NCBI GenBank assembly: GCA_963823665.1
Contig: CAWGMQ010000011.1
Coordinates: forward strand, 640,001-704,000
Origin: an uncultured Planctomycetota bacterium
GTDB taxonomy: Bacteria > Planctomycetota > Planctomycetia > Isosphaerales > Isosphaeraceae
Direction: 5' to 3'
DNA length: 64,000 nt
Shown here: piece by piece, positions 1-64,000 of the stretch
Layout of the letters: each line of letters starts with the position of its first letter
How positions within the stretch are numbered: position 1 is the stretch's first letter
The notes under the pieces: generated by a model
Told to the model about the DNA's origin: nothing
The model's input: the letters and a program-made list of their open reading frames with translations, nothing else
Database searches by the model: none
Translations under genes and position numbers: made by a program

Positions 1-2
1 AA

Positions 3-185
3 ATTGCATTGCGGTACGACACCGATGCCTACCGTACAGTGGTTGCAGTACAGTTAGGGCGGAAGATTTATGTACTGCATGCCTTTCAGAAGAAGTCGAA
101 GAAAGGGATCGCGACGGCCAAGGCGGACGTGGATCTGATCAAGCAGCGTTACACAGAAGCGAGGGAGATGGCGGCGGATGAATAA
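3..185 (+). CDS. RelE/HigB-like (Gp49/DUF891-type) toxin, 5'-truncated by window edge
   Basis: Manual translation: IALRYDTDAYRTVVAVQLGRKIYVLHAFQKKSKKGIATAKADVDLIKQRY...; the 'YVLHAFQKKS' motif is typical; overlaps the start of an HTH antitoxin. Confidence 0.85.
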   Translation: MALRYDTDAYRTVVAVQLGRKIYVLHAFQKKSKKGIATAKADVDLIKQRYTEAREMAADE

Positions 186-522
186 GGCGACGAAGAGGGC
201 GAATGAGCCTACGTTCGAGGAGGGGTCGGGGAATGTCTTTGCGGACATCGGGCTCAGCGACGCGGACGAACTGTTCACGCGGGCCAAGCTGGGGTTTCAT
301 GTTTACCAGGTTCTGACCGCCCGCAAGCTCAAACAGCGGGAGATCGCCGAGCTTCTGGGAATCAAGCAACCCGAGGTGTCGCACTTGCTCAACGGGCATT
401 TCAGCCGCTTCACAACCGACAAGCTACTGCAATTCCTGAGGAGGCTCGACCGGAAGGTGAGCATCCGGATCAGCTCGCGCAAGCCGGGTGAGCCGTATCA
501 GGAAATCGGGTTTAGCGTCTGA
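178..522 (+). CDS. XRE/HTH_37 antitoxin (HigA-like)
   Basis: 'GSGNVFADIG...LKQREIAELLGIKQPEVSHLLNG.FSRFTTDKL' signature; coupled to the upstream toxin. Confidence 0.85.
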   Translation: MNKATKRANEPTFEEGSGNVFADIGLSDADELFTRAKLGFHVYQVLTARKLKQREIAELLGIKQPEVSHLLNGHFSRFTTDKLLQFLRRLDRKVSIRISSRKPGEPYQEIGFSV

Positions 523-548
523 TTCGCGGGCTGTCGGCGGCCGTCGAC

Positions 549-1589
549 TTGGGGGAAACCGGCGTGAGGGGTGCCGGAGTCTGTCGAAGTCGCAGCCGCG
601 GTGTCCTGCGCTTCAGCCTGCGCGCGCTGATCGCACTGATCGCGATCAGCGGTGTTTGGCTAGGGGGTCTTGTGCGGAGCGCCCGCATTCAGGGCGAGGC
701 AGTGGAGGCGATTCGAAGGGCCGGGGGCGTATCCTCATACGACTGGCAATACCGCGGCGGGGTGAAGATCAACCGAGAACCGCCGCTTGTGCCGCGAAAA
801 CTCCTGGAGCTGTTGGGGCCGGACTACTTCGGCCGAGTCAGCAACGTCCAGCTTCATCTAACGGATCCGAGCTTACGGAGGGTGATTGAGCCAGCTCGAA
901 CTCAAACGTCCGGCTATGCTGGCGGCAATGTTGGTGAGGCCGCGATGGCGTACCTCCCCGCGCTACACGATCTCCGCGAGTTGGGAGTAACTCGCTGTGG
1001 TATCACGGACGCAGGTCTTGGGCATCTCAAGGGCCTTCGTCAACTCTACGATCTCAGCTTGGGATACAACCAGCTTACGGACGCCGGTCTCGTGCACTTG
1101 ACTGGGCTGAGCCAGTTATCTTGGCTCTTCCTCGACCATAACAGAATCAGTGACGTGGGCCTGGATCATCTCAAGGAACTCAACAATCTTTCATGGCTAT
1201 CGCTCCGCGGTACGGACGTTACCGATGCTGGAATGTCGCGACTGTGTGCCCTGCGCAAACTTTCAGTTTTGCATCTCGACGGCACTGCCGTTGGCAATGC
1301 CGGCCTCGCGCAGCTCGCCGGATAGGCGACTCTGAGACAGTTGCATCTAACTGGCACTCGAGTTACCGACGCAGGGCTCGCAAACCTGAGCGGTTTCCGC
1401 GGGCTTGCGCTGTTGGAACTTGCCGGCACTCGAATAACGGACGCGGGGCTTGAACACCTGAAAAAGCTGCGAAGTCTGAGGAGGATCTGGGTCCCGAACA
1501 CGCAAGTAACTGTGCGCGGTGCCCTGGAGCTGGAGCAAGCAATGCCCGGCTTGATGGTCGATATGCGACTCAGTATTCAAGGCCTCTGA
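549..1589 (+). CDS. Leucine-rich repeat protein with an in-frame TAG at 1323-1325
   Basis: 24-aa 'ITDAGLxHLxxLxxLxxLxL' repeats; ORFs 549-1325 and 1341-1589 share a frame and the repeat register continues across the TAG. Confidence 0.85.
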
Positions 1590-1836
1590 CGACCGGTCAA
1601 CAGGTTTTCTCTGGCCTGCGAACCGCGCGAAAGATCGAACATGTCGCCATCACCGCCGAATGACCCGTGCGGGAAATCTGCGGACGTCGAGTCCATGTAC
1701 CTGGCCAACGGGTCGAACACGGATTTCGGGTTTACGGGTACGCCAGAGCGGGCGCGGCACTTGACCACATCTGAGGTGACGGAAAACGGCGGGTCCGGAT
1801 CCAGGGCGCCGTGGGAGGCGAGGTGGACCGCGGCAA

Positions 1837-2748
1837 TCAAGCGGAGCGTGCGGCTTGCCACCAGGTCCTCGTCTTGCGTAATCCGGATTTGACAAGTCTT
1901 TTAAACGACCTGTAGGGAAGCAGACGCGTCCTCTGGTCCGCACGGATCTGGCAATCGGCGGGCATGACAGACCAGAGCTCGTCATATGAAGGGCGGCCGA
2001 ATGCGACAATATCGTGATTGTCACCCCAGCCTCGCTCGCGATAGAGGTGGATCCTCACTCCCGGGATTCGCTCGATATCGCGAAGGATTGCGTTCGGCTT
2101 CGCCAGGGAGACACCATAGGATCCGCGCATGTACGAATGCCCGATGCCGACGGGATAATCTCGATAACCGTATCCAAAGCGTTTAAAATCAGCGACGATC
2201 CGCCCCCACGCCAGGTCATCCGTGAACGGGATGATTTCGTGAACGAATTGCGACCACCTGCCATGAAACGTCGCGACCACGATGCCTTGGGGCGTCAGGA
2301 AATTCGCGAGGTGCGCCAGCCAGGAGCGCGTGGTTTTCCGGGAGGTGTGCGTGAATAGCGATCCGACCCAAATGACATCAAAAAGTGTTCCGAGGTCAAC
2401 TTTGGTCAAATCTTCCGTGGAGTGCACCGGAGTTGCACCGAAGGTCTTCGCGCAGAATTCGACGCCGGCTCGATCGAGGTCGCACGCGTGAAACGTCGCA
2501 TCCGGGAACAGGTGCACAAGGTGCCGCAGCACGCGGCCATGACCGCAAGGAAGGTCGAGCACGGTGCGAACCTCTCGGATCCTCGCGGAGACGCAGGCCG
2601 TCGCGATTGCCTCCACCGCGTATTTGCCGACAGGAAGATACCATTCGTCATTCATGGATTCTGTCGGTGACATGGTCAGGTCGATCGTTGCGGATTGATA
2701 GTGCTTGAGCAGCCCGCAGACGTAGTCGAGGTTGGGTTCTACACTCAT
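1837..2748 (-). CDS. Class I SAM-dependent methyltransferase
   Basis: 'VLDLPCGHGR', 'ACDLD', 'FDVIWVGSLFTH' motifs; start uncertain (2748 or 2823). Confidence 0.85.
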   Translation of the reverse strand: MSVEPNLDYVCGLLKHYQSATIDLTMSPTESMNDEWYLPVGKYAVEAIATACVSARIREVRTVLDLPCGHGRVLRHLVHLFPDATFHACDLDRAGVEFCAKTFGATPVHSTEDLTKVDLGTLFDVIWVGSLFTHTSRKTTRSWLAHLANFLTPQGIVVATFHGRWSQFVHEIIPFTDDLAWGRIVADFKRFGYGYRDYPVGIGHSYMRGSYGVSLAKPNAILRDIERIPGVRIHLYRERGWGDNHDIVAFGRPSYDELWSVMPADCQIRADQRTRLLPYRSFKRLVKSGLRKTRTWWQAARSA

Positions 2749-2989
2749 GGAATCATTCCGCGAAAGCGGGCGCACCACCACACCGAGCCGGCACGGACCG
2801 CCGCTGGGTGTTATAGCCGGCATCTTCTCATCGGCAGAGAGGGTGTCATCCGATTAGCGCGACTGGTCATCGTCACGCCTCGTCACGCTCTTGACACGCG
2901 CTAAGAGCGGAAACAGTGGGTGTTTAAGGCAAGAACCGGCCGGATCAACGCCCGCAATGGCATGACTCTCATGGGAATGCTAACAGTGT

Positions 2990-3511
2990 CTATGGCTTGT
3001 CGGTCCTGCGCTCGCCGATGGGTAGATCGCGAATCTCCTGGCCCGCGATGACCCCGAAGCAGCACCTCGCCGACTTCGAGCGGACGTTGATGAGGACGAT
3101 GTCGCCATCACCGCCGAAGGCGTTCCAGTCGATCTTGCCGTCGGCCCCCGGCTGAGGGGGCGGATCGAGGGACATGGTGCCGCCTGTATCGCCGTCGTAG
3201 CCGAGTTTCCTGAAGAGAAACCCGCAGAGCCCCGCGGCCGAGGCGCCCGGATCATCCGGGCGCAGGTGCGGAGCGGCCTCTCGTATCGTATCGAAGGCGC
3301 GCCGGCCACCGCCGACGCGGAGATAGACGGCCGGGCTGTACGACGAGTGATCGTCGTAGTCGTTGCAGCAAATGAAGCGGACCCTGCGGTCCCAATCGTC
3401 CGGATCGCTCTGATTGTCCAGGCCGCCTTTGTCGCGGTTTCGACATCCGATCACGGCGCTTGTTGCCGCGCCGCTTGACAGAAGTAATCGCAGGAAGGGA
3501 CGACGCTTCAC
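2990..3511 (-). CDS. Hypothetical exported protein (possible Tat/lipoprotein signal)
   Basis: N-terminal 'KRRPFL...VIGC'; coding-like composition. Confidence 0.55.
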   Translation of the reverse strand: MKRRPFLRLLLSSGAATSAVIGCRNRDKGGLDNQSDPDDWDRRVRFICCNDYDDHSSYSPAVYLRVGGGRRAFDTIREAAPHLRPDDPGASAAGLCGFLFRKLGYDGDTGGTMSLDPPPQPGADGKIDWNAFGGDGDIVLINVRSKSARCCFGVIAGQEIRDLPIGERRTDKP

Positions 3512-3515
3512 CGGC

Positions 3516-3680
3516 TAGTGCTCTGTCACAGCTAAGAATTCGGGTTGGGTAATAGTCGAAAATAGCGGACGATGCGGGGGACAAGGAGGTCGCCCATGGA
3601 TAAGGAGTATATCGTCCTCCTGGCGGATCAGGAACGAGCTGAGTTGGCGGTGGTGATCAAGAAGTTCAAAGTGTCGCGGT
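3516..3680 (+). mobile_element. IS630-family remnant (left end plus transposase N-terminus)
   Basis: Starts TAGTGCTCTGTCA (TA target, IS630-like end); RBS AAGGAGG then MDKEYIVLLADQERAELAVVIKK, resembling IS630 'KYIVRLTxEER' starts; rest missing. Confidence 0.6.
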
Positions 3681-3803
3681 CGGAGTCGATGCGGTGGGCT
3701 GGTAAAGTCGAGCCGGCCTGGAAACTTCTCGCATCGGACCCGGCCCACCGCAAACTAAGCAAACGGTGATTCATAGCCACATTTTACGGTCACCCCAGGG
3801 ACC

Positions 3804-4361
3804 ATGGCCATGAGACTCCCGCGCGTGAGTTTTACGGTGCGGAGCATGATGATCGCGGTGGCGGTCTTAGCAGCGGCCTTCGCAGCCTTTGCAGCATGGA
3901 TGCGGGTCGGTCAGGACGAGTGGCGCCAGCATCTGAATACCGAGATGAAGTGGAGCCGGTCTCCTGTGGGCGAGTTCTTCAGGAAGCATGGCTTTGAGAA
4001 ATTCCGGGCGAACAGCCTTCTGAAGGTCTCGGCACCGGGCGCCCCCGACCGGCGAGGGTACTACTCTCGACGCCGGTCTTGTCTCGGCCAAGGGGGCGAG
4101 TTGTACAGCGACAGCCGTGGCCGCTCATATTACGGCACAGGTTTCGCTGGAGGGCAGCACTGGTTGACCGCGGCGGAGCTGGCCCAGGTCGGACAGATTA
4201 TCTCGAAGCTCCCTCCGCCTAACGGGTCCTATCCGCAGGGCGACCTGCTACTGGTGAGCTGCCTCAGCCAGGGTTCTTGGGTCACGAAGGCCTATGACAT
4301 CGCAGCACTTCCTCCTGCGGTTAAGGAGTTAGTAAGGGTTCTTCAGCTTAGGCTTCGGTGA
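3804..4361 (+). CDS. Hypothetical membrane-anchored protein
   Basis: Planctomycete-type N-terminus 'MRLPRVSFTVRSMMIAVAVLA'. Confidence 0.65.
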   Translation: MAMRLPRVSFTVRSMMIAVAVLAAAFAAFAAWMRVGQDEWRQHLNTEMKWSRSPVGEFFRKHGFEKFRANSLLKVSAPGAPDRRGYYSRRRSCLGQGGELYSDSRGRSYYGTGFAGGQHWLTAAELAQVGQIISKLPPPNGSYPQGDLLLVSCLSQGSWVTKAYDIAALPPAVKELVRVLQLRLR

Positions 4362-4431
4362 CCCATGAGAACTGGCCGATTCTATTCGGCGGAAAGGATG
4401 CTCGTGCGGTGGTCGCCTCCACTGCGCCAAC

Positions 4432-4575
4432 GAGCTCCTTGGCCGACTGCGCCCGATGGGGCGGACGGGCACTATTCGAGATGTCGCGGAACAGGTAGTC
4501 TACCTGGAGTCAGCCGCCTTTCTGACCGGCGACATCCTCAACGTTGATGGCGGCGCGCCTGGCGGCCACTGGTGA
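4432..4575 (+). pseudogene. C-terminal fragment of a short-chain dehydrogenase (SDR)
   Basis: Manual translation ...LRPMGRTGTIRDVAEQVVYLESAAFLTGDILNVDGGAPGGHW*; no N-terminal part. Confidence 0.7.
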
Positions 4576-4829
4576 AACATTCAATGTGAACTTGTCCGAT
4601 CAAATAGCATGGAGTCTTTCGATGAAATACTCCTTGGAGGCCGATGGCTTTCGGCGGCACGAGTCCTGCGCCTGGTCCAGATCGAGAGCGATGGCGTAGT
4701 GCGACTTCATGCCGAACTTCTCGATTGACGATCCGGTCTGACGTCGGCCCTGAGTTTTTCTGCCGGCGACTTCAATTACTTCGACAGGCAACTGTCCGTG
4801 AACAGACTCTCCAGCTTCCGGAGGACTTC

Positions 4830-6365
4830 ATGAGCACGATTGCTGCCCCTGATCGGTCGCCTGCAACATCCTCGCGTTCAGCTTCCGCGCTGAACCTGAT
4901 CGGCGGAACCTGGGTCGAGGGCCGTGGGAACACGAGCCGCGACATTTACAATCCTTCGGATACGGCCGAGATGCTGGCGCCGGTGCGCGAGGCCGCGCCG
5001 GAGCAGGTGGATGAGGCATGCGCTGCGGCCGCCGAAGCCTTTCCTGGCTGGCGCGCCACTCCGGCGCCGGATCGGGCCCACATCCTGTTCAATTTCCGGG
5101 ACCTGCTGGAAAAGAACTTCTCAGACGTGGCGCACAGCATCGTCCGCGAAAACGGCAAGTTGTTGAGCGAGGCGCGCGGCTCGCTGCGGCGCGGGCTTGA
5201 CGTCGTCGATTTTGCCTGCGGCATTCCCTCTCAACTGATGGGACAGACTCTGACCGACATTTCGCGGGATGTCGATTGCCATACCATCCGCGAACCTATG
5301 GGTGTGGTGGTCGGCATTCCGCCGTTCAATTTCCCGGCCTTGATTCCGCTGTGGATGATGTCAGTCGCCGTCGCCTGCGGGAACACGTTCCTCTTGAAGC
5401 CTGCCGAGAAGGCACCGCTCACCGGCACCCGACTCGTGGAGCTGTTCGCTCTTGCCGGCTTGCCGCCGGGTGTCGTCGGCGTGGTGCAGGGGAGCAAGGA
5501 AGTAAGCGAACGGCTCATCAGCAACCCGCATGTCCAGGCAGTTTCCTTCGTCGGCACGTCTGCCGTGGCGGAGTCGGTCTACCGCACCGCGGCGGCTCAC
5601 GGCAAGCGTGTTCAGGCGCACGGCGGAGCGAAGAACCATCTGCTCGTCCTGCCCGATGCCGACCTGGAGCGCATCCTGCCCGACCTGATTGGCTCGTGCT
5701 TCGGCTCCGCGGGGCAGCGCTGTCTTGCCGTGAGCGTGCTGGTGGCGGTCGGCGATCGAGTGCGACAGGACGCCGTCGTCGATGCCTTCATCCGCTCGGC
5801 GGGTGAACTCAAGCCGGGAGACGGCCTGGACGACACCGCGACGCTCTGTCCCGTGGTGAACCCAGATCAGGAAAAGCGGATCCGGGCTGCGATCGAGCGC
5901 GGGGTGGCGGAAGGAGCCCGGCTTCGCCTCGACGGGCGTTCCCTGACCGTAGCCCACCGGCCGCGGGGTTGCTTCATCGGGCCGACGGTCTTTGACGAAG
6001 TGACACCGGAGATGTTCGTCGGCCGGGAGGAGATTTTTGGCCCGGTGGTGAGCCTGATGCGCGCCCCGGACCTGGACGCGGCGATCACGTTGGCAAACCG
6101 CAGCCGATACGGCAACACGGCCTCCCTTTTCACGCAATCCGCGGCAGCGGCCCGCACCTTCCGCGAACGCATCCAGGCCGGGATGCTCGGCATCAATGTC
6201 GGCGTGCCGGCGCCGATGGGGTTCTTTCCATTCGGCGGCTGGAAGAGTTCGATTTACGGTGATCTCAATGCGCAGGGTGCTGCCGCCGTTGCTTTCTACA
6301 CGCGAGAGAAAGTAATCACGGAACGCTGGTTCGGCGCCGAGGCGCCGAAGGATGGATGGGTTTGA
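4830..6365 (+). CDS. mmsA: CoA-acylating methylmalonate-semialdehyde dehydrogenase
   Basis: 'PFNFPALIPLWM', 'GGAKNH', 'GSAGQRCLA', 'EEIFGPV', 'GINVGVPAP'; GGAGG RBS before ATG 4830. Confidence 0.9.
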   Translation: MSTIAAPDRSPATSSRSASALNLIGGTWVEGRGNTSRDIYNPSDTAEMLAPVREAAPEQVDEACAAAAEAFPGWRATPAPDRAHILFNFRDLLEKNFSDVAHSIVRENGKLLSEARGSLRRGLDVVDFACGIPSQLMGQTLTDISRDVDCHTIREPMGVVVGIPPFNFPALIPLWMMSVAVACGNTFLLKPAEKAPLTGTRLVELFALAGLPPGVVGVVQGSKEVSERLISNPHVQAVSFVGTSAVAESVYRTAAAHGKRVQAHGGAKNHLLVLPDADLERILPDLIGSCFGSAGQRCLAVSVLVAVGDRVRQDAVVDAFIRSAGELKPGDGLDDTATLCPVVNPDQEKRIRAAIERGVAEGARLRLDGRSLTVAHRPRGCFIGPTVFDEVTPEMFVGREEIFGPVVSLMRAPDLDAAITLANRSRYGNTASLFTQSAAAARTFRERIQAGMLGINVGVPAPMGFFPFGGWKSSIYGDLNAQGAAAVAFYTREKVITERWFGAEAPKDGWV

Positions 6366-6408
6366 TCGAACAGGCAAGCCGGGAACGTCGGAGACCGCAG
6401 CGACTCAC

Positions 6409-7125
6409 TCATGCCTTCTTCCCTTGCTCCACACCCGCCTTCGCTACCATGTGGCTCGTGGCGTCCTGGCGTTCCCACATGCGAAAGCCGCCCAGGAACG
6501 CATTGGCGTTGTCGCCTGCGCGGCAGCCCGGCGGCAGCGTTTTGAGTTCCTTCACGCCGCCTCCGCCAAGCACGATATCGTCCGGGTGCAGGGCGGCAGT
6601 CAGACGGTCCACGATCGCGGCGACATGGCGTTTCCACTTCTTCTTGCCCAGCCGCTTGAGCCCTCGGGCTCCCACGTAGTCTTCGAGGGTCGCGTGTTTG
6701 TAGGCGAGATGGGCCAGTTCCATCGGCCACACGACTCCGTCCGCGACGAGAGCGGACCCCAGCCCCGTTCCCAAGCCAAGAAAGAGCATCAGTCCACTCT
6801 GGTAACTGCCCAGCGCTTGCATGGCGGCGTCGTTCAGGACTTTCACCGGGCAACCAAAAGCCGCCTGGAAGTCAAACCCAACCCAGCGGGGAGCGAGATT
6901 ATATGGCTCCAAGGCAATCTGGCCGTGGCGAACCAGCCCTGGGTAACCGATCGAGACCACGTCATACTTCCAACCCGCGGCAAGATCCTTGACTCCCCTG
7001 ACCATCTCTTCGGGCGTCATCGCCGATCCGGATGGGAACCGACGACGCTCATCCTGCCCACTGGCAAGGATCTTGACGCCACTTCCACCGATATCGACTA
7101 CCAATATGTTCGTATGTTGTCTCAT
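6409..7125 (-). CDS. ROK-family / polyphosphate glucokinase
   Basis: 'VVDIGGSGVK', 'NDAAMQALG', 'LGLGTGLGSA', 'ELAHL'. Confidence 0.85.
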   Translation of the reverse strand: MRQHTNILVVDIGGSGVKILASGQDERRRFPSGSAMTPEEMVRGVKDLAAGWKYDVVSIGYPGLVRHGQIALEPYNLAPRWVGFDFQAAFGCPVKVLNDAAMQALGSYQSGLMLFLGLGTGLGSALVADGVVWPMELAHLAYKHATLEDYVGARGLKRLGKKKWKRHVAAIVDRLTAALHPDDIVLGGGGVKELKTLPPGCRAGDNANAFLGGFRMWERQDATSHMVAKAGVEQGKKA

Positions 7126-7479
7126 GAGAAATTCTCGCAATCGCCGAATTCGAGGGATCTCCGACATCAGGTGTTGCCAGAGTCAGACTGCCTCAGCCCG
7201 CGGCGACAAACACGACGATGACGGCAGTCATGCGATGGAGTTCCCGCGGGTCGGGCACAACACGCGGAAACGCGGTCTCCGAGTTCAGGGTTTTCAAGCC
7301 GGGCCGCAACCCGCATTGGTGGGATTATCGCACAGCCGAGTACAACACGCCTCCCGGCTGTGGCCGGCGAATCGGGCCTCTCACCCGGTGACTGGGGCGC
7401 TTACCCCGGAAAAATGGAACACTCTGGTATGCGGCTCCGTTATTATCAATAGGAGCACCGATCAAGGGGAGCCAGAATC

Positions 7480-9717
7480 GTGCCACCGAACCGGACCGGG
7501 GCCGTCCCGCGCGGCTTGCAGACGCTCTTCCACGCCGGCTCGCTCGTCGGGGTCACCGACGGGCAGTTGCTGGAGCGGTTCGCCGCGCGCGACGGCGAGG
7601 CGTCCGAGTCGGCATTCGCCGCCCTGGTCGAGCGGCACGCGGCCCTGGGGGGATCGTCAGGCTGCCGGAGGGACTGCTCGCGTCCACGGTCCGCGGCTCG
7701 GTGCTGTTCGCGACGGATCCGATCCACGAGGCGGGCGTCGTCTCGGCGTCGGCCGTCGCGCTCGCGGAAGGAGTACGGAAGACGATGATCCGTGTCAGGC
7801 TGCACGCGGCGTTCCTGGCGGCGCTGGCCGTCACCGGCCTGCTGGCTCCGGCGTGGCTCGCCGTCGCCCGCCAGGCCCCCGACGACCGCGCCAGGATCAA
7901 GGCCCCGCCGGCCGGGAAGGCGGCCGGCCCCTCCGCCGTCGACATCGGGGGGAACTGGATCGTGCGGGGAGGGGAGCGACTGGCCGTGATCCGCATCGAG
8001 GGCCCGCCCGGGCAACGGCGGGCTCGGCTCCTTTCCGTGGGGAATCCCGATCGCATCGACTTCGCCCGGTCCAAGCTCGATCACGTCCGCATCGACGAGA
8101 CGACCGTCCGCTTCACGCTCCAGCTCTTCCGGGTCTTGTCGCCGCCGGATATCTTTCCCATCGAGATCGTGGCCCACCGTTTCGGCGACGAGGCCCGGCC
8201 GACAACGCTCCGGGGCGGCTGGATCCGCGATCGCGGTCGTGACAGGAGGTTAGACCTGGTGACGCCCGTGACGCTCGAACGCACCGATCGCGCGGAACTC
8301 GACCCCAAGGAAGCCGACCCGCTCACGCCGGGCCGGGAGGAGTATCGGCGGGTCGTCCGGTCGAACGACCTCGCCGCGCTGAGGGAGGGCCTTGAGGGGA
8401 TCCTCGCGAAGTACCGCGACGATACGCCCGTGGCGTGGTCGGCCGCCCACTCCCTGGTCATGATCCGGGCGGAGGCCGGGGCCCCGAACGAGGAGCTGCG
8501 CGGCCTGATCGATCGGGCCGCCCGCGTCGTCTCGCGTCATGGCCGCGAGATGGAGATCGGCACGATCGGCACGATCGTCGACAACCTCACCGGGGCGGAG
8601 GGGCGGGACGACCTGGCCGTGGAGTACGCCCGCAGGGCCGTCGCGATGCTCCGCCCGGAGGACTCGGCGGGCCTCCAGATCCCGACGATCCAGTGCCTGG
8701 TCAACGCCCTGCGCAAGTCCCGCACGATCGACGAGGCGAAGGCCGCGGCGGAAGTCCAGGCCCTGGAGGACCGCATCGCGAGGCTCGGCGGTCAGGCCGG
8801 TCGCGGCCCCGCCCCGGCCGGCCGCACCGGGGCCGGGGCCGTCCCGTGGGCGTGGAGCTTCGCGGCCGCAAACGAGAAGGCCAGGGCCGATGGGAAGCTC
8901 GTCATGGTCGTGTTCTACACCGAGAATTCCCGCTGGGAGCGGCTCGATGCGGAGGTCTTCCCCAGGCCGGACGTCGTCGAGGCGATCCGCCCCTTCGTCC
9001 CGGTGAAGGTCGATGCCGAGGATGGCGAAGGCCGTCCGCTGGCCGAAAAGTACAAGGCGCACGTCGGGGCGATCTATCCGATGATCCTGTTCCTCGACCC
9101 GGCGAACCGGGAGGCCGAGGGCAGTGGCGTCGTCGCCAGGATCCCCGGCATGATCCCGGCGGGGACGTTCGTCGAGGGCTTGCGGACGATCGCCCGCCTG
9201 CCGAGGGACATCGGCTCGCTCGTCCGGAAGGCCCATCCCGACGACGGCGACGCGATGAGGCAACTGGCGACCGCGCTGGCGATGCGCGGGCGCATCAAGG
9301 ATGCCGCCGCGCTGATCGATCGCGCCTGGGGGCCCGACGCGGACCCGGGCTTCGATCGCTGGGCCGCGGTCTACAACGCGATCGGCATCGAGCTCATGAT
9401 GCGACTGAGATGGCGCGAGGCCGCCGAGTGGTTCCACAAGGCGGCCGACGTGGCGAAGCGGCCGATCGACGTCTACAATGCCCATCTGGGCGCCGGCTTC
9501 GCCGCGATGCTCCAGCAGAAGGGCGACCGAGGCCGCCAGGGAGCTGGAAGCGGCCGCGCGGGTGGGTGACGGCGTCTCGGACGGGGAACGCGACTTCGCC
9601 AGGGAATGGCTGGGCAACTTGGCCAGGGGGCCCGGCGGCTCGCCGGAGGCGGTCGCCGCGCTGAAGCGGTTGGACGCGGAACGCCCGAGAAAGGCGGCTG
9701 AGACACCGACCCGGTGA
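7480..9717 (+). pseudogene. Derivative of an ECF sigma-TM-thioredoxin/TPR protein lacking the sigma2/sigma4 core; frame breaks near 7650 and 9530
   Basis: N-terminus 'LFHAGSLVGVTDGQLLERF...AFAALVERH' as in the ECF at 14500, joined directly to the post-sigma linker 'SASAVALAEGV'; TM helix; thioredoxin-like domain without CxxC; TPR-like helices. Confidence 0.7.
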
Positions 9718-9810
9718 TGCGGTCTACGCATACGATGCAACGAAAGCGCTCGCCGCTCGGTGCTCAGCTAATCGGTAGATTACTCCGACGACTGGAAAGG
9801 ACTGACGACA

Positions 9811-10263
9811 ATGGTGGACCCGGAGAGAGAAGGCCCCGGCGACGCCGACCTCGTCTTCGCCGCGCACAACAACCACACCCCGAGCTGTGGCCGGCCGCCC
9901 GGTCTCCGCAGCACGGCCGACCCTGGTCTGTACCACGGCTATTTCGAGAACTGTTACGGTGAGCAGTTCGTCTTCACGTTCGACCGAGCGAAGGGGGCCG
10001 GTATGGTCTTGGGCGGCGACCTCGGATGGGATGAGCCCAAGTCGTTCACTCTCGATCTGGTTGACGAGGCCCTACGCAGTACCCAGAGGCTCGCTGCCCA
10101 AATCGAGGAGCCCGAGGCGGCGAGACTGCCGATTATCGACGCCGCGCTGGCGCTGGGCGCCTCACCGGGGTAACGGGGAAGGACGAGGTGATCTGGCTGA
10201 GGGCGTGCCTGGCCGCTTGCATGCCGGTCGCGGCTGCACCGGAGGGCCGCCTGAGCGAGTGAG
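9811..10263 (+). CDS. Hypothetical protein (frameshift near 10160)
   Basis: 'HNNH..CG.PP...YHGYFEN.YGEQFVF.FD' coding-like; continues in another frame as 'GKDEVIWLRAC'. Confidence 0.6.
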
Positions 10264-10541
10264 GAGAGCGGAGGGGAGCGGCATCCGAGTGGTCAGACGT
10301 TCGAGCGAAGGCTGGCTCGCGGTGTCGGATTCTCATGTCGATCATTTTCGAGGCGACGACGGTGGGCTGACCCCGCACCCGGCCGTTGGCCGACCGCTCC
10401 CAGAGTACGCGTTTAGCGATCCCTCCCTTTCTAACCCTACGCGAGAGGCGAGAGCGTCTGCTGTCCTTACTATGACGATGCCGACACCGAACGACCGGTT
10501 GGGTGGTACTTCGTCGCCAACACGATAGACTGAAGGGGCCA

Positions 10542-10601
10542 GCGTAGCGAGGCGATCGGGCGGACCTGCCGCGTGTCGGCCGCTGATCTTGGGCGTCAGG
10601 G
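10542..10601 (+). other. Degenerate attC-like site 1
   Basis: GAGGC-GATCGGGCGGACC...GGCCGCTGATC-TTGGGC-GTCAGGG; L boxes are inverted, R boxes are decayed; homologous to site 2. Confidence 0.45.
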
Positions 10602-10617
10602 GGCGGGGGCAAATTCA

Positions 10618-10890
10618 GTGAGTCTCGAATCACGACCCCGATCCGGTGACCACCTCCGTTTCTTTCTGGTCATCGGCCTCGCGGTCGGCGCCGGGATGGT
10701 GGCCTGCCGAGGGGCCGAGAAGCTCGTAGGTCCGCGCCTCGGGGAGTGGGGTTCGTTCGGCGTCGGCCTCTTGGCGGGTGTGGTGGTCGCCGCGGTGGTC
10801 GGGCTACCGGGCGGCTCGCGGCGGTTCGGTCGACGGATTGGGCTTGTGGGCGCGGCAGTTCGCCGTACGCGTGCTATGGGACTGCAATGA
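10618..10890 (+). CDS. Small membrane protein, cassette copy 1 (3' end diverged)
   Basis: Clear nucleotide paralog of 12352-12582 up to about 10805; two hydrophobic Gly-rich helices. Confidence 0.5.
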   Translation: MSLESRPRSGDHLRFFLVIGLAVGAGMVACRGAEKLVGPRLGEWGSFGVGLLAGVVVAAVVGLPGGSRRFGRRIGLVGAAVRRTRAMGLQ

Positions 10891-11006
10891 AAAACGAACA
10901 TGCGGCTCAAGACGGACGTATAGCCAGGTGGACGACAAGAAAGTGGACATCGGGATAGGCGTCATGTAAATTGTACTTGTGACGCACTACGTCGCAGAGC
11001 CCTGAC

Positions 11007-11537
11007 ATGAGTTACAATCCCAAAGCAGTCGCAAATTTTTTGCTGGACCGGGCATCGGCGCAAGGTGATTTTCTCACGCCGATGAAGATTCAGAAATTGG
11101 TGTACTATGCGCATGGCTGGCACCTTGCGATCAAGGATTTACCTCTGATTAACGAGCAGGTCGAAGCGTGGGAATTTGGGCCAGTGATCCCGTCGCTCTA
11201 CAGGACATTCCGTCGATTCGGCAATCAACCGGTGCGTCCACCAGCTACGCAAACAGGATCTGAGTGGTTTGTTCCTGGGTACCCGATTTACAGTACGGAC
11301 TCGCCGTCAATCGATGACGATCCGCGCCAGGCGGAGTTCGCGAAGTCTCTACTCAATCGAATCTGGGAGGTCTACGGCGGTTATACCGCGGCGCAACTCT
11401 CAAATGCTACGCATGCTGTCGGCACGCCTTGGAGTCTAGTCTACAACAAGTATCAGGGGCAGATTCCGAAGGGGACTGATATCCCGACCGAATTAATCAA
11501 AGACTATTTCATGAAACTCAGCCGAAACGAACTGTAG
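11007..11537 (+). CDS. Panacea (DUF4065, SocA/GepA-like) antitoxin
   Basis: 'AVANFLL...LTPMKIQKLVYYAHGW...EAWEFGPVIPSLY...LSNATH..GTPW'. Confidence 0.9.
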   Translation: MSYNPKAVANFLLDRASAQGDFLTPMKIQKLVYYAHGWHLAIKDLPLINEQVEAWEFGPVIPSLYRTFRRFGNQPVRPPATQTGSEWFVPGYPIYSTDSPSIDDDPRQAEFAKSLLNRIWEVYGGYTAAQLSNATHAVGTPWSLVYNKYQGQIPKGTDIPTELIKDYFMKLSRNEL

Positions 11538-11542
11538 TCAAG

Positions 11543-12073
11543 ATGGCTGATGGCCGCGATGATGCGCCTGGAATAGAGAGCATCAAGCCGGCCCCTTCTG
11601 CGCCGTCGAATGACGTCGAGAATCTCACGAGTCACGAAGCGGCGGCGTACGGCCAGGGAAAGAAAAAGGTAACGCCGAGCGATCGCCATCAAGCAGAGGT
11701 CGATCGCCATCTTTTTACTTGGGACAAGCACTGCTCGAAATTGGAAGAGCGACTGGCTCAGCAGCAAGCGGAAATAAATGCGATTCGGGATGAGTTGACG
11801 AAGATTACGCCGGAACACGCGAGGCTAGCCGAGTCTTACAGGAATCTCGTTTATAACAACACGATTACGTCGACGGCGGCGGCGATCGGTGCAGTTATTG
11901 TGAGCCTCGCGGGGGCAACACCTTATTTCGTTCCCATAACCTGCGTCGGCGCTTCGGTGTTCGTGGTCGGACTTGCGTTGCAATGCTTGAACACATTTCG
12001 GAGTGGCTGGTTTGCAGGCCCAGGGCCACGCGCGGCAGTCGCCCGGCCGCCAAACCGTATTGGCAATCGGTAA
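11543..12073 (+). CDS. Coiled-coil plus 2-TM hypothetical protein, candidate Panacea-paired toxin
   Basis: 5 bp after the antitoxin stop; similar lower GC; heptad-like segment then two hydrophobic helices. Confidence 0.6.
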   Translation: MADGRDDAPGIESIKPAPSAPSNDVENLTSHEAAAYGQGKKKVTPSDRHQAEVDRHLFTWDKHCSKLEERLAQQQAEINAIRDELTKITPEHARLAESYRNLVYNNTITSTAAAIGAVIVSLAGATPYFVPITCVGASVFVVGLALQCLNTFRSGWFAGPGPRAAVARPPNRIGNR

Positions 12074-12274
12074 CAGCGCAGTAGGGCGGCCGCAAGATCC
12101 CAGTGCGAAGATGCGGCCGGTCAATGCCAGGTGATGAGAATGCCTCTGCGATGAACCATCAGACATGCCCGCGGCCATTGCCAGTGCGCTGGGAATCGAT
12201 GAGAATTTAGATGATCGTGTGTGCTCTCGCGCTACGCGAGCGGAGACTGATTCGTCTGCCGCGCGAGCGGATTA

Positions 12275-12335
12275 CTTGAACGAGGCGATCGAGCGGACCT
12301 GCCTGGTGGCGGGCCGGTGACCTTGGGCGTCCGGC
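12275..12335 (+). other. Degenerate attC-like site 2
   Basis: CTTGAAC-GAGGC-GATCGAGCGGACC...GGCCGGTGACC-TTGGGC-GTCCGGC, with 5- and 6-nt spacers. Confidence 0.5.
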
Positions 12336-12351
12336 GGCGGGGGCAAAGTCA

Positions 12352-12582
12352 GTGAGTGTCGAACAACGACCCCGATCCGGTCTCCACCGCCGCTTCGGTC
12401 TGATCGTCGGCGTCGGGCTCGGCACCGGGATGGTGGCCGGCCGAGGGGCCGAGAAGCTCTTAGCTCCGGGCCTCGGGGAGTGGGGTTCGTACGGCGCCGG
12501 ACGCTTGGCGGGCGCGATGGTCGCCGCGGTGGTCGGGCTGCTGGTGTCCTACGTGCTCGGCCGGCGCGGCGCAGGGGACTAA
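12352..12582 (+). CDS. Small 2-TM protein, cassette copy 2
   Basis: Lies between attC-like sites; its TAA stop is inside the R'' box GACTAAC. Confidence 0.65.
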   Translation: MSVEQRPRSGLHRRFGLIVGVGLGTGMVAGRGAEKLLAPGLGEWGSYGAGRLAGAMVAAVVGLLVSYVLGRRGAGD

Positions 12583-12676
12583 CATTGCGATGCAGCGGAC
12601 GCGGCCCGCCTCGGCAGACTCTGTGAAGATCGACGGTGACTCCGACGGGCCGGGCCGCTGAGATTTGGAGTCAGAC
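12577..12676 (+). other. attC site 3
   Basis: GACTAAC-ATTGC-GATGCAGCGG...CCGCTGAGA-TTTGGA-GTCAGAC. Confidence 0.65.
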
Positions 12677-12679
12677 ATC

Positions 12680-13030
12680 ATGCCGGAGACCTTCGAGCCC
12701 CTGGATGCTTCATTCGTAACCGCGGATGCCAGGGCCCCGATCCTGGCGTACGAGGGTGGTGCACTGCGTGTGCGGTTCCTTGACTGGTGTGAACGGTGCG
12801 TCGAGTTGGTATTCCATGGCGCGATCGCGTTGTCCTGGGACGACGGCGACGCGGCTTGGTGTGCCGCACACCGGGACGATGCCTGCTACATCGTTGCCGG
12901 ATCCGACTGGCTACGTCGGCACGTCGAAGTAGGGACGATCGAGGCCGCAAGTGGGCATCGCCATTACAAGCTCTGTTTCAATGCTGCGGGCGTCTTGCAG
13001 GTGATTGCGACGGGCTTGGAGATGGTCTAA
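12680..13030 (+). CDS. Hypothetical protein, integron-cassette ORF
   Basis: Starts 3 nt after the R' box; stop lies within R'' GTCTAAC; 'RHYKLCFNAAGVLQVIA'. Confidence 0.75.
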   Translation: MPETFEPLDASFVTADARAPILAYEGGALRVRFLDWCERCVELVFHGAIALSWDDGDAAWCAAHRDDACYIVAGSDWLRRHVEVGTIEAASGHRHYKLCFNAAGVLQVIATGLEMV

Positions 13031-13079
13031 CGTTGCTATGCAGCGGCTCGTTCCGCGCCGCTGATCCATGGCGTTCGGC
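13025..13079 (+). other. attC site 4
   Basis: GTCTAAC-GTTGC-TATGCAGCGG...CCGCTGATC-CATGGC-GTTCGGC; L boxes are inverted with one extra base; canonical spacing. Confidence 0.75.
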
Positions 13080-13132
13080 GACCGGGTGCCGATGACTGTT
13101 TCTGAGGCCATAGCGAAGCGAGGGATGACGCC

Positions 13133-14167
13133 ATGCGAACGGGGACGATCACGATAGCCGCGACGATTCTGATCGCGGTGGGCTGCCTGACGGCGGCGTC
13201 CGCGGACGACGGGAAATCCGTGCGGGTGACGGTCGATAACTTTCGCCGTGCCGAATCCGACACGTACTTCGCCCGGTTCGTGAAGGAAGGCGGATTCGCC
13301 AAGTTCAAACACGAGCGCGAGCTTGCTCGGATCGACAACCAGACGGTGATCCGGCTGAACCGAGACACCTTGTACTCGTTCGGGGTGTTCGACCTCGCCG
13401 CCGCGTCGGTCACTGTCACGCTGCCGGACGCCGGCAAGCGGTTCATGGCGATGCAGGTCATCGATGAGGATCAGTACGCGCCCGACGTGTTCTACGCACC
13501 GGGGGCACATACCCTCACAAAAGAGAAGGTCGGCACGCGGTACGTGTGCCTGGCACTACGGACGTTCGTGAACCCCAACGATGCGGCGGACGTGAGGGCC
13601 GTCCACGCCCTCCAGGACGCGATCAAGGTCGAGCAGACGGCGGTGGGCACGTTTGCGGTGCCCGATTGGGACCAGGTGTCGCTGAAGAAGATCCGCGAGG
13701 CGCTGCTGGCCCTGGCGGCCGCCAACGGCGGAATCGATTCGGCGCGGATGTTCGGCCGGAAGGACAAGGTCGATCCGGTCCAGCATCTGATCGGCACGGC
13801 GGCCGGCTGGGGCGGCAACCCTCCGTACGCCGCCCTCTACGCGGGCGCCGAGCCGAAGCAGAACGACGGCAAGACGGTGTACCAGCTTACGGTCACGGAC
13901 GTGCCGGTGGACGGGTTCTGGTCGGTCAGCGTGTACAACAAGGGCGGCTACTTCCAGAAGAACGCGCGGAACGCCTACACCGTGAATAACGTCACCGCCA
14001 AGCCGAACGCGGACGGTTCGGTGACGATCCACTTCGGCGGCGACGAGAGCGCGCCGAACTGCATTCCCATCGTGCCGGGCTGGAACTACCTCGTCCGAAT
14101 GTACCGCCCGCGGAAGGAAATCCTGGACGGCACCTGGAAGTTCCCGGAGGCCCAGGCGGTGGAGTGA
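13133..14167 (+). CDS. DUF1254/DUF1214 exported protein
   Basis: Signal peptide; 'VTVDNF.RAESD.YF', 'IRLNRDTLYS', 'VPVDGFWSVSVYN', 'RMYRPR'. Confidence 0.9.
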   Translation: MRTGTITIAATILIAVGCLTAASADDGKSVRVTVDNFRRAESDTYFARFVKEGGFAKFKHERELARIDNQTVIRLNRDTLYSFGVFDLAAASVTVTLPDAGKRFMAMQVIDEDQYAPDVFYAPGAHTLTKEKVGTRYVCLALRTFVNPNDAADVRAVHALQDAIKVEQTAVGTFAVPDWDQVSLKKIREALLALAAANGGIDSARMFGRKDKVDPVQHLIGTAAGWGGNPPYAALYAGAEPKQNDGKTVYQLTVTDVPVDGFWSVSVYNKGGYFQKNARNAYTVNNVTAKPNADGSVTIHFGGDESAPNCIPIVPGWNYLVRMYRPRKEILDGTWKFPEAQAVE

Positions 14168-14220
14168 CCGGTCCGGGTGCCGTGACCGCTATCACGCGAC
14201 ACGGAAAATGGTCAGCGCTT

Positions 14221-14373
14221 GGGAACGGGCCGGAAATAACTTCCCGATTTCAGACGGATGCGGGAACGGCTCGATAGTTCCATTTTGGCAGAACCTCGTC
14301 GAACACGATTTTCAGCAAAAGCGGGCAGTTATTTCCGACCCGGCCGTAGGTCAACCCAGGTCTGGTACTTGCC
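14221..14373 (-). mobile_element. ISAzo13-family remnant (transposase C-terminus plus right end)
   Basis: Minus strand 'KIVFDEVLPKWNYRAVP*' preceded by 'KYQT', followed by GGGAAGTTATTT...CGTTCCC. Confidence 0.65.
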
Positions 14374-14499
14374 GGTGGGGTTGGCGTCCGTAGAGGCAAC
14401 TTCGGCCAGAGGAAACGGCCGGAGCCGGCCGGAAAAGTGTATAACCGGAGCATTCCCGGCGCACTAACAGGTAAGGGGCGAGGAGGAGGGATTGAAAGC

Positions 14500-16956
14500 A
14501 TGGCTGCGCTTTCCACTGACACGATGGCCCGGCCGCTCGATGCGCTCTTTCGCGACGGAGCGCTGGGCGGTCTGAGTGATGCGGAGCTGCTGGAGCGGTT
14601 CCCGGCGTCTGGGGCTGCATTCGACGTGCTGATGGCGCGGCACGGGACGATGGTGCTGGCGGTTTGCCGCCGGATCCTCCGCGACGGGCACGCGGCCGAC
14701 GACGCCTTCCAGGTGACTTTCCTGGTGCTGGCGCAGCGGGCGCAGGCTATCCGGCGGCGCGAGTCGTTGGGGCCGTGGCTGCACGGTGTCGCGCGACGCG
14801 TGGCCCTGCGGGCGCGGGCGGCCGCCGCGATGCGCCAGGAACGGGAAGCCCGCGCGGCGATCGACCCCGCCGCCGCCGTGACCGAGCCGGGCGACGATGA
14901 CGTGGGCCCCGCGCTACACGCCGAGATCGATCGCCTGCCAGAAAAATACCGCGCGCCGATCGTGCTCTGCTACCTCGAGGGGCGGACGATCGAGGAGGCT
15001 TCCCGTCAGCTCGGCTGGCCGGTCGGCACCGTCGGTGGGCGCCTGGCCCGGGCGCGCGACCGGCTGCGCCATCGGCTCGTCCAGCAGGGGCTGGTCGCGC
15101 CGGCCCTGTTGGTCGCGCCACCACCTCCCAATACCGCTTCGGTGGCGTCCGTGCCGCGGGCTCTGGCCGTTTCCACGCGCGCCGCTGCGCTTCAGCTCGC
15201 GGCCGGCCGGCCGGCGACCGCGGTGGTTCCCGCCATCGTCGCAAACCTTTTGGAGCAGACCGTGCGAAGCATAGCATGGACCAGGTTCATGATCGGTGCC
15301 GGGATTTGTGGGCTGCTCGGGACCCTGGCGATCGGGGCTGCCGGCATCAGCCTGATGGCCGGCGACGTCGATGATCCCACGCCACCACAGCAAGAAGCCC
15401 CGACAAGAGCAGCATCAGACCCTCACCGGCCAGCCGCGAATCCGGTCGCCGAGACGCTCAACCAGGCATCAAAAGCGGCCGCCGGCTTGAACGATTCGCA
15501 AGAAAAGCTGGACGCGTACCTGGCTCTCGCCTGGGCCCAGATCAAGACTGGTGACCCGGCCGGCGCGCACGTCAGCCTCGATCGCGCAACGGAGGCGGCA
15601 AGTGCGCTCGAGTTGGAACCCCGATGTTACGGCCGTGTGCAGATCGCCCAGGCGCGCGGTGAGGCCGGCGATAAGCAGCGAGGCCTCGATCTACTGGCCG
15701 ATACGCGCATCGACGTCGAACAGCTCGGGAAGAGGCGGATCTGGCTGCTGAGGGACATCGCCAAGGCCCAAGGCGAGCTCGGCGATCGCGTTGCCGCGCG
15801 TGCGACTATCAAAGCCCTCGATCTGGCAATCCTCAGCGCGGAGGACCGGCTGAAGGGGCGCTGGAATGACGACCTGTTCGCCGTCGCCGAAGCCCAGCTT
15901 GCCATCGGCGACGTTGAAGAGGCGTTCATGACTTGCATCCCCAGCAGCTATGGCGTGGGTGCCAACAGGAAGCTGTCAAAACGCCTCGAGGATCAAGCCT
16001 CGATGTTGACCCAGCTTGCTTCGGCGGCGGCCGACGACAACCACCAAAGCCGGCACAGCTACCCGGCAAGACTCATGTCCAACGCTGAAAAAGTCACCCG
16101 CCTGGCAATCGTCCGCCGTGCGGTGAAGGCCGCGGAGGCGCTGTCCGACACCAGCGAAAATCGCGTTGCGTGGGCGGCGGCACTGGGCGAACTTGGCGCC
16201 TTCGACGAGGCCTTGCTGGTTGCCCGTCGGGTCGATCAAAAACAGATTCAACAGCCCGGTCAGGTCGACGCGATGTGGGCCTTCTGGCGGATCAGCTTCA
16301 GCCAGGCCAAGGCAGGGAACCTTGATGCTGCCCGTGCGACGTTGCGCGAAGCGAGCCGAGTGGAGACGCCCCCGAAAGCAGACTCCAAACTATCCCGAGT
16401 CGGCCTGGCCTCCAGTTTCGTGGTGGCGAGAAGCTTCGATGAGGCCATCAAGATCGCGGAAACTCTCGACCCCGAGGTCCGCGCCGAGATCCTGTCGCAA
16501 GTCGCCAGGCACAAGCAGCGCGACGGCGACCGCGCCGGGGCCGAGGCCTTGTTCCGCCGCGCCCTGATGGATGCCGGCCGGTTCCTGCACAGCCCGCCGC
16601 CGCAAGCCGGCGAAGAACCGGGCGGACCGGTGCCCGCCGCACGCGAGGACGGGCCGGACCAGCCTGGTGAACCTGACCCGAACGCCAAGCATCAGACGGA
16701 GGGACTGTGCCTGCTCGCCAGGATCCATGCCAGCGCCGGCGACTGGGCATCAGCCGCGAGGACCTTCGCCGTCATCTCGCCTGAAGACCAGCAACAGCGG
16801 GTGACGGCCCTCCTGATCGCCGCTCTTCGGTCTCATTTCGGCGATGTCGCCGGCGCCTTGGCCTGGGCCCGTTCGCTTCCTTCCGCGTCGCTCCGCGCCT
16901 GGGCCCTGCGCGGTCTGGCCATGGGCATCTTCGACCGGGAAGCCATCGATTATTAG
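14500..16956 (+). CDS. ECF sigma-70 factor with TM helix and long TPR-like extension
   Basis: 'RHGTMVLAVCRRIL..ADDAFQVTFLVL', 'RLPEKYRAPIVLCYLEG...GTVGGRLARAR'; RBS GAGGAGG. Confidence 0.9.
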   Translation: MAALSTDTMARPLDALFRDGALGGLSDAELLERFPASGAAFDVLMARHGTMVLAVCRRILRDGHAADDAFQVTFLVLAQRAQAIRRRESLGPWLHGVARRVALRARAAAAMRQEREARAAIDPAAAVTEPGDDDVGPALHAEIDRLPEKYRAPIVLCYLEGRTIEEASRQLGWPVGTVGGRLARARDRLRHRLVQQGLVAPALLVAPPPPNTASVASVPRALAVSTRAAALQLAAGRPATAVVPAIVANLLEQTVRSIAWTRFMIGAGICGLLGTLAIGAAGISLMAGDVDDPTPPQQEAPTRAASDPHRPAANPVAETLNQASKAAAGLNDSQEKLDAYLALAWAQIKTGDPAGAHVSLDRATEAASALELEPRCYGRVQIAQARGEAGDKQRGLDLLADTRIDVEQLGKRRIWLLRDIAKAQGELGDRVAARATIKALDLAILSAEDRLKGRWNDDLFAVAEAQLAIGDVEEAFMTCIPSSYGVGANRKLSKRLEDQASMLTQLASAAADDNHQSRHSYPARLMSNAEKVTRLAIVRRAVKAAEALSDTSENRVAWAAALGELGAFDEALLVARRVDQKQIQQPGQVDAMWAFWRISFSQAKAGNLDAARATLREASRVETPPKADSKLSRVGLASSFVVARSFDEAIKIAETLDPEVRAEILSQVARHKQRDGDRAGAEALFRRALMDAGRFLHSPPPQAGEEPGGPVPAAREDGPDQPGEPDPNAKHQTEGLCLLARIHASAGDWASAARTFAVISPEDQQQRVTALLIAALRSHFGDVAGALAWARSLPSASLRAWALRGLAMGIFDREAIDY

Positions 16957-18052
16957 CTGCTGGATATTCGCGAAGTAATCGTTTAGAAAAATCGGCTGTG
17001 CGGTCTTTGCGGGGCGCGAACCCCCCTCCGCGGCTGCGACGGCACCCTCCCGACTGTGCGACCCCCCCACCGCCGCCAGCGCCGGCGCTTCCCCCCACGA
17101 GGGGGGAGGAATACACGCGAGCGCAGACTGGAGGAATCTTGTTTGTTAATCGATCTAGTCGCTGGAACCCGGAAAGTTTCTGGAGATTTCCCGGTCGGAA
17201 GCCCGCGGAATCTGCAAGATCGTCGCATATTGTAGGTGAGGGCGTGCGCTGCGCGGGGAGTGTTGCATCCGGTCTGAGCCGGCTCGTGGCACCGACCGCG
17301 TGTTCAAGGGAAACGCGGATATCGGAGGAATTCATTTATGAGCGAGGGAAGTATCACAGGGGCGCGAAGAGTTCCAGGGGCTCGGAGCGCCTCGCTATTG
17401 ACCTTCGCCCCGTTGGGACAGGGACCTGGCCGGCGCGTGGCCGACAGGACGTGCCGGCCTCACGGCGCCTGCGTCCCGCTGAAATCAGATGAACATCATG
17501 GATTCAGAATGCGGTCGATTTACACTAGTGTACGGATGCTGGATGGCCCTCAGAATATTGCCACTTTTTGCCATTTTCATGACGAACTCGACGATTACTT
17601 CGGGTGGAGTCGCGGCTCCGCAAGTTCAATAAGCATCATCGAATAGGAACAGAACGATGGCTTTCTCCGGCGATGGCAAAAGGTGGTGGCACGTGCCACC
17701 GAAAATTGCCACGGCAAATCGGTGGTGTTGTTCACTATGTTTTTTGGCCCTTTTCACGGCACTCGAGGGGAGATTCGCGCCGGCTGGGGCGTGTGCGTGC
17801 TTCCCTGCGCACAAGGCCCCTCCGTCGCCTGCGCCGGCACCTGCCGACAAGGGCGGGAGGAATGCCCGATGCCCCTTTGTGGAGCGAAGGGCGACAATGG
17901 GGTGGCAATGGGGCGGGGTTCCTCGAAGCGATTTCAACGATGCGGGACCGGTCGCGGGCTTCGCTGTGGCGATTCTTGATCGAAGGCAGGTGCTCGTGGG
18001 CGATGTTTCGGCTTGCGGTTTGGCGGATGATTCGCAGTCTCCACTGCGCCAG

Positions 18053-18110
18053 TGCGTTCCCGTAGTCCTTGCGGCGTAAGGGCGCGCGACGAATATACAA
18101 AACGAACTTG
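18053..18110 (+). repeat. ~58-bp dispersed repeat (CGTTCCCGTA..CCTT...CGCGACGAATATACAAAACGAA), copy 1
   Basis: Reverse-complement copies at 52271-52330, 53351-53410 and 53761-53820. Confidence 0.8.
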
Positions 18111-18453
18111 GACGCGGAACACGAGAGGCACGCAAATGCGAGCACAAGCGTTCCGGGCCTTTGGACGCGCTGGCGTGCGATCGGAATTGTCACAGTCGAC
18201 CTCGTCACTACGAGCAAATGGTACGTGCGGTAAGCACAGCCAAGAAAAACACGAGTGTGCCTTAAAATGCAGTTTGGTTGGCCCAAGTGTCGATCAATCT
18301 GTGAGCAAGGCAGGCGCGAGCGGCACCTGGGCGTATCGATTCGGCGCAGGGACGACGGGCCGCAGCGCTTTGTTGCCGTACTGGCGCCGTGGGCGCACGG
18401 AGCAGAGCAGAGCTCTCTGCTGCGCTCTGGATATGAAGGTGGGGCTTGAGAAT

Positions 18454-19976
18454 ATGATCGCGACCGTCTCTACGGACAACGCTACGGGAGACTCGCAGGA
18501 CAATGACGGTCCGATCAGGGTGCTTTTGAGACTGGCCGAGGCTGGGCGGGTATCTCGATCGGGCGATGGGAGCGTTCACGTCCGAGTGCCGGTTGGTGAC
18601 CGACACGAGGTTTATGGGATCAGGTCCGGTGCGTTCCGCGACTGGCTGATCGGGGGGTATTTCGGGGAGCGCGGCGAGCCGCCGGCTCCTTGGATGATCG
18701 CGCGAGTTGTCGGCTTGCTCGAAGCGCGGGCGCGGTTTGACGGAGACACGCCGTCGGTGTTCGTTCGCGTCGCCCCGGCGGGCGATACGCGCGGCCGATG
18801 CTCCTTTCTGGATCTGGGCGATGGCACCGGAGCGGCGATCAAGATCAGTGCGGAAGGGTGGGAGATCACCGAGCGGCCGGATATTCAGTTCAAGCGACCA
18901 GCGGGGATGCTGGCGTTACCGGTGCCGGTGCGCGGAGGGTCGATCGAGCTGCTGCGGCCGTACGTGAATGTTGACGACGCGGGGTTTCGACTGGTTATTG
19001 CCTGGTTGACGTCGGCGCTCTTGCCGGTGGGGCCCTACCCGATCCTGAGCCTTCACGGTGAACAAGGGACCGCGAAATCGACTCTCGCCAGAATGCTCCG
19101 GCTGCTGATTGATCCGCAGGCTTGCGCACTTCTGGCCGAGCCGGCGAGCAATCGGGATCTGATGGTGACGGCGCGGAACGGATGGCTGCTGGCTTACGAC
19201 AACATCACCGACATACCTGGCTGGCTTTCTGACAGCCTGTGCCGGCTGGTCTTTGGCGCGGGCTTTTCGGGACGCGCTCTGTATACCGACGACGAGCGGA
19301 TCGTGCTGCAAGCGCAGCGCCCCGTGATCCTGAATGGAATCGAAGATTTCGTGCGCAAGAGTGATTTGATTGATCGCACGGTCATCGTACAAATGCGCTC
19401 GATCAGCACAAAACGGCGGCGACATGAAGAGGAACTCTGGGCGTCGTTCCGAGCGGATCAACCTCTGATCCTGGGCAGCGTGCTCGACGCGGTTGCTCAC
19501 GGGTTGCGCGAGCTGCCCGGCGTGAAACTGGAGCGAATGCCGCGGATGGCCGACTTCGCCGGTGGGGCGTTGCCGTCGGCCGCGGGCTCGGCTGGCGACC
19601 CAATGCGTTTCTGTCCGCTTATGAGAAGAACAGGATCGCGGCGACCGAGGGATCGCTCGATGGCTCGCCGCTGGGGACATTCCTGCTGACGCTTGCGGGT
19701 CGCTGGCTCGACTTTGATCGCAGCCCGACCGAAATGCTCGAATTGTTCACCCGCGACGTGGATAAGAAAATCGCGAGATCGGCCGGCTGGCCAAAAAACG
19801 CGCAGGCGTTCACAGGTGAGCTGCGGCGGATCGCACCACAACTTCGAATGCGGGGCGTTATCGTCATTTTTCGACGGACTCACAAGGGCCGTCGTATTCG
19901 CATTGTGACGAAGCGCTATCGCGCGTGCGCTGAGGGTGCCCTGGACGCGGATGCCTTGGAACAGCGGCCGGACTGA
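18454..19976 (+). CDS. Phage/plasmid primase-associated P-loop ATPase (frameshift near 19560)
   Basis: Walker A 'GEQGTAKS', 'YDN', 'RALYTDDE', 'RPVILNGI', 'PRMADFA'; C-terminus 'WPKNAQAFTGELRRIAPQLR' is in another frame. Confidence 0.75.
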
Positions 19977-20001
19977 TCGGTCGGTGCGAACCCAACCACT
20001 T

Positions 20002-20122
20002 CCTCGACACGCCTCGACACGACATCGACACGACATCGACACGCGGTAAGATCCAGAGCAGTTGGCGTTTAAGGCAAATACCTGCTGTATTTCGCAAAAG
20101 TCCTCGGAACGCCTCGACACGC
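20002..20122 (+). repeat. Iteron-like TCGACAC(G) direct repeats
   Basis: Four copies at 10-11 bp spacing (20004-20043) and a fifth at about 20114. Confidence 0.7.
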
Positions 20123-20411
20123 GTAAGTGATTACGCCACAGGGGGATGCCGAGAATCGGTGAAAACTGCCGGTTCTCGATCTTTTGCGCGGCGTATCGCG
20201 GCCGAAAGGGGGTTTGCCGCGTGAATGTGTGTGATCAGTGTGGGGGCGCGGGGTATGATCACCTGGCGCAGCGGATATCGTCACCCTGGAAGGGACGGGT
20301 TCATCCGCTCGTGAGGGGTGCTCGCATGGCGCGGCACCATGTCTGGAATTTTCACAATCCGCGACTCTCGATTGCTCCGTCGGGGACCGGTTCAGCGCTG
20401 CCACTTGACGC

Positions 20412-20760
20412 TCACTCCGGTGTTTTTCGCTGCCACTCGACATTCACTTTGATGCTTGCGTCGGCGGTACCATGCACGAGCAAGATTTGCAGCTCACCCG
20501 TTTCAAAGCCGAAGTTGAGAACCGAACTCGATCCGAGCGCTACTGATGCGCGTTTTCTGAAAGCCACTGGTGAGTTCCTGGCAGAGGGCAACGATCGCGG
20601 CCGACGTCTTTCCGAAGCTTTTTTCATTGAAGCCGCGAACGTCGCTCGGACCTCGTTCGTTCAAGTCGGGAGAGATCTGGACGAATACCTCCGTCTCGCT
20701 GGACCCCACTGGGATGCGAATGTAATCGTATCGTGATGCAGCGGGGGCTTTGGCGGACAT
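20412..20760 (-). CDS. Trypco1-like (CU044_2847-type) protein, frameshift near 20520
   Basis: Joining two frames gives '...ARIEFG-LNFGFETGELQILLVHGTADASIKVNVEWQR', matching the Trypco1 C-terminal pattern. Confidence 0.6.
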
Positions 20761-20983
20761 TGAATTGCCCTTTACTCAAGCAAGGCTGGCTTTCGGAATT
20801 GCCGGTCCGTCAGGCTGGTCGCTCGATTTGCTACTTGCTTGGGAAAGCCGACGGGCTCGGCGATGGCCGCTGAATCTAGAGTATATCGGCGCGATCGATC
20901 GAGTTCGAGGGCACCTCATCATTCGATCAGCGGGAAGGAAATGCCGCGCGGTTGCACCCGGTTGCAGAGATAGGTAAAATGAG

Positions 20984-23638
20984 TTGACTGGGCAAAGCGT
21001 GCTGTGCACGTTGTCGGAGATGTTCGAAGGTGACGCCAGCGGGAAGACGTCGATGGCGAATGGGCTTAGGCAGGAATCCCGACGGCTTTCTTGGAATGAC
21101 CTGAGCGGCGTTCAGCAGAGCGCGGTCACAGTGATTCTGGAGTTACTGGCGGGAACGGTAGATGAACTGGCGAGCCTGCAGAGGTCGGGTGCGCTCGGCG
21201 CTCGCCGTGGCGGCCTGGATTTCGCGCTCGACAGGACACGATCGAGCCGGCTGGTTTTTCTTTCGGGTGACAGGGGAACGGGGAAGACGACCGTGTTGCT
21301 AACGGTGCGGTCGCTGTGCAAGCGAGCGATACCCGAGAACCCGCTCGGCAGCACACGGGAGGCGCCATGGGAAGCGCTCCGAAAGGTGGCACCTCAACTG
21401 GCGTGGCTGGAACCTTTGGACATGGAGACGGTACCCAAGTCGGGGAATCTGATGGCGGCGATTCTGGCGCGGATCGACGCCGCCTGTGATGGGCTGAATC
21501 TCGCGAGCGACGGTGTGGGGGGGCGGGATGAGTTGGCGCCGGGGCGGGCGAGCCGCGGGCTACTCGACCCTGGCCCGGACTATCACCGAGCTTTGCTCGA
21601 TCTTCAGCGGCTGCAAACACGAGTGGCGCTGGCGTGGGAGGGGAATCTTCCGGGGCGCGGGGGCGGGCTCGATGCCGAATCGTACGCGGTGGAGGTGATC
21701 CGGGCGGAAAAGGCGAGGTTATCGCTCAGCCGTGATTTCAACGACGTGCTGGAGGGGCTTGCCGCGCAGGGGTTCGACCGCCGGCGGGAGCCTCCTGGAC
21801 CGCTCTTCATCCTTCCGGTGGATGACGCCGATCTCAACCCGGCGAAGTGTCTGGAATTGCTGCAGATTCTACGGTTCATCTCCGTGCCACGGTTGTTTGC
21901 GATCGTGCTGGGCGACGTGGCGATGATCGAGACGGCTTTCAACCTGGCGATGGCGGGTGAGGTTGCGGCCGCCGGCGGGTCGGGCGGGTGGTTTCAACTT
22001 TTGCCGATCACGCTCGGCGAGGTGAAGAGCCGGATCAGCGAACTGGCCGCGAGCGCGGTGAGGAAGCTGATTCCTGTCGGCCAATCGATTCACTTGAAGG
22101 GAATGACAATCAGCGAGGCGCTCAAGTTCAGGCCGCGGGGTGACATCGGAATTGAAGTTCCGGAAGACAAGAAACCGCGGACTCTGGCCGACGTGATGAA
22201 GGCGTGTCCGGTGCAGACCGTGGCGTCTATTGACAGCGAGGGGAACGCTGGGCCATCGACAGAGGACCTCCACTGGTTCCTGATGACGCAGGGCTTGATC
22301 TCGCGGCTTGACGATGAGAATCCAGAGGGCCAGGAGCTGGTACACGGCTACCCGTTTCATGCGGCGCGTATGCTCGAGGCTGCGCCGCGGCGGGTTGCCG
22401 ATCTCTGGCAGCGGTTGCAGGACGTCGCGCTCGAGGGACCGGTCAAGTCAACGGCACCGGCGGCTGGTGTCGACGGGAAGGGGAAGCCGGCGGGAAAGTA
22501 GACGAAGCAGGTGGATGAGGACTCGAACGCGTTCCGCGGACCAGCGCAGAAGGTACTTCGTGTGATCGGCTCGTATTGCCGCGGGATGATCTCTGAGGAC
22601 ACGAGTCTGACGCCGGCCGGACGGGAGCGGGCGCTTCGAGCCATATCGGAGAGCGCGAGCGGTGGGTCGAGGATCGACTCGGGTGCATTCAGCGCGCAGC
22701 CGACCGTGGCGCCGGGTTTCGGGTACGGATTCAAGTCCGGGCTTGCGAACCCGGCTCGGCTGTTCGTCGAGGTTTTTCCCGCAACTGGTTGGAAAATGCG
22801 GGCGCGACTACTCTCCGGTGAGACGAACGGCCCCGAGGCGATGCCGTCTCTGGAAACCGCAACCGCGGCATCGGTGATGCTGATTCAATCTCTGGCCGCG
22901 CTGTCGCCAGACGACGGGCTCGCGAGCCGGCTGGTGTCAGTGCGCCGACGCGATTCGGAACAGTGGTGGGCGTGGTCGCACTGGAGGTTGGATTATGCCG
23001 CCCGAGTCGCACTTTACTGGCCGGTGCCGTACTGGTCGAGCTTCCGGGAATTCGACTTGTTTCTCGGACTATGGAGCGCAGCGATCGAAGCGGCCAAGAC
23101 GTTCAAAGAGCCAAAACCGGTGCGTGCCGGTGCCGTCGCCGATCGACTCGACTTCTTGATTTATTCCTGGCTCAATTGCGCGGCCCTGGTCATGGAGGGC
23201 AAGCAGGAATCTGCACTTACCACGACGGGCGCTGGTGCAGTTCGGTGGTATCCGCTGGTGCAGCGGCTTGGCAAACTGCTGGAGAGGGTTTCCGCCTCGA
23301 GCGCGGAAGACGCGACGGTTTCGTGGTTCCGCAACATCACGGTGCTACTCATGCCGGAGATGATCGGCAATCGGCCGCAAATCCGCAAACAGTTCGCGAG
23401 GTCGACGACGTTCAAGGAGTTCTGGGATCGGGAAGCGACCGAGATTACTCGGGTGCGACTGGACACACTGAGCGTCCTGGTAGCACACGAACTGCGGGAA
23501 TTCGCGCTCGAGGCCGGATCGGTGCAGATGCCGGAAGCCGCTAAAATCCAGTTGAAAAAAGGCGCAATCGAGTTGACTCCGCCAAGCAACATGGTTGGAG
23601 CGGCGGCGCAGCCGCCGCGGCCGGTAGGTAATGGATGA
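20984..23638 (+). CDS. rdrA: RADAR-like P-loop ATPase (RdrA-like) with an in-frame TAG at 22499-22501
   Basis: Walker A 'GDRGTGKTT', Walker B 'ILPVDDADL'; ORFs 20984-22501 and 22511-23638 share a frame (about 880 codons); ATGA overlap with the deaminase. Confidence 0.65.
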
Positions 23639-26347
23639 TCACTTCGCGCACGGCCCAGATTCCGATCGATCACATGGTCGCCGAGGTTGCGGCGTTCCCG
23701 CTCTCGTCGGAGGCCGCATTTGAGACCCATATCACGGAGATGGACGCGGAGCTTGGACCGCCGAGCAGCACGCTCTGGCGCGAGGCAGAGCGGCGGATCT
23801 TTGGTGGGTTTCCGGCGGTGTCGGTCGAGGAGGCGGTGGGAATTCGGGACAAGGTCTGGTTCGCGGGCCGCGGGAGGGAGCGGTGGGTGAGGATGGGGGA
23901 TTATCTGCGTAGAATTGCGCGGATGTTTCTGGAGGCGAAAAGCGACGCCGCGATGCCCGGATTACCGGACGCGCTCGGTGACCTGGGAACGGGAGGGTCG
24001 GGGCCGCGGGCTGCACGAGCGCGGCGAACATGGCGGTGGGTGTCGTTCGCGCTGCCGAGCGATCTGTTGATCGCCGCACTCGACGACACACTTGGCCCGT
24101 ACGAGCTGAGGACCGTGTCGCCGGCAGTGGACCGGCTGCTGCGCGACGGCGGGTTTGCGGAAACGCATCTGCACCTCGGTGCCGGCATGCCGTTTTCCAA
24201 CCTGTGGGTTGGACTGCTGCACGCGCTTGCGCGACCGGAGCTGCGGTCGTCCGCGTTTTCGAGTCCGGGGGCTGCGCTCGAAGAAGGCTCGCGGCTTGCG
24301 GAATGGTTGGTGCGAGGGGCCGTGGCGCGGTACGTGCTTGCGGCCTATCTTCACGACCGCGACTCGGGAGCGACGTTGGCGGAGTTTCTGAGCTTGACGG
24401 TGAAGCGCCGGCTGGGTGACCCGAGCGGGTATTCGCTGCTGGTGACGGGTCTGGCCGAGCTCGGCCGTGGCGAGCTTTCCGATGGCGCGAGCGAGACATT
24501 CCCGGCCTGGAAGGACCTGTATTCGCGGCTGACGCGCGTGACGACGGCAAGGCCTAGCCAGCAGTACGATTCTTTTGGGGAGGCCGACCCGATCGCGCCG
24601 TTCTTTACGCGAACCGGGCTGTATGAGCCGACGCCGGAAATGCGGTTTGTTTCGGCCGGGCTGACGCGCATGAAAGACGGAGCAGAGGACCGTTTGTTCG
24701 AGTTGCTTTTCTGGCAGACAGTGCGAATTCGAAGCATCTTCTACAGGCACGTGGTGCAGCGACCGATGACGCCCGGGCTGCAATGGTTCATCCGGTTCTA
24801 CGGCCGCATCAGGCACGGCCGCGAGCCGGCGATGTCGGTGGGGCTTCAGGTCGAGTCGGCGGCGAGGACGAGCGGAGCGGGGATGGGGCTCAAATCACTG
24901 GAGATCCGGACGTCGCCAGCACGATCGACATCAGACCTGATCAGCTTCCTGAACGATGTGGATGGAGCCACGGCGAAGCTCGAGGAGAAGGAACGGAAGG
25001 AGCACCGGCACTTCGAGGCGTGTGTCGTCCTGCACTTCACGAAGGACCGCGGGGGCCGAGCGCTGTCGGGCCTGCCGGCGGCGGACTGGCTCTGGAGTCA
25101 TGCAGATCCCGGCGCACGGGTGGAGACCGACCGCCTGACGCGCGATGTACCGCCGGCACCGGAGATGATTGGCAACCCTTCAGGCTATCGCTATTCGCGG
25201 TTCTATTCGCTCAAGTGCACCGAGGCGCGGGCTTTCGCCGGGGCGCTGCGCGAGTATCCGATGACGGTGCAGGTTCTGCGCGGAGTGGATGTCTGTACCG
25301 ACGAACTGGGCGTGCCGAACTGGGTGCTCGCGCCGATTCTGGGGCACGTGCATCGCGCGGCGGACTCGGCCTGCCGCGAGCTGCGTCGCATGTTGACGAT
25401 CCTGGTTCCTCCACTGCGTACAACGGTGCACGTCGGCGAGGACTTCGTGCATTTGCTCTCCGGTTTGCGGCGGGTGGACGAAGCGCTCGCTCATTTCGGG
25501 ATGCGTGAAGGGGATCGAATCGGCCACGGACTGGCGCTGGGGGTTGACCCACGTGCGTGGGTGCGCAGCGCAGGGAGGGTACCGCTGGCGCGAGAGGAGC
25601 GGCTTTTTGACCTGGCGTGGGAGTGGACGGTCGCGAGCAAGTACGAGCGTGGCGTGAGCGCGGACCGCCTGCATTCGATCAACCGGGAGATTCACGTGCT
25701 CTCCGAGCAGATCTTCGGGAAGGTGCTCCAAGCTGTCGAGGTTGCGGCTCTGGCGGAGGACTTATTCGATCGCTATGCGCTGTCGCGGGCGGGATTTCCG
25801 AATGGACCGATGCCAGGCAAGTCTCAGGGTGGGCCGCATGGTGGCCGGCGATTCAGCCTGCTGGTTGATTTCTTGACCGATCGAAGCGTGTTCCTCGCCG
25901 GGCGGGAAATCGAATGGATCGACCCTGCGGAGGAGGCGGATTCGCTCGCCTTGCTGCAGGCAGGATTGCGCAGCGGTTGCCAGTCGAGGAATCGTGGTTG
26001 AAGTGAACCCCACGTCCAACCTGTTGATCGGCGATCTGCACGATCTGACGTCGCACCCACTCTGGCGGTTGCGGCCGCCGCGGGAGGCTGTTGGCTGCGG
26101 GCCGCCGGTCTCGGTCTGCATCGGCTCGGATGATCCTGTGACCTTCGGCACGGAGCTGAGGCAGGAGTACCAACTGTTGCATGACTCACTGCTGCTTTCC
26201 GGCTTCTCGGATGAGGAGGCGCGGCGGTGGATCGACCGGACGCGAGCGAGCGGGCTGGAGTCGCGGTTCAGCGTGCCGAGAACGCGCCGTTATTCGCTGC
26301 GCTACTTCCGAAGCCGAAACAGCAGCCCCGAGCCGATCGTTCCCTAA
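23635..26347 (+). CDS. rdrB: Large adenosine deaminase (RdrB-like), frameshift near 25975
   Basis: 'ETHLHLG', 'HVGEDF..LLSGLR', 'GDRIGHGLALG', 'VEVNPTSN', 'IGSDDP..F.T.L..EY'; about 900 aa. Confidence 0.8.
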
Positions 26348-26606
26348 CGCGCGGTCGAGGTTGAGTCACGGATGCGGTTGTGGGAGGGGTTTTGATCGGA
26401 CGGTGGATCGCTTACTTTTCAGGCGAGGTCAAGCACGGCCGATCCACGTGAAGCACAGGTCTGCCTGGAATGCGGGGCGACGGGCGAGGAAGGGCGCTGG
26501 ATTGCGGGTCGTGCCGGCGTCGCGCCCGGCGTAAACGTTCCCGTCGTCTGGAGGCAGTGTCCCCGGCTCGGCCGTGCGGCGGGGGGTTCTCGAGGATCAA
26601 ACACTG

Positions 26607-26871
26607 GATGATCTTGATTGCGGTTTGCGCGTTCTTGTTGGCGTTCCTTCGAACAGACGGGATGCTGACCCTTCTGGTGCTGGCGTTCGGCGTAGTGCCG
26701 GCGCAGTTGCTCACCGAGATTCGGGCGAACGGGCGCCGACGGCGGGGGGTGCCGATGTCTGGACGGGAGCGGACGGTGTCGGTGATTCAGTTGACGGTCG
26801 CGTTGCCGCTGCTTCTGATCTTGGCCGGCGAAATTGCAGCTTGCATTTTAAACACGTTCATTCCTCGCTGA
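26607..26871 (+). CDS. Small hypothetical membrane protein (start uncertain)
   Basis: Three hydrophobic segments. Confidence 0.5.
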
Positions 26872-27012
26872 GCCTGGTCGTCATTCTCGCCCTTTCGTTT
26901 TCCCTTGAACGGGGGGCGAGGGCCGTCCGAACCGTCGCTCGCACGGATCGCCAGGAGGGTCGCCCTCCCGGCAGGGATGAAAGCGCGCCTTGATGTTTGT
27001 ACCCCGGGGACT

Positions 27013-27228
27013 TTAACTTTCATCCCAAAGTTCGTTCCATGAAATCGTTGATGAGGGGTCGTTTCGCGATTCTTCCAATCGCCGATCGAGCTCGCCCACC
27101 AAGTCGTCTTCGAACGGGTCAGCGTCTTCGGGAGAAAGCGTTTCGAGCAGCCGCTCGGCAATGATCGCGCGTTCGCCCTCCGGCAACTCTAACGCCGCGT
27201 TCAATAGATCACGACACTTCGGCTCCAT
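27013..27228 (-). CDS. Addiction-module antitoxin component; partner toxin apparently lost
   Basis: 'LLNAALELPEGERAIIAERLLETL...ELDRRLEE...ISWNEL'; the overlapping downstream start (MKVKVP) does not continue as a recognisable toxin. Confidence 0.8.
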   Translation of the reverse strand: MEPKCRDLLNAALELPEGERAIIAERLLETLSPEDADPFEDDLVGELDRRLEESRNDPSSTISWNELWDES

Positions 27229-27301
27229 CGTTATGTCCTCTTGGGAGCCGCCAGATTGTCCAGTTCATTGTAATTGTGCCGCGATTCATTGCAAAGTAAA
27301 G

Positions 27302-28899
27302 TCATCGATTCAGGGCTTTGGTGATCTCATCTGCCAGCGTCCGTCGAACGATCTCGTTTGCTTGCTGCTCGCTCATGTCCTTGGGACTGTGCACCATTTC
27401 TCGGAAGACTGGGATCAGGTTTCCGGGGCCGGATAGATCGCTGCGGAATGCGATCTTGCCGGCGCGATCGATCACGATGAGGACGGGAAGCGCTCCGATT
27501 CCGTAAAGCGTGGCGGTTGCACCTCTCGGCGCGCGGGTATGCCGGCTTCGTCTACGGCCATCGCCAGCGGCGCGCCCTGGAAGGCAAGCACTCTGCGGCC
27601 CTGTTCCCGGGTGGTTTCTTCATCGGGCTCTGCGCTGTGGATTGCGAGAAACTCGACGTTTCGAGGTTTAAATTCGGCAGCAACCTTGCCGAGGGCCGGC
27701 AGCACGCTGACGCTCTGCAAGAATGGCATTCCCCAGAGATAGAGGACCACAACTTTTCCACGCTCGTCCGCGATCTTGCGAGGGACTCGATCGGACCAGG
27801 GGCCTACCTTCCATTCCGGCGCGGGCGCGCCGAGGGCAAGCGGCTCGTCGGGGCCTGCCCCGGGATTGACAGCAGGTGCGTTCATCCGTTCGGGCAACTT
27901 GATTCGAACGAGCCTCGGGCGAGCCGTCGGCCAGGTAGAAGTTGCTGGCTCGCACCTTCTCGTGGAACGCGTAGAGCATCACCACTCCTGGCGCAGACCA
28001 GGGATGGAGAATCGTCCGTTCTCGTCGGTCGTGCTCGACCCGGGAGGTCCGGTGGACCCGGCCCGGATCGAACGCTGGCGCGATTGAACGCGGGCTCCAG
28101 GCACGACTCGGCCAAGATGATCGAGCACGACGCCGCTGAGCGATACCCCACTATCCAGCCGGATGGGATCGACGACCTGGGGGCTATCGATCTCAGCGTC
28201 AGTCAGACTCACAGGAGCCTGGACGCCGGCGTAGCCTTCCCTCGTCACCGTGAGCAGCCCGATCCCGCGATCATCGGCTTGCGCCTGAGTGGCGACCCTG
28301 GGACTGAACATGCTGGGCACCGCGGTGACGAATCCCGGAAACGGGGTTTGCTTCGACCCGCGGGTGAACTGCACGGTCCAGATCGTGCCCCTTCGAACGT
28401 GGTATTCGCGGTGGATCGGCTGATTGGGCCGAACAGTGATATCTTCCGTTAATTCCTGATCCGAAAGTACGAGATAGCCAGGAGAAGGGTCGCTCAACCA
28501 GACGCGGGTGTTTCCTTCCGGGAGCTCGACGGTGAAGCGGCCGTTCGAGTCGGTCTCGACGATTCGTTCGTCGCGGCTTCCGGCGCCCATGACAAAGCCG
28601 ATTGAAATCTGGAATCTGGCGCCGGCGATGGGGTCTTCGGTCCCGTCGACCTTCACCGAGCCCGTCATCCGGGCGGCGACAGCGGGCGCTTTCGCTTGAC
28701 GGTCGGGAGCCTGCGCGGGCTTTTCCTGAAACGCGTCTGTTGCCGATGACCGAACAGCACAAGCCTCCGCGAATGTGGCGGCAGGTGCGGGCCAGACGCT
28801 GTACCCGGTTCCAACCGTGAACGATGCGACGGCCATCAGGACTTGAACAAACAGCCGGTGCGCTTGCGGAGCGTCGTGGCTCGATTGGTAGCCCAGCAT
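27302..28899 (-). CDS. Exported protein with carboxypeptidase-regulatory-like and TlpA/redoxin-like domains; at least 3 frameshifts
   Basis: 'ETDSNGRFTV', 'TTDENGRFSIPGL', 'LGAPAPEW...RGKVVVLYLW', 'LPVLIVIDRAGKI' spread across frames; no CxxC. Confidence 0.65.
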
Positions 28900-29514
28900 A
28901 TCTGCAGTTCTCCTCAGTGATTTAGCGCCGTCTCTGTATTAACGGCTTCGCGGATTTCCGTCACGAGAATTCCTGGAGGTGAGAGGAGATCACGACGATT
29001 CGGGTCCATTGCACAACCCCTATCGCGGTGCGTGGCTGGTCTGGGTTATTGTAACTGAGCGGCGATAACACGCGGAGGACGTGGCGCGGTCGTATAACAT
29101 CGGGCGGTCGTCGATGTTGGTTGTTGCATTGATTGGGGGAGCATTGAGTAGCCGATTCAGAATCGCGCTCGTCGTACTCCGGCCGCCAGGAGCCAAAGCC
29201 GGGGTGGAGGATTCGATACCGGTCTGTACTAGCACCGCGGCGGCGCGGAACTGACGGCATGGGCCTCTTGGTCCGCGCGACGCACAATTGCAGCCGTCAA
29301 TCCCGCATGCTGGTCTGAGCGAGGATCAAAGGGCACGACCCCCTTGCCCGGTCGCCCTTGGAACCGTTAAGTTTGGAATTCGACATACATTGAAAACCGC
29401 GTCGATTGTAAATGTTATGAGAAGCTGAAGGTTTGGCAATCGTCTGGGGCCCGCCGGGCCGAAATCGGGCCTGATCATTCTTCGGTGGTCCGTCCGAAAG
29501 AGGAGAATTCACTC

Positions 29515-30353
29515 GTGGCCGAGAACATCAACGCCCTGCTCGAACGCGCAAGTCGATCCGGCAGGATATTCTGCGGATGACGACGGAAGCGGGATCGGGC
29601 CATCCCAGCAGCTCGCTGTCGGCGACCGAAGTCGTGACGGCCCTGTATTTCGGCGGTTTCCTCAATCATGACCCCAAGAAGCCGCACTGGCCGGAACGCG
29701 ATCGTTTCATCCTGTCGAAGGGGCACGCCGCCCCGGTGCTCTACGCTGCGCTCGGCCAGGCGGGCTATTTCCCCCACGACCAGATCATGACGCTGCGAAA
29801 GCTGGGCAGCCCGCTCGAAGGGCACCCGAACATGAAGCGGCTGGCTGGGGTCGAGGCTTCGACCGGCTCGCTGGGCCAGGGGCTGTCGATTGGAATCGGC
29901 CATGCTTTGGCCGCCCGAGTGGACAAGAAGAGCTACCATACTTACGTGATGACCGGTGACGGTGAGCTTGGCGAGGGCCAGAACTGGGAAGCCGCCGCCG
30001 CGGCGGTCAAGTACAAGCTTGACAATCTGACCCTCATCGTCGACCGAAACCACTTCCAGCAGACGGGGCCAGCCGAGGAAGTTCTCAACATGGACCCCGT
30101 CGACGGCAAGTTCACGGCGTTCGGCTGGAAGACGCAGGTCATCAATGGCAACGACATCAGGGAGGTGCTGAAGGCTCTCGAGCGTGCCCACGCGGTGGAG
30201 GGCCAGCCGAGCTGCATCGTGAGCCTCACCCATAAGGGGCAGGGAATCCTCAACCTCCTGCGCAAGCTGGGCGACACGAACTTCCACGGAAAACCGGTGC
30301 CGGAAAAACACCTGGCTGAGGCCCTCGCCGAAGTGGCTTCGGGCGGTGAGTGA
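29515..30353 (+). CDS. Transketolase N-terminal subunit (1-bp frameshift near 29550)
   Basis: 'SGHPSSSLS', 'RDRFILSKGHA', 'LEGHP', 'TGSLGQG', 'GDGELGEGQNWEA'; RBS GAGGAG before GTG 29515. Confidence 0.92.
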
Positions 30354-30372
30354 ATCGAATCAAGAAAGGTGA

Positions 30373-31359
30373 ATGCTCATGGCCGGCGCTTCTTCCGCGG
30401 TGACGACGAAACGAGAGCTGGGCAAGGCGACGCGCGACGCGTTTGGGCGGGCTCTCGAGGCTCTTGGGTCCGATCATCTCGATGTCGTCGTGGTGGACGC
30501 CGACGTCGGAAACTCGACCCGCACCGAGTGGTTCGGCAAGAAGTTTCCCGACCGATTTTTCAACATCGGGATTGCGGAGAGCAACCTGGTCGGCGTCGCG
30601 GCCGGGCTGGCTTCGGCGGGAAAGACGAGCGTGATCGCCAGCTTCGCGGCGTTCATCACGTGCAATGCGTATGACCAGCTTCGCATGTCGGTGGCCTACC
30701 CGGGCTTGAACGTCAAGGTCGTGGGAAGCCATGCCGGGATCTCGATCGGCGAGGACGGTGCTTCGCAGATGGGGATCGAAGACGTTGCGCTAGCGTGCTC
30801 GCTTCCCGGTTTTGTCGTGATGGTTCCGGCCGACGAAGAATCCGCGAAAGCGGCGACCGCGGCGATGCTCGAGCACAAGGGGCCGGTGTATCTGCGGGTG
30901 GGGCGGCCTGAAGTGCCCAAGATCTACACGAAGAGCCCGATGAAGTTCGAGATCGGCAAGGCGATCCCGCTACGCGACGGGGCCGACGTGACGATCGTGG
31001 CCAACGGTCTTCTGGTTGCGCCTGCGCTCGATGCGGCCGAGGTTCTCGCGGGCGAAGGCATCCAGGCCCGCGTGCTCGATATGCACACCGTCAAGCCGAT
31101 CGATTCGGCCGCGCTCGCGGCGGCAGCCAAGCAGACCGGGGCGCTGGTTGTGGCCGAGGAGCACCTGGCTCACGGCGGGCTGGGGAGCGCCGTCGCCATG
31201 ACGCTGGCGGCGATCCAGCCGGTTCCGATCCGCTTCGTCAACCTGGGCGACCAGTTCGGTGAAAGCGGGTCACCGGACGCATTGATCGAGAAGTATGGTC
31301 TGACCGCAGCCAACGTAGCCAAAGCCGCAAGGGAGGCCGTCGCGGCCAAGGGGCGGTAA
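30373..31359 (+). CDS. Transketolase C-terminal subunit
   Basis: 'ATRDAFG', 'NIGIAESN', 'GEDGASQ', 'GPVYLR', 'EEH..GGLGSAV'. Confidence 0.92.
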   Translation: MLMAGASSAVTTKRELGKATRDAFGRALEALGSDHLDVVVVDADVGNSTRTEWFGKKFPDRFFNIGIAESNLVGVAAGLASAGKTSVIASFAAFITCNAYDQLRMSVAYPGLNVKVVGSHAGISIGEDGASQMGIEDVALACSLPGFVVMVPADEESAKAATAAMLEHKGPVYLRVGRPEVPKIYTKSPMKFEIGKAIPLRDGADVTIVANGLLVAPALDAAEVLAGEGIQARVLDMHTVKPIDSAALAAAAKQTGALVVAEEHLAHGGLGSAVAMTLAAIQPVPIRFVNLGDQFGESGSPDALIEKYGLTAANVAKAAREAVAAKGR

Positions 31360-31614
31360 GTGAAAAGTCGCGAAAAGGTGATGGAACGGTACGGGCCGAT
31401 CCGCGAAATGGATCGGTCGTTTGACATTGAATACTGGCAACGACAAGGGGATGCTGCGATCTTCCGGGCCGCCTGGGAGCTGGTCGAGACTTACTGGCGC
31501 GAGTCGGGCAGGAATCCGGATGAACTCCGACTTCAGCGATCTGTAGAAGCTTTTCAGAAGCTGCCGGGTCCGGTACCTCATCGTCGGCGGGCACGCCGTG
31601 ATGAAGTACACTGA
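31360..31614 (+). CDS. Small hypothetical protein overlapping a nucleotidyltransferase gene
   Basis: 'FDIEYWQRQG..AIFRAAWELV...RLQRSVE'; TA-like two-gene layout. Confidence 0.6.
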   Translation: MKSREKVMERYGPIREMDRSFDIEYWQRQGDAAIFRAAWELVETYWRESGRNPDELRLQRSVEAFQKLPGPVPHRRRARRDEVH

Positions 31615-32032
31615 GCCGCGTTACACCAAGGATCTTGACGTCTGGATCGAGCCTTCTGCCAAGAACGCCCGCGCGGTATTCAAAGCCTTGGGCGAATTCG
31701 GCGCACCGCTCGCAGGGCTGACGGATTCGGATTTTGCGAAGGAAGGCTTCTTCTACCAGATGGGACGGCCGCCGGCGCGAGTGGACATCTTGATGTCGAT
31801 TGAGGGTGTCCGATTTGCCGACGCTTGGGCAAACCGGGTGAGCACAGAGTTCGGAGGAACGCGTGCTAACTTCATCTCTCTCACCGATCTGATCGCAAAC
31901 AAGAGATCGCTCTCGAGGCCCCAGGATTTACTTGACATCGACAATTTGATCGAGTCACAACGCGTTGCCGCGCGGCTCAAGCGCGAGCAAAGTGCGACGC
32001 CGAAGAAACCGAGGGGTCGCAAAGGAAGCTGA
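31520..32032 (+). CDS. Minimal nucleotidyltransferase with an in-frame TAG at 31544-31546
   Basis: MNSDFSDL*KLFRSCRVRYLIVGGHAVMKYTEPRYTKDLD...NKR...RPQDLLD; the catalytic GG motif lies upstream of the ORF-track start, in frame. Confidence 0.8.
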
Positions 32033-32089
32033 GTGGCCGGATAATGGATCTACCGTTTCTCGGACCTGCATTCGAAAGGGATCGCCCGG

Positions 32090-33572
32090 ATGTCGCCCTC
32101 CGACTCACCGCGCCGCGATCCGATCGAAGGTGAGCTAGCCGAGCCGCCGCCGAGCGACCTTTCCGAGTACACCTGGGACAACTCGGACACGGAACGGGTC
32201 GAGCCGCAGCAGGTTGAGTCGTACGGAGCGACCGCGCCGGCCCGCACGGAACCGGCGATCGGCGACGACATCGACCGGTTTGTCGAGGTCTTGATCAAGA
32301 CGCGCTTGGTGGCGGAGCCCGAGATCCGTGCGCTGTCGGCGCGGTCTGGCGCCGGATTTACAAGGCCGGCGAGTGGACCCATTCGCCGCCGAGCTGATCC
32401 GGCTCGGCAAGCTCACGCCTTATCAGGCCGCCGCCATACGGCAGGGTAAGACGAAGGGGTTGTCGATCGGCGAGTACATCGTGCTGGACAAGATCGGCTC
32501 CGGGGGGATGGGGCTCGTTTTCAAGGCGCGGCACCGGCAGCTCGCGCGGATCGTTGCCCTCAAGTTACTACCCCCGTCCTTCAGCCGGGATCGAGCTGCC
32601 GTGATCCGCTTTCGCCGTGAGGCGGCGGCGGCCGCCAAGTTCCGCCATCGCAATATCGTTGCCGCGATCGACGCAGGTGAAACGCACGGCTTGCTCTTTC
32701 TGGTGATGGAGTTCGTCGAAGGGCGGGACCTGTCCCGGACCGTCAAAGAGAAGGGGCCGCTCTCGGTCGAGCAAGCAATCGATTGCATCATCCAGGCGAC
32801 TCGGGGTCTGCAAGAAGCACATGATCACGGCATTGTGCATCGAGATATCAAGCCCGCGAATCTGCTGCTCGATCCGACGGGGACGGTCAAGGTGCTCGAC
32901 CTCGGGCTGGCGCGGGTGAGCCAACAAGACCCGATCGCCGCCGCGGGCGGGTCCGAGCTCGATTTGACGGTCAGCGGGTCGTTTGTGGGGACGGTGGACT
33001 ACGTGTCGCCCGAGCAGGCGTATGACCCCCGGCTGGCCGACAACCGATCCGACATTTACTCGCTTGGCTGCACGCTGCACTATCTCCTGACCGGCAAGGC
33101 CCCGTTCGGCGGGCAGACCTTCATGGAGCGGTTGCTCGGCCATCGCGAGCGGCCGATCCCCTCGCTGTTTGCGTCGCGTCACGACGTTCCCGAAGCGCTT
33201 GATGCCGCATTTCGATCGCTCCTGGCGAAGTCGCCCGCAGATCGGCCGCAAACCATGGCGGCGGTCGCCGTGGCCCTTGAGGAATGCCGGAAATCCAGCC
33301 GGCGCAAGAAATCTCGACCACTGATGGTCTTCGACGATCGAGAGGAGGACACGAGAGAGAGAGAGGCAACTTATCAGATTGGACGATCGAAGGACGATTC
33401 AGCAGAACCGAGATCGGAGGTTCTCTCGAGCGTTTTTGTGAGGAGCCGTAGGCCAAGCGACGATCGCGAAGAGAGTATCGATGACGCATCTTCGCGGCAA
33501 ACCTGGCAGTTAGTGGCTGCGCTCCTGATCGTGGCGCTTGCACTGCTGGTCGGTTGGGTCTTCATCCGATAA
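32090..33572 (+). CDS. Ser/Thr protein kinase with C-terminal TM helix (frameshift near 32370)
   Basis: 'IGSGGMG.V', 'VALK', 'HRDIKPAN', 'DLG', 'SPEQ', 'SDIYSLG'. Confidence 0.92.
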
Positions 33573-33578
33573 TCGGCG

Positions 33579-34550
33579 TTATTCCTCGACACGGGGTTTT
33601 CGTTCCGGCAGCTTCAACCCCATCTCTTTCATGAGCATCTGGAGATCTTCCCACACCTCTCGCTTTGCGTCGGGTTTTCGAAGCAGATAAGACGGGTGAT
33701 ATGTCACGATCGTGGGGATACCCTTGTAGTAGTACCATTTGCCGCGGGCCCGGCCCATCGATGAGTCGCTCTTCAAGAGCCCTTGAAGCGCCACTTTGCC
33801 GAGCAGACAGATAAACTCGGGCCGGATGATGGCGATCTGTTGTTCCAGGTATCCGATGCAATTGTCGCTTTCTTCCAGCGTGGGCGTGCGGTTTTCGGGC
33901 GGGCGACACTTGAGGACGTTGGCGATGAAGACGTCGTCGCGGGAGAGGCCCATGCCTTTGGTGATCATGTCGGTCAAGAGCTGGCCGGCACGCCCGACGA
34001 ACGGCTTGCCCTGACGATCCTCGTCGGCGCCCGGCGCCTCGCCGATGAACATCAGCCGCGTCTGGGCCGGGCCGGTGCCGAAGACCGTCTGTGTCCGGGT
34101 CTCCGCCAGGTACGCGCACTTGCGGCATCCCGCCACGACCGATGCCAGCGAAGCGAGCAAGGCCGGTCGGTCGGCAGGCGGGACGGGCGGAGTGTCGAAC
34201 CCCGGCTCCTTGAAGAGCGGGCCCAGCAGCGAGCTCGGGGGCGCGGCGGCTGGAAGCTGAGCCTCGCGAACCGGGCGAGCCGGGGCCACCGAGCTGTGCT
34301 CGGGAACGGCCGGAAGAACTGGTTCCCGAGAGGCGGGCGGCGGTGGCGGATCGGTGCGCTCGGCTCCGCGACCTTCCGCCGTGGCTGTTCTCGCGGCTCG
34401 GCGTTCGTCGCTTCCCGCAGCCGTGTCGGGCCTGCGAACCGGGCTTAATGGCTCTGTTCTGCCTGGAATGCGATCGATCCCAGCGCGAGCAAGCGATTCC
34501 AGTTCGAGGCGCACGGCTCGCGCCAGAGCTGCGCCGTTCCCGATCGTCAC
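33579..34550 (-). CDS. Family-4 uracil-DNA glycosylase
   Basis: 'CRKC', 'IGEAPGADED..G.PFVGRAG', 'NVLKCRPP.NR', 'TYHPSYLLR'. Confidence 0.92.
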   Translation of the reverse strand: MTIGNGAALARAVRLELESLARAGIDRIPGRTEPLSPVRRPDTAAGSDERRAARTATAEGRGAERTDPPPPPASREPVLPAVPEHSSVAPARPVREAQLPAAAPPSSLLGPLFKEPGFDTPPVPPADRPALLASLASVVAGCRKCAYLAETRTQTVFGTGPAQTRLMFIGEAPGADEDRQGKPFVGRAGQLLTDMITKGMGLSRDDVFIANVLKCRPPENRTPTLEESDNCIGYLEQQIAIIRPEFICLLGKVALQGLLKSDSSMGRARGKWYYYKGIPTIVTYHPSYLLRKPDAKREVWEDLQMLMKEMGLKLPERKPRVEE

Positions 34551-34641
34551 CGTGTGCGGGGTCAGTCAAAGTCGCGGTCTTGGGTCGGAGGAGCAGGCCG
34601 AATGAGCCGGTGGAAACACCCAGGGAGACAAGCCGGCTCGT

Positions 34642-36030
34642 TCAGGGCTGGGGAACTTTGCGCGACGCCTTGGTGGGAGTTGGATTGTATTCCCGACTCA
34701 TCCACTCGCGCCAGGCAGGGATGTTATAATCAAAATCCTGACCGGTCAGCTTTTGCAGCGCCGCGAGAACCTCCGTGTTCCGATAAGTGAAGGTGACCAC
34801 TCGCGGCTCGGGCTGGGTGTTGATCGGGGCACCAACATTAAACACCTGGCCAGGAATTGCGTACGCCGGTGTCGATACGGTGCCAAAGGCGACGACCCCC
34901 GGCGCGACGGCCGGCGGCGTCATGAACGCAGCGCCGCCGTTGTTCACACCGATCGGGACCAGTGGCGTGCCCCCGATGCCGGGGGCGTTATTGTTGTTTG
35001 GAGGGACCATGACGATCCGCTGCTCGTAGCTCAGAAGCGATCGAATCAGTGCGGGAACGGCTTCCTCGGCACCCAGGTTGTTCAGGGTCCAGGCGGCGCG
35101 ATTGACGACCATGATTTGGTCGGACCCCAGTGCCCGGACAAGCGACCGTACGACGGTCGAGTGATCGCGCTCCTTGAGTTTTTCGTAGATGATCGCACGC
35201 AGGGTCGGGATCGGTTCAGCCAGGATCTGCTTGACCAGTCCGAGGGTCGCCGCCTCTTCGGGAATGACCGAGAGCACCTGGGAAAGGAGTATTCGCATTG
35301 GCTCTTCGTCGTTACCGAGCACGTAAAGAAGCGCCGCGACCGCCTCAGCCTGGCGGATTGCCATCAACTGCGATTCGGCTTCCCGCCTGCGGTCGGTCGA
35401 GCTGCTCACGATGGACTGTCGGAGCATCTTGATTCGTTGCACCCACTCGTGCTTCGTGGCGAGCAGCTTGTCGTCGGCCTCGCGCTGGCTGCGCTCTTCG
35501 GCCGAGACCCAGCGGCCCTTGTACTTGACTAGGCCCTGGATTGCATTCAATTCGTCACGAGTAACCCAATAGCCGCCGTGATAAAAATGCCCGAGCTTCT
35601 TGTGGGCGGGCCCGAACGACTTGTCAATCGCGAGCGCCGCCTCGAAATGGAGCTTCGCCAGATCGGCGAGCTTGTTCTGCTCACACCAAATGCCCAGATC
35701 AAACTGACCCTGCGCGGTCTCTGCAGCCTTCTTTTTTTTGTCGAAGTACGAGTCGAGCGCTGTGGGTTTGGTAACGACCTCGAGGATTTGCACCTTCTTC
35801 ATCGAAAGTGGTTTGCGGCCCTTGAGCAGCCAAACCTGCACTTTATCCTTGTCCTTCGGGTCCGGCACCACCTTGCCCTCGACCTGCCCGCCGCCCCTGA
35901 GCGTGATTGTGTCTGCATGGAGCACACGCGGGATAAGACCCACGGCGATTGCCGAGGCCACCCCGATCACGAACGATCCGCAGACCAGGAAGCTCACAAT
36001 GCACCGCGAGGCCCTGCAGGCTGCGAGCAT
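34642..36030 (-). CDS. Exported HEAT-repeat protein
   Basis: Signal peptide; 'AAWTL..LG..EAVPALI'; 'ALQKLTGQDF.Y...W..W'. Confidence 0.75.
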   Translation of the reverse strand: MLAACRASRCIVSFLVCGSFVIGVASAIAVGLIPRVLHADTITLRGGGQVEGKVVPDPKDKDKVQVWLLKGRKPLSMKKVQILEVVTKPTALDSYFDKKKKAAETAQGQFDLGIWCEQNKLADLAKLHFEAALAIDKSFGPAHKKLGHFYHGGYWVTRDELNAIQGLVKYKGRWVSAEERSQREADDKLLATKHEWVQRIKMLRQSIVSSSTDRRREAESQLMAIRQAEAVAALLYVLGNDEEPMRILLSQVLSVIPEEAATLGLVKQILAEPIPTLRAIIYEKLKERDHSTVVRSLVRALGSDQIMVVNRAAWTLNNLGAEEAVPALIRSLLSYEQRIVMVPPNNNNAPGIGGTPLVPIGVNNGGAAFMTPPAVAPGVVAFGTVSTPAYAIPGQVFNVGAPINTQPEPRVVTFTYRNTEVLAALQKLTGQDFDYNIPAWREWMSREYNPTPTKASRKVPQP

Positions 36031-36255
36031 GATACTTCTCCCAGGCCGCTTGCGCAGCCGGCATCAGGCAAGATGATTCGATTCGAGAAGTAGACGATTC
36101 TGCGACGCATCATCTTCGGCTGGATCAATACGACAACGCCTGTATTCTAAATGATCGGCGCTTCCGGCGACAATCGACTCGCCCATTTCTCTGCAAAATG
36201 TAAGACTGGGCAAAATGGATCGTCCTTGCGATTGAGGGTTTCGGGAGCAAGAACT

Positions 36256-36768
36256 GTGGGGCAATCTGTACTGGAGCATCGCGCGGCCGGCAGCGGTTCG
36301 TTGAATCTCGCTGTCTTGACCGTTTCTGATACGCGCACCCTGGAAACTGATGCCTCCGGAGCGTTGATCGCCGCTCTGGCCACGGAAGCTGGCCATCGCG
36401 TGGTCAGCCGGGAGATCGTGCGCGATGAGCCGGTGCAGATGACAGCGCAATTCCTCAATTTGCATGGCCGCGATGATCTCCACGCTGTGTTGGTCACGGG
36501 TGGGACGGGAATCAGCCCGCGAGATCAGACATTTGAAACCGTTTCGGCGCTGTTGACGAAGCCGCTGCCGGGCTACGGCGAACTATTCCGGATGCTGAGC
36601 TTCGCGGAAATCGGTCCGGCGTGCCTTCTCAGCCGGGCTCTGGGCGGTCTGATGGACAAACTTGTGATCCTGGTGATGCCTGGCTCGCGTGCGGCGGTGG
36701 AGTTGGCGATGCGGAAGATCATTCTTCCCGAGCTTCCTCACATCGTTCACGAGGCCCGCAAGGCGTGA
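36256..36768 (+). CDS. moaB: Molybdenum cofactor biosynthesis protein, MoaB/MogA family
   Basis: 'VLTVSDTR...D.SG', 'TGGTGISPRD.T', 'PGYGELFR', 'MPGS'. Confidence 0.88.
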   Translation: MGQSVLEHRAAGSGSLNLAVLTVSDTRTLETDASGALIAALATEAGHRVVSREIVRDEPVQMTAQFLNLHGRDDLHAVLVTGGTGISPRDQTFETVSALLTKPLPGYGELFRMLSFAEIGPACLLSRALGGLMDKLVILVMPGSRAAVELAMRKIILPELPHIVHEARKA

Positions 36769-36910
36769 CATGCGCATTCTTGCGCAAACGTGGCGAGAAT
36801 GGTGCGATCGCGCGCTCGAAAGTACGCAGTCGGGCCGGAACCGGAACCATGGCGACGGCGATCTTCCGCGGCATGCCGGCTCCGCGCGGCCTCGACACCG
36901 GTCGACCGCC

Positions 36911-37858
36911 TTATTCCTTCTTCTTGAACAGGTCAAGAAAGCGGTCCTCGTACTCACGGTAGACTTCAAGGCGATCCAGTTCTCGCTTCAGCTCGTAGGC
37001 GCTCGAGCGATCCAGGATGGCTTGCTCGAACAGTCGCTCGATTCGTTCGCGATCCTCGCTGCTGGGCTCATCTCCCTCGGCAGCTTCCCGCCGGATTGCC
37101 TCGCTCGTCTCGTCTCTTTCTTCCTCGGCTTGCCCGCCCTGCCGCATGGCTTGCTGCATCTGTGAGAGCAGCTCGCCGAGCTTCTCGTTCATCTCGTTCG
37201 CTTGGGTCGCAAGCTCGGTCAGGTCGATATCGATCTGCGCGATAGCTCTGAACACAGTCAGCACAGCCAGCGACGCTTTGGGGTACGGGAGCTGGGCGAA
37301 GATGTGGGGCATCTCACCCAGCAGACATCCGCCCCGCAGCCCGTGCTCGGCCGCGACGCCCAGCAGGATTCCGTTGAGACCTCCGATGTTGCCGTCGTCC
37401 AGAACGTGGAGATCCACCTGCTTGAATTCGTTCAAGGTTTCGACGTCCGTGGCGGCGGCGAAGACCCGCGAATCCGCTTCATGCTCCATCTCGGTGGCCA
37501 TCGCTGCAAATGTATAAACCCGCGCGACGCCGATCTTTTTCGCAAACTCGATCAGCCTGTGGCAGAACGCGTAGCGACCCTTCGAGGGCTGCGCGTCACC
37601 GATGAACAGCACCACATCCCGCCGGCCCTTGGGGTCGGTCCAGACAAAGAACCGGCTCCGCGGCAGGCGTCCGGTGCTGATCAATCCATCCTTCACCTCG
37701 ACGTGCTCGACATCGAACAACTCGTGCGCCGGAAATTCCGTCAAGATGTGCATCTCGAGCTTCGTCATGAGGTAGTAGCCCGCGCTGATCGCGACATGTC
37801 CCATGCCGGGCCAGACCGCGACCATCCAGGGTTGGTTCAGTTTGAGTTCGGCCGCCAT
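36911..37858 (-). CDS. PAC2 (proteasome assembly chaperone) family protein
   Basis: 'WPGMGHVA', 'GDAQP', 'IGGLNGILLG', 'CLLGE...PKAS'. Confidence 0.85.
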   Translation of the reverse strand: MAAELKLNQPWMVAVWPGMGHVAISAGYYLMTKLEMHILTEFPAHELFDVEHVEVKDGLISTGRLPRSRFFVWTDPKGRRDVVLFIGDAQPSKGRYAFCHRLIEFAKKIGVARVYTFAAMATEMEHEADSRVFAAATDVETLNEFKQVDLHVLDDGNIGGLNGILLGVAAEHGLRGGCLLGEMPHIFAQLPYPKASLAVLTVFRAIAQIDIDLTELATQANEMNEKLGELLSQMQQAMRQGGQAEEERDETSEAIRREAAEGDEPSSEDRERIERLFEQAILDRSSAYELKRELDRLEVYREYEDRFLDLFKKKE

Positions 37859-37975
37859 CTGTCTGTCTCCCGTTCTTGAATGATTGCTTCCCAGGCGATC
37901 ATGTCAACCGCGGCTGTTGCCCGCAAGATGGAGCACGGGCACTTGAGCGCGGGACATGCGATCCGATCGACCAGG

Positions 37976-39445
37976 TCACGACCTGACACGGCCCCTCGCC
38001 CACGTGTAAAGCGCAATCGCGGCGGCGGTCGCGGCGTTGAGAGATTCGACACCGGGAGCGATCGGGATCCGCCGGCGCTTCAGTCGCCGCAATGCCTCAG
38101 GTAGCCCCGGACCCTCCGCGCCGGCGATCAGCCCAAACCGCTCGGGGAACGGCTCGCGTTCGAGCTCATCGCCGGTGAGGTCAAGGACGATGAGCGGCGC
38201 TCCCTCGACCCGGAGCTCCGCCAGCGCCGGCCCGGCTTCGAGCGTGACCTGAAAAATCGCGGGCCCTGCCGCCCGGCTCGCCCGTGGTAGGAAAGGGTGA
38301 GCTGCCTCACGGAGTAGAACCACTCGCGCGGCTCCAAAAGCCGCTGCCGAACGAATCACTGCTCCGACATTCTCCGGATCTTGAAACGGCACAAAAACGG
38401 TGCAGCCGGCTGGCCATGCCTCGTCGTCCGACCAGCGCGCGATCGTTGGCACTCTAACAAGGAGAAGTGCGTCATCGGTGCCAACCACGTCAATTTGTTT
38501 GAAGAGCGAACCGCCAAACCGGAGCCAGTCGATTGAATCATCCGGCGGGGGTGGTCCTTCGGGGCCGGTCAACCAGCCCAGCACCCGGTCTCGGAACCTG
38601 GCCAGCACCTCGGACCGGATCCGCGCTCCACTCAAGATTGCCTCACCGCGCTTGCGGATGCCCCGGCCGCCGAGAATCTCGCGACAATGCTGGAAAGTGG
38701 GGTTGGACGCGCTCTGGATTTCCCGTACGCGACCCGTGAACCCGCCCGGCGCCGCGCGAGCCGCCCGCTTCGGCTCTGGCAAGTCAGGTCCGTTCCCCTG
38801 CTCTCTTTCCGTACGCTCAAAGACCACCAACCGCCGGTCGTGGGTTGTGCCCGGTATTGTGTAAGCGTGGTTCGCCGCCAAGCGGAAGAATTCACCGTGC
38901 GAGCTCACCGCCTCGGCAACTTCCGGATCGCATCGCGGTCCCTTCATGAAAATCACCTTGCCGCCACCCGTCAGCCAACCGCCGACGCGATCGAGCGTCT
39001 CGGGTATCGGACCGACCGCACGGCTGATCACGCCGCCGGCAGTCTCGGGAAAATCAGGGCCAAGCTTGCGGCTGTACACTTCGATGCCAGGAAGGCCCAG
39101 TCGCTCGCAAACGTCACGCAGAAAGGCGACGCGTGCACCGCGTGGCTCCGCCAGGATCATCCGAACGCCAGGCCGGGCGATCTTCAGCGGAATCCCAGGC
39201 AAACCCGGCCCCGAGCCCATATCGATCAGCGGTTCCGGCAAGTCAACATAGCGCAGCACCAGCAGGCTATCGACGTAATGCTTCAGCACCATGTTCTCGA
39301 AATTGTGGATCCTCGTCAGATTTAACTCGGCGTTGGCCTGGCGAAGCATTCGGTGATATCGCCACAAACGCTCAACCCCAGCGGCGTCCAGCACGATGCC
39401 GCACCGCTTCAATATGCTCTCGAGCGCGTCCGGTCCGGGGGTCAC
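37976..39445 (-). CDS. rsmG: RsmG (16S rRNA m7G methyltransferase) fused to a TrmH/SpoU methyltransferase
   Basis: 'NLTRI..KHYVDS', 'DMGSGPGLPGIPL', 'SRA'; then 'QDPENVGAVIRSAAAFG', 'GAEGPGL', 'VESLNAATA'; start approximate. Confidence 0.88.
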   Translation of the reverse strand: MTPGPDALESILKRCGIVLDAAGVERLWRYHRMLRQANAELNLTRIHNFENMVLKHYVDSLLVLRYVDLPEPLIDMGSGPGLPGIPLKIARPGVRMILAEPRGARVAFLRDVCERLGLPGIEVYSRKLGPDFPETAGGVISRAVGPIPETLDRVGGWLTGGGKVIFMKGPRCDPEVAEAVSSHGEFFRLAANHAYTIPGTTHDRRLVVFERTEREQGNGPDLPEPKRAARAAPGGFTGRVREIQSASNPTFQHCREILGGRGIRKRGEAILSGARIRSEVLARFRDRVLGWLTGPEGPPPPDDSIDWLRFGGSLFKQIDVVGTDDALLLVRVPTIARWSDDEAWPAGCTVFVPFQDPENVGAVIRSAAAFGAARVVLLREAAHPFLPRASRAAGPAIFQVTLEAGPALAELRVEGAPLIVLDLTGDELEREPFPERFGLIAGAEGPGLPEALRRLKRRRIPIAPGVESLNAATAAAIALYTWARGRVRS

Positions 39446-39860
39446 GACGATATGCCTCGCCTTGGTTCGTGATGGCGCCCGACGAAAGCCACCCACATGC
39501 CCGCGACTCGCGGGACTCGAATTGAACCACTGCACCACATGAATCCTTCCCCGGTCTCGATCCGAAGCCGGAAACGGAAGCGTGACAACCATTTTAACCG
39601 ACAAGGAAAATCACTCCTACCCGCTGGCGTACGGCAATGACTGTGGTATGATCTACCCAACCAGAACCTTTCCAACGCGAACAGACACGAACGCGATCCT
39701 GCGTGGGTGGTCCTAAAGACCACGTGGCGAATGGCATCAGGCACCATGCGGTCGACCCCGCATCGGCCGTATCGGAATGCTCTGCGATCGCGCATGGCCG
39801 CGCATTCGAATAAGATCAGCGCTTCGGACGGCCCATGTGGTTCCGCACGAGGGCAACACC

Positions 39861-41639
39861 ATGAAACGACGCCATCGGACCGGATCGATTGCGGGGTGCT
39901 TCGTGGGAAGTGACCGAAGATCGGCCACGAGCGGCAGGCGACGGAATCGGCCCTGCCTTGACGGTCTCGAGCCGCGCTGCTTGCTCTCCGCGGTCAGTGA
40001 GTTTCGCGTCCCTAGCGGTACCGGCGCCTCTCCTGACGGGATGACTGCGGGTCCAGGAGATAGCATCTGGTTCACGGAGTTTGGCGCCGACAAGATAGGG
40101 ACGATCAACTCCGTAAGCCACGCGATTTCGGAATTCCCGATTCCCACTCCGAATGCCGAGCCTTTCCGGATTGCTCTTGGTCCCGACGGCAACTTGTGGT
40201 TCACCGAATTCAACGTCGGCCAGATCGGCATGATCAACCCGATCACCGACAAGATCACCGAGTATTCCCTTCCAAACGTGAACGCAATGCCGTTCGGAAT
40301 CGCAGCCGGTCCGGATGACACGGTCTGGTTCACCGAATGGTCCGGGAACCAGATCGGGTCGATCGACACCCAGTCCGGCAAAATTACCGAATACCCCATC
40401 CCGACCATGAACTCGGTCCCGGAGGGGATCACACTCGGCTCCGATGGCAACATCTGGTTCACGGAGAGCCAGGGCAACCAGATCGCGAGTTTCGATACGA
40501 CCAGTCACACGTTTGCGGAACACCCGCTGCCAACGGCCGCGGCGCAACCATACGGGATCACGACGGGCCCCGACGGCAACCTTTATTTCACCGAGTACTC
40601 CGGCAACCAGATCGGCGTTTATAGCGTGCATGATTCTGCTTTCTTGAATCCCATCATGATCCCCACGTCGAACACCGAGCCGACGGAGATCACATCTGAC
40701 GCTGTGGGCAACCTCTGGTTCACACAGAGCAAGACGAATCAGGTGGCGATGCTCGACCCCTCGACCGGGGCAATCACCGAATATGCCACGCCGGCCGCAG
40801 TGTCCGGTCCGCGTGGGATCGCCGCCGCGAGCGACGGATCGATCTGGTTCGCCGAGCTGAATTCCGGAAGAGTCGCCACGATTGCTCCCAGCCTGCAGAT
40901 CGTCGTGACCAGCTCTCCTCCGCTCGACATGAAGCTTGGCGATACCTTCGGCTTGACCGTCGCCGTCGAGTTTCTCTCGGGGGGCGGCGTTGATACCGGT
41001 TATGACGGCAGCGTCGACCTGGTGCTCCCCGGTGCACCAAGCACCGGCACACTCGTTGGAACGACCACCGTCACGGCCTCCAATGGCATCGCCTCGTTCA
41101 GTGGCCTTTCCTTCGCGCATCAAGGTAATTTCCAGATCCAGGTCGAGAGTGCAGGCGCCACACAGGCCACCATCGGTACGATCGATGTCACCGGTCCGAC
41201 AGGCTCGTCTCCCATCCACCCGCGTGCCGCGGCCCCCGCTGCGCCTGTCGTGCTCGGCGAGCAACTCGTGTTCGCCGGCAAGGGAAAGCAACGTTATGTC
41301 GCCGGCGTTGTGCTCACATTCAGCTCCGCACTTGACCCGGCGACGGCCGGCAATTCCTCCAATTACAGCGTGGTTCAGGCAAGCATGGCCGGCGGCCGGG
41401 CGAAGGCGATCAAACCCGTGCGGCTGCACGTCGCTTACAAGGCCGCGGCGCACGTCGTGAAGCTGACCTTCTCCGGCAAGCCGCGTTTCACGGCTGGCGG
41501 CCAGCTCGTGCTGATCGCCGCCGGGCCGACCGGCATCGCCAGCTCCTCCGGTGTGCCCCTGGATGGCAACACGGGAAACCAGCCCGGCGCGGATGCCGTC
41601 TACACAATTCTGCCAGGAGCTCAGGGGATCAGCGGTTGA
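39861..41639 (+). CDS. Vgb-lyase-like beta-propeller extracellular protein
   Basis: Planctomycete 'LEPRCLLS' motif; about 7 'P.GI..GPDGN.WFTE' repeats. Confidence 0.88.
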   Translation: MKRRHRTGSIAGCFVGSDRRSATSGRRRNRPCLDGLEPRCLLSAVSEFRVPSGTGASPDGMTAGPGDSIWFTEFGADKIGTINSVSHAISEFPIPTPNAEPFRIALGPDGNLWFTEFNVGQIGMINPITDKITEYSLPNVNAMPFGIAAGPDDTVWFTEWSGNQIGSIDTQSGKITEYPIPTMNSVPEGITLGSDGNIWFTESQGNQIASFDTTSHTFAEHPLPTAAAQPYGITTGPDGNLYFTEYSGNQIGVYSVHDSAFLNPIMIPTSNTEPTEITSDAVGNLWFTQSKTNQVAMLDPSTGAITEYATPAAVSGPRGIAAASDGSIWFAELNSGRVATIAPSLQIVVTSSPPLDMKLGDTFGLTVAVEFLSGGGVDTGYDGSVDLVLPGAPSTGTLVGTTTVTASNGIASFSGLSFAHQGNFQIQVESAGATQATIGTIDVTGPTGSSPIHPRAAAPAAPVVLGEQLVFAGKGKQRYVAGVVLTFSSALDPATAGNSSNYSVVQASMAGGRAKAIKPVRLHVAYKAAAHVVKLTFSGKPRFTAGGQLVLIAAGPTGIASSSGVPLDGNTGNQPGADAVYTILPGAQGISG

Positions 41640-41649
41640 ATACGTTTGT

Positions 41650-42465
41650 TTAACTGCTCGCGCTCCGATAAGAACGAAGTGCATACTGAAAGAAGCGTCG
41701 GCTCAGCCAGAGCAACACGGCGGCCGCCGTGACCGTGACGCCCACGGCCCGACCGTCCAGCATCCGCACCATCGCGTTCGCCGGCACGTTGACGACCACC
41801 AGGATCGGCATGCAGTACGTGAAAAACGTCCCCAGGTCGGCCCAGCGCCCGGCAAATATCTCGCGCGGGTACCGCGCCACGCTGGAAAACAGCCACCACA
41901 TCTCCATCAAGCTCTGATTCCTGACCATCCATACCGAAACCGAAGTCAAGAACAACATGAAACTGTAGGCGATCGCCGTGCCACACGCGACCGTGAGCAG
42001 AAAGGTCAGCACGCGCAAGAGATCGAACGGCCAGCCCATCTGATAGAGCGCAATCCCCATCACGGCGCCCCCCATCAAGACGTTGGGTGCGGTTCCCCAA
42101 TCAATGCGGCGACATGTGATCAAAAACTGCTCATCGATCGGTTTGACCAGCAACCCGTCGAGATCGCCGGTTCGCACCAGCTCGGCGAACTCGTTGCAGT
42201 TATCCAGGAAAAACATCTCGATGATGCCGTTTATCGCAAAGAAACACCCGACGAAAAAGAAGTATTGCGGTTCGGTCCAGCCGGCAATCGTGTTCGTTCT
42301 CGCGAACACGGTCCGGTAGAATGCGACCATGATCGCCAGCCAGAGCACCTCGACCGACACCTTGACCAGGAAGTTCCCCCGAAACGCCATCTCGCGGTAA
42401 AGGGTGTACCGCCCCAGGCTCGCCAGCAGCCGCAGGTACCTTCCCAAAGGCAGCCAGATCCGCAC
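41650..42465 (-). CDS. ABC-2 family permease
   Basis: 'VRTGDLD.LL.KP.D.QF', 'RYP..IF', ends 'YRSASS'. Confidence 0.88.
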   Translation of the reverse strand: MRIWLPLGRYLRLLASLGRYTLYREMAFRGNFLVKVSVEVLWLAIMVAFYRTVFARTNTIAGWTEPQYFFFVGCFFAINGIIEMFFLDNCNEFAELVRTGDLDGLLVKPIDEQFLITCRRIDWGTAPNVLMGGAVMGIALYQMGWPFDLLRVLTFLLTVACGTAIAYSFMLFLTSVSVWMVRNQSLMEMWWLFSSVARYPREIFAGRWADLGTFFTYCMPILVVVNVPANAMVRMLDGRAVGVTVTAAAVLLWLSRRFFQYALRSYRSASS

Positions 42466-42469
42466 TGCG

Positions 42470-43392
42470 CTAGCCTCCAAACGCGCTGTAACGTCGCAGG
42501 CCGAGCCGGTACAGAAACCGCGCCAGCAACATGAAGAAAACAATCCAGGCCAGCTCGCCGGCGAGGAAATAAACCAGGTCCATTCCTTTGACCTTCCCCA
42601 GGAACACGACGGCCGGGAAGTAGGCCATGTAGTGAAAAGGAAGCAACATGAGCAAGTTGTACCACCACTTCGGCAGCAGATCGAGCGGCAGCATGTGCCC
42701 CGATATAAAAAAGTTCAAAGTCATGACGATATACAGAAGGGATGTGACTTCGAGGAACCAGAATCCGACCATCCCCACGCACGCCTCGAAGAAAAAGCCG
42801 ACCAGAAACGACAGCACGAGCGATACGGCGAAGGCTACGAGCGTCGGCAGGTCGGGAAACCGCTCGAAAAAGCCGCTGCACAGGTAGAAAAGCAGGAAGT
42901 AAGGCAGGAATGACGCGATGATATACGTCACCTTGTGGGCGACCCGATAGACAAGCAGGTAGCCGATCAGGTCGATCGGCTGGAGCATGTAACGCTTCAT
43001 CGTCCCTTCGCGAATCTCCCTGGCTATCCCCCCTGCCAGTCCCGGCATGCTCGAGAACATCCGGCTGATATTGGTCAGCAGCAGATACGCGATCATCTCG
43101 TGTTCGCCAAAGCCGGCCAGCTCGGTTTCTCCCGATCCCTTGTAGATCGCCTGCCACAGCAGGATGGTGGTCACCATCGGCAGGAAGCGGAGCAGAGTTC
43201 CCAGCAGAAAGTCGCCGCGGTAGGTCATTCGCTCGGCGAACGATACCCGGAAAATCGCCCAGTACTTGACCGCCCGCTGCCGCCGCGAGCGCGGCGCTGG
43301 CGCGTCATCGAACGAGACGGCGGCCTTTTCGGCGCACGTCCGTTCGGCAAACCCTCGCCGAGCTCGACCGCGAGCGATTCAGGCTGCGTCAT
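42470..43392 (-). CDS. ABC-2 family permease (N-terminal frameshift near 43340)
   Basis: 'YRGDF', 'IREG...Y.LQP', 'SG..LPLDLLP', ends 'YSAFGG'. Confidence 0.85.
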
Positions 43393-44371
43393 GCGCGTTT
43401 CGCGCCTCCTCGAATACGCGGGAGATCACCTCTTCCAGCGGCGGCTCCTCCACGCTCACGTCCGCGACCGAATGCCGGTCGAGAATCGCGGCCAGCACAC
43501 GCGGCACCTCGCTGCGAGTCACCTTGATATCGGCCCACGGGCCTTCCCGCCGCACCAGCTCTCCAAAGACCTCCAGGCCCTCGGGCGCCGGCCCCTCAAA
43601 CTGAAGCTTGATCAGCTTCGTCGCGCTGAACTGCTCAACGATTCGAGCCAGCGGCCCATCGTACACGAGCGTGCCGTGCGTGATCACCAGCACCCGGTCG
43701 CACAGCGCCTCGACATCGCGCATGTAATGACTCGTAAGGAGGGTTGTCACTCCGCGCCGCTTGTGGTAGTCGCGCAGGCAGCGCTGAATCGTCCCCTGGG
43801 CCACCACATCCAGGCCGATCGTGGGCTCGTCGAGCAACAACAGACGCGGCCGGTGCAGTAGGGCCGCGATCAACTCCATCTTCATCCGCTCGCCTAGCGA
43901 AAGCTCACGCACCGCCTGCCGGGTGAGTTTCTCCACGCCCAGAAGCTCCGTCAGCTCTCCGAGCGTCGACTTGAACTGGTCCGGCGGAATCACGTAGATC
44001 TCGCGCAGCAGCTCGAAGCTGTCCGCCGCCGGCAGGTCCCACCAGAGCTGGTTCTTCTGGCCCATGACCAGCGCAAACTGCCGCCGGAACAGATCAGCCC
44101 GCTGCCACGGAACAAACCCGAGAACCTTCGCCTCGCCGCCGCTGGGATACACCAGCCCCGAGAGCATCTTGAGCGTCGTCGTCTTTCCCGCCCCGTTGGG
44201 ACCCAGGAACGCGACCATCTCGCCTGGCTCGATCGTGAAGCTGATCCCGTCGACAGCCCGCACCTCGCGATACTCGCGCCGAAAAAGCCCCGAGAGCGAG
44301 CCCCGGAAACCCGCTTTCTTCTGCGCCACCCGGTATGTCTTGGTGAGCCTCACCGCTTCAATCATCGCCAT
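43379..44371 (-). CDS. ABC transporter ATP-binding protein
   Basis: 'GPNGAGKTT', 'LSLGERMK', 'LLLDEPTIGLD'. Confidence 0.92.
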   Translation of the reverse strand: MAMIEAVRLTKTYRVAQKKAGFRGSLSGLFRREYREVRAVDGISFTIEPGEMVAFLGPNGAGKTTTLKMLSGLVYPSGGEAKVLGFVPWQRADLFRRQFALVMGQKNQLWWDLPAADSFELLREIYVIPPDQFKSTLGELTELLGVEKLTRQAVRELSLGERMKMELIAALLHRPRLLLLDEPTIGLDVVAQGTIQRCLRDYHKRRGVTTLLTSHYMRDVEALCDRVLVITHGTLVYDGPLARIVEQFSATKLIKLQFEGPAPEGLEVFGELVRREGPWADIKVTRSEVPRVLAAILDRHSVADVSVEEPPLEEVISRVFEEARNAHDAA

Positions 44372-44428
44372 CAGTATACATGCATCCTTATCTTCGCTGA
44401 TCCACCTGATTCGACAGTCCGCGATCAA

Positions 44429-44450
44429 GTAGGTCAGGCTTTAGCCTGAC
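44429..44450 (+). repeat. GTAG-type REP-like palindrome
   Basis: GTAG-GTCAGGCT-TT-AGCCTGAC; second copy at 55345. Confidence 0.7.
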
Positions 44451-44456
44451 ATTTCA

Positions 44457-46433
44457 TTATTGCTTCTTGCCGGCATCGTGCACCCGGATGTAATGATCGG
44501 TCAGGTCCCTGTGTAGCAGGGGCATCGGCACCTTCGGCATGTGGCACTCGAGACACTTCGTGGTCGGATTGACTGGGCACACCACGGGCTTCTTGCCCAC
44601 GATCCGGTCTCCACCGCGCGGCGCGGCGGTGAGCTTCTGCTCCGGCCCCGGCTTCGCGCCATGGCAGCTCAAACATTTCGCCTCGAAGAACGACGCAGAC
44701 CCTTGGTCGTCACGATGCGCGTCGTGGCAGGTCATGCAGCTCATCGCGCCGTCGCTGTCAGTGAAGCAGCGGCTGAACGAAAGCGTAACCCCCGGTGATC
44801 GAGCGTATCTTGGGTCGTCAGGTGCCTTCTTGATCTCCGCCTCCGATCCGACAACATGGCAGTCGGCACACGCCTTTCCGATCGCTTGCGCACCCCCCGC
44901 CCCGGGGTTCACGATCGCGGTCTCCCCGAAGTTGCCCTTGATCGCCCTCACGTGGTTGCCGCCGGGGCCATGACATCGCTCGCAACCGATCCCTCGGTCG
45001 GCCGCTGCCCGACCGAGAGGCTCCGGCGCCGGGTCTCGGAAGTCACGATAAAACGTGACGTGGCAGTAAAGGCACCGAACAGCCCCGTCGCGCACGTGAA
45101 TCGGCTCGCCTCGCGTGTTCTTGCCGAGATTCGGCACGTCACCGGCCGTGGGTCCCCATGCAACGCCGTCCGCCGTGTGATACGACGAGAGTCTCAAAGC
45201 TCGATACGTTCGCTCGTCATCTCGGCCGATCATCGTCACATACTGGTCGCTCGTCCCGAAGGCATACTCGACTATCAATCGATAGATCTTGTCGCCGGCA
45301 TGCGTCTCGACCTTGATCTTGTCGTTCTCGCGAACGACCGTGTGCGTGACTTTGGGGTCGTCCGGATCGGCCAGGGGCACTTTGGGAATCGGCAGATCCA
45401 GGAGACCCTTGCCATGATGAAACGTCCGAGCATGCCGGCTCCGCTCGTGGCCGCTCGCTTCCTCGCGATGGCAAGCCACACAGCTCGCCTCGCCCACGTA
45501 CGGCGTCGGTTCCGGTTCAAGCATATGCTCGCTCCGGTACGAGCCTGCCCGCGAGAGTGCAGCCGTCGCCTCCTTCAGGTTCCCCTCCTGCAGCCAGGCG
45601 CGACTGAGCAGCCACTCCGCTTGCGCGTCCGCGCCGTCGCCGCCGGCGCTCGCGCGCAAGGGTTTGATCGCCTCTCTCGCCTCCACCGGCTTCCCAAGCT
45701 GCAACAGGCTGCGAGCAAGCTGCTTCCGATAGTGAGAAAGCGGCAGCGGCGCGCCCACCGCAGCCGGATCGCGCTCCAGTGCGGCCCGGAAAGCGTCGAC
45801 GCTTCCCCTGGGATCCTCGAGCACTGCCAGGATGTCGCCCAGCAACAACAATCCGCGCGCTTCCCAGCCGGACTTCTGCGACAGACGCCTGGCCGCGTCC
45901 GCCGCCTCATCCAATCGCTGCAGCCGAAGCGACAATCGCGCCAGATTGTCGAAAACCTCGGCCTCGTCGTCCCCTTTCCGCGCAGCTTCCACCCACAGCT
46001 CGAGCGCAGTCTCGAACCGGCCGGCCCGCGCGTTCAAGAGCCCCAGCAGAAAAAGATCCTCGGGCTCCATCTGCGAGATACCCAGCCGGCCCGCATAGAT
46101 GGATGCGGCCGCTGTGTCGTGGTTCATCCGCGCCGATGCCCGGGCATAAAGTCGCAGCGCGTCGGGATTGTCGGTTCGGGATTTCAGCATCGGTCGTGTC
46201 AAGTCGGCCGTTCGCTGCCAGTCGTTCGCCCGGTATGCCGCCTCGGCCTCGGCGAGAACGGTCGACTCCGTTGTCACCCAATCCGCGACCCACCGTCGCA
46301 CCGGACCACCCCACGCCACCCAGATCACACCGAGCGCGGCTCCAATGGCCAGAACCAGGATCACCCAGCCGGCGCGGCCGCCCGATCGTTTCATTCCGCC
46401 GCTCTGCCTCTCCGAGAGTTGCAACACACTCAA
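44457..46433 (-). CDS. TPR-containing multiheme c-type cytochrome
   Basis: N-terminal TM helix, TPRs, and 7 CxxCH motifs (CVACH, CLYCH, CERCH, CADCH, CMTCH, CLSCH, CLECH). Confidence 0.88.
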   Translation of the reverse strand: MSVLQLSERQSGGMKRSGGRAGWVILVLAIGAALGVIWVAWGGPVRRWVADWVTTESTVLAEAEAAYRANDWQRTADLTRPMLKSRTDNPDALRLYARASARMNHDTAAASIYAGRLGISQMEPEDLFLLGLLNARAGRFETALELWVEAARKGDDEAEVFDNLARLSLRLQRLDEAADAARRLSQKSGWEARGLLLLGDILAVLEDPRGSVDAFRAALERDPAAVGAPLPLSHYRKQLARSLLQLGKPVEAREAIKPLRASAGGDGADAQAEWLLSRAWLQEGNLKEATAALSRAGSYRSEHMLEPEPTPYVGEASCVACHREEASGHERSRHARTFHHGKGLLDLPIPKVPLADPDDPKVTHTVVRENDKIKVETHAGDKIYRLIVEYAFGTSDQYVTMIGRDDERTYRALRLSSYHTADGVAWGPTAGDVPNLGKNTRGEPIHVRDGAVRCLYCHVTFYRDFRDPAPEPLGRAAADRGIGCERCHGPGGNHVRAIKGNFGETAIVNPGAGGAQAIGKACADCHVVGSEAEIKKAPDDPRYARSPGVTLSFSRCFTDSDGAMSCMTCHDAHRDDQGSASFFEAKCLSCHGAKPGPEQKLTAAPRGGDRIVGKKPVVCPVNPTTKCLECHMPKVPMPLLHRDLTDHYIRVHDAGKKQ

Positions 46434-48352
46434 ATATCGATGTCCTTGGCAGTATACGCTTCCTCCATGATGAACTTGAAGCGCGCCTCGGGATCCTTGC
46501 CCATCAAATCGCTGACCGTGCGGTCCGTGTAAGGGCGATCGTCATCGGGGATGATCACCCGTAGCAGGCGCCGCCGCGCCGGGTCGAGCGTCGTTTCAAA
46601 AAGGAGCTGCGCCGGCATCTCGCCCAGCCCCTTGAACCTCGTGATGTTCGGCTTGGCGTTCGACGGCAGCTTCGCAAGCACCCGGTCCCTCGCCTGATCG
46701 TCCGATGCCCAGTGCGTCTCCTTGCCCCAACTGATCTTGTACAGCGGCGGGCATGCCAGGAAGACCCTGCCATCTGTAAAAAGCCCAGGCACATGCCGAT
46801 AAAAGAACGTGAGCAACAGCGTCGCGATGTGGTGGCCGTCGCTGTCGGCGTCGGTCAGAAGGATGATCTTGCCGTAGCGCAGCCGGCCGGGTTCGTACTG
46901 GTCGTCCATGCCGCACCCGATCGCGCTGATGATGTCCGTGAGCTCCTTGTTGTCGAGGACCTTCGCCTTGCCCGCCTGCTCGGCGTTCAATACCTTCCCC
47001 TTGAGCGGCAGAATCGCCTGGATGTCGCGGTCGCGCCCCTGCTTGGCCGAGCCGCCCGCCGAATCGCCCTCGACGATGAACAGCTCCGACTCATCCGGGT
47101 TGGTGCTGTCACAATCGTGCAGCTTGCCCGGAAGGTTCAGCCGCCCGCTGATCGCGGTCTTCCGCCGCACCTGCGAAGCAGCCGCCCGGCTCGCCTCCCG
47201 CGCCTTCGCGGATTGAATCACCCGGGCCGCGATCGCGTCACCCACACTCTTGTTCTTGAGCAGAAAATTCTCAAGTGCCGGCCGGGTCATCGACTCCACC
47301 TGCGCCTTGATCTCCGGGTTGTTCAGCCTTCCCTTGGTCTGCCCCTGGAACTGGGGCTCGTGCATGCACACCGCCAGCACCGCCGTCAGCCCCTCGCGGA
47401 TGTCCTCCCGCTTGATCTCCATTCCCTTCTTCACCAGGTCGTGCGTCTCCATGAAGCGCTGCACCGCCGTGCCCACCGCCGCCAGCATCCCCAGCTCATG
47501 CGTGCCGCCGTCTCGTGTCGGAATCGTATTCACGAATGATCGTACGTCTTCATCAGTCGCCTCGGTCCAGGTGAGCGCGAGGTAGCACCGCAGCCCGTTC
47601 TCCTCATCTTCCCGCTCGAGCACAAACGGCAGCGGAGCCACCCGCTGGTCGTTGCGCCCGCGATTGATCGCATCCAGAAAATCAACCACGCCGCCGTCAT
47701 GCCGGAACTCGACGTTCGTCCTGTTTTTCTGATCGACGAACTGGATCACCAGCCCCTTGTTCAGATAGCTCTTCACTTCCAGCCGTTCCGCGATCAGCAC
47801 CGGGTCATAAGTGTGGTCCGGGAAGATGTCGGGGTCCGGTGTGTAAGTCACCGTCGTTCCCGAGCCCCGCGACGCCTCACCCTTCTCGACCGGCCCCGCC
47901 GGCTTCCCGCGCCGATACTTCTGCGTGTACGTCTGCCCGTCCCGGCGCACCTCCGCAACCAGACTCTTCGACAGCGCGTTGACCACACTCGCACCAACTC
48001 CGTGCAGACCGCCGGCCACCTTGTAAGCATCGTTGTCAAACTTCCCGCCCGCGTGCAGCGTCGTGAAGATCACCTCGAGCGCGCTCTTCCCCGTCTTGGG
48101 GTGCGTATCCACCGGAATGCCCCGCCCGTTGTCCGAGACCGACATCGTCTTGCCGTCGGACTGGAGCGTCACCACGATCCGCGTCGCGTGGCCGTTCATC
48201 ACCTCGTCGACTGCGTTGTCGACGATCTCCCACAGCAGGTGATGAAAACCGGTCTTGTCGACCCCCCCGATATACATCCCGGGGCGTCGCCTGACCGCCT
48301 CGAGACCTTCAAGAACCGTGATCGACTTGGCTGTGTAAGATCCGGTAGACAT
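46430..48352 (-). CDS. Type IIA topoisomerase subunit B (GyrB/ParE-like)
   Basis: 'LEAVRRRPGMYIG', 'EIVDNAVDE', 'GLHGVG', 'VEGDSAGG', 'PLKGK', 'TDADSDG.HI', 'RFKGLGEM'. Confidence 0.95.
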   Translation of the reverse strand: MSTGSYTAKSITVLEGLEAVRRRPGMYIGGVDKTGFHHLLWEIVDNAVDEVMNGHATRIVVTLQSDGKTMSVSDNGRGIPVDTHPKTGKSALEVIFTTLHAGGKFDNDAYKVAGGLHGVGASVVNALSKSLVAEVRRDGQTYTQKYRRGKPAGPVEKGEASRGSGTTVTYTPDPDIFPDHTYDPVLIAERLEVKSYLNKGLVIQFVDQKNRTNVEFRHDGGVVDFLDAINRGRNDQRVAPLPFVLEREDEENGLRCYLALTWTEATDEDVRSFVNTIPTRDGGTHELGMLAAVGTAVQRFMETHDLVKKGMEIKREDIREGLTAVLAVCMHEPQFQGQTKGRLNNPEIKAQVESMTRPALENFLLKNKSVGDAIAARVIQSAKAREASRAAASQVRRKTAISGRLNLPGKLHDCDSTNPDESELFIVEGDSAGGSAKQGRDRDIQAILPLKGKVLNAEQAGKAKVLDNKELTDIISAIGCGMDDQYEPGRLRYGKIILLTDADSDGHHIATLLLTFFYRHVPGLFTDGRVFLACPPLYKISWGKETHWASDDQARDRVLAKLPSNAKPNITRFKGLGEMPAQLLFETTLDPARRRLLRVIIPDDDRPYTDRTVSDLMGKDPEARFKFIMEEAYTAKDIDI

Positions 48353-48389
48353 GGTCTTTTCCGTGACAAAATTGGTCTGCAATCAGAAT

Positions 48390-48767
48390 TCAAGATGAAA
48401 CAGAGGCTGGATGCGATTCTGGGGTCACGAGCGCCGGGATCTCGCTCCTCCGGCCAAGGATCCAGCCCGGAGCAAGATACTGAAGCCCATCGCCCTCAAG
48501 GGCCACTGATCCGGTCGCGCCTTGCCCCAACATTTTCAGAGACCTTTCGTAGGCGTGGATGCACACGACACGAATCGCAGCGGGCTTTTCCACTTCGCGG
48601 ACCGAGTCGTCTCCCAGCTCATCCGGCCAGCGTCGATGCTTATGGCGGTAGATGGCATCAAACATGTCGCCGACATGGATCGGAACTCCACCACATCGGC
48701 CGAGCGCGGTGAATTGTACGCCGTGGACGACCCCGACGACGATGAATTGCAGTTCATTTTTGATCAT
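48390..48767 (-). CDS. Hypothetical protein (possible immunity/antitoxin)
   Basis: ATGA-coupled to the upstream toxin-like ORF. Confidence 0.55.
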   Translation of the reverse strand: MIKNELQFIVVGVVHGVQFTALGRCGGVPIHVGDMFDAIYRHKHRRWPDELGDDSVREVEKPAAIRVVCIHAYERSLKMLGQGATGSVALEGDGLQYLAPGWILGRRSEIPALVTPESHPASVSS

Positions 48768-49225
48768 GACGTGCTCTCGAACATGCGAGTGTCGAAGAGT
48801 CTGATCTGTTCTACGCTCAAACGAAGTCCGGCGGCGTGAGATTCCCTGATCTCAATCTGAAGAGCGTCTTATCCAGCCAACCGAACGGAGATGTCTCGAA
48901 TCCCCGGTTCATGCAAGATTTCAATCGATCTCTCCACATCCAACTCGATCTCTGCCACCCTGGCGAATTCCGCTGGCCCAATCTGCAAGTCGACGGCAGC
49001 TTCAATCACTGAAAAATAATTCTGGGAATCGTGCAGCTCCCTGAATAATTCCCTTCGAGCCGCCAAGATCACCGCCCGACCGTGATTGCGACACTCGATG
49101 GCGAAGAAGGTGGCTACGAGTGGGTCGGTACTAGTGCATGTTATATTCTCGTCCTGTAACATCTTGCTGCCGGCCCAACCTACCGTCGTCCCTCGATACA
49201 AGTACCCCGGATTCGCCATCTCCAA
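48764..49225 (-). pseudogene. Possible ADP-ribosyltransferase-like toxin with a premature TAA at 48869-48871
   Basis: 'YLYRGT...TCTSTDPLVA..FA'; reading through the TAA gives DALQIEIRESHAAGLRLSVEQIRLFDTRMFESTS*, ending in an ATGA overlap. Confidence 0.45.
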
Positions 49226-49376
49226 GCTCCAGATGCCTATTATAACTATATTGCCGATTCTGAATGCCGTCGTCTGTCGACGGACTGAGCTTGATATTCA
49301 TATTAGAATGATCGATAAATTAATAATAGTTTAGAATAAAATGCGTCTGTAAAAATGCAATCCCGGTCATCGCATA

Positions 49377-51935
<2,559 letters not shown>

Positions 51936-52270
51936 CTCTGCTCTCTTTCACCCCGCGCAGCCCGCATGATCGAACTATCCGCTAGAACACACAAAACCCG
52001 GAAATCTGGCAGCCTACAATGCCAGTTTCCAAAGATACTATATCTGCGTATACGGTAAACGCATCGGTGCCATCCTGCAATTGGGTTTTCGATAGGAGTA
52101 CCGCTCTTGATCTCGCGGCGAGTGGATCTCACTGGGTGAAGTCCACGTTCCGATCACCAGCCACCCACATCCTGCCTCGGCCGATCATACTCTTACTTTT
52201 AATCTTAATCTTAATCTTAATCGTGATCCGACTCCCGCCCTCCCCCTCTTCAACGGCCCACCCCGACCGA

Positions 52271-52330
52271 CCACTTCGTTTTGTACATTCGTCGCGCGTC
52301 CTTACACCACAAGGATTACGGGAATCGCAC
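52271..52330 (-). repeat. ~58-bp dispersed repeat, copy 2
   Basis: Close reverse complement of 18053-18110. Confidence 0.8.
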
Positions 52331-52480
52331 CCGGCCGTGGCGGCCATGACGATCTGCGCTCCGTCGACGACCCTTGTCCCAAGCTGTGGCTCCTGAAATC
52401 CAATTTCAACTGCGACGCTCCTGCATTCCGCGCTCCGGCTCGCGAGACGTGTTCCGCACGTTCCAGATAAGCAGAAGTGG

Positions 52481-52530
52481 ATGGGACAAAATGGGACGAA
52501 ATGGGACTCCTGAGCCCAAAAAAGTCCCAT
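52481..52530 (+). repeat. ATGGGAC x3 at 10-bp period plus an inverted GTCCCAT
   Basis: Read directly from the sequence. Confidence 0.7.
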
Positions 52531-53179
52531 AATGCTCGCAGACCTGAGCCCCGTTCGGTGGCCAGCCTGAGCACCCTGACGTAGCACGTAAATACTGAGA
52601 GAAACAGAGGTTAACGCCACCAGTCCCGCTCCATGATTTCTCCGCCCAACGGCTGAAAACTCACCCTCTCGATTGTCCAGACCGGTCCCACGCGCGGCAC
52701 CACCCAGAATTCGGCGGGATTTCCTCGCGCACCGATCCCCTTTTTCGAGCGCAGTCCGGCCGCATTTTTCCGACCGCGCAGGCGTGGTCTGCTCGCGCTG
52801 AGATCCTCGAGCACGCGCTCGAGCAAACGAAGCAGTCATTCCCGGTTCCAGAGACATGGTTGGTGCCTCGCGCCGACTCCGGTGTCGGCGATCGAGACTC
52901 AGCTATGTATATTATGGGCCCACTTTCGCGATTCGGCCATTTCTTCGACCAGAAAACCTGGGATTTTCATCCGGCTTGCAACGGATGTAGCGACGAACTC
53001 GATCGAGACCCCCGGTTTGCGCGATGCGGCCAAAAAGTCGGCAAAAAACGCCTCACGCGATTCCCGAATCCAGATGGTCGGCTAGGTCTGTCCGGTTAAT
53101 TCTCGATCACCCCGCGCCGGCGCTCAAACTCCTGCCTCGCCATTTCCCGTTGCCGCCGCCGTCTCTCCCGCTTGGAAGC

Positions 53180-55293
53180 CTACTCCGGCACCCGAGGCGG
53201 CACATCACAACCCTCTTCGGACAAAGTTGGGGGAGGACCATCATCCGCGACCTCCTCCTGACAGCCGGCTTGACCCCCTTCCAGTTGCCCGGCCTCCCCA
53301 GCCGCGATCGGCGTGTCGCCCAATGTTTCACCTGGTTCGCCATCCAGGATTTCGTTTTGTATTTTCGTCGCGGTCCCTTGTCCTGTAAGGGTTAAGGGAA
53401 CGAAATCGCTCCGCTCGCGTTGTCCCAAATCCGCGGCCCCATCCCCGATTTCCGCCCCGGCCGCGGCGCCCTCCCAAGTTCGGCGCGGGTTTCGGGCACC
53501 CGAAGGGTCGCCGCCGTCCGTTGGACCGCAGGTCTCCTCTTTCCCCTCGCCGTCCCCACTCTCAGTTCGGCGCGGGTTCTGACCCCTCCGTCCGCGCGAC
53601 CGTAGGTCTCCTCTTGCCCCCAGCCGTCTGCACAAGCGCAGGTCCCGCCATCGTCCTCCCCAGTTCGCCCTGCCTCACGCGCACCCGACGCATCACCGCC
53701 GACCACGCCATCACCCGCCTCCTCCAGCACCCCATCGTCATCCATCCCCAGTCCGTCGATTTCGTTTTGTATATTCGTCGCGGGCCCATGTCCCGTAAGG
53801 ATTACGGGAACGAAATCGCTCACCCCAGCCTGCCCCGAATCCGCGGCCCCATCCCGCATTTCCGCCGCGGAGTCGGCGTCCTGATTCACCGCAACATCAT
53901 CGGCAACCGCATCCGGCCGGCGAGTCCCCGGCGCTCCCTGAGCATTGCCATTCCGCGCGGCCGTCTCGCACGCCCCATCGGTGATCGCTTCCGTTTGGCC
54001 CTGGATCTGCGAGTGTGCAGGCTTCGCGCTCACGTCATTCGGCGTGCCACCCGCATAGCTCCCGCCGCCAGCGCCAGGCGCACGGTAATACGGATCCTCA
54101 CAAGGTTGGGGCCCGCGCTCCGCCTTCCAGCGAGCCAGCCCCGCCTCGAGGTCGCCTTCATATCCCCAGGCATCGCGAACGGTCCCATGCTGGTCGAGCA
54201 CAAACCGCTGATCGAGCGGACGCCCGCGTCGCGCTTCCTCCTTTCTCCGTTCTCGATCCCGGCGAACCTTGTACCACCCTTCCTCTTCCCAGCGGTGCCA
54301 TCTCTTGATGGTGTCGAGGTTCCGAATCGCCAGCCGGTTCGAGCTCTCCAGATGGCGCTGAACCTGCGCGATGTGCTTCGCCTCCGCATCGCTCACCACG
54401 TTGGACCCGGTCAGCTCGAGAATCTCGTCGCCCTCCGCGTACTCGGCGTCGAGCTTCCACAGCCGCTCAATCGCCTGGTCAATGATCGCAAGCAGCACGT
54501 CCCGTGCGGCCGCCGCATTCGGCGGCGTGATCGCGCGTCGCTCCTTGCGCGAAAGCTGGCTCTCATGACGCTTGACGCGATCATAGTGGATCTCGCACCG
54601 AAGCTCATGGAAGGCCGACGGCAAGTCCCGCCGGATGGCGTAGCTCGCGAGGAACAGCCGGGCGACCTCTGAATCCCAAAGCGCATCAAGCGGCTGCTTG
54701 CCCAGCAACCGGATAGCTTTGAATTTCTCGCACGACACCCACCCCTCTCCCGAATCGATCGGCTCCCGCACTTCGCCCAGCCGCTCTCGCAGCCATTGCC
54801 GCCCGGCGCGAGTCGCCTCGAGCTGGCGGACCAAAATGACCGGCTTATCAGGGTCACCGGGCTCCCCCGACGACGAGTTTCGGGGCTCCTTGTGCTCATA
54901 GTCCCGCGACGGATAGAGTTGCGACGGCCCCCTGCGGTCAAAGAGCAAGCGGTCCCCGAGCGCCTCCGCGTCCGTTGTCTCGCGCACCGCCTCCGCCCGC
55001 GATCGCGCCACCATGGCGCCCGTCATGCGATTAACTTCGAGACGATTCGCCCGCATGGCCCGCCAGTAAGCCATCGCCGCCAGCGTGGCCAGATCCCCCT
55101 CGGCTTCAGTTCGAGTCTGCTGACCCGTTTTATACGCGTCGATCTTCGCCTGAAGCTCCGCCGGATCTTCACCAGGCAAGACCGGCGTCTTCGCCGTGAG
55201 CCCATGTTTAATCGCATTGTAGCGTGAGACATTGTAGCTCGAAGCCCGCTGATCATTCATTCCAGCAACCGCCGCACCCTGTTGCACACCCAT
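53180..55293 (-). CDS. Hypothetical 'NAIKHGLTA' protein with a repeat-derived C-terminus (probable frameshift near 53500)
   Basis: 'SRYNAIKHGLTAKTPVLPGED'; the block 'GAAD.GQ...SDFVP..LTG.G.AT.IQNEI' occurs twice, in different frames. Confidence 0.7.
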
Positions 55294-55344
55294 CGCATCA
55301 CCTTGACCCTGTCTGTCGCGTGAAAGCCTGAAAGCTTCGCCAAA

Positions 55345-55366
55345 GTAGGTCAGGCTTCAGCCTGAC
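55345..55366 (+). repeat. GTAG-type REP-like palindrome, copy 2
   Basis: GTAGGTCAGGCTTCAGCCTGAC; 21/22 identical to 44429-44450. Confidence 0.7.
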
Positions 55367-56003
55367 GATTACACTGAACTCCATCGCGCGGAATCCCTAC
55401 CATCCCGACCGCGCTGGGACGACGACCCGACCTACCTGACGCTCCGGCACGAACACCCGCACCGAACAAAGCGCCATCCCGGATCATCCATCACGACGCC
55501 ACAGTATAGGTTGAGATTCCCATGTGAACAAAAAAATCCGGTTCCTAAAACTGCGGTTCCCAAGGAACCCGCATCGATTATGACGATTGGACAACGATCA
55601 GATGCGCCCGATTCGCAATCTCAAGGCATTGCCGCACAAGGCAAGACTCGCCGCGCTATGCTTATCCGGCATAATCCGGCCAACCAGGCCACGCTCGGTA
55701 GGGGTCGGAACGATCGATGGGTTTCGCCCCTCCTCCGATCCGTGTGGACGGGCGGTAATCCCGTATACGGCGCAACAGTCGGTAGCTTTCCCGCGAATAG
55801 GATTGATGGGGCCACCTCGCAGGCTGCTCATTGTCGCCCCTCGCTCCCGCAAAGGGTCATCCCCGTTCCCTGGTTTATCGCGCACGACGACGGCTGCGAG
55901 GACGGCCCACATTGACGACATCGCACAATCCCAGTGAATGAGAACTTCGCGTATCGATCGACTCACCCGCGCCGATTCACGCTCGCTCACGAGCTGGAGA
56001 ATT

Positions 56004-56093
56004 CCAGACACCCAACCAATTGTCACGGTTCCCCGCATCCATTCATTCGCGGCACGCAAGTTCGGTGCAAAACCATGGCCTCTGGTCAAGTCG
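56004..56093 (+). repeat. TIR element copy A (right end missing)
   Basis: CCAGACACCCA...TGTCACGG..CCATTCATTCGCGG..CTCTGGTCA. Confidence 0.8.
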
Positions 56094-56096
56094 CAT

Positions 56097-56145
56097 GGAG
56101 ACCTTCGGTCTGGCGGAGGGCGGGGTCGTGAGACCCGCGCCCAAC
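56097..56145 (+). repeat. GGAGACC..CGGTC...ACCCGCGCC.AAC repeat
   Basis: Reverse-complement relatives at 53478-53537 and 53565-53611. Confidence 0.65.
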
Positions 56146-56276
56146 AACCCGCCAATCGAAGATTGACCATTCCCTAGGATACTTCTGCGGCCATCCTCCA
56201 CGGGTAATCCGGCGGCCGAGCCGGTGCTTTGAACCGACCTATTCGATGGCCGAGGCCGGTTCATTTGTCGCCCGGC

Positions 56277-56629
56277 TTAGCGATACTCATGGAACGGCAC
56301 GCCGAGCACGAATCGAGTTCCCGCGGTGATTGGGGCAGCGCCGTGCTTGACCGACTGCAATCCTACGAAGCCACCGGTGCGAACGAGACGGTCGCGAGTG
56401 CAGAACAGCACCGCGTCGCCCAAGCCCAGCACGACTTCCCGGCGGAGCGACTTTCTCCGTTCGGGAACATCGCAGAACAGGAACTCGCCTCCCTGGAAGC
56501 CTTCGGTCTCCGCGTCGTCTGGGTCAGTACGCGGGCTCAGCACCACAGCCAGTTGGATCGGGAAAAACAAGGCGCCACGCAAATCGCGGTGCAGAGCATT
56601 GAATCCGCCAGGGCCGTACTTAAGCAGAG
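56277..56629 (-). pseudogene. 5'-truncated 2OG-Fe(II) oxygenase (DUF2086-like)
   Basis: 'LLKYG.G.FN.LHRDL.G..FFP.Q', 'FQGGEF', 'VKHG', 'LGVPFHE'; N-terminal half replaced by TIR element copy B. Confidence 0.75.
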
Positions 56630-56805
56630 GAGATCCCAGACACCCATCCTTTTGAGATCCCAGACACCCATCCTTTTGTGACGGTCCCCCGCGTTCCATT
56701 CATTCGCGGCTCGCACGTTCGGCGCACAACCACGGTCTCTGGTCATTTCCAGCACGCATCAGGCGAGTGTCCGACGCTCCGCAGACGGTGGGTGTCTGGC
56801 ATCCC
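56630..56805 (+). mobile_element. MITE/REP-like TIR element copy B with a 24-bp tandem duplication of its left end
   Basis: GAGATCCCAGACACCCATCCTTTT x2 ... TGGGTGTCTGGCATCCC (imperfect 17-bp TIR). Confidence 0.75.
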
Positions 56806-56917
56806 AATTCTCGGGCTCAGTCCTCATCCCGTCAGACGATTGACGAGGGCCAGCCCGTCTGCGACAATCGTCGTAGCGATGGCAATCGCCGGACGGACGG
56901 CATCTCAGGAGGTTCCG

Positions 56918-58288
56918 ATGGTGCACAGGATTCTCGCGGCCTCCATCGTGATCGCAACGAGTCCCTGCTTCACCCCGGCCAGGTCGGCGGACGAGCCGAC
57001 GGCAAAGCTACGCTATTCTCTCAAGCCCGGTCGGGAATTCTCCTACCACACTGAAGCAGCCTCGAAGAAAGGTGGAGGGAGAAAGTACATCGTCGATTGG
57101 AAGATCTGGTCCATCGCCCGCGAGCCGGACGGCTCCTGGCGTCTTGTCATCCGGTGTGATCTGTCCACGGAGGATGCATCCGGCCCCAAATCGACCGAAA
57201 AGGAATCAAAGGACACCCTCGTCTGGCATTGCCGGATGCTTGACGACGGGCGGCTCATCGGTGCGACCACGATGGGCACCGTCCGTGACCCCTTCCGTCT
57301 CTTCCCACGGCTCCCCGACGGGCCGAAAGACCTGGAATCCGGATGGGATTCTGCCGGACCGGAGGAGCAGAGTGTAGCCCTCCACCACCGACTGACGCCC
57401 GGAACCAAGGCGAGAAGCGATCTTGTGTCGATCTCGACGTCGGCCGAGGGGCCCGAAGACAAAGTGTACCTCTCGAGTCACTTAATCCGGGCCACTTTCG
57501 ACAAGAGACGAGGTGCAGTAACGCGAGTCGAGACCGAGGATAACAGCGAGCATCTCAGCCCGGGTGCCCTGACGAGGGGCGTCACCGAACTCGTCGCGAT
57601 CAAGGACAGGGGCGACGAATGGGCGGCGACGTTCGGCAAAGAGGCGGGCCGCTACTTTGCTGCCGTCGATGCCTACGACGAGGCGAACAGGAGCGCCATT
57701 CGCGACGCGGCACGATGCAAGAAGATCCTGGCCGACTCGAAGGCGGCACTCGAGGATGCCCGCAACGCGTTGACGACGCCTGTTCTCCGTGAGGCAGCTA
57801 GCCGTAAGCTCGACTCACACGACCGCTCGGCGGCTTACGTATCCGAGGAAACGAGTGCGCGAGCGGAGCGAATCGGCAAGGTGGCGACGGCGTGGGAGGC
57901 TAAGGATATCGACGGCAAGCCCACGAAACTGAGCGACTACCGGGGCAAGGTCGTCGTGATGGACTTCTGGTATCGCAACTGCGGCTGGTGCATTCACGCC
58001 ATGCCCCAGGTCGCCCGACTCTCGGAAGAGTTCCGAAATCAGCCGGTCGCCGTGCTCGGCATGTGCACCGACGAGAAGGAAGCCGACGCCCGGGCGGTGA
58101 TCGATGCGATGGGACTGAAATACCCCACGATCAAGGCAGCAGGCATCCCGGAAAAGTACGGGGTCCAAGGATTCCCGACTCTAATCGTGGTGGATCGGCG
58201 TGGCCTGATCCGCGAGATTCACGTTGGTTATTCTCCCCGCCTCTGCGAGGAACTGTCCGGGGTGATCCGAAAGCTTCTCGCCGAGTAA
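56918..58288 (+). CDS. Exported TlpA/redoxin-domain protein
   Basis: Signal peptide; 'LSDYRGKVVVMDFWYRNCGWC', 'YGVQGFPT'; GGAGG RBS. Confidence 0.88.
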   Translation: MVHRILAASIVIATSPCFTPARSADEPTAKLRYSLKPGREFSYHTEAASKKGGGRKYIVDWKIWSIAREPDGSWRLVIRCDLSTEDASGPKSTEKESKDTLVWHCRMLDDGRLIGATTMGTVRDPFRLFPRLPDGPKDLESGWDSAGPEEQSVALHHRLTPGTKARSDLVSISTSAEGPEDKVYLSSHLIRATFDKRRGAVTRVETEDNSEHLSPGALTRGVTELVAIKDRGDEWAATFGKEAGRYFAAVDAYDEANRSAIRDAARCKKILADSKAALEDARNALTTPVLREAASRKLDSHDRSAAYVSEETSARAERIGKVATAWEAKDIDGKPTKLSDYRGKVVVMDFWYRNCGWCIHAMPQVARLSEEFRNQPVAVLGMCTDEKEADARAVIDAMGLKYPTIKAAGIPEKYGVQGFPTLIVVDRRGLIREIHVGYSPRLCEELSGVIRKLLAE

Positions 58289-58409
58289 CCGCCAGTTGGA
58301 GACGGCGCGCGAATGGGCCGCTGCGCGCCGTGAGAGAGCGGCAGAGTCGTAACGGTCTTGCGAACACCACTGTGACAAATCGCGGGCGAGCCCCGGGGTT
58401 TCCAGGTTT

Positions 58410-58425
58410 CCAGACACCCATCCTT
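58410..58425 (+). repeat. Solo terminus of the TIR element
   Basis: CCAGACACCCATCCTT. Confidence 0.6.
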
Positions 58426-58464
58426 CAGGCAATGGCGCTTTCTCCGTCAGCCAATCACAAAGCG

Positions 58465-58836
58465 TCACACGATCGGTTTCAGGACCATCCGGCCGTACGC
58501 GATGAACGCCATGAGGAGGCCCAACACGGCGCTCAAGATGATGGGCGTGATCTCGCGGTACTTGACGTGCACCCCGATGAACACGAGGCTCTCGATCGCC
58601 AGGACCGTGGCGGCCACCACCGTGAGCGCCGGCCGCCAGCGCAAGGCGCCGGGCACGATCAGCCCGACGATACAGACGAGGCCGAGGATGCCGAGCGCCA
58701 TCCAGGCTTGCCGCGGCAACGCGCCAAATGACGGCACTCCCTCGCTGGCCTTGTCGAACATGAAGACCTTCATGACGCCCGACGCTCCGTACAGTAGCGC
58801 GGCGAGGACCTGTAGGACCCACAACAGGATGTTCAT
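58465..58836 (-). CDS. DoxX-like membrane protein
   Basis: 'MNILLWVLQVLAALLY.ASG.MK', 'FIAYGR'. Confidence 0.85.
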   Translation of the reverse strand: MNILLWVLQVLAALLYGASGVMKVFMFDKASEGVPSFGALPRQAWMALGILGLVCIVGLIVPGALRWRPALTVVAATVLAIESLVFIGVHVKYREITPIILSAVLGLLMAFIAYGRMVLKPIV

Positions 58837-59210
58837 CGTGTGCCTCCGCCCGGTTTCCACATCTGATCGGCTACGTTTCATGGCCATGATGACACGTTGA
58901 AGCTCGAACTGACTAGGTCAGCATGCAGAGCAATTCCTCAATCTCTTGGTTACGGGCGTTGGCGAACGATCTTCCTTCGCTGATCCTCTCGAAGCCGCAG
59001 TTTTCGGGGAGGGAAACAAGGACGCGATTAGTTTATCTATGAATCTGACCCCGGATGGAATCCGCGTGATTAGCTTGTCAAGCCAATTCGTACCCCCGGC
59101 ACAGGCGTGGCGCTTCTCGCAATTTGCCAAAACGCCGACGGTCTAACTGAACCGATCGTTCCCACCCGCTCGTTTATGGTTTACTTGCTGCACCTGCAAC
59201 AAACGACGAG

Positions 59211-59483
59211 TTACGACGATAGCGCGAATCTGATGATGATTGTTTCGCGCGACTCGTGAATTTGGTAGAAAACCCGCAGGATATCCCAGTCCAGGTAACG
59301 AACAGGCGGACTGACTCCGTTTGTGATTGAAGCGCCTGCATGAGGATCTTGCTCGAGGATCGCTTCCACATCGAAAGCAGCATCCGTGTTCCGCTGCCGA
59401 TCACCTTGCGCCGCATCAATCCACAATCGTGCCAAGGCGTTCTCGGCGTTGCCTTCGCCATCGAACTCGACGCGCATGCTCAT
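59211..59483 (-). CDS. Possible RelE/ParE-fold toxin
   Basis: 90 aa; 'AENALARLW...LEQDP..G...LRVFYQI'. Confidence 0.5.
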   Translation of the reverse strand: MSMRVEFDGEGNAENALARLWIDAAQGDRQRNTDAAFDVEAILEQDPHAGASITNGVSPPVRYLDWDILRVFYQIHESRETIIIRFALSS

Positions 59484-59490
59484 TCGCCTA

Positions 59491-59817
59491 TCACCGGATG
59501 AACGTCTTCACCGCATCAACGTCGCCCGCTCTCATTCGATCGAGAAGCTCGCGCGTGCTGCGTGTTGCCGACGGGTCCATCCGTCTCGCGAGTTCGTTCA
59601 CCAAGGCGATTTCCTGATCCGAGGGGGGCACCACTTTTCGCAGGTACCCAACAACGGTTCCGTCATCGGGACGCCGGACAGGAATTGGCCCCGACGACTG
59701 CTCGCCGGCAAGTTTGTCGGTCGCCAGGCGCCAGAGCAAGTACTCGCGCTTCTCGGCCGACATCTTCTCAAGCAGACTGTCCGTTTCTTTTTGGAGCGAG
59801 CTAGTCGTATCCGGCAT
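59491..59817 (-). CDS. Hypothetical protein, possible antitoxin
   Basis: RBS AGGAG; 7 bp upstream of the RelE-like ORF; 'ELARR......STRELLDR'. Confidence 0.55.
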   Translation of the reverse strand: MPDTTSSLQKETDSLLEKMSAEKREYLLWRLATDKLAGEQSSGPIPVRRPDDGTVVGYLRKVVPPSDQEIALVNELARRMDPSATRSTRELLDRMRAGDVDAVKTFIR

Positions 59818-60071
59818 GTCATGTCTCCTGACTCAATCCCCCTCGGACGGCTTCCCATCACCACCGCCCGCGGCGACGTGCCCGATCGAAGAGTCCTTCT
59901 GAAATTGTAAGCAAACGACGAGGCGGACGCAGACTCAGAGGCGTCGGCAATCAACGTGAGGTCGAGCTCGGGGGACACCAACTCGTAGGCAAGGACATTA
60001 CGACGCCGATGTACGGCTGCGAAGGCCTCCGGCGACTTTCCGTCTAACCGTGTCGGGCTATGAGCCGTCAA

Positions 60072-60446
60072 TCACCACGGTTCGCCATTGCCGAATGACC
60101 AGTCCTCGCGGTCGACGAAGACCAGGCTGATGAAGACGTCCTCACGGCGCACGCCGAGCCGGCGGTTCAGTTCGTCGGCCATCTGCCGGAAGAAGGCACG
60201 CTTCTGCTCCTCGGTGTTTCCGACGGTGCTGGTCACCTGGATGTAGATGAGGTCAGGCGTTCGCTTGATGTCGAGAAAGTTCGGATCGAACACGAAATTC
60301 TCAGGTTTATGCTCGCCGATGATCATGAAGCGGTCGCCATCCGGCGCCTTCAGGATCCCGACAATCCCCTCGTACACGACGTCGGCCACAGTGGCGCGAT
60401 ACTCGGGGGGTTTTCCTTGAGCCAGATCGATGCGTGCAAACGGCAT
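60072..60446 (-). CDS. Tautomerase family protein
   Basis: Pro at position 2; 'DRF', 'REDWSFGNG'. Confidence 0.9.
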   Translation of the reverse strand: MPFARIDLAQGKPPEYRATVADVVYEGIVGILKAPDGDRFMIIGEHKPENFVFDPNFLDIKRTPDLIYIQVTSTVGNTEEQKRAFFRQMADELNRRLGVRREDVFISLVFVDREDWSFGNGEPW

Positions 60447-60456
60447 AACAATCTCC

Positions 60457-61182
60457 TTAGCTCGCCGTCATCCCATTGACGAAGCTCTTCACGAGCCTCG
60501 CCGCAATGGCCGGCGCGGTTTGAAGGAGCAGGTGCGGGCTTTCCACGTCTGCGACTTGTATATCAGGCCTTGACCGCAAAATCTCCTGTGACACCCGTGC
60601 TGGAACCAGGCGATCGCGGGTCGCGCGCTAGTAGAGCACGGGCACTCGAACGTCGGCGAGCCGCGCCGTCACGTCGACGTCAATGATCGAAGTCAAGCGA
60701 GCTCGAAACGCGTCGGCGGCGATTTGAGCGAGAACTTGAGCGATGGCGTTCTCGAGCCGCGGCGTCGAAAACCGCCCCAGCAGGAACCAGCAGGGAAGAG
60801 CGGCGGGGATGCGCGTCGGCACGAACGGCACGAGCCGACGTAACCACGAGAGCGCCGGTCGCGGGTTCCGCGCAAACGAGCAGCACAAGACCAGGCCGAT
60901 GAGCTCAGGCGGAGCGGACGCGGCGATCGAAATGGCGATCGGGCCGGAGTACGATTCGCCGAGAAGAACGAACGGCCGACCGATCGGCAGCCTCGTGCGG
61001 GCGACCGCCTCGTGGCCGGCGTAGTCCATCGGTCTATCGTTGGGATAAGTCACCACGATCGCCTCGAGCTCCGGGTCCAAAGCGGCCACGAAATCTGTGA
61101 GCTCGAGGCCGGTGCCGTCCATTCCGGGTAGGATTACGATGGTGACCACGTGCTTGAACGGAGAGCTGTTAGCAAGGGGCAC
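60457..61182 (-). CDS. Alpha/beta hydrolase with an in-frame TAG at 60628-60630
   Basis: 'LPGMDGTG', 'GESYSG'; the frame continues past the TAG as RATRDRLVP...SPHLLLQ (putative catalytic Asp and His) to TAA 60457. Confidence 0.85.
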
Positions 61183-61214
61183 AGCGATATCGCTCGATCG
61201 CGTTAGATGCCGTC

Positions 61215-61412
61215 TCAGCCTTTGATCAACTTGCCAAGGACATAGCCAGCGATCGCCCCGACGATGAGCCCACCGAGTATGTAGCCGACACCCTCTTGCA
61301 TTTGGGCAGTGACCGAGAAGTCATACTTTCGGGCTGCCATGAACCCGTTAAAAACGGCGCCGATCAGCGCCCCTATGCCAGCAAAAGCCTGCGCTTTGTT
61401 CTTCATGATCAC
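61215..61412 (-). CDS. Small 2-TM protein
   Basis: Two Gly-rich hydrophobic helices. Confidence 0.6.
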   Translation of the reverse strand: MIMKNKAQAFAGIGALIGAVFNGFMAARKYDFSVTAQMQEGVGYILGGLIVGAIAGYVLGKLIKG

Positions 61413-61562
61413 CCCGTCGCCGAAGGGTCACACTAGCCTGACGACCCGCTTAGAATCAGCAGTAATCATACTCGAAGCTATGCTACCCACAAGAACTACG
61501 AGCAGGGCGGCGTTGAAAACAGAGAAGCCAGACACCCAATCTCCGGTTCCGAGGAGGAGCCA

Positions 61563-61714
61563 GGAAATCCAGACACCCATCCTTTGTCTCACGGCCCCCG
61601 CACCCATTCATTCGCGGCACGCAAGTTCGGCGCAAAACCACGGCCTCTGGTCATTTCGAACACGCAGAAGGCCAGTGCCCAACGCTCGGCAAACGGTGGG
61701 TGTCTGACATCTCC
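61563..61714 (+). mobile_element. TIR element copy D (extra solo end at 61528)
   Basis: CCAGACACCCA...CCATTCATTCGCGG...TGGGTGTCTGACATCTCC. Confidence 0.75.
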
Positions 61715-62097
61715 GAATCCGCAATTGCCCCCCGAACGCCGGCTGAGCTGGTTGGTCGAACTCTGGGACGTTCAGTCGAGCGGGGCTCTCGTCTCGCCGC
61801 CAAACTCGAATTGACATTGTGCAAGGCGCCGCGGCGCGATCGCGGTAATCGTCAGCCGCCATGCAACCTTCAAGGTTTATGTTGTAAACCCTACAAAATA
61901 AAGGGTTCTGAACCTTTTGATGCCAAGCCATGTATAGTTTCTTTAGACCGCCTGAAGCACCGATGCGATTGGTGCGGGTGGGCGGCGTTCCAGCGCGATG
62001 CGCGGTAGACGTCCCCGGATACGGTCCTTGGGGCGGTGTCACGGTGACGAATCGGGAATGAGCCGAGCGCGGCCATACCCAAGCTCTCCGCGCGGTC

Positions 62098-62685
62098 TTG
62101 AGAGGATACCAAGTGTTGCTCCGCGGGGCTCTTTTCTGTTCGATGGTCGTTGGCGTCATCGCAGCGACGCCGGCCAGAGCCGATTGGCTCAATTTCAACC
62201 CGTTTTACGACCTGAAGGTCGTCGCCGATGATGTCCTGGAAGGGCTAATCGATTTGGGCGGCCCCCATGCGCTGCCGCCCAACTTTAACAACGTGAACGA
62301 TTCGTCGTATATTCCCGACGTCGTAACGCCGTATATCGCGGCCGACGGCAGCGTGTGGGCGGGCTCCAATCCGCAGGGGAGCCAATTCATCGGTCTCGCC
62401 ACGGTTATTCATGCCCAGAATGGAATGGCCTGGTGGGCCTGGGGCTCACTGCGGCACCGAGCGCCGCAATTTGATTTGTCTGGGTATCTGCCGATAAAGA
62501 CGCAGATCATCGGCAATCTCCACGTGACCTTCGTGCGGACCGCGTCGGGGCAGTGGTGGGCCACGTGGAAAAACCCGTTCAACGGCTTCGTCGAGTACAC
62601 GCGTTTTCAGACTGTCTCGGTCACCTTCACGCACATCGTTCTGCGGGAGGTGGTGAACGGACAGTTTTTCACACTGCCCAATTAA
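62098..62685 (+). CDS. Hypothetical exported protein
   Basis: Signal-like '...ATPARA|D'; start uncertain. Confidence 0.6.
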   Translation: MRGYQVLLRGALFCSMVVGVIAATPARADWLNFNPFYDLKVVADDVLEGLIDLGGPHALPPNFNNVNDSSYIPDVVTPYIAADGSVWAGSNPQGSQFIGLATVIHAQNGMAWWAWGSLRHRAPQFDLSGYLPIKTQIIGNLHVTFVRTASGQWWATWKNPFNGFVEYTRFQTVSVTFTHIVLREVVNGQFFTLPN

Positions 62686-63023
62686 GGCGTGACCCGACGG
62701 TGGACGCAGGACATTGCAAGGAATTCGACCTTTGAATGATCCTGCGTCTCCGCATCTCGTCGCCAAACGGAGGACGCCGGGAAAAACCCCGACCTCGTCA
62801 GATCGCCCTGGAAAACGTTTCTAGCGGCGAGATAGGGCAAAGTATGCAAGGACGCCAACGCTTCTGTAATGACCGTTTCCTGGGCAAATGACAATCGTGG
62901 TGTTTTTTACCTGTCCGGGACGGAAGATCAGATGGCCTTTCGTCCTGTCAAACGAATCTGAATCTTCCTTGCCTCCACCTCGGCATCTTCCTCCCTGCGG
63001 ATGAAATACATTTCGGTCGTGTC

Positions 63024-63908
63024 GGGATCTCAGACATTGCGCCAGGAAGCTCGGATTAGGAGGATCATCTCAAATGTGAAACTTTTTAGTGGAACCCTGC
63101 GGGTAACCAATCCCGCCCGGCAGAGCCGGGCCAGCAGCCGGAAGTGAGTCTTGCGTGGGGAGAGGCGACTCTCACTGCGAAGCGTAGACAGCGAGATCAA
63201 ACGCTGTGAGATTGAGCCTCGAAATTTCCCTCTTTGTTCTGAGCCCTCGTCCTTGTCTGACGCGGGGGCCGAGCCGGGCATTAGCGACACCTGGACCCAC
63301 TAGCGTGCCTGGTCAGACCGGGGTCGGAGAACATGGCGAATGATCAGTAGGGTTCCCCGGGAACTTGGGAGACCTTGTCGTCTCCATCGTGACGGCCGGC
63401 TGGAGCTCCGGCTTACCAACTCCAGGTTGATCCACAGCTCCATCCCGAGCTGGTGGGGACGAACGATGGTATCGCCAAGCGAAGGAAACGAAGCGCGGCG
63501 AAATGGACGGCAAGGAGTCGGAGTGCCCCATAGTAGTGTTGAAGCGGGGGAACGGCCCTCCGGACCCTGTGGAGCGAAGGGGGCACCGCGTTGTGGATGG
63601 GAAGTTGGAACCACGCTGAGGACACCGTGCCTCACCAGCGTGTCACCGCGAAACGACCTGGTCGTGTGAGGGACAGTGATTCCCCAACGTGACGAGCCGG
63701 ATGCCTCTTCGACGGGCAAGTCCGGATCTGTGGGGGGCCTGGGTGGAAGACCACCCAGGTCTACCCGGCCCCATCCTTTTGTCACGGTCCCCCGGATCCA
63801 TTCATTCGCGGCTCGCACGTTCCGCGCAAATCCACCGCCTCTGGTCAAATCGAATACGCACAAGGCGAGTGCCCGACGCTCGGCAAACGGTGGGTCTCTG
63901 ACATCTCC
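63024..63908 (+). mobile_element. TIR element copy E, interrupted by the intron
   Basis: GGGATCTCAGACA | CCCATCCTTTTGTCACGG...TGGGTCTCTGACATCTCC. Confidence 0.8.
63037..63769 (+). ncRNA. ORF-less group II intron (733 nt)
   Basis: 5' TTGCG; domain V GAGCCGGATGCC..GGCAAGTCCGGATC (63694-63728); domain VI hairpin with bulged A, ending CTACCCGGC; EBS1 TGTCTG and EBS2 AGATC pair with the 5' exon; no RT ORF. Confidence 0.9.
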
Positions 63909-64000
63909 TCGCTTGTTGCGACGAACTGAACCACCGCACGGCCCACTGCGTCAAGAAAGGGTGACGATAGTTCCAGCATAAATGGGAAGTACGATGAGCT

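Follow-up and report, generated by a model that had tools for sequence, protein, structure and literature searches.

An ORF-less group II intron in the end motif of a REPIN-like repeat in a planctomycete genome

The window, by which we mean the whole 64,000-nt stretch of DNA analysed, contains several copies of a short repeat, one of which is interrupted by an intron and abuts the remnant of a recombinase gene. The features concerned are the following, with positions as in the window.

56001-56094, plus strand: partial copy of the repeat, left part only (84% identity over positions 6-94)
56652-56810, plus strand: reference copy of the repeat without an interruption (empty site), its left end being duplicated in tandem ahead of it (24 nt, 56630-56653)
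58404-58427, plus strand: solo end motif, TTTCCAGACACCCATCCTTC
61522-61545: further solo end motif
61566-61714, plus strand: second uninterrupted copy of the repeat
62926-63030, minus strand: remnant of a tyrosine-recombinase gene, its last ~33 codons (DTTEMYFIRREEDAEVEARKIQIRLTGRKAI, then stop), cut at the repeat/intron
63024-63036, plus strand: 5′ exon, the left end motif of the repeat, GGGATCTCAGACA, with IBS1 CAGACA at 63031-63036 and the proposed IBS2 GATCT at 63026-63030
63037-63769, plus strand: ORF-less group II intron of family A, 733 nt, with ends 5′-UUGCG...GGC-3′, delimited by empty-site comparison and Rfam
63107-63333, plus strand: domain I core (Rfam RF02005, group-II-D1D4-6, model positions 1-225 of 225)
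63188-63207, plus strand: hairpin ACAGCG/CGCTGT with loop AGATCAAA, the proposed EBS2, complementary to GATCT in the window copy
63254-63259, plus strand: EBS1 TGTCTG in the loop of hairpin 63247-63267, pairing 6/6 with CAGACA and backed by covariation
63569-63619, plus strand: domain IV stub, a remnant of the start of an RT frame, to judge by its likeness to the family C RT (VERRGHRVVDGKLEPR, then stop; 16 codons)
63694-63727, plus strand: domain V with AGC triad and 2-nt bulge, all predicted pairs being standard in this copy
63730-63769, plus strand: domain VI with bulged A at 63763, 6 nt from the 3′ end, its helix held by compensatory changes across 11 introns
63770-63908, plus strand: 3′ exon, the remainder of the ~150-nt REPIN-like repeat (85% identity to the reference copy, positions 16-152), with the right end motif GGTGGGTCTCTGACATCTCC at 63889-63908

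The first-pass annotation had placed the intron exactly within the terminal motif of the repeat, and both junctions give back the empty site. At the left junction GGGATCTCAGACA is followed by the intron start TTGCGCCAGG, and at the right junction the intron end CTACCCGGC is followed by CCCATCCTTTTGTCACGG; removal of the intron rejoins the exons as CAGACACCCATCCTTTTGTCACGG, which restores the end motif and differs by one mismatch from the empty copy at 56661-56684, CAGACACCCATCCTTTTGTGACGG. The boundaries cannot be slid, because the terminal intron bases (T and C) are unlike the adjoining exon bases (C and A). Upstream, the outer bases of the 5′ exon continue the recombinase-gene remnant, the intact counterpart of which in a genome of the same genus is a 477-aa recombinase gene ending in GHADIRTTEVYFIRKEEDAEVAARKIQIRLTGRNSE and a stop. 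When the same-genus genome was examined for an orthologous empty site, this remnant was the only part of the locus that could be aligned (at 70%). None of 23 public sequencing runs contains half of the words of the locus, and in the four runs examined the flanks 62600-63069 were uncovered, while one 156-nt DNA contig was identical over 63753-63908 and reached just 17 nt into the intron. The contigs obtained from four runs, which were soil metagenomes and metatranscriptomes, represent relatives of the intron that are 88-99% alike.

To judge from its sequence and predicted fold, the window element is a genuine group II ribozyme without an ORF. The covariance-model check that had been proposed for it gave a match to RF02005 over the full model at 108.5 bits (E 9e-30), well above the gathering score of 49, the D1 score being lower than that of sibling introns (108 vs 138 bits). 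The D5/D6 model RF00029 matched 63692-63769 and stopped exactly at the inferred 3′ end with 32.4 bits, below its gathering score of 40; such scores are found throughout the lineage, and no copy of the sibling families B (14 ORF-less copies in the genome, several of them identical) and C (six RT-encoding copies) passed either. In the D5/D6 consensus of 11 introns, 11 of the 27 predicted pairs show compensatory changes, and the window copy retains every pair. No RT ORF lies inside the window intron, where the longest plus-strand ORF measures 109 aa, and domain IV does hold only a stub, as had been noticed at the outset: the remnant VERRGHRVVDGKLEPR resembles the N-terminus of the family C RT, VEGRRRHVTQPLEGNM, and the same stub is found in family B introns. 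Group II introns usually have the boundaries 5′-GUGYG...AY-3′. The window intron departs from these with UUGCG...GGC, as fixed by the empty site, and the non-canonical ends are both real and conserved in relatives, the UUGCG start being kept in 13 of 14 aligned intron rows and nine of 11 3′ ends reading CCCGGC. Such conservation would imply that the usual splice-site consensus is dispensable for a whole lineage.

Target recognition had initially been argued from a single complementarity, that of TGTCTG at a hairpin tip to the exon CAGACA. The same hairpin is paired by the Rfam model, and its loop co-varies with the last six exon bases in nine distinct combinations across the source genome and 10 related genomes, which takes the EBS1/IBS1 claim well beyond its first basis. 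The true assignment of introns to exons gives 5.15 of 6 EBS1 pairs, the best of 200 shuffled assignments 4.62, so that none of the 200 reaches the observed value. Family A pairs TGTCTG with CAGACA (L001, L004 with one mismatch in the loop, L005, L006, L029, and L072 in genome G001), families B and C pair AGACAC with GTGTCT in 20 of 20 copies, one exon ending in GTGTCC, and L003 pairs GGACGC with GCGTCC. Relatives have TGTCAG/CTGACA, TGCCTG/CAGGCA, GGTCAG/CTGACC and AGGGCG/CGCCCT, as well as CGTTTT/AAAGCG with one wobble and GGACAT/ACGTCC with five of six pairs. The misfits are L002, in which EBS1 TGTCTG faces an exon ending in GCCATCCC, and L028 and L073, with four pairs of six. The six-base EBS1-IBS1 pairing is shown to be the recognised element.

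The EBS2 proposed in the same annotation stands in part. AGATC does lie in the loop of the ACAGCG/CGCTGT hairpin and is complementary to GATCT, but covariation support is absent. The loop GAGATCAAA is retained, exactly or with one change, in six of 14 aligned rows that have five different 5′ exons, and because it is conserved in relatives with differing exons it does not behave as an exon-binding site. When the columns of 13 introns were scanned for EBS2, the top score was 3.91 of 6 pairs, in a region of poor alignment; shuffled controls came to as much as 3.69, and no column clearly exceeded them. A candidate EBS3 column (G in introns with a 3′ exon starting with C, U in family B) failed on L074 and was rejected. 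It could be that recognition is class C-like, using an upstream DNA hairpin plus a short pairing, with a REP palindrome in place of IBS2; we consider this less likely than not. Such a mode would fit the lack of an EBS2 detectable by covariation, and in three related genomes the intron abuts the 3′ arm of a strong hairpin (L076, -20.7 kcal/mol; L080, -16.4; and L073). In genome G017 the palindrome is itself a repeat, with 16 sites (control 0), and the three 5′ intron ends found there all abut it. In the source genome, however, the motif copies lie ~110 nt apart and the 70 nt upstream of the window intron fold weakly (-5.6 kcal/mol), several relatives lack an upstream hairpin altogether, and IBS1 is 6 bp long here, as against the 3-4 bp described for class C by Sonbol and Siam (2021, PMC7923331).

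The interrupted repeat is one of at least 44 extragenic copies of a unit in which two inverted copies of the motif are separated by ~110 nt of conserved spacer. An alignment of 30 copies yields GGGATTCCAGACACCCATCC as the left-end consensus, and no target-site duplication was seen at the ends of these copies. The 18-mer GGTGGGTGTCTGRCATCC has 121 sites in the genome (control 0), and within the window CCAGACACCCA, with at most one mismatch, occurs nine times where 0.85 would be expected, a number reached in none of 100 shuffles. The repeat was also considered as a structured RNA, a possibility rejected after RNAalifold on 21 intact copies gave weak folds (-16 and -21 kcal/mol on the two strands) and no Rfam match was found. 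The core of the end motif also flanks, in inverted orientation, a multicopy transposase-like gene of ~410 aa (L069, L070 and L071). Its product matches NF047646 at E 3e-8, below the cut-off, its homologues are named RayT by one source, and residues H85, H87 and Y198 are invariant. The 10 top fold matches of its low-confidence structure model (mean pLDDT 50.6) are all IS200/IS605 transposases, albeit weak ones, none at E <= 0.001, and neither a Pfam match (Y1_Tnp included) nor a PDB sequence match was obtained. Because the end motif flanks, inverted, this RayT/IS200-like HUH transposase gene, the repeat is regarded here as a REPIN-like element. Of the earlier label 'MITE-like', the multicopy and non-autonomous nature holds, but an element whose motif also borders such a gene is more than a mere MITE and is better described as REPIN-like and tied to a RayT/IS200-like transposase. 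REPIN/RAYT systems, as characterised by Bertels and Rainey (2011, PMC3116915; see also PMC3337134), similarly combine two inverted short motifs and a spacer into a small non-autonomous unit, with the same motif beside a Y1 HUH transposase gene and many extragenic copies. The present system differs from them in several respects: the transposase gene is multicopy and often broken (51 genomic matches, of which three are full-length and the others fragments) instead of single-copy, its product has no Pfam Y1_Tnp match, the spacer is long and conserved, and the single motif has no evident hairpin, so that the short hairpin-forming palindrome that is a hallmark of REPs is not found.

An integron origin of the repeats would be suggested by their arrangement, since they are clustered, mostly in one orientation and 0.6-5 kb apart, with small unrelated genes between them (AhpC/TSA-like, DoxX, tautomerase, hydrolase). 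They would then be attC-like sites of an integron-type cassette array (CALIN), targeted by the intron in the manner of the IIC-attC lineage, and a IIB intron with a UUGCG 5′ start, UHB.I2, has indeed been described directly after an attC, a hairpin-forming site (Sonbol and Siam 2021, PMC7923331). We hold this to be very improbable. No integron integrase was found, the best TIGR02249 score being 112.6 bits against a cut-off of 265, on another contig, and this model scores equally in all 14 control genomes; moreover, the end motifs are by inspection unlike RYYYAAC/GTTRRRY, the genes between the repeats run in both directions, the motif borders the RayT-like gene, and the one intact homologue of the truncated recombinase lies elsewhere, away from the arrays.

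Families B and C target another position of the same end motif, at either end of the repeat. Eight family B copies lie at the right end, L012 and L015 occupy the left end in reverse complement, and family A is found at GGGATTCCAGACA-type and GGGATGTCAGACA-type ends, in agreement with the earlier suggestion that both ends of the element serve as sites. Inspection of the flanks of other intron copies, also suggested then, places essentially all copies with a 5′ end at the motif. Four ORF-less family B copies are 100% identical across 733 nt, a mark of recent multiplication at this motif. One could suppose that no homing is involved and that introns and repeat units have spread jointly by segmental duplication or repeat transposition, given that they share clusters and that tandem arrangements occur (L016/L017). 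Against this, the repeat copies surrounding the identical introns differ and their 3′ flanks are unrelated, most repeats are empty (121 + 63 motif sites vs ~35 intron junctions), three intron subfamilies with different EBS1 each occupy the matching position, and introns are also present at solo motifs and at the motif beside the transposase gene (L021). Joint spread is accordingly given very little credence. That the junctions are assembly artefacts can practically be discounted: with 16.46 Mb in 12 contigs the genome is large, and near-identical repeats abound in it, but the exact junction type is seen at over 30 loci whose flanks differ, recurs in other genomes, and both junctions return the empty site to the base.

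We therefore favour, with considerable confidence, the reading that a non-autonomous group II intron has retrohomed into the end motif of a REPIN-like repeat and belongs to a lineage with an RT devoid of an endonuclease domain. The view of the element as a non-autonomous ribozyme with the inverted repeat of another element as its homing site, already put forward from the first inspection, is supported by the ORF-less state and by the precise insertion into a terminal inverted repeat. The intron would have arrived by reverse-splicing into DNA, after which an RT, presumably supplied in trans, made the copy; like other introns that lack an endonuclease, it would have entered single-stranded DNA at replication forks. 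The repeat itself would be mobilised by the RayT-like protein. The family C intron is a plausible source of RT activity. It is 2011 nt long and encodes a 454-aa protein, with complete frames in two copies, and its RT scores 326.6 bits against TIGR04416 (cut-off 300); the one Pfam domain seen in it is RVT_1, an endonuclease domain being absent. Neither PDB sequence matches nor the Rfam paper assign it to an RT class. A search for an RT-encoding sibling with the same EBS1/EBS2 had been proposed, and the genome does contain RT-encoding siblings, but the intact ones carry a different EBS1, AGACAC, and hit the neighbouring position. Family A is represented by ~20 pieces, of which the window copy, full-length and uninterrupted, is the one intact member; with copies 89-96% alike, this family is older. 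Its sole RT is a 5′-truncated relic with 57% identity to the family C RT, a distance that makes cross-mobilisation by the latter uncertain. L087, in the same-genus genome, was considered as a possible family A intron with an RT but proved to be a 5′-truncated ORF-less piece. Several near-identical ORF-less copies at separate matching sites are seen for family B but not for family A. Since the intact RT siblings differ in EBS1 and all that is left of the subfamily's RT is a truncated relic, the window copy may no longer move; it is somewhat more probable than otherwise that it is the last copy still intact in a subfamily that is decaying, and we doubt that it is still mobile. ORF-less copies outnumber RT-encoding ones in the source genome, and seven copies have a third intron within their D6. 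The lineage is present in 16 genomes, and ORF-less forms alignable along their whole length were found in four further genomes of four different genera.

The strategy is a known one, as illustrated by the ORF-less introns of Thermosynechococcus elongatus and by the targeting of IS elements and attC sites; here the target is REP/REPIN-like. In the account of T. elongatus by Mohr, Ghanem and Lambowitz (2010, PMC2882425), ORF-less TeI3 and RT-encoding TeI4 introns were assayed for trans-mobilisation, and the resemblance to the present case is close: the ORF-less introns arose by deletions in DIV and kept remnants of the RT frame, they are more numerous than the RT-encoding ones, twintrons occur, and families with different EBS sit at matching sites and are mobilised by a sibling's RT. 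The differences are that the sites there are described as scattered and unique whereas here they are a REP/REPIN-like end motif, that the introns here have UUGCG...GGC boundaries, that ORF-less forms with the same stub span several genera, and that trans-mobilisation, assayed there, is presumed here. IIC introns, which target terminators and attC sites (Zimmerly and Semper 2015, PMC4424553; Sonbol and Siam 2021, PMC7923331), are described as likewise using a harmless repeated landing site and an RT without an endonuclease domain, and with UHB.I2, which sits just past a hairpin-forming site, the window intron shares the unusual 5′-UUGCG start; in contrast to these introns, the target here appears linked to a RayT-like transposase rather than an integrase, EBS1 pairing extends over 6 bp by covariation, and the Rfam family is D1D4-6. 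REP sequences also serve as specific insertion sites for mobile elements such as ISPa11, ISPpu9, ISPpu10 and IS1397, but these are presented by Tobes and Pareja (2006, PMC1525189) as DNA transposons with recognition by protein, whereas here an RNA guide pairs with the motif, at which essentially all copies with a 5′ end lie. Our literature search found no description of group II introns homing into REP/REPIN by base pairing; the nearest entry, in the same paper, concerns Pseudomonas putida KT2440, in which two of nine group II intron copies are listed as REP-associated.

On the evidence of these sequences, one parasite here serves the intron, itself a parasite, as a place to land. Another mobile element's repeat provides more than 100 harmless sites, which may account for the persistence of a non-autonomous ribozyme, and the nine natural EBS1/IBS1 combinations constitute a ready series for studying the re-targeting of these introns. 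More tentatively, and with a probability that we place a little below even, introns of the UUGCG...GGC, D1D4-6 type could form a lineage specialised on RayT/IS200-type REP-like repeats across a planctomycete family, in which EBS1 is re-tuned in each genome, long-lived ORF-less forms sharing one DIV stub persist across genera, and the hairpin or inverted partner of the repeat replaces IBS2. If such a specialisation is true, it would amount to a three-level nest of transposase repeat, intron and second intron in D6, every player of which would depend on single-stranded replication-fork DNA.

Excision of positions 63037-63769 of the window (plus strand) yields CAGACACCCATCCTTTTGTCACGG, the same sequence, with one mismatch, as the uninterrupted repeat copy at 56661-56684. 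The junctions read ...GGGATCTCAGACA/TTGCGCCAGG...GGTCTACCCGGC/CCCATCCTTTTGTCACGG..., and the boundaries leave no room for sliding, given that the intron begins and ends with bases other than those of the adjoining exon sequence. Rfam model RF02005 (group-II-D1D4-6) is matched in its entirety at 63107-63333, with 108.5 bits (gathering score 49). No RT ORF is present in the intron, in which DIV holds a 16-codon remnant similar to the start of a sibling RT. The first-pass annotation of a precisely inserted, ORF-less group II intron is real and its interpretation essentially right. The match to RF00029 (D5/D6) at 63692-63769, obtained with a permissive threshold, ends at the inferred last base but, at 32.4 bits, falls short of the gathering score of 40; this shortfall characterises the whole lineage, as no sibling copy passes that model either. 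The features discussed here in addition to the window intron are the following.

Window 62926-63030, minus strand: tyrosine-recombinase gene remnant (last ~33 codons), cut off at the repeat, directly before the intron.
L096 (C5:1646200-1648600), minus strand: 5'-truncated family A intron with part of an RT.
L063:10707-13126 (C11:558706-561125) and L062:5781-8202, with five further copies: second, unrelated group II intron inside D6 of a host intron.

Across 11 introns of the lineage, compensatory changes occur in 11 of the 27 predicted pairs in D5 and D6. D5 retains its AGC triad and its bulge, D6 its bulged A, and none of the pairs is broken in the window copy. The non-canonical UUGCG...GGC boundaries are kept as well, TTGCG starting 13 of 14 aligned rows and CCCGGC ending 9 of 11. 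Together, the D5/D6 compensatory changes and the conserved boundaries argue that the ribozyme is under selection. A 5'-UUGCG start has a single earlier report, that of the IIB1 intron UHB.I2, which lies directly 3' of an attC site (PMC7923331).

The window corresponds to C11:640001-704000 of a 16.46-Mb assembly in 12 contigs. This assembly contains 45 matches to the window intron, which were sorted into three families. Family A (80-100% identity to the window intron) includes the window copy as its sole full-length uninterrupted member; two others carry an interruption in D6, one stops at nt 663 and all further members are fragments. The only trace of a family A RT is the C-terminal ~230 residues in L096, which keep the YADD motif, share 57% identity with the RT of family C and are followed by a D5/D6 region 98% identical to that of the window intron. 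With one intact copy, 89-96% identity among copies and its own RT truncated at the 5' end, family A presents a picture of decay. Family C (6 copies of 2011 nt, 70% identical to the window intron) encodes in DIV a 454-aa RT/maturase that matches TIGR04416 with 326.6 bits (cut-off 300); RVT_1 is its sole Pfam match, an endonuclease domain being absent, and the reading frame is complete in two copies and shortened or split in the others. Family B comprises 14 ORF-less copies of about 732 nt (e.g. L009:1455-2187), 72% identical to the window intron. Over the first 546 nt it is 95% identical to family C, whereas its DIV stub is about 80% identical to that of family A and not alignable to C, a mosaic pointing to recombination between intron families or to template switching between them. 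Over 733 nt, four family B copies share 100% identity, while they lie in non-identical repeat copies and have 3' flanks unrelated to one another; these sequence comparisons show recent activity of the family.

All 14 family B and all 6 family C copies have the 5' exon ...TGGGTGTCT, in one of them ...TGGGTGTCC, followed by the intron start TTGCGTC; the 13 family B 3' ends seen are all GACCCGGC, with G (11) or A (2) as the next base. An independent pattern count gave 22 junctions of the B/C type. In uninterrupted form, the repeat has TGGGTGTCT/GRCATCC as its right end, and the repeat body directly adjoins 10 of the 14 family B copies. In L012 and L015 it lies in the opposite orientation, so that the introns occupy the left end in reverse complement. 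Eight family A copies (L001, L004, L005, L006, L029, L090, L091 and L092) are preceded by GGGAWKYCAGACA, which is either repeat end. Thus both ends of the repeat serve as insertion sites, as had been proposed. The family A copy L002 (C6:913071-913779), 33 nt 3' of a family C intron, has a canonical 3' junction (CCCGGC/CCCATCC) and an aberrant 5' junction in which the first intron base is missing after the exon ...TGCCATCCC. Six family A fragments (L090, L091, L092, L093, L029 and L027) retain the first 112 nt of the intron behind a repeat-type 5' exon, break at the identical base (...GCCGGAAGCGAG/) and continue into unrelated DNA; the same is seen in at least four places in the related genome G001. 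Such uniform 3' loss is not what incomplete reverse transcription would be expected to leave.

Alignment of the introns' 5' 330 nt places TGTCTG of the window intron in a hairpin loop that varies together with the exon. The EBS1/exon pairs are TGTCTG/CAGACA in family A, AGACAC/GTGTCT in families B and C, and GGACGC/GCGTCC in L003. The lineage is present in 15 of 40 related genomes searched (12 of 24 in the same family), which add six combinations: TGTCAG/CTGACA (four copies), TGCCTG/CAGGCA, GGTCAG/CTGACC (two copies), AGGGCG/CGCCCT, CGTTTT/AAAGCG (one wobble) and GGACAT/ACGTCC (5/6). When the alignment was scanned by column, the true assignment of exons to introns gave 5.15 of 6 pairs at EBS1, a value lowered by two rows lying one base out of register, against 4.62 for the best of 200 shuffles, and the proposed EBS1/IBS1 pairing is upheld by this covariation. 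Three copies depart from it: L002 with its rearranged 5' junction, the diverged fragment L028, and L073 (4/6 pairs). An RT-encoding sibling with the same EBS1 had also been envisaged; the sibling exists in family C with complete frames, but its EBS1 is AGACAC rather than TGTCTG, and the family A RT is truncated.

The case for EBS2 is different. AGATC in the loop at 63188-63207 is indeed complementary to GATCT at 63026-63030, but an exon-binding role is weakened because 6 of 14 aligned rows, with five different 5' exons among them, have the loop GAGATCAAA unaltered or with a single change, and because GATCT belongs to the recombinase-gene remnant, the repeat consensus there being GGGATTC. No column besides EBS1 stood clearly above the shuffled controls in the scan, and a candidate EBS3 column failed on L074. 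A live alternative is that the second determinant is of the hairpin type, as in class C introns, since in three related genomes the intron lies directly 3' of the 3' arm of a strong hairpin, and in G017 that palindrome is itself a repeat (16 sites, control 0) adjoined by all three intron 5' ends found.

The target repeat is a unit of ~150 nt with the ends GGGATTCCAGACACCCATCC ... GGTGGGTGTCTGACATCCC; thirty aligned copies revealed no target duplication, and the consensus fold is weak. The left-end 15-mer occurs at 63 sites and the right-end 18-mer at 121, against 0 for the reversed control patterns. Repeat ends are often stuttered as short tandem duplicates (8-33 nt; window 56630-56677, L050, L032, L016/L017 and, in L069 and L070, the stretch 5' of the transposase gene), among them the window's 24-nt doublet, three successive copies in L050 and a case of intron, site and intron standing in tandem. 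A ~410-aa gene is bordered by variants of the same core in inverted orientation, upstream as one to four tandem copies and downstream as a single one. Of the 51 matches to this gene in the genome, 3 are full-length. The gene has no Pfam match and no PDB sequence match, and matches the NCBIfam model 'REP-associated tyrosine transposase' over the C-terminal half of that model (E 3e-8, 33.6 bits, below the cut-off of 80); one source names its homologues 'REP element-mobilizing transposase RayT'. H85, H87 and Y198 are invariant in 16 sequences. The predicted structure is of low confidence (mean pLDDT 50.6), and its ten best fold matches are IS200/IS605 transposases, all weak (E 0.07-0.23). In our reading the repeat is REPIN-like and derives from a multicopy RayT/IS200-like element, and we infer that the RayT-like protein moves it.

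The nested intron (about 2420 nt, beginning UCGCG and ending CCCGGC) has hosts in all three families, A, B and C, and lies in their domain VI with GUGGGAR on one side and CC on the other. It matches RF02012 (D1D4-7) with 105.5 bits and RF00029 with 63.4 bits; its RT carries RVT_N and RVT_1, and all seven genomic copies of that RT lie inside host introns. The tyrosine recombinase has an intact 477-aa version in a genome of the same genus and one 83%-identical copy elsewhere in this genome. Small unrelated genes in both orientations occur between repeat copies (window 56678-61182 and L061), with AhpC/TSA-like, DoxX-like, tautomerase, alpha/beta hydrolase (fragment) and M54-like peptidase products, and several further ORFs there have no family match. 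In the public runs X1, X2, X13 and X15, soil metagenomes and libraries labelled metatranscriptomic, some contigs resemble parts of the intron (88-99% alike) and not its flanks; relatives of the intron lineage are therefore present in soils.

Most likely, the RT/maturase is supplied by the family C intron; ORF-less RNAs still able to bind it would be spliced, and would then reverse-splice into DNA where EBS1 meets its six bases in the end motif. The closest system is TeI3/TeI4 of T. elongatus (PMC2882425), which has in common with the present one ORF deletion leaving remnants, EBS-defined families, an excess of ORF-less over ORF-containing copies, twintrons and driver RTs. Repeated or mobile DNA such as terminators and attC is targeted by class C introns (PMC4424553), and REPs are known as targets of IS elements (PMC1525189). 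New here are a REP/REPIN-type target recognised through RNA pairing, with natural covariation, UUGCG...GGC boundaries throughout a lineage, and ORF-less forms in several genera, none of which was found described within the limited literature searched. The strategy of these introns is a known one, here in a new variant.
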